Shown: positions 1-18,948 of the stretch, piece by piece
Numbering within the stretch: the stretch's first letter is position 1
Layout of the letters: the number at the start of each line of letters is the position of its first letter
Assembly (NCBI GenBank): GCA_024404275.1
Contig: JAKSQG010000018.1
Location: 1-18,948, forward strand
Reading direction: 5' to 3'
Length of the DNA: 18,948 nucleotides
DNA from: Clostridia bacterium
GTDB lineage: Bacteria > Bacillota > Clostridia > Christensenellales > Aristaeellaceae
Notes under the pieces: model-generated
The model's input: only the letters and a program-made list of their open reading frames with translations
The model's database searches: none
Told to the model about the DNA's origin: nothing
Program-made: the position numbers and the translations under genes

Positions 1-9461: not shown

Positions 9462-9484
9462 GCCATTTGTGCGGAATGGGAAGA

Positions 9485-9504
9485 AAAATGTAACAAAATG
9501 TAAC
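9485..9504 (+). repeat. Perfect tandem 10-bp direct repeat AAAATGTAAC x2, followed by AAA
   Basis: Read directly from the sequence. It ends 15 nt upstream of the candidate -35 of the ABC operon promoter. Confidence 0.9.
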
Positions 9505-9518
9505 AAACGGACAAATCA

Positions 9519-9555
9519 TTGACTTTTGACAGGTAATATTATAAAATGCCATAAA
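9519..9555 (+). promoter_or_regulatory. Candidate sigma-70 promoter of the ABC/catabolic operon
   Basis: TTGACT (9519-9524), a 17-nt spacer, then TAAAAT (9542-9547). The overlapping alternative is TTGACA (9526-9531), an 18-nt spacer, then CATAAA (9550-9555). This leaves a leader of about 90 nt before the GGAGG ribosome-binding site and the ATG at 9643. Confidence 0.55.
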
Positions 9556-9642
9556 AGGGAAATGTATGCCCGAAATCGACATGAATAGGATCAAAACAGG
9601 TGTACATGTCTCTGAAATTCATTTTCTGAAGGAGGATCCCCC

Positions 9643-10584
9643 ATGAAAAAGGTTCTCGCTCTGGTTCTCGCTCTCGTGATGTGTCTGGGCGTTCTGCCCG
9701 CTCTCGCGGCTGATGCTCCCGTCAAGGTCGGCGTGCTCGTGCCCGTCATGACGCATGGCTGGGTCAGCGGCATCACCTATCAGGCTGAAGCTTATGCCAA
9801 GGAACTGGCTGCTGCCGGCACCATCGAGTACAAGCTCACCACCTCCAGCAACGCCGAAGAAATGACCACCCAGATGGATGAAGCCATCCTGTGGGGCGCC
9901 AAGATCCTGGTCATCGCTCCCCAGTGGACCGGCATGGAAGTGCCCGTTCAGAACGCCATCGATCAGGGCCTCATCGTTGTGGCCTTCGATATGGACATCG
10001 ACGCTGACGGCATCCTGAAGGTCACCGGCGACAACAAGTCCATGGGCGTGGCCGGCGCCAAGTTCATCGTGGAAAAGGTTGGCCCCACCGCTACCGTCGT
10101 GGCGCTGCCCGTTCCCACCAGCGGCTCCGTTTCTGAGCTGCGCATGGCCGGCTTCAATGAGACCATCAAGGACATCGCTCCCGAACTGAAGGTCATCGAA
10201 TACGCGACCAAGTTCACCCGTGAGGATGGCCTGAAGGACTTCGCCGATATCCTGGCTGCCAACCCCCAGATCGACGCTGTGTACTCCCTGGATGACGAAA
10301 CCTCCATCGGTGTCCTGCAGGCCATCGAAGATGCCGGCCGTACCGACATCAAGGCCATCACCGGCGGCGGCGGCTGCCAGGAATACTTCGCCATGATCGC
10401 CGAGAACAAGGACATCGCTGTCAGCTCTTCTCTGTACAGCCCCCTGATGATCCGTGACTGCTTCGACGTTGCCCTGGCCAAGCTGGCCGGCGAGCCCGTT
10501 GAGGCCGTGACCGTCATCCCCTCCCAGATCGTGAGCAGCGAAAACGTTGAAAACTACCTCGATCCCAGCAACACCATCTATTAA
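9643..10584 (+). CDS. ABC transporter sugar-binding protein (PBP type I, RbsB-like, CUT2 family)
   Basis: Signal peptide is MKKVLALVLALVMCLGVLPALAADAP. The type I periplasmic-binding fold pattern is present: VGVLVP, ILVIAP, VVAFD, DAVYSLDDETSIGVLQAI. TAA stop. Confidence 0.85.
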   Translation: MKKVLALVLALVMCLGVLPALAADAPVKVGVLVPVMTHGWVSGITYQAEAYAKELAAAGTIEYKLTTSSNAEEMTTQMDEAILWGAKILVIAPQWTGMEVPVQNAIDQGLIVVAFDMDIDADGILKVTGDNKSMGVAGAKFIVEKVGPTATVVALPVPTSGSVSELRMAGFNETIKDIAPELKVIEYATKFTREDGLKDFADILAANPQIDAVYSLDDETSIGVLQAIEDAGRTDIKAITGGGGCQEYFAMIAENKDIAVSSSLYSPLMIRDCFDVALAKLAGEPVEAVTVIPSQIVSSENVENYLDPSNTIY

Positions 10585-10600
10585 TTCAAATGCAATCAAC

Positions 10601-10630
10601 AGGGACTGCCTCCTTCGGGGGGCAGTCCCT
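10601..10630 (+). other. Stable stem-loop without a U-tract after the binding-protein gene
   Basis: AGGGACTGCC-tccttcgggg-GGCAGTCCCT, a perfect 10-bp stem. Confidence 0.8.
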
Positions 10631-10646
10631 AAAACGCGGACAAGCC

Positions 10647-10678
10647 GTTGCGCCTCCGGGGAAGCCCAGAGGCGCAAC
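10647..10678 (+). other. Second stable stem-loop without a U-tract
   Basis: GTTGCGCCTC-cggggaagccca-GAGGCGCAAC, a perfect 10-bp stem. Confidence 0.8.
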
Positions 10679-10762
10679 CCGTATTACTGCACAAAAAGAA
10701 GAAACAAGTGACCTCCCGGTACGCCGCGCGGCGCGCCCGGGGGAAAACAAGGATGTGAAGCC

Positions 10763-12241
10763 ATGAATCTATCCATGAAGGGGATTGTCAAATCCTTCGG
10801 CGCCAATGACGTACTGAAAAAGGTGGATTTTTCACTGGAATCCGGTGAGATCTGCGCCCTGCTGGGAGAGAACGGCGCCGGAAAATCGACCCTGATGAAT
10901 ATCCTGGGCGGTGTCCTTCGACCCGATGCTGGCCAGATCCTGCTGGACGGAAAGCCTGTCACATTCGCTTCTCCGGCACAGTCCCTGAATGCCGGGGTTG
11001 CTTTCATTCATCAGGAGCTGAATCTGATCAACGATCTGCCCGTGTATGAAAACATGTTCATCGGCAGGGAGATCGTCTCCAAAGCCGGGCTCATCAATCA
11101 CAAGGAAGAGCTGAAGCAGACAAAAGAGCTGTTCAGCAAACTGAACATTGATATCGATCCCGCGGTACAGGTGTCCTCCCTGGACGCCAGCTATAAACAG
11201 ATTACCGAAATTTCACGCGCGCTGATGATGGACGCTTCCATTATCATCATGGATGAGCCCACCACCTCCCTGACCGATCCGGAGATCGAGCGCGTTTTTG
11301 ATATGCTCCGTTCCCTCAAAAAACAAAATGTCGGCGTGATCTTCATTTCGCACAAGCTGCGGTAGGTGATGGAGATCTGCGATAAATATGTGGTGCTCCG
11401 CGACGGCAACATGGTGTCCGCCGGCAATGTCAAGGACACCAGCATTGCCGCGCTGTCGCATGACATGGTAGGCCATGATGTGCGCATGGACGCGCTGGAG
11501 CAACGCGCCGCGCGGGGCGGGGAGGTCCTTCGTCTGGAGGATCTGACCCTTGAACCCAGCTACCGCCACATCAACATGCAGGTGTATGCCGGCGAGGTGC
11601 TGGGCGTCACCGGTCTGCTGGGCGACGGGCGCAGCGAGGTCTTCCGCACGGTCTTTGGCGATATGAACAAATACAGCGGCAGGATCTTCCTTTCCGGAAA
11701 GGAAACGGCGATCCGCTCCATTCAGCATGCCATGCAGCTGGGCGTCGGTTATGTGCCGCGCAACCGCAAGGAAAACGCCATTATCAAGGATATGGATATC
11801 CTCGATAACGGCACCATCATCACCATGAAGCAGCTCAGGCGCTTCGGCCTGATCAGCAAGCTGCGGCAGCGGGCCGCCTTCAACAAGCAAAAAGAGGATC
11901 TGCGCATCAAGATGGGCAAGCCCTCCGACCCCATCGGCAGCCTTTCCGGCGGCAATCAGCAAAAGGTCGTTCTGGCCAAATGGCTGATGGCCAAGCCCAA
12001 GCTGCTGGTGCTGGATAACCCGACGCAGGGCGTTGATGTCGGCGCCAAGGAAGAGATCTACGATATTATTCTGCAGCTGGCGGGGCAGGGCGTGGCCGTA
12101 GTGGTGCTGTCCAACGAAGCGCAATAGATCATCCGTGTCTGCAGCCGTGCCCTGGTCATGTACCACGGGGATATCTGCGGTGAGGTTTCCGGCAGCACCA
12201 TGACCGAAGACAACATCATGCGCATGGCCACCGGCGGCTGA
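10763..12241 (+). CDS. CUT2-family sugar ABC transporter ATP-binding protein with tandem NBDs (RbsA/MglA-like, 492 aa). Contains in-frame TAGs at 11363-11365 and 12125-12127.
   Basis: ORFs 10763..11365 and 11366..12127 and the 38-codon tail to the TGA at 12239-12241 all share one frame. NBD1 has GENGAGKST, IIIMDEPT and FISH. NBD2 has GLLGDGRSE, LSGGNQQKV and LLVLDNPT. The total length matches RbsA-type proteins. Confidence 0.9.
11363..11365 (+). other. In-frame TAG codon just after the NBD1 H-loop (candidate sense codon)
   Basis: Context is GVIFISHKLR-TAG-VMEICDKYVVLRDG. As I recall it, E. coli RbsA reads [25 protein letters not shown], which places Glu at this position. Confidence 0.85.
12125..12127 (+). 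other. In-frame TAG codon after the NBD2 H-loop position (candidate sense codon)
   Basis: Context is VVVLSNEAQ-TAG-IIRVCSRALVMYHGDICGEV. As I recall it, RbsA reads [30 protein letters not shown], which places Glu at this position. Confidence 0.85.
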
Positions 12242-12291
12242 TCTCCAAAGAGCGATTCATAAGATTACATCCATCCCGGAGGAAGATTGTT

Positions 12292-13323
12292 ATGACGATT
12301 GAAAAACGCAAAAATCCTCTTCGCCAGTTTGTTGACAAGTGGCAGGAGAATCCCCTTATTTCGACCGGTACCGTGCTGATCCTGATGATCATCATCCAGA
12401 CGATCGCGCTGGGCTTCAATTATGCCAGCTTCGGTGAATGGTTTACCAACTGGGGCAAAAACTGGATCAACATCCTGCGCAACAACGCCGGCGTCGGCAT
12501 TGTCGCCCTGGGCATGACGTTTGTCATCATTTCCGGCGGTATCGATCTGGCGGTCGGTTCCACGCTGGTGGCGGTCGGCGCCATCATGATGGTGCTGATC
12601 AACAGCAATGCGGCGGGCGTATTGACGGCCGTCGGCATTACCGGCGTTCCCGCCTTCATCATCGGCATCGCGGCGGCTCTGCTTGCCGGCGCAGCCATTG
12701 GCGGCATCAACGGCGTGCTGATCGCGCGCAGTAAAATTCCCGCCTTCATTGCCACGCTGGGTATGATGAAGATCTGCCGCAGCGTGACGCAGCAGTTCAT
12801 GCAGACGGTCGGCGTGAAGGTGCCCAGGGATTTCCTTGCCATCGCCAACACACGCATCGGCGGCGAGATCATTCTGCCCATCATCTATTGGTTTGTGATC
12901 GCGCTGCTGCTGCACATCGTCTCCAAGCGGACGACCTTCGGCCGTCATGTCTATGCCATCGGTTCCAATGAGCGCGCCGCCCGCCTGTCCGGCGTCAATG
13001 TCGAGCGCGTAAAGACCCTGATCTATGTGCTGTCCGGCGTGCTGGTGGCCATCACCGCGGTCATCCAGATTGCCCGTATCGGCAGCATGGACTACGCCAA
13101 CGCGGGCAGCGGCTACGAAATGGATGCCATCGCCGCGGTCGTGGTCGGCGGCACCAGCATGAGCGGCGGCAAGGGCTCCATTCTGGGCACGGTGCTGGGC
13201 ATGCTCATCATCGCCGTTATGAATAACCTGCTCAACCTGATCGGCGTACCGCCCTTCCTGCGTGAGGCCTTCAAGGGCTTCATCGTGGTGGCGGCCGTGA
13301 TGCTGCAGAAGAAGGAAAAATAA
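12292..13323 (+). CDS. Sugar ABC transporter permease (RbsC/AraH-like)
   Basis: 343-aa polytopic membrane protein with a GGAGGA ribosome-binding site. Family motifs are GGIDLAVGS, RSKIPAFIATLGMM, AIGSNERAARLSGVNV and GGTSMSGGKGSILGT. TAA stop. Confidence 0.9.
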   Translation: MTIEKRKNPLRQFVDKWQENPLISTGTVLILMIIIQTIALGFNYASFGEWFTNWGKNWINILRNNAGVGIVALGMTFVIISGGIDLAVGSTLVAVGAIMMVLINSNAAGVLTAVGITGVPAFIIGIAAALLAGAAIGGINGVLIARSKIPAFIATLGMMKICRSVTQQFMQTVGVKVPRDFLAIANTRIGGEIILPIIYWFVIALLLHIVSKRTTFGRHVYAIGSNERAARLSGVNVERVKTLIYVLSGVLVAITAVIQIARIGSMDYANAGSGYEMDAIAAVVVGGTSMSGGKGSILGTVLGMLIIAVMNNLLNLIGVPPFLREAFKGFIVVAAVMLQKKEK

Positions 13324-13347
13324 TTGATTCGGAAATGAGGTGCTCCT

Positions 13348-14385
13348 ATGATTCGTGTTGGCATTGCGGGCTGCGGCAAGATTGCCCAGGTCCGCCATCT
13401 GCCGGAATATCAGGCGAACCCGGATGCACAGATTTAGGGCCTGTTTGACCTCAACGCCGGGCGCGCGGCAGGGCTTGCGGCTCAGTACGGCGCAACGGCG
13501 TATGATACCTTTGAAAGCATGCTGGCCGATCCCATGATCGATGCCGTCAGCATCTGCACGGCCAATGCCGCGCACGCGCAGATGGCCATTGCCGCCCTGA
13601 AGGCGGGCAAGCATGTGCTTTGCGAAAAACCGATGGCCATCACGCTGGCCGACTGTGAGGAGATGGTACGTGTCGCAAAGGAATGCGGCAAGGTGCTGAT
13701 GATCGGTCAGAACCAGCGGCTGGCGGCGGCGCATCAGAAGGCGTATGAGCTGATCCGCAGCGGCGCTATTGGCAGGGTGATCACTTTTACCACCGCCTTC
13801 CGTCATGGCGGACCGGAGACCTGGAGCGTGGATTCCGGCAGCGGTACCTGGTTCTTTGACAAGACTCATGCCGCCTTTGGCGCCATGGCCGATCTGGGTG
13901 TGCACAAAACGGACCTGATCCAGTACCTGCTGGGGCAGACGGTGACCAAGGTGACCGCCTACCTCGGGTCGCTCGACAAGAAAACGCCGGATGGAAAGCC
14001 GATCTCGGTGGATGACAATGCCATCTGCATTTATCACATGAGCGGCGGTGCTGTGGGGACCATGACGGCCTCCTGGACCGATTACAGCGGCGAGGACAAC
14101 GCCACCGTGCTGTTTGGCACGGAGGGCGTGATGCGCATCTATGACGACCCCATGCACAGCATCGTGCTGAGCAAGCGTGACGGCACGACCGAATATTATG
14201 ACGTCGACCGGATTCAGACCAACGACAATCAGACCAGCTCGGGCATCATCGATCTGTTTGTGGCGCATCTGATCGATCCGACCAAGCCGTACATTTCCGC
14301 CGAGAGCGTGCTGCCGGCCATGCGTGCCGTGTTTGCAGCCGCCGAATCCGCCGAAACGGGCCGCATCGTGGCTACGAACGCGTGA
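13348..14385 (+). CDS. Gfo/Idh/MocA-family NAD(P)-dependent oxidoreductase (345 aa). Contains an in-frame TAG at 13435-13437.
   Basis: The ATG at 13348 has GAGG 7 nt upstream. The N-terminus MIRVGIAGCGKIAQVRHLPEY carries the Rossmann GxGxxG motif. After the TAG the same frame continues GLFDLNAGRAAGLAAQYG...VLCEKPMA into ORF 13519..14385. TGA stop. Confidence 0.88.
13435..13437 (+). other. In-frame TAG codon in Rossmann strand beta-2 (candidate sense codon)
   Basis: Context is NPDAQI-TAG-GLFDLN. The family pattern is p.aelvavcD, and this position is variable across the family. Confidence 0.8.
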
Positions 14386-14396
14386 GGAGAAGCACC

Positions 14397-15212
14397 ATGG
14401 ACAGAATCGTTGCAATGAATTCCAACAGCTATCATGGCTTTTCTATCGAGGAGGCCATTGAGGGCACTGCACGGGCGGGCTTCCGCTATATGGAATTGAC
14501 GGCCACCAAGGGGTGGACAGAGCATGTTTTCCCCGATCAGCCCCTGCGCCGTCTGCTGCGTGTGCGGGATATGCTTCGCGATCATGACCTGACCCCGTTT
14601 GCCATGAGCGGTCACACCAACCTGACCGACCCTGCCCGCAGCCGCGATTTTAGGGACAACATCCGTATGGCGCAGCTTTTCGGCTGCCGCTACATTGTTT
14701 CCTCCATCGGCGAGGCACACATCCGGGACGGGCATGAGGCCGATCTGGATGAAACGGTGCGCTGCATCGAAGCCTTTGTGCCCGAGTTGAAGGCGGCGGA
14801 TATGATGCTGGTGCTGGAAACGCACGGGAAGGATCACGGCACAGGCGTCCGTCTGGCTTAGATCGTGCGGAAGGTGAACAGCGATCGGGTCAAAGTGAAC
14901 TACGACACGGCCAACGTCGTGTTTTACGGCCGGGTCGACCCGGTGGAGGATCTCAAGGCCTGCGTGAACGATGTGGCATTTTTGCACATCAAGGACAAGG
15001 CTGGCGCTGCGGACGAGTGGAATTTCCCCGCCCCCGGCAAGGGTTATATTGATTTTGACGGCATCTTTGATGTGCTGAATCAAAACGGCAACAACAGCCC
15101 CTTCTCGGTCGAGATCGAGTTCACAGCGGCCGGTCCTTCCAACCTTGAAGAGGTGAATCAGGCGGTACGCGACAGCGCGGCGTTCTTCCGCGCTCACGGC
15201 ATCGCCCTGTAA
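14397..15212 (+). CDS. Sugar phosphate isomerase/epimerase (xylose-isomerase-like TIM barrel, 271 aa). Contains an in-frame TAG at 14859-14861.
   Basis: GAGGAG lies ahead of the ATG at 14397. ORFs 14382..14861 and 14865..15212 share a frame. The pattern LVLETHG ... TAG ... VNYDTANVVFYG ... FLHIKD ... SVEIEF places the barrel's conserved acidic and His residues on both sides of the TAG. TAA stop. Confidence 0.88.
14859..14861 (+). other. In-frame TAG codon in the middle of the TIM barrel (candidate sense codon)
   Basis: Context is HGTGVRLA-TAG-IVRKVNSDRVKVNYDTAN. Confidence 0.8.
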
Positions 15213-15291
15213 TGATTAAAACACATCATCCCCCGTGGCAGACGGAACGGTGTTTGCGGCGGGGGATTGCTGTCATCAGGAGGAAGATCAG

Positions 15292-16257
15292 ATGAATATT
15301 CTGCTTGTCGGCGCCGGCGGCATGGGCACAACGCACTACAACAACTATCGTCAAATCGACGGCGCGCAGGTCGCCGCCCTGGTGGGAACCACTCAGCAGG
15401 ATCGTGATACCGCTCAGGGCTGGGGCATTCCCTGCTTTGAATCGATCGCACAGGCGGTGCAGGCGGTGGCGGTCGATGCGGCGGATATCTGCGTGCCCAC
15501 CTATCTGCACAAGGAGCTGGCGCTGCAGGCGTTTGCCTGCGGGCTGCATGTGATCTGCGAAAAGCCCTGCGCCCTGAGCCTTGCGGATGGCCGGCAAATG
15601 TTTGAAGCAGCCAAAGCCGCGCACCGGCAGCTGTATGTCGCCCAGGTGGTTCGTTTTACACCGGAAACGGCGGTTCTGCGCCGGGTGATCGAAGAAAAAA
15701 CCTATGGCGCGCCGGTGGACGCGGTCTTTGAGCGGCTGAGCGCCCGCCCCGCGTGGACGCAGGGCTCGTGGCTCATGGAGAAGGAAAAGAGCGGTCTGCT
15801 GCCCTTTGATCTGCACATTCACGATCTCGATCTGGCGGTCAGCCTGTTCGGCGCGCCAAGCGAGGTGCTCATCGCTGCCGAGCACGCCGACGGCGGCCTT
15901 CCGACGCAATGCCGTCTGACCTACAAGTGGGCGGATGGCATGACCGCCTCCGCGGAGGCGGCATGGTTCAATGCCTGCATTCCCTTTACCGCGCGCTGGC
16001 GGGTCAGCTTTGAAAAAGGCATGCTCATCTATGACGGCGAATCCGTCAAGGGCTATGACGCCGCCGGACAGACCGTGACCTATGACACCACCGATCCGGT
16101 CATGATCCCCGGCGGGGCGAACCTTCCCGCCAATGGCTGGTTCTATCGCGAGCTGAGCCATTTTGTCGCCTGTGCGCAGCAGAACACTCCCTCACCGATC
16201 GTGACCGAAGAGCAGGTGCTCGCCGTGCTTTCGGTGCTTGAAGAGATTTCCACCTGA
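15292..16257 (+). CDS. Gfo/Idh/MocA-family oxidoreductase (second copy, 321 aa)
   Basis: AGGAGG lies 8 nt upstream of the ATG at 15292. The N-terminus MNILLVGAGGMG is a Rossmann motif, and VICEKPCA is the family EKP motif. The longer ORF starting at 15235 lacks a ribosome-binding site. TGA stop plus terminator. Confidence 0.85.
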   Translation: MNILLVGAGGMGTTHYNNYRQIDGAQVAALVGTTQQDRDTAQGWGIPCFESIAQAVQAVAVDAADICVPTYLHKELALQAFACGLHVICEKPCALSLADGRQMFEAAKAAHRQLYVAQVVRFTPETAVLRRVIEEKTYGAPVDAVFERLSARPAWTQGSWLMEKEKSGLLPFDLHIHDLDLAVSLFGAPSEVLIAAEHADGGLPTQCRLTYKWADGMTASAEAAWFNACIPFTARWRVSFEKGMLIYDGESVKGYDAAGQTVTYDTTDPVMIPGGANLPANGWFYRELSHFVACAQQNTPSPIVTEEQVLAVLSVLEEIST

Positions 16258-16272
16258 CGGGGCGGGTAAACA

Positions 16273-16309
16273 AAAGGACATCGCCATTGGATACATGGCG
16301 ATGTCCTTT
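16273..16309. terminator. Bidirectional rho-independent terminator between convergent genes
   Basis: AAAGGACATCGCCAT-tggatac-ATGGCGATGTCCTTT, a perfect 15-bp stem. The A-rich 5' flank and T-rich 3' flank (TTTGCTTTTGC) allow it to function on both strands. Confidence 0.85.
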
Positions 16310-16333
16310 GCTTTTGCAAAAGGGGAAAGGCTG

Positions 16334-18948: not shown

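Follow-up and report, generated by a model that had tools for sequence, protein, structure and literature searches.

The locus described here raises the question of how the codon TAG is read in a narrow lineage of Clostridia: as the stop for which the public annotation takes it, or as an amino acid, and in that case as which one. The window, by which the whole analysed stretch of 18,948 bases (GC ~57%) is meant, belongs to the MAG of an uncultured Clostridia whose nearest relatives are annotated as Christensenellales. Translation of the open reading frames together with Pfam assignment gave 12 genes:

230-2779, minus strand: GGDEF/EAL/PAS signalling protein (Pfam), 849 codons if the TAG at 326-328 is read through
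2970-3890, minus strand: TIM-barrel isomerase
4113-8366, plus strand: large surface protein with signal peptide, Cna_B, FctA and a PVPDTG-type sorting signal; two in-frame TAGs
8440-9423: LacI regulator
9643-10584: sugar ABC binding protein, Peripla_BP_4 (Pfam)
10763-12241, plus strand: two-domain sugar ABC transporter ATPase of the RbsA/MglA/XylG type, 492 codons with TGA as terminator and two TAGs in frame
12292-13323: sugar ABC permease, BPD_transp_2 (Pfam)
13348-14385, plus strand: Gfo/Idh/MocA oxidoreductase (GFO1); one in-frame TAG
14382-15212, plus strand: second TIM-barrel protein, xylose-isomerase-like (TIM2); one in-frame TAG
15292-16257: second oxidoreductase
16334-18253, minus strand: S41 peptidase
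18374-18754, minus strand: HIRAN protein

Seven in-frame TAGs are spread over five of these genes, with no in-frame TAA or TGA in the window and no frameshift in any TAG-bearing gene, and the 12 genes themselves are terminated by TAA (five) or TGA (seven) and in no case by TAG. The seven codons are located as follows:

326-328, minus strand: GGDEF protein, codon 818
6168-6170, plus strand: surface protein, codon 686
8190-8192, plus strand: surface protein, codon 1360
11363-11365, plus strand: ATPase, codon 201, FISHKLR-TAG-VMEICDKYVVLRDG, four residues past the H-loop His of the first nucleotide-binding domain (NBD1)
12125-12127, plus strand: ATPase, codon 455, VLSNEAQ-TAG-IIRVCSRALVMYHG, the equivalent position in NBD2
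13435-13437, plus strand: GFO1, codon 30
14859-14861, plus strand: TIM2, codon 160

In the GenBank record the run of proteins MCQ2453377-385 skips the ATPase, GFO1 and TIM2, which are left without protein accessions, the gap of the ATPase lying between the binding protein MCQ2453382 and the permease MCQ2453383. The GGDEF protein is deposited with 817 aa, cut at the TAG of 326-328, and the surface protein as residues 1-685 only, up to its first TAG. Thus, with three genes skipped and two shortened, the public record presents the TAG-bearing genes as pseudogenes or truncated proteins.

The ATPase shows the organization of the CUT2 class: two nucleotide-binding domains are fused in one chain of ~500 aa, of which NBD1 has a canonical Walker A, Walker B and H-loop and NBD2 has the LSGGNQQK signature and a degenerate catalytic site, and the gene lies in an operon with the BPD_transp_2 permease and the Peripla_BP_4 binding protein. 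Its alignment with E. coli RbsA (501 aa; 179 identical positions) covers the full length, its orthologue in the outgroup contig L134 matches PF00005 twice, and the motifs GENGAGKST, IIIMDEPT, ISHKLR, LSGGNQQK, and LVLDNPT are present, each being common to all 52 orthologues compared. The first-pass annotation, made from the letters of the window, had quoted the two TAGs in the contexts given above, with which the translation of 10763-12241 agrees exactly, and had placed both of them on family-conserved Glu positions with reference to E. coli proteins. The placement is borne out by alignment with NC_000913.3, where RbsA, MglA, and XylG have Glu in both TAG-aligned columns, and by the orthologues from other genomes (55-97% identity), of which 52 of 52 have Glu at codons 201 and 455. 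The RbsA strings and the MglA string SHKMEEIF given there are exact against the same genome, whereas the XylG string SHKMDEVF is incorrect (the actual one is SHKLNEVK), although the Glu of XylG is real at both columns. In a wider set of relatives Glu was found at codon 201 in 80 of 80 proteins, and at codon 455 in 62 proteins versus 16 with Val, the latter being distant paralogues.

From independent samples, further contigs of the lineage were collected by exact-protein look-ups and one genome scan. Those designated L001-L004, L139, L140, and L149-L151 share 96-99% identity with the window, the contig L005 of a second MAG shares ~92%, and L134 served as the outgroup. Identical TAGs were found again in independent samples of several SRA and ENA studies. 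At ATPase codon 201 TAG is present in the window, L001, and L139, with GAG in L005 and GAA in the outgroup, and at codon 455 TAG is present in the window, L002, L003, and L139, whereas L001 and L005 have GAA and the outgroup has GAG.

The remaining five TAGs of the window had been regarded at first as falling on variable positions and deciding nothing, and this view has to be revised in part, since the GGDEF and TIM2 codons support Glu and the GFO1 codon replaces Trp. GGDEF codon 818 is GAG in L005, and of the 25 closest homologues 19 have Glu in its column, as do 24 of all 46; homologues run on past the TAG through ..EPVEFSTY..; a further site of the same gene, codon 225, has its TAG in L005, the window having GAG, and Glu is found there in 18 of the 25 closest homologues. 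The TAG of TIM2 codon 160 is lineage-wide (window, L005, and L149), with GAC in the outgroup, and the family column is composed of E (10), D (7), K (3), Q (1), and G (1). The TAG of GFO1 codon 30 occurs in the window's MAG only, the codon being TGG (Trp) in L002, L003, L004, L005, L139, and the outgroup; the column is variable among 44 relatives (A, T, I, V, W, L, C, R, S, Y, H, and M, with neither Glu nor Gln), so this TAG may represent a tolerated Trp-to-Glu change, a harmful change, or an error. For the surface protein no sense codon was seen at either site: codon 686 is TAG also in L150 and L151, and none of the six homologous matches, all with at most 35% identity, aligns there, while codon 1360 is TAG also in L150 and faces Asp in P0002, the sole homologue spanning it, which at 31% identity is a weak comparison. 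The contig L149 reaches past the window and contains one more TAG in a GH94 chitobiose-phosphorylase-like gene (..VVQYVR-TAG-TGDAAF..), opposite to Glu in five of the five PDB homologues among the matches listed (KYVMETGE, KYIAETGN, AYIKETGD twice, and AYIKESGD).

Altogether nine distinct TAG sites were collected, any comparator being available for seven of them; the comparator of surface-protein codon 1360 is a single distant homologue. At six of the seven informative sites Glu is the consensus or the residue of the closest relative, the exception being the Trp of the variable GFO1 site, and such a consistent amino acid in the TAG columns is what a reassigned codon should show. TAG lands on columns in which Glu is a requirement of the protein family, and between strains it is gained and lost chiefly in alternation with GAG or GAA: of the five polymorphic TAGs, four have Glu codons as partners (ATPase codons 201 and 455, GGDEF codons 818 and 225), and CAG is the partner of none. 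Among the sense codons of these genes that a single mutation separates from TAG, the share of GAG is 20%, and the chance of at least four Glu sources among the five polymorphic sites is 0.007, as computed before transition bias, CAG or TGG to TAG being transitions and GAG to TAG a transversion. The log-odds of the columns at four sites amount to +6.6 bits for Glu, -4.5 for the next best residue, Val, and -11 for Gln. The codon itself is infrequent, with ~1.2 TAGs per 1000 codons and ~2% of the Glu codons of the window.

The genes in question are intact and remain under purifying selection, and TAG is the only stop codon placed inside them. In the comparison of the window with L005 the dN/dS downstream of the TAGs is 0.04-0.14, equal to that upstream, and homologues extend uninterrupted across the TAG positions. 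In lineage loci seven in-frame stops were found in 8,847 residues, TAG every time, versus none in 93,222 aligned residues of 61 loci of other species, which indicates that the sister species (~75% protein identity) use the standard code and that the phenomenon is limited to the lineage. A flanking motif common to the TAG sites was looked for and not found, nor did a consistent downstream stem-loop of the PYLIS or SECIS type appear (z-scores of -0.1 to -1.3, and one of -3.4); the lack of a common context or consistent structure speaks for decoding in general and not for a recoding signal of particular sites. Of ~25 lineage genes counted by hand (12 in the window and ~13 in L005 and L149) none ends in TAG, with only ~1 such stop expected, and this absence is of little weight, as TAG accounts for just 10 of 243 stops (~4%) in the sister species.

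The GenBank annotation implies that the TAGs are ordinary nonsense mutations in decaying pseudogenes, and the three genes without accession and the truncated deposits of the GGDEF and surface proteins are in agreement with it. Such an explanation is nevertheless very improbable in view of the exclusive occurrence of TAG, never TAA or TGA, the absence of frameshifts, the low dN/dS downstream of the TAGs, the intact catalytic motifs of the ATPase, the position of the surface-protein sorting signal past the second TAG, and the retention of TAGs across 8% nucleotide divergence and many samples. Errors of sequencing or assembly, such as G to T substitutions, deserve even less credit. The change from GAG to TAG is indeed a G to T change, and the GFO1 TAG is confined to the window's MAG, but identical TAGs recur in assemblies made independently in separate runs and studies (L001-L003, L139, L149-L151, and the L005 MAG), the change from GAA to TAG requires two mutations, and errors of this kind would yield TAA and TGA as well.

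As for the identity of the amino acid, the first-pass annotation had left the choice between Glu and Gln, of which the Glu part is supported by the GAG and GAA partners and by the Glu columns, and the Gln part is weakened by the lack of exchange with CAG. Glutamine, inserted in the manner of code 15 by a suppressor derived from tRNA-Gln or by near-cognate tRNA-Gln(CUG), has in its favor that recoded phages are reported to insert it at TAG, that it is near to Glu in size, and that Q stands at TIM2 codon 160 in one of 22 relatives. It is improbable all the same: neither Gln-dominated columns nor exchange with CAG or CAA, as expected under code 15, were observed, and no CAG partner occurs at the five polymorphic sites, although CAG (162) is as common as GAG (175) and needs only a transition to become TAG; Gln is also missing from both ATPase columns in 52-80 relatives, and its log-odds lie far below those of Glu. 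There is similarly little to be expected from a model with no dedicated tRNA, in which weak termination at TAG or loss of RF1 would permit slow and ambiguous near-cognate reading (Gln, Tyr, Lys, Trp) and the TAGs would be slightly harmful mutations. The TGG to TAG change at GFO1 codon 30 would suit reading as Trp, and the TAG codons are sparse, but Glu at six of seven informative sites, including invariant ones, and GAG as the dominant partner of TAG are then left unexplained. Moreover, the C36-U1 mismatch makes tRNA-Glu ill suited to near-cognate reading of UAG, which counts against the same model. In cellular prokaryotes no natural sense meaning of TAG other than pyrrolysine is known, and a preprint proposes an archaeal code in which TAG stands for Pyl throughout (bioRxiv 10.1101/2024.09.30.615893). 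In the lineage, however, TAG occupies invariant Glu positions and alternates with GAG and GAA, the window contains no pyl genes, and the TAG sites lack a consistent downstream structure, so that the chance of pyrrolysine is slight indeed.

TAG is thus left with glutamate as its probable meaning in this narrow Clostridia lineage, as judged from genome comparison. The decoder would be a dedicated tRNA having the anticodon CUA and the body of tRNA-Glu; no tRNA gene was found in the window, in the lineage loci, or in 55 Christensenellales-like loci (of 80 from the genome scan). The anticodons of Glu and Gln, YUC and YUG, differ solely at position 36. The postulated CUA would differ from the Glu anticodon CUC at position 36 only. 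The non-discriminating bacterial GluRS is relaxed at this position (PMC2978374), and the bacterial GatCAB separates Glu-tRNAGln from Glu-tRNAGlu via the U1-A72 pair and the D loop and not via the anticodon, so a tRNA-Glu body with G1-C72 and the extra D-loop base would be predicted to escape conversion to Gln (PMC2811023). With GluRS relaxed at position 36 and GatCAB blind to the anticodon, a CUC-to-CUA change in a copy of tRNA-Glu could give a Glu-inserting amber suppressor in one step, a route which would presuppose an organism with the indirect Gln pathway. Codon capture would also have been cheap, as TAG is already a rare terminator in the sister species. Since TAG accounts for only ~2% of the Glu codons of the window, the change looks recent and ongoing. 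On balance the lineage seems to be caught in the course of converting TAG from stop to Glu, with new TAGs arising between strains of 97-99% identity, and would then offer, for the first time in bacteria, a stop-to-Glu code, together with a natural time series of the capture of a codon.

To our knowledge, the known bacterial stop-codon changes all concern TGA. These are code 4 (TGA to Trp, in Mycoplasmatales and other groups, among them the Eggerthellaceae, reported recently) and code 25 (TGA to Gly, in Gracilibacteria/Absconditabacteria), which resemble the present case in the chromosome-wide turn of a stop into a sense codon and in the split or "pseudo" genes produced by standard annotation; they differ in the codon, which in our lineage is TAG with Glu as the amino acid, and compared with them the lineage is very narrow, relatives with ~75% protein identity being on the standard code, and its codon is still rare. 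In a 2024 preprint three genetic codes are counted in Bacteria. Pyrrolysine decoding likewise makes TAG a sense codon in bacteria and archaea, but it requires pylTSBCD and is normally confined to methylamine methyltransferases, whereas the lineage TAGs occupy Glu positions in unrelated families.

Among eukaryotes, peritrich ciliates read UAG as Glu (table 30), and the code of Blastocrithidia is listed as table 31. These UAR-to-Glu codes share the meaning of UAG with the lineage; however, they are nuclear and UAA is reassigned as well, while in the window TAA still terminates five of the 12 genes. UAG to Glu in trypanosomatids is reported to be served by a tRNA-Glu with an altered anticodon (PMC12153298).

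In amber-recoded phages (code 15; crAss-like, Lak, and others) TAG is a sense codon in genes of prokaryotic type, as it would be here, and is usually served by a suppressor tRNA(CUA), but the amino acid is Gln, in contrast to the Glu columns of the lineage, where the TAGs lie in housekeeping and transport genes of a bacterial chromosome. Phage recoding was described by Borges et al. as comprising only TAG to Gln and TGA to Trp. As a separate observation, a scan for a CUA tRNA with a D arm like that of Firmicutes tRNA-Glu gave matches in phage contigs. A 50-mer conserved across the lineage has no match in the JGI metagenomes, therefore the tRNA-pattern scan of that collection could return only unrelated sequences, and phage tRNAs were what it returned. 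In one phage (L144/L099, 36-kb genome, GC 0.53) a tRNA(CUA) whose D arm resembles that of tRNA-Glu occurs together with in-frame TAGs in structural genes; the TAG of its capsid gene (FIP-TAG-LW) corresponds to Glu in 109 of 115 homologues, and the five TAG columns of this phage read E/K, E/TAG, A/G, T/E, and E/E in two related phages. The phage suppressor tRNAs compared with co-encoded tRNAs have 0.64-0.70 identity to those for Glu, Gln, Asn, and Thr alike. The capsid and column data suggest that Glu-reading amber suppression is present in phages too. No connection between this phage and the lineage of the window was found, and it is speculative that the enabling tRNA-Glu(CUA) of the lineage may be phage-derived.

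In the literature searched no report of a bacterial TAG-to-Glu code was found, and a chromosomal code of this kind, if true, would add a new pair of codon and amino acid. A natural Glu-inserting amber suppressor pair would also be of interest for genetic-code engineering. For the lineage itself the consequence is that working genes of its MAGs are annotated publicly as pseudogenes or as truncated proteins, so that completeness estimates, metabolic reconstructions, and protein catalogues become wrong. Finally, if the reading of TAG as glutamate is true, an early stage of code change would be visible in these bacteria, with a codon that is still rare, polymorphism between strains, and sister species on the standard code, a stage which the theories of codon capture and of the ambiguous intermediate require and seldom obtain.

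The five genes of the window with in-frame TAG codons are affected in the GenBank annotation of the MAG to which it belongs:

230-2779, minus strand, GGDEF protein, which stops at the first TAG (817 aa)
4113-8366, plus strand, surface protein, which stops at the first TAG (685 aa)
10763-12241, plus strand, two-domain sugar ABC transporter ATPase, without protein
13348-14385, first oxidoreductase (Gfo/Idh/MocA), without protein
14382-15212, second TIM-barrel gene, without protein

The GGDEF gene of L005, a second MAG contig of the lineage, is also broken in the annotation, into pieces of 224 and 619 aa. The only TAG located off an acidic position is that of the first oxidoreductase (13435-13437), which was found in the window's MAG alone, while the outgroup and all five other lineage contigs (5/5) carry TGG (Trp) at the equivalent position; this codon may have arisen by missense mutation in recent times or through faulty assembly.

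The entire surface-protein gene (window 4028-8382) is absent from L005, where the flanks are directly joined, and is present with both TAGs in the same-lineage contigs L150 and L151; this segment is a strain-variable island. The S41 and HIRAN genes, which lie next to each other in the window (18254-18373 lying between them), are separated in L149, another contig of the same lineage, by about 3.3 kb (L149 6700-10000), which code for a TetR regulator, an FAD-binding protein, and an FMN-binding protein. In the second nucleotide-binding domain of the ATPase the motif LVLDNPT (window 12004-12024, codons 415-421) carries Asn where the catalytic Glu that follows Walker B would stand, and because this Asn is common to 52/52 orthologues, the second ATP site is degenerate throughout this ATPase subfamily.

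In published work the recoding of TAG in phages is to Gln only (Borges et al.). The following features belong to a TAG-recoded phage and to two further contigs with tRNA arrays:

L144 and L099, overlapping phage contigs OCVV010999695.1 and IMGVR_UViG_3300021400_001383
L144 9637-9708, minus strand, phage tRNA(CUA), in the overlap with L099
L141 and L143, JGI contigs Ga0326512_10000036 and Ga0326512_10001941

In the tRNA(CUA) of this phage the D arm resembles that of tRNA-Glu and the variable loop is 4 nt long; most of the phage's in-frame TAGs are located in Glu columns, namely, in the capsid protein (Glu in 109/115 homologues), the major tail protein (E/E), and the MuF-like protein (E). On the low-GC (0.35) contigs L141 and L143, which probably derive from large phages, 13–15 tRNA genes are arrayed, with tRNA(CUA) beside an ordinary tRNA-Glu in each array and, in L141, an additional tRNA-Gln.

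The trinucleotide TAG is likewise infrequent when the window's genes are read in their two non-coding frames, with 6 TAG, 29 TAA, and 377 TGA counted over the coding regions of the whole window, and in the sister species TAG is a rare terminator, accounting for 10/243 stops. The avoidance of TAG in this clade predates any reassignment.

Follow-up and report, generated by a model that had tools for sequence, protein, structure and literature searches.

The question raised by this locus is whether a gene for a sugar dehydrogenase of the Gfo/Idh/MocA family, interrupted by an in-frame TAG, is broken or is translated to its end. The gene (13348–14385, forward strand; 345 codons and a TGA) lies in the window, that is, the whole stretch of 18,948 nucleotides that was analysed, which is contig C84 of a metagenome-assembled genome (G000; 1.57 Mb in 173 contigs, 56.9% G+C, 74.7% complete). 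The frame from 13348 reads MIRVGIAGCGKIAQVRHLPEYQANPDAQI, followed by the TAG at codon 30 (13435–13437) and then by GLFDLN, and it ends with the TGA at 14383–14385; the N-terminal sequence from 13348 is MIRVGIAGCGKIAQ. The ATG at 13348 is found downstream of the permease stop TAA (13321–13323) and is preceded by a ribosome-binding site GAGGTG (13337–13342) with a spacer of 5–7 nt, the GAGG at 13337–13340 being 7 nt 5' of the ATG. The ribosome-binding stretch GGAAATGAGGTGCTCCTATG is identical in G006, a sister species of the same genus for which a syntenic contig exists in GCA_045599485.1 (81% complete).

Under the standard bacterial code (table 11), the largest open reading frame at the locus is 13519–14385, which encodes 288 amino acids beginning with MLADPMIDAVS. 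It starts at an internal ATG (13519–13521) that is codon 58 of the full frame, so that the 57 N-terminal codons (13348–13518) are lost, and with them strand 1, the glycine-rich loop GIAGCGKIA, helix A, strand 2 with Asp34 and the helix formed by residues 37–47. The 25 nt 5' of 13519 (AACGGCGTATGATACCTTTGAAAGC) contain neither GGAGG nor GAGG. A preliminary description of the sequence had drawn the same picture: a start at 13348 with a GAGG ribosome-binding site, a TAG that separates this start from the rest of the gene, and a standard-code start at 13519 that has no ribosome-binding site and lies beyond the Rossmann β1-GxGxxG element. All of these points held when they were re-examined.

The preliminary description had also proposed a search with the N-terminal domain profile PF01408, in which a single alignment should cross the TAG, and this is what was obtained. 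In the Pfam comparison, residues 2–120 of the 345-residue translation, with X at the TAG, align without a break to positions 1–119 of the 120 in the profile (119.9 bits), and the product starting at 13519 retains only profile positions 57–119. The C-terminal domains PF22725 and PF02894 match as well, and together with PF01408 they cover the full length of the protein. In an AlphaFold model built on 42 homologues (mean pLDDT 86.7, pTM 0.87), strand 1 comprises residues 2–7, helix A residues 11–23, strand 2 residues 27–33 and the next helix residues 37–47. Because the model puts these strands and helices there, it places the entire dinucleotide-binding core upstream of Met58, with residue 30 halfway along strand 2. 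Foldseek matched the model over its full length to solved Gfo/Idh/MocA structures with TM scores of 0.75–0.83.

The alignment of the dehydrogenase with its 42 homologues (43 sequences) shows G8, C9, G10, D34, E93-K94-P95, D182 and H186 to be invariant; the glycine-rich loop corresponds to residues 5–13, and the acidic D34 ends strand 2. The features that define membership in the Gfo/Idh/MocA family are thus all present, namely the Rossmann domain, the glycine-rich loop, the EKP motif and a C-terminal domain with D-x3-H. The proposal that an intact gene requires translation of the TAG is supported by the PF01408 alignment, by the predicted structure and by the genome-level evidence on TAG given below. 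We are fairly confident that the dehydrogenase is intact and that its codon 30 is translated, TAG being read as sense in the whole of this genome and of that of the sister species, with glutamate as its most likely meaning, although protein or RNA evidence is lacking.

The dehydrogenase is one of several genes of this kind in the window, which holds eight in-frame TAGs in five genes and in which 12 of 12 genes end with TAA or TGA. Reading TAG as sense makes four further genes whole. The ATPase of a sugar ABC transporter (10763–12241, forward strand) contains two TAGs, at codon 201 (11363–11365), opposite GAG in the sister species (ISHKLR[E]VMEICD), and at codon 455 (12125–12127), opposite GAA in that species (SNEAQ[E]IIRVC). 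A xylose-isomerase-like TIM barrel of the AP_endonuc_2 family (14397–15212, forward strand) has its TAG at codon 155 (14859–14861), and the sister species has TAG there too; among 120 homologues, this column is occupied by D in 70, E in 29, Q in 7 and S in 6. Two more are in frame in a surface protein of 1417 amino acids (4113–8366, forward strand), at codons 686 (6168–6170) and 1360 (8190–8192). The GGDEF/EAL gene on the reverse strand (230–2872) has one TAG near its 3' end (326–328), 31 codons before its TAA, and a second one (2855–2857) that may precede the true start.

The same pattern extends over the genome. Open reading frames with in-frame TAGs are found on 119 of the 173 contigs, and therefore a contaminating phage or eukaryote is not their source. 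A stop-extension control was performed genome-wide with genes selected under the standard code by their codon usage. The sequence following a TAG stayed open in the same frame for 98.5 codons (median) before the next stop, and 66% of these extensions were at least 50 codons long and coding-like, as compared with a median of 28 codons (16%) after TAA and of 13 codons (8%) after TGA. No orthologue end was aligned with a TAG of this genome (0 of 173). In G004, a relative that has release factor 1 (RF1), TAG accounts for 26 of 879 identified stop codons, about 3%; TAG stops are therefore already rare in the genus, as codon capture requires. In 207 orthologue pairs, 3 in-frame TAGs were counted in 72,789 codons of G004 versus 22 in G000.

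The decoding of these TAGs calls for a tRNA with a CUA anticodon, and a single one was found with ARAGORN (contig C117, 5836–5911). It forms a standard 76-nt cloverleaf, and the Rfam tRNA model, with a gathering score of 29, gives it 55.5 bits. Among about 30 related genomes, an identical copy is present only in the sister species, with which contig C117 is collinear on one side of the tRNA at 90% identity; this collinearity stops about 50 nt past the tRNA. Compared with the tRNA-Glu(CUC) of G004, the tRNA(CUA) has in common the 76-nt layout, G1·U72, G73, U11-A24, U13·G22, the D-loop AGUGGYCYA and the 4-nt variable loop RAAC. The anticodon loops, CUCUAAA in the tRNA(CUA) and CUCUCAA in the tRNA-Glu(CUC), differ solely at nucleotide 36. 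The overall identity is only 51 of 76 positions, and therefore the tRNA(CUA) is not a fresh copy of that tRNA-Glu(CUC) gene. Its best agreement with any other tRNA of G000, or of those parts of G006 and G004 that were fetched, does not exceed 53 of 76 positions. A search by pattern for Glu-type tRNAs with a CUA anticodon in sets of genomes, viruses and metagenome contigs, from which G000 and its near relatives may be excluded, gave none. Neither G000 nor the fetched part of G006 yielded the canonical pair that tRNA-Glu(CUC) and tRNA-Gln(CUG) form in G004, a lack that may be due to an assembly gap.

The presence of this tRNA coincides with the absence of a detectable RF1 gene. Among 17 genomes of the genus, prfA (TIGR00019) is found in all 15 others, in 13 of them above the cut-off and in 2 as a fragment at the end of a contig. 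No prfA was detected in G000 (75% complete) or G006 (81%), an absence that incomplete assemblies cannot prove, and these two genomes are exactly those with the tRNA(CUA). A comparison of gene order around prfA gave no counterpart of the flanking G004 reading frames, either in G000 or in that part of G006 which was fetched. The gene prfB is present.

The amino acid inserted at TAG can be approached by comparing orthologues. For this purpose, about 1.06 Mb were taken from G006 and 1.15 Mb from G004, and the G000 genes were filtered by codon usage, which gave 480 orthologue pairs and 178,787 aligned codons between G000 and G006. At the 96 TAG sites of G000, the sister species has TAG at 37, GAG at 31, GAA at 12, CAG at 4, AAG at 3, TGG at 3 and other codons at 6; conversely, the 104 TAG sites of the sister species face TAG (37), GAG (34), GAA (10), CAG (10) and others (13). 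Where only one of the two genomes has TAG, the partner is GAG or GAA at 87 of 122 sites and CAG or CAA at 14. As 37 TAGs are shared and 87 stand opposite GAG or GAA, turnover or spread of the codon is still under way. With an empirical substitution model derived from the same pair of genomes, the log-likelihood is -346 for Glu, -603 for Gln and -676 for Asp; these values rest on an earlier and noisier gene set that contained antisense frames and spurious TAG-TAA pairs. Against the RF1-positive G004 (207 pairs, 22 sites), the TAGs of G000 are aligned with E at 13 sites, with Q at 4 and with other residues at five. In view of the tRNA(CUA), of the failure to find RF1, of the lack of genes ending with TAG and of the exchange between TAG and GAG or GAA, TAG appears to be a sense codon throughout G000 and its sister species. 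Glutamate is the most likely amino acid on these sequence comparisons, with neither protein nor RNA data to confirm it.

How such a tRNA might be charged is less clear. The identity set of E. coli tRNA-Glu includes U11-A24, U13·G22··A46, the lack of position 47 and the anticodon nucleotides U34, U35, C36 and A37. The tRNA(CUA) meets the augmented D helix of this set (U11-A24, U13·G22··A46, 47 missing), as the tRNA-Glu(CUC) of G004 does, and fails the anticodon set with C34, U35, A36 and A37, of which only 36 differs from tRNA-Glu(CUC). One copy of gltX with an adjacent GlnRS-like gene is present in G006, G004 and two further genomes (G007 and G013), and no second GluRS was seen in these four; gltX is absent from the G000 assembly. 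In the GluRS of Thermus thermophilus, R358 reads C36. A relaxation at the equivalent of this residue like that of ND-GluRS was considered and rejected, as the Arg is kept in G006, G004 and G007. The kept Arg leaves the charging of an A36 tRNA with glutamate unexplained, and it counts against such charging. A tRNA(CUA) with the build of the tRNA-Glu(CUC) of this lineage would read TAG; its charging with glutamate by the ordinary GluRS is inferred. As a separate observation on this enzyme, the GluRS of the sister species has an Arg-to-Ala change of its own at the equivalent of R370.

Another reading is that TAG is sense and stands for glutamine, or for a mixture of Glu and Gln, as in recoded phages and in supE-type suppression. 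CAG is the second commonest partner of TAG, with 14 of 122 sites in the comparison with the sister species and 4 of 22 in that with G004, and a GlnRS-like gene adjoins gltX. In addition, the tRNA(CUA) has G73, a weak G1·U72 pair, G2-C71, G10, C34 and U35, elements that resemble those by which GlnRS identifies its tRNA; for GlnRS, too, the acceptor end (G73, weak 1:72 pair, G2-C71, G10) would be suitable. We nevertheless think that this reading is unlikely, since Glu codons outnumber Gln codons 87 to 14 opposite TAG, the log-likelihood for Gln is far below that for Glu (-603 vs. -346), and the TAG column of the TIM barrel is 83% Asp or Glu. Moreover, the D-arm and the 4-nt variable loop of the tRNA are of the Glu type, and G1·U72 and G73 occur in the tRNA-Glu(CUC) of G004 too. 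Virtually no credence can be given to pyrrolysine, or to a context-dependent read-through in place of a canonical reassignment. ARAGORN does label the tRNA(CUA) as 'Pyl', which is owing to its CUA anticodon, but the best PylS match in G000, G006 and G004 reaches 24 bits versus a cut-off of 178, the tRNA folds as a standard cloverleaf of 76 nt with 55.5 bits on the general tRNA model, and the TAGs occupy Glu positions in genes of an ordinary kind, for housekeeping and for sugars.

Codon 30 of the dehydrogenase has to be considered apart from the bulk of the TAGs. The orthologue of the sister species is 94% identical and uninterrupted, and it has TGG (Trp) at this codon. Among 120 homologues, the column is occupied by A (34), R (18), W (16), V (14), C (10), T (9) and others down to a single E, and the paralogue-like gene of relatives of the same genus, about 50% identical, has A, M, I or V at position 30. 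The glucose-fructose oxidoreductase (GFOR) of Zymomonas has Glu at the residue aligned with it. Because the sister species has TGG and the column is variable, we read this TAG as a recent change: it looks like a G-to-A transition in a Trp codon, with the caveat that base 13436 is unverified by reads. It is not a conserved recoded position, and it was rejected as evidence for the inserted amino acid, given the variable column, the Trp of the sister species and the frequency of Glu (1 in 120). It is also the only convincing TAG-TGG pair within a gene in the G000-G006 sample; the other two such pairs lie within the first few codons of stop-to-stop reading frames. The N-terminal 57 codons differ from those of the sister species by 5 synonymous and 2 non-synonymous substitutions, which, together with the identical ribosome-binding site, do not suggest decay as far as such small numbers can tell. 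With TAG read as Glu, the change is probably a missense one, W30E, rather than a nonsense one, at a poorly constrained position. That the enzyme would be active with Glu at position 30 is inferred.

The recent origin of this TAG as a single-base change, with TGG in the sister species, is also what favours regarding the dehydrogenase as a fresh pseudogene, whose translation would stop after 29 residues and leave at most an NAD-blind fragment from 13519; the rarity of Glu in the column (1/120) points the same way. We consider this highly improbable, because a genome that has a tRNA(CUA), lacks a detectable RF1 and ends no gene with TAG cannot use this codon as an efficient stop. Furthermore, the column is highly variable and the Zymomonas GFOR has Glu there, synonymous differences exceed non-synonymous ones in the 57 codons in question (5 to 2), and a conserved ribosome-binding site precedes 13348 but not 13519. 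An assembly or sequencing error that turned TGG into TAG at 13435–13437 in an otherwise ordinary gene is a simpler way to discount the codon: the two codons are one base apart, the sister species has TGG and there is no read check on the base. There is very little to recommend it, however, as seven other in-frame TAGs are present in the window and 96 in the orthologue alignments of G000 genome-wide, and errors would not yield TAG alone or pair it with GAG; the recoding would stand even if base 13436 were wrong. We hold to a reading that we judge likely, in which two sister species of uncultured Clostridia use UAG for glutamate by means of a tRNA-Glu-like tRNA(CUA) and the loss of RF1. The change would be recent within a genus whose other members use TAG for about 3% of their stops, TAGs would still be accumulating, mostly from GAG, and the TGG-to-TAG mutation of the dehydrogenase would survive as a Trp-to-Glu replacement.

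With respect to known genetic codes, all known changes of stop codons in bacteria reassign UGA (Shulgina and Eddy 2021, PMC8629427), and a 2026 preprint on a screen of 2.7 million assemblies lists no supported reassignment of TAG in bacteria, calls of TAA/TAG to Glu having been treated as contamination (10.64898/2026.04.02.715157). Within the literature that was searched, we found no report of TAG read as Glu in a bacterial chromosome. The closest analogues in function are the phage codes with TAG as Gln and the eukaryotic ones with UAR as Glu. The bacterial codes of table 4, by which Mycoplasmatales and others read UGA as Trp, and of table 25, by which Absconditabacteria/Gracilibacteria read it as Gly, resemble that of G000 in having a new tRNA, the loss of the matching release factor and a lineage-restricted, genome-wide scope; they differ in that UGA and RF2 are concerned there, and UAG, RF1 and Glu in G000 and G006. 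In the phage 'code 15' (crAss-like, Lak and others), a suppressor tRNA(CUA) reads TAG as in G000, but as Gln, with a Gln-type tRNA and in phage genomes, whereas G000 is a cellular chromosome with Glu codon partners and a Glu-type tRNA. The eukaryotic codes in which UAR means Glu, those of peritrich ciliates (table 30) and Blastocrithidia (table 31; PMC12153298), share with it the glutamate at UAG and a suppressor derived from tRNA-Glu, and they differ in that they belong to nuclear genomes, give a new meaning to UAA as well and go with an altered eRF1 instead of the loss of a release factor. In archaea, there is a code with all TAGs read as pyrrolysine (bioRxiv 10.1101/2024.09.30.615893), which is likewise a genome-wide sense use of TAG in a prokaryote; unlike that of G000, it requires PylS, PylT and pylBCD, none of which was found in G000.

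If true, the use of UAG for glutamate on a chromosome would be a new genetic code for bacteria. It would also be a young one, and the existence of RF1-positive congeners would allow ordering the rarity of TAG stops, the loss of RF1, the gain of the tRNA and the spread of the codon. From a practical point of view, standard annotation splits or truncates about one sixth of the genes of these genomes, and in the case of the dehydrogenase the NAD-binding domain is what is lost. The tRNA(CUA) is of interest as well: a natural tRNA that seems to be charged with Glu in spite of A36, a charging that is inferred, is relevant to the recognition of tRNAs by aminoacyl-tRNA synthetases and to the engineering of suppressor tRNAs.

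Regarding the function of the dehydrogenase, none of the NCBIfam equivalog cut-offs was reached, including that for inositol 2-dehydrogenase IolG (TIGR04380; 159.6 bits versus a cut-off of 355), and therefore it is described as a family member with its substrate unassigned. Zymomonas GFOR (1ofg), Thermotoga maritima TM_0414 (3ezy), a scyllo-inositol dehydrogenase (5ya8) and a 1,5-anhydrofructose reductase (2glx) have the same two-domain fold (TM about 0.8) and the same glycine-rich loop, Asp at the end of strand 2, EKP and D...H, although their sequence identity with the dehydrogenase is merely 22–28%. An Rfam search of the window gave no RNA family. The dehydrogenase belongs to a sugar-utilisation operon on the forward strand (8440–16257), in which it is preceded by a LacI regulator (8440–9423), an RbsB-like binding protein (9643–10584), the sugar ABC ATPase (10763–12241) and the permease (12292–13323), and is followed by the AP_endonuc_2 TIM barrel (14397–15212) and a second GFO gene (15289–16257).

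The catabolic part of the sugar-utilisation operon, which includes the Gfo/Idh/MocA dehydrogenase, seems to have a different history from its transporter part. Positions 13348-16257 of the window were compared with loci of same-genus relatives (L007-L011). The ABC transporter genes have 71-86% DNA identity to those of the relatives, whereas the dehydrogenase at the matching operon position has a protein identity of only ~50% and its closest homologues (75-78%) are found in other Clostridia MAGs, which suggests, on sequence grounds, that the catabolic genes were replaced within the operon. The gene for a surface or cell-wall-anchored protein of 1417 aa (4113-8366), with two in-frame TAGs, has no counterpart at the syntenic place in the sister species G006 (L035 1-2070), where an AP_endonuc_2 gene is followed directly by a LacI gene. 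A minus-strand open frame of 735 codons (12265-14472) runs antisense across the permease and dehydrogenase genes. This is an artefact driven by G+C, with third codon positions that fall on the third positions of the sense frame. Antisense frames of this kind contaminated the initial gene set of the genome under study, G000.

Collinearity between G000 and G006 ends ~50 nt past the tRNA(CUA) gene on contig C117 of G000. On the non-syntenic flank (C117 4336-5835; in locus orientation L003 1-1233) lies an ORF that is helicase-associated and DUF3427-like, and the contig is lower in G+C (52.6%) than the genome (56.9%); a mobile element may have been inserted beside the tRNA gene. Among the Glu and Gln tRNAs, only tRNA-Glu(UUC) and tRNA-Gln(UUG) were seen in the G000 assembly. 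The tRNA-Gln(CUG) and tRNA-Glu(CUC) genes that adjoin each other in the congener G004 had no match in the whole G000 assembly or in the 1.06 Mb of G006 searched. At the position of the anticodon-binding domain that corresponds to T. thermophilus R370, the glutamyl-tRNA synthetase of G006 (gltX, contig C71, L182) carries Ala (MVAFL) where those of G004 and G007 carry Arg (MVRFL). The residue corresponding to R358 has not changed.

With regard to termination, the rarity of TAG stops predates the inferred reassignment of UAG. In the RF1-positive G004, TAG makes up 26 of the 879 identified stop codons (~3%; L120-L179), and not one of the 173 ends of orthologues that were inspected uses it. The release factor 2 gene of G000, prfB (contig C130 17051-18115, L002), matches TIGR00020 over positions 2-353. 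The match lies in a single open frame (391 aa) that no stop codon interrupts, so the programmed +1 frameshift site that is usual in prfB seems to be missing. In the GGDEF/EAL gene on the minus strand of the window, where the C-terminal tail may be either conserved or the read-through product of a former TAG stop, a TAG (326-328) lies 31 codons ahead of a TAA (230-232).

Follow-up and report, generated by a model that had tools for sequence, protein, structure and literature searches.

The 18,948-nucleotide stretch of DNA analyzed here, which we call the window, belongs to a metagenome-assembled genome (MAG) of a member of the Clostridia (G000; 1.57 Mb in 173 contigs, 75% complete, 57% GC). The gene of interest lies on the forward strand at 14397..15212, beginning with an ATG at 14397 and ending with a TAA stop codon at 15210-15212, and encodes a xylose-isomerase-like TIM-barrel protein of 271 amino acids from the sugar phosphate isomerase/epimerase family. 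Codon 155 of this frame is a TAG (14859..14861), which we interpret as coding, most likely for glutamate. The gene is part of a putative operon on the forward strand, consisting of a LacI-type regulator (8440-9423), a sugar-binding protein (9643-10584), a two-domain sugar ABC transporter ATPase of 492 amino acids (10763..12241), a permease (12292-13323), a GFO/IDH/MocA oxidoreductase of 345 amino acids directly upstream of the TIM barrel (13348..14385), the TIM barrel itself, and a second GFO/IDH/MocA oxidoreductase of 321 amino acids directly downstream (15292..16257), which contains no TAG and ends in TGA; both MocA proteins are taken to be dehydrogenases. The regulator, the binding protein, and the permease were identified by Pfam and NCBIfam profiles. 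The window also carries a GGDEF/EAL/PAS signaling protein on the reverse strand (230..2872; Pfam) and, on the forward strand, a surface protein of 1417 amino acids with a signal peptide, Cna_B and FctA domains, and a C-terminal PDTGD sorting signal (4113..8366).

Translation with table 11 yields two ORFs at the TIM-barrel locus, 14382-14861 and 14865-15212. The first-pass annotation had interpreted these as a single gene bisected by a translated TAG, and the frame bears this out, running without other interruption from ATG 14397 through the TAG to the TAA that ends at 15212. It had also placed GTG as the only codon between the TAG and the second ORF, which must be corrected: the TAG is followed by ATC (14862-14864), and the second ORF opens with the GTG at 14865. 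A profile alignment and a structure prediction of the joined sequence had been suggested as checks, and both gave the result expected of one 271-amino-acid protein. When matched to PF01261 (AP_endonuc_2), the piece before the TAG covered profile positions 4-132 and the piece after it positions 146-248, and the joined sequence covered positions 4-248 of 249 in a single stretch across the TAG (E value of 2e-30; 106.6 bits versus a cutoff of 31.1). The combined behavior of the two pieces and the joined chain indicates that the interrupted frame did not arise by chance. An AlphaFold2 (AF2) model with glutamate placed at residue 155, for which an alignment of homologs (48 sequences) served as input, had a pLDDT of 94.5 and a pTM of 0.92 and contained eight strands forming one barrel, with the TAG-encoded residue in helix alpha5 (150-160), between strand 5 (137-141) and strand 6 (165-170). 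Foldseek searches with this model returned ketose 3-epimerases, UlaE, SCO6571 (top matches, TM about 0.77), and a 3-keto-glucal hydratase; over the structures of the family, TM values ranged from about 0.72 to 0.79 with a probability of 1.00 and an identity of only 13 to 19%. The AF2 and Foldseek results together satisfy the (beta/alpha)8 barrel criterion of the PF01261 family.

The four motifs that the first-pass annotation had linked to metal binding are all found where it had put them relative to the TAG, with LVLETHG (residues 138-144) before it and NYDTAN (168-173), LHIKD (196-200), and SVEIEF (237-242) after it. One putative ligand thus precedes the TAG, Glu141 (codon at 14817..14819), and three follow it, Asp170 (14904..14906), His197 (14985..14987), and Glu239 (15111..15113). 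In an alignment of 48 homologs, Glu141, His197, and Glu239 were invariant and Asp170, which aligns with the NFDPAN motif of PDB 3tva, was conserved in at least 90% of the sequences. We take E141, D170, H197, and E239 to be ligands by analogy with the motifs of ketose 3-epimerases, and metal binding itself is inferred. The family criterion of Glu-Asp-His-Glu ligand positions at the strand ends is met by conservation, and there are no metal-binding data.

A search of 5.8 billion proteins produced 904 homologs at an E value of ≤1e-20. The best 120 of these 904 were single chains with 59 to 77% identity, nearly all of them 268 to 273 amino acids long, and the named ones among the homologs listed are called "sugar phosphate isomerase/epimerase" and come from Clostridia MAGs and Candidatus Limiplasma. 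These homologs bear directly on whether the barrel could be made as separate pieces of 154 and 115 amino acids, the second starting from GTG 14865, that are then assembled. The presence of a GTG two codons past the TAG would permit such an arrangement, and the discovery of split-barrel homologs had been named in advance as something that would refute a single protein. No such homolog was present among the best 120 of 904, the split would cut helix alpha5, no Shine-Dalgarno-like purine run was seen directly before GTG 14865, and in the absence of release factor 1 (RF1; see below) the first piece would not be released at UAG. We therefore consider separate synthesis of two half-barrels to be extremely unlikely.

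The residues found at the TAG column in 47 of the homologs were D in 29, E in 10, S in 4, and N, R, and P in 1 each, so that 39 of the 47 had an acidic residue (Asp or Glu) in this column. The equivalent position is occupied by Glu in the solved structure 3tva and by Arg in 2zvr, and orthologs from two other genera, which are 45 to 47% identical and contain no stops, have Asn there. Judged from these alignments, codon 155 alone would point to an acidic or polar surface residue, not to glutamate specifically.

We compared G000 to 40 relatives and found a close ortholog of the TIM-barrel gene in only 1 of the 40, a sister species of the same genus (G006; 81% complete). The two proteins were 96% identical, the TAG was present at the same codon in both, and the G006 gene had neither a frameshift nor a further stop. 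Decay of the gene in a sister genome had also been put forward as a possible refutation, and no sign of it was seen in G006. Contig C93 of G006 is syntenic with the window at 90 to 92% nucleotide identity, the two species being approximately 8% diverged at the nucleotide level, but contains no equivalent of positions 4028-8382. The dN/dS ratio between the two species (Nei-Gojobori) was 0.072 for the whole TIM-barrel gene, 0.109 for residues 1-154, and 0.046 for residues 156-271, where there were 29 synonymous and 6 nonsynonymous substitutions and dS was 0.51; across the genes of the window, dN/dS ranged from 0.02 to 0.18. The value of 0.046 past the TAG demonstrates strong purifying selection on this part of the gene, which rules out a decaying pseudogene. 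The frame is indeed interrupted under table 11, and the adjacent upstream MocA gene also has a TAG, at a codon where the sister species encodes Trp, as might be expected if nonsense mutations had left the downstream half of the TIM-barrel gene untranslated. This possibility is nonetheless very improbable in our view, since in addition to the selection on the second half, the TAG has been kept between diverged species without frameshifts or additional stops, the catalytic motifs are all intact, the same "defect" recurs in other genes, among them that of the ABC ATPase, and is TAG every time, and RF1 has been deleted. The fragmentation and incompleteness of the G000 assembly raise the further concern that a mistake in the sequencing or assembly of the MAG created the TAG. 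The same TAG was present, however, in the independently assembled genome of another species, and in-frame TAGs occurred on many contigs, leaving virtually no room for this explanation.

A second PF01261 protein is encoded in the window at 2970..3890 and had been offered as an intact paralog for comparison. Although a member of that Pfam family, it is related only remotely, with 22% identity over 94 amino acids (E value of 0.019), and is too distant to inform the reading of the TIM-barrel gene.

The TIM-barrel gene is not the only one in the window to be interrupted in this way. A total of 8 in-frame TAGs were found in 6 of the 12 genes; the in-frame stops that interrupted genes were always TAG and never TAA or TGA, and the 12 gene ends consisted of 5 TAA, 7 TGA, and no TAG. 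In the upstream MocA gene, the TAG is codon 30 (13435-13437), and the complete Rossmann domain (positions 1-119 of 120) was recovered only when this codon was read through. It is TGG in G006 and corresponds to Glu in Zymomonas GFOR. The ABC transporter ATPase has two TAGs, at 11363-11365 (codon 201) and 12125-12127 (codon 455), and full-length Pfam and NCBIfam matches; the first is GAG and the second GAA in G006, and both are Glu in another congener, G007. The gene for the GGDEF/EAL signaling protein has a TAG at 326-328 that is GAG in G006, with the in-frame tail past this site conserved, and conversely has GAG at 2105-2107 where G006 has TAG. Another TAG of this gene, at 2855-2857, may be situated ahead of the actual start. 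In the surface protein, the signal peptide and the sorting signal are separated by both of its TAGs (6168-6170 and 8190-8192).

We then determined which amino acids and codons correspond to TAG beyond the window. G007 is a congener with the standard code that has RF1 and lacks a tRNA with anticodon CUA, and 692 kb of its sequence were compared, using only the best-scoring nonoverlapping frames that were stop free in G007. Unfiltered tallies of the residues aligned with TAG, which gave mainly "*" and Tyr, had been discarded because they were dominated by conserved antisense and noncoding frames. In the 258 ortholog pairs (81,661 columns), G000 had 24 in-frame TAGs, opposite which G007 had Glu 11 times, Asp 4 times, and nine other residues once each; in pairs with at least 70% identity, these residues were Glu 5 times and Lys once. 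Log-likelihoods calculated from these alignments were best for Glu, which was 17 nats ahead of Asp. The reverse search gave Glu 12 times and Asp 6 times among 24. The control for TAA and TGA as in-frame stops was noisy due to residual noncoding frames. A genome-wide count of stops lying between two long open segments showed only a mild excess of TAG and was not diagnostic.

The comparison between G000 and G006 comprised 132 ORFs and 46,238 codons whose divergence was biased to third positions. There were 59 sites with a TAG in either genome, and in a strict subset of 26 of these, the pairs were TAG/GAG 12 times, TAG/TAG 6 times, TAG/CAG 4 times, TAG/GAA 3 times, and TAG/TAT once. Exchanges of TAG with Glu codons, including the two-step change to GAA, dominated even though T/G is a transversion. 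TAG was found at none of 201 gene ends in G000 versus 4 of 201 in G007 for the set of orthologs. Because only 4 of the 201 genes of G007 end in TAG, the absence of TAG stops from G000 is weak evidence on its own, and the genus appears to have been nearly without TAG stops already, which fits codon capture.

ARAGORN identified one tRNA gene with anticodon CUA in G000, on the reverse strand of contig C117 at 5836-5911. G006 carries an identical copy, and none was present in the other 39 relatives among the 41 genomes. The gene is flanked by genes for an amylase, a helicase, and an ABC transporter and by no phage genes, an ordinary chromosomal context. Its alignment with tRNA-Glu(CUC) genes from the same genus and family contains no gaps, and these tRNAs share a length of 76 nucleotides. 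Features common to the two tRNAs include the D arm (GTCTAGTGG..AGGAC), a 4-nucleotide variable loop, the G1-U72 pair, G73, and an anticodon loop of CT-CTN-AA, in which base 36 is the sole difference. Conversely, the body of tRNA(CUA) is unlike that of the neighboring tRNA-Gln(CUG) and that of the tRNA-Gln(UUG) of the genome. Since a normal tRNA-Glu(CUC) has been retained in G006, the CUA gene exists in addition to it. Ranking the tRNAs of G000 by their global identity to tRNA(CUA) was uninformative, and it was the comparison to tRNA-Glu(CUC) of the relatives that was informative. The exchange of TAG with Glu codons and the Glu-type tRNA body together make glutamate the best reading of the codon, with glutamine as the main alternative.

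From its anticodon, ARAGORN labels the tRNA "tRNA-Pyl," and some Firmicutes are known to use pyrrolysine. Nevertheless, a reading of TAG as pyrrolysine merits next to no credence. Profile searches of G000 and G006 (75 and 81% complete) gave only 23.8 and 23.9 bits for PylS_Cterm versus a cutoff of 178 and 18 bits for PylB versus 348, while the control for this search was positive in Methanosarcina. Moreover, tRNA(CUA) has a standard Glu-type cloverleaf of 76 nucleotides and not the atypical form of tRNA-Pyl, and the TAG sites lie at Glu/Asp positions of unrelated proteins rather than in methyltransferases.

Of the release factors, RF2 was present in G000, and profile searches for RF1 in G000 and G006 gave only a cross-match to RF2. 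RF1 was over or near the family cutoff in all of the other relatives searched except G018, which had no match of any kind. The gene order in the congeners G007 and G012 is lepA-prfA-topB, and prfA follows lepA in G004 as well. In G000, lepA lies at 17220-19025 of contig C79 and topB starts at 19047, with no prfA between them, and the spacing between lepA and topB is 20 to 21 nucleotides, on a single contig, in both G000 (C79) and G006 (C35). A tblastn search of G000 with RF1 from G007 matched only prfB. Because lepA and topB adjoin one another on one contig in both species, we conclude that prfA was cleanly deleted in their common ancestor and that its absence is not due to a gap in the assembly.

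The enzyme that would charge tRNA(CUA) was less readily accounted for. No gltX was found in the 75%-complete G000 assembly. G006 has one GluRS and an adjacent, weaker GluRS-like match that is probably GlnRS, an arrangement also found in the congeners, and no second GluRS was found in G006. The Arg of GluRS at the position matching R358 of Thermus thermophilus is presumably the one that recognizes C36; it has been kept in the GluRS of G006, and no clade-specific change was found there. With GluRS unchanged and no second GluRS in G006, the charging of a tRNA that has A36 remains without explanation. The unchanged Arg, thought to read C36, is one of several points compatible with TAG being a sense codon that is read as glutamine, as another residue, or ambiguously. 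TAG/CAG also accounts for 4 of the 20 nonidentical TAG pairs between G000 and G006, one TAG, that of the MocA gene, is TGG in the sister species, and phages that recode TAG usually do so to glutamine (PMC10879173). Against this, no Gln faces TAG in either G007 comparison, versus 11 to 12 Glu and 4 to 6 Asp, TAG/GAG and TAG/GAA together exceed TAG/CAG by 15 to 4 although T/C is a transition, and the tRNA body is of the tRNA-Glu(CUC) type and not that of tRNA-Gln(CUG) or tRNA-Gln(UUG). We thus view such a decoding as unlikely. Reading of UAG as glutamate is the most likely interpretation, based on the alignments and the tRNA body and in the absence of peptide or charging data.

Taken together, the above-described results make it highly likely that 14397-15212 is one functional gene encoding a 271-amino-acid metal-dependent (beta/alpha)8 enzyme of the sugar isomerase/epimerase type in which the TAG is translated, that UAG is no longer a stop codon in G000 and G006, and that the tRNA most likely inserts glutamate. 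One criterion for a changed code is that in-frame stops, all of one kind, occur in numerous conserved but unrelated genes on which purifying selection acts, and TAG in G000 fulfills it. The further criteria of a tRNA with the complementary anticodon, a lost release factor, and no use of TAG for termination are also met, the last of these carrying low weight. The gene itself is an ordinary enzyme, and the remarkable part is the genetic code behind its TAG. In the mechanism that we propose, the precise deletion of prfA in G000 and G006 would leave nothing to recognize UAG for termination, and a tRNA(CUA) that appears to be derived from the tRNA-Glu(CUC) of the family would insert Glu155 on surface helix alpha5, where most homologs have Asp or Glu at the equivalent residue. 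GluRS would charge this tRNA and decoding of TAG would be complete, both of which are inferred. More broadly, it is likely that this clade of two uncultured Clostridia species uses a natural code in which UAG specifies glutamate, that this code arose recently, when a duplicate of tRNA-Glu(CUC) acquired A in place of C36 and prfA was cleanly deleted, in a genus already almost without TAG terminators, that several hundred genes depend on it, and that it is the first UAG reassignment and natural RF1-free state to be reported for a bacterial chromosome.

The substrate of the TIM-barrel enzyme could not be assigned from profile matches. None of the NCBIfam equivalogs for L-ribulose-5-P 3-epimerase, IolO, or IolE came near its cutoff, the best score being 30.5 bits versus 200. 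The protein resembles the PF01261 barrels that include ketose 3-epimerases, UlaE, and 3-keto-sugar hydratases/eliminases in its fold, in the positions of its E-D-H-E motif, and in its size, but it differs from the solved members in its low identity of 13 to 19% and its lack of an equivalog match. The upstream MocA protein matched models for inositol 2-dehydrogenase and levoglucosan dehydrogenase below their cutoffs, and its matches among solved structures included GFOR, DgpA, and related sugar C3 dehydrogenases. The pairing of an isomerase-type barrel with MocA dehydrogenases is shared with the 3-keto-sugar pathways of the DgpA and levoglucosan types. By analogy with these, the barrel may isomerize, epimerize, or eliminate on a keto-sugar intermediate, possibly a 3-keto sugar that the flanking MocA dehydrogenases are inferred to produce.

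Full-text searches of the literature yielded no natural bacterium in which UAG is reported to encode glutamate or RF1 to have been lost; the bacterial stop-codon reassignments covered by the papers searched all concern UGA and RF2. According to the Codetta survey, which spanned more than 250,000 genomes, UGA is the codon reassigned in every bacterial change known (PMC8629427), and a 2026 paper on Eggerthellaceae contains only UGA-to-Trp cases, with the loss of RF2 as their signature (PMC13462651). The bacterial UGA codes are table 4, in which UGA encodes Trp (Mycoplasmatales, some endosymbionts, and Eggerthellaceae MAGs), and table 25, in which it encodes Gly (Gracilibacteria/Absconditabacteria). 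They share with G000 the turning of a stop codon into a sense codon in a chromosome, the loss of the cognate release factor, a tRNA with the matching anticodon, and a stop codon that was already rare in close relatives (PMC13462651). G000 differs from them in that the codon is UAG, the release factor is RF1 and not RF2, the amino acid is Glu, and the genome has 57% GC and an estimated size of about 2 Mb, and so is not small or AT rich. UAG is read as glutamate in the nuclear UAR-to-Glu codes of peritrich ciliates (table 30) and Blastocrithidia (table 31), in the latter via a suppressor derived from tRNA-Glu (PMC12153298). These organisms, however, are eukaryotes with eRF1 in which UAA has been reassigned as well, while G000 keeps UAA as a stop, as at 5 of the 12 gene ends in the window. 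TAG-recoded gut phages (crAss-like, Lak, and others) also resemble G000, in the codon, in having in-frame TAGs within otherwise intact genes, and in having a CUA suppressor tRNA; they differ in being viruses that usually recode TAG to Gln in hosts with the standard code. In G000, by comparison, metabolic and housekeeping genes of the chromosome carry the TAGs, the CUA tRNA is a Glu-type chromosomal one, and the RF1 of the cell itself is gone. The logic is also that of E. coli strains engineered to be free of RF1 and TAG, in which removal of prfA makes UAG available to an amino acid (PMC4434889, PMC4333366). Those strains are synthetic, and G000 would be their natural counterpart in which UAG is repopulated with a canonical amino acid.

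These findings have consequences for how the genomes of this lineage are read. Annotation with table 11 splits a working enzyme in two or labels it a pseudogene, and the ABC ATPase, the MocA oxidoreductase, and the 1417-amino-acid surface protein are misannotated likewise, so that the gene catalogs of the lineage are systematically wrong. If our interpretation is true, genetic-code engineering could draw on the clade for a naturally occurring UAG-decoding tRNA and for the logic of an RF1-free chassis. The clade would also represent a young change of UAG to Glu in a genome of ordinary size and 57% GC, with standard-code congeners, with the tRNA donor still present, and with the scar of the RF1 deletion still visible, and would thus be a rare natural system in which to test codon-capture versus ambiguous-intermediate models.

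The in-frame TAGs of the genome under study (G000) were compared with the aligned codons of its sister species, G006, which is likewise recoded. Only 6 of the 26 TAG sites that remained after strict filtering were common to the two species; the turnover between TAG and GAG is therefore fast, as is expected of synonymous codons. The exchange runs in both directions within the window, with the GGDEF/EAL gene carrying GAG in G000 and TAG in G006 at positions 2105-2107 (- strand). A single site in the window fell outside the TAG/GAR exchange pattern. This was positions 13435-13437, in the MocA oxidoreductase gene upstream of the TIM-barrel gene, which read TAG in G000 versus TGG (Trp), and thus no Glu codon, in G006. 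The Zymomonas GFOR protein has Glu at this position. Read with the new code, the TAG/TGG pair probably amounts to no more than a missense difference.

Two further TAGs, at 6168-6170 and 8190-8192, must be read through to give the full-length, 1,417-aa product of the gene at 4113-8366 (+ strand). This product, putatively a surface protein anchored to the cell wall, has a signal peptide, isopeptide domains of the Cna_B and FctA families, and a C-terminus made up of a PDTGD motif, a hydrophobic stretch and an Arg-rich tail. The 4.3-kb segment that holds this gene (4028-8382) had no counterpart in the G006 contig, which is elsewhere syntenic with the window, so the segment was either inserted or deleted in one of the two species.

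We also examined the tRNA with anticodon CUA and the enzyme expected to charge it. In G006, the CUA tRNA (G006:C50:8748-8823) coexists with a normal tRNA-Glu(CUC) (G006:C97:31697-31726), which presumably adjoins tRNA-Gln(CUG), as in relatives. Since the normal copy is still present and the acceptor and anticodon stems of the CUA tRNA differ from it, the CUA tRNA was either duplicated and then diverged or was acquired, and does not represent a converted sole copy. In G000, its neighbor (G000:C117:2668-5565) encodes a 966-aa protein with PLD-like, ResIII helicase and DUF3427 domains, possibly a defense-type nuclease-helicase, and itself holds one in-frame TAG. The G006 GluRS (L068) was approximately 83% identical to those of the congeners G007, G008, and G012 and retained the ELMQGRTEVF motif, whose Arg aligns with R358 of the T. 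thermophilus enzyme; compared to these congeners, no obvious adaptation of the anticodon pocket to A36 was found at that site.

TAG ended only 4 of 201 genes of G007, an RF1-bearing congener with the standard code, that were orthologous to genes of G000. TAG terminators had thus been almost purged from the genus ahead of the reassignment, which a codon-capture route would predict. Between lepA and topB, G012 carries prfA with short spacers and G007 carries prfA plus about 0.9 kb; the two recoded species have only 20-21 nt there (G000:C79:19026-19046 and G006:C35, L104 4268-4287). This junction is a clean deletion scar, usable as a PCR or read marker of the recoded clade.
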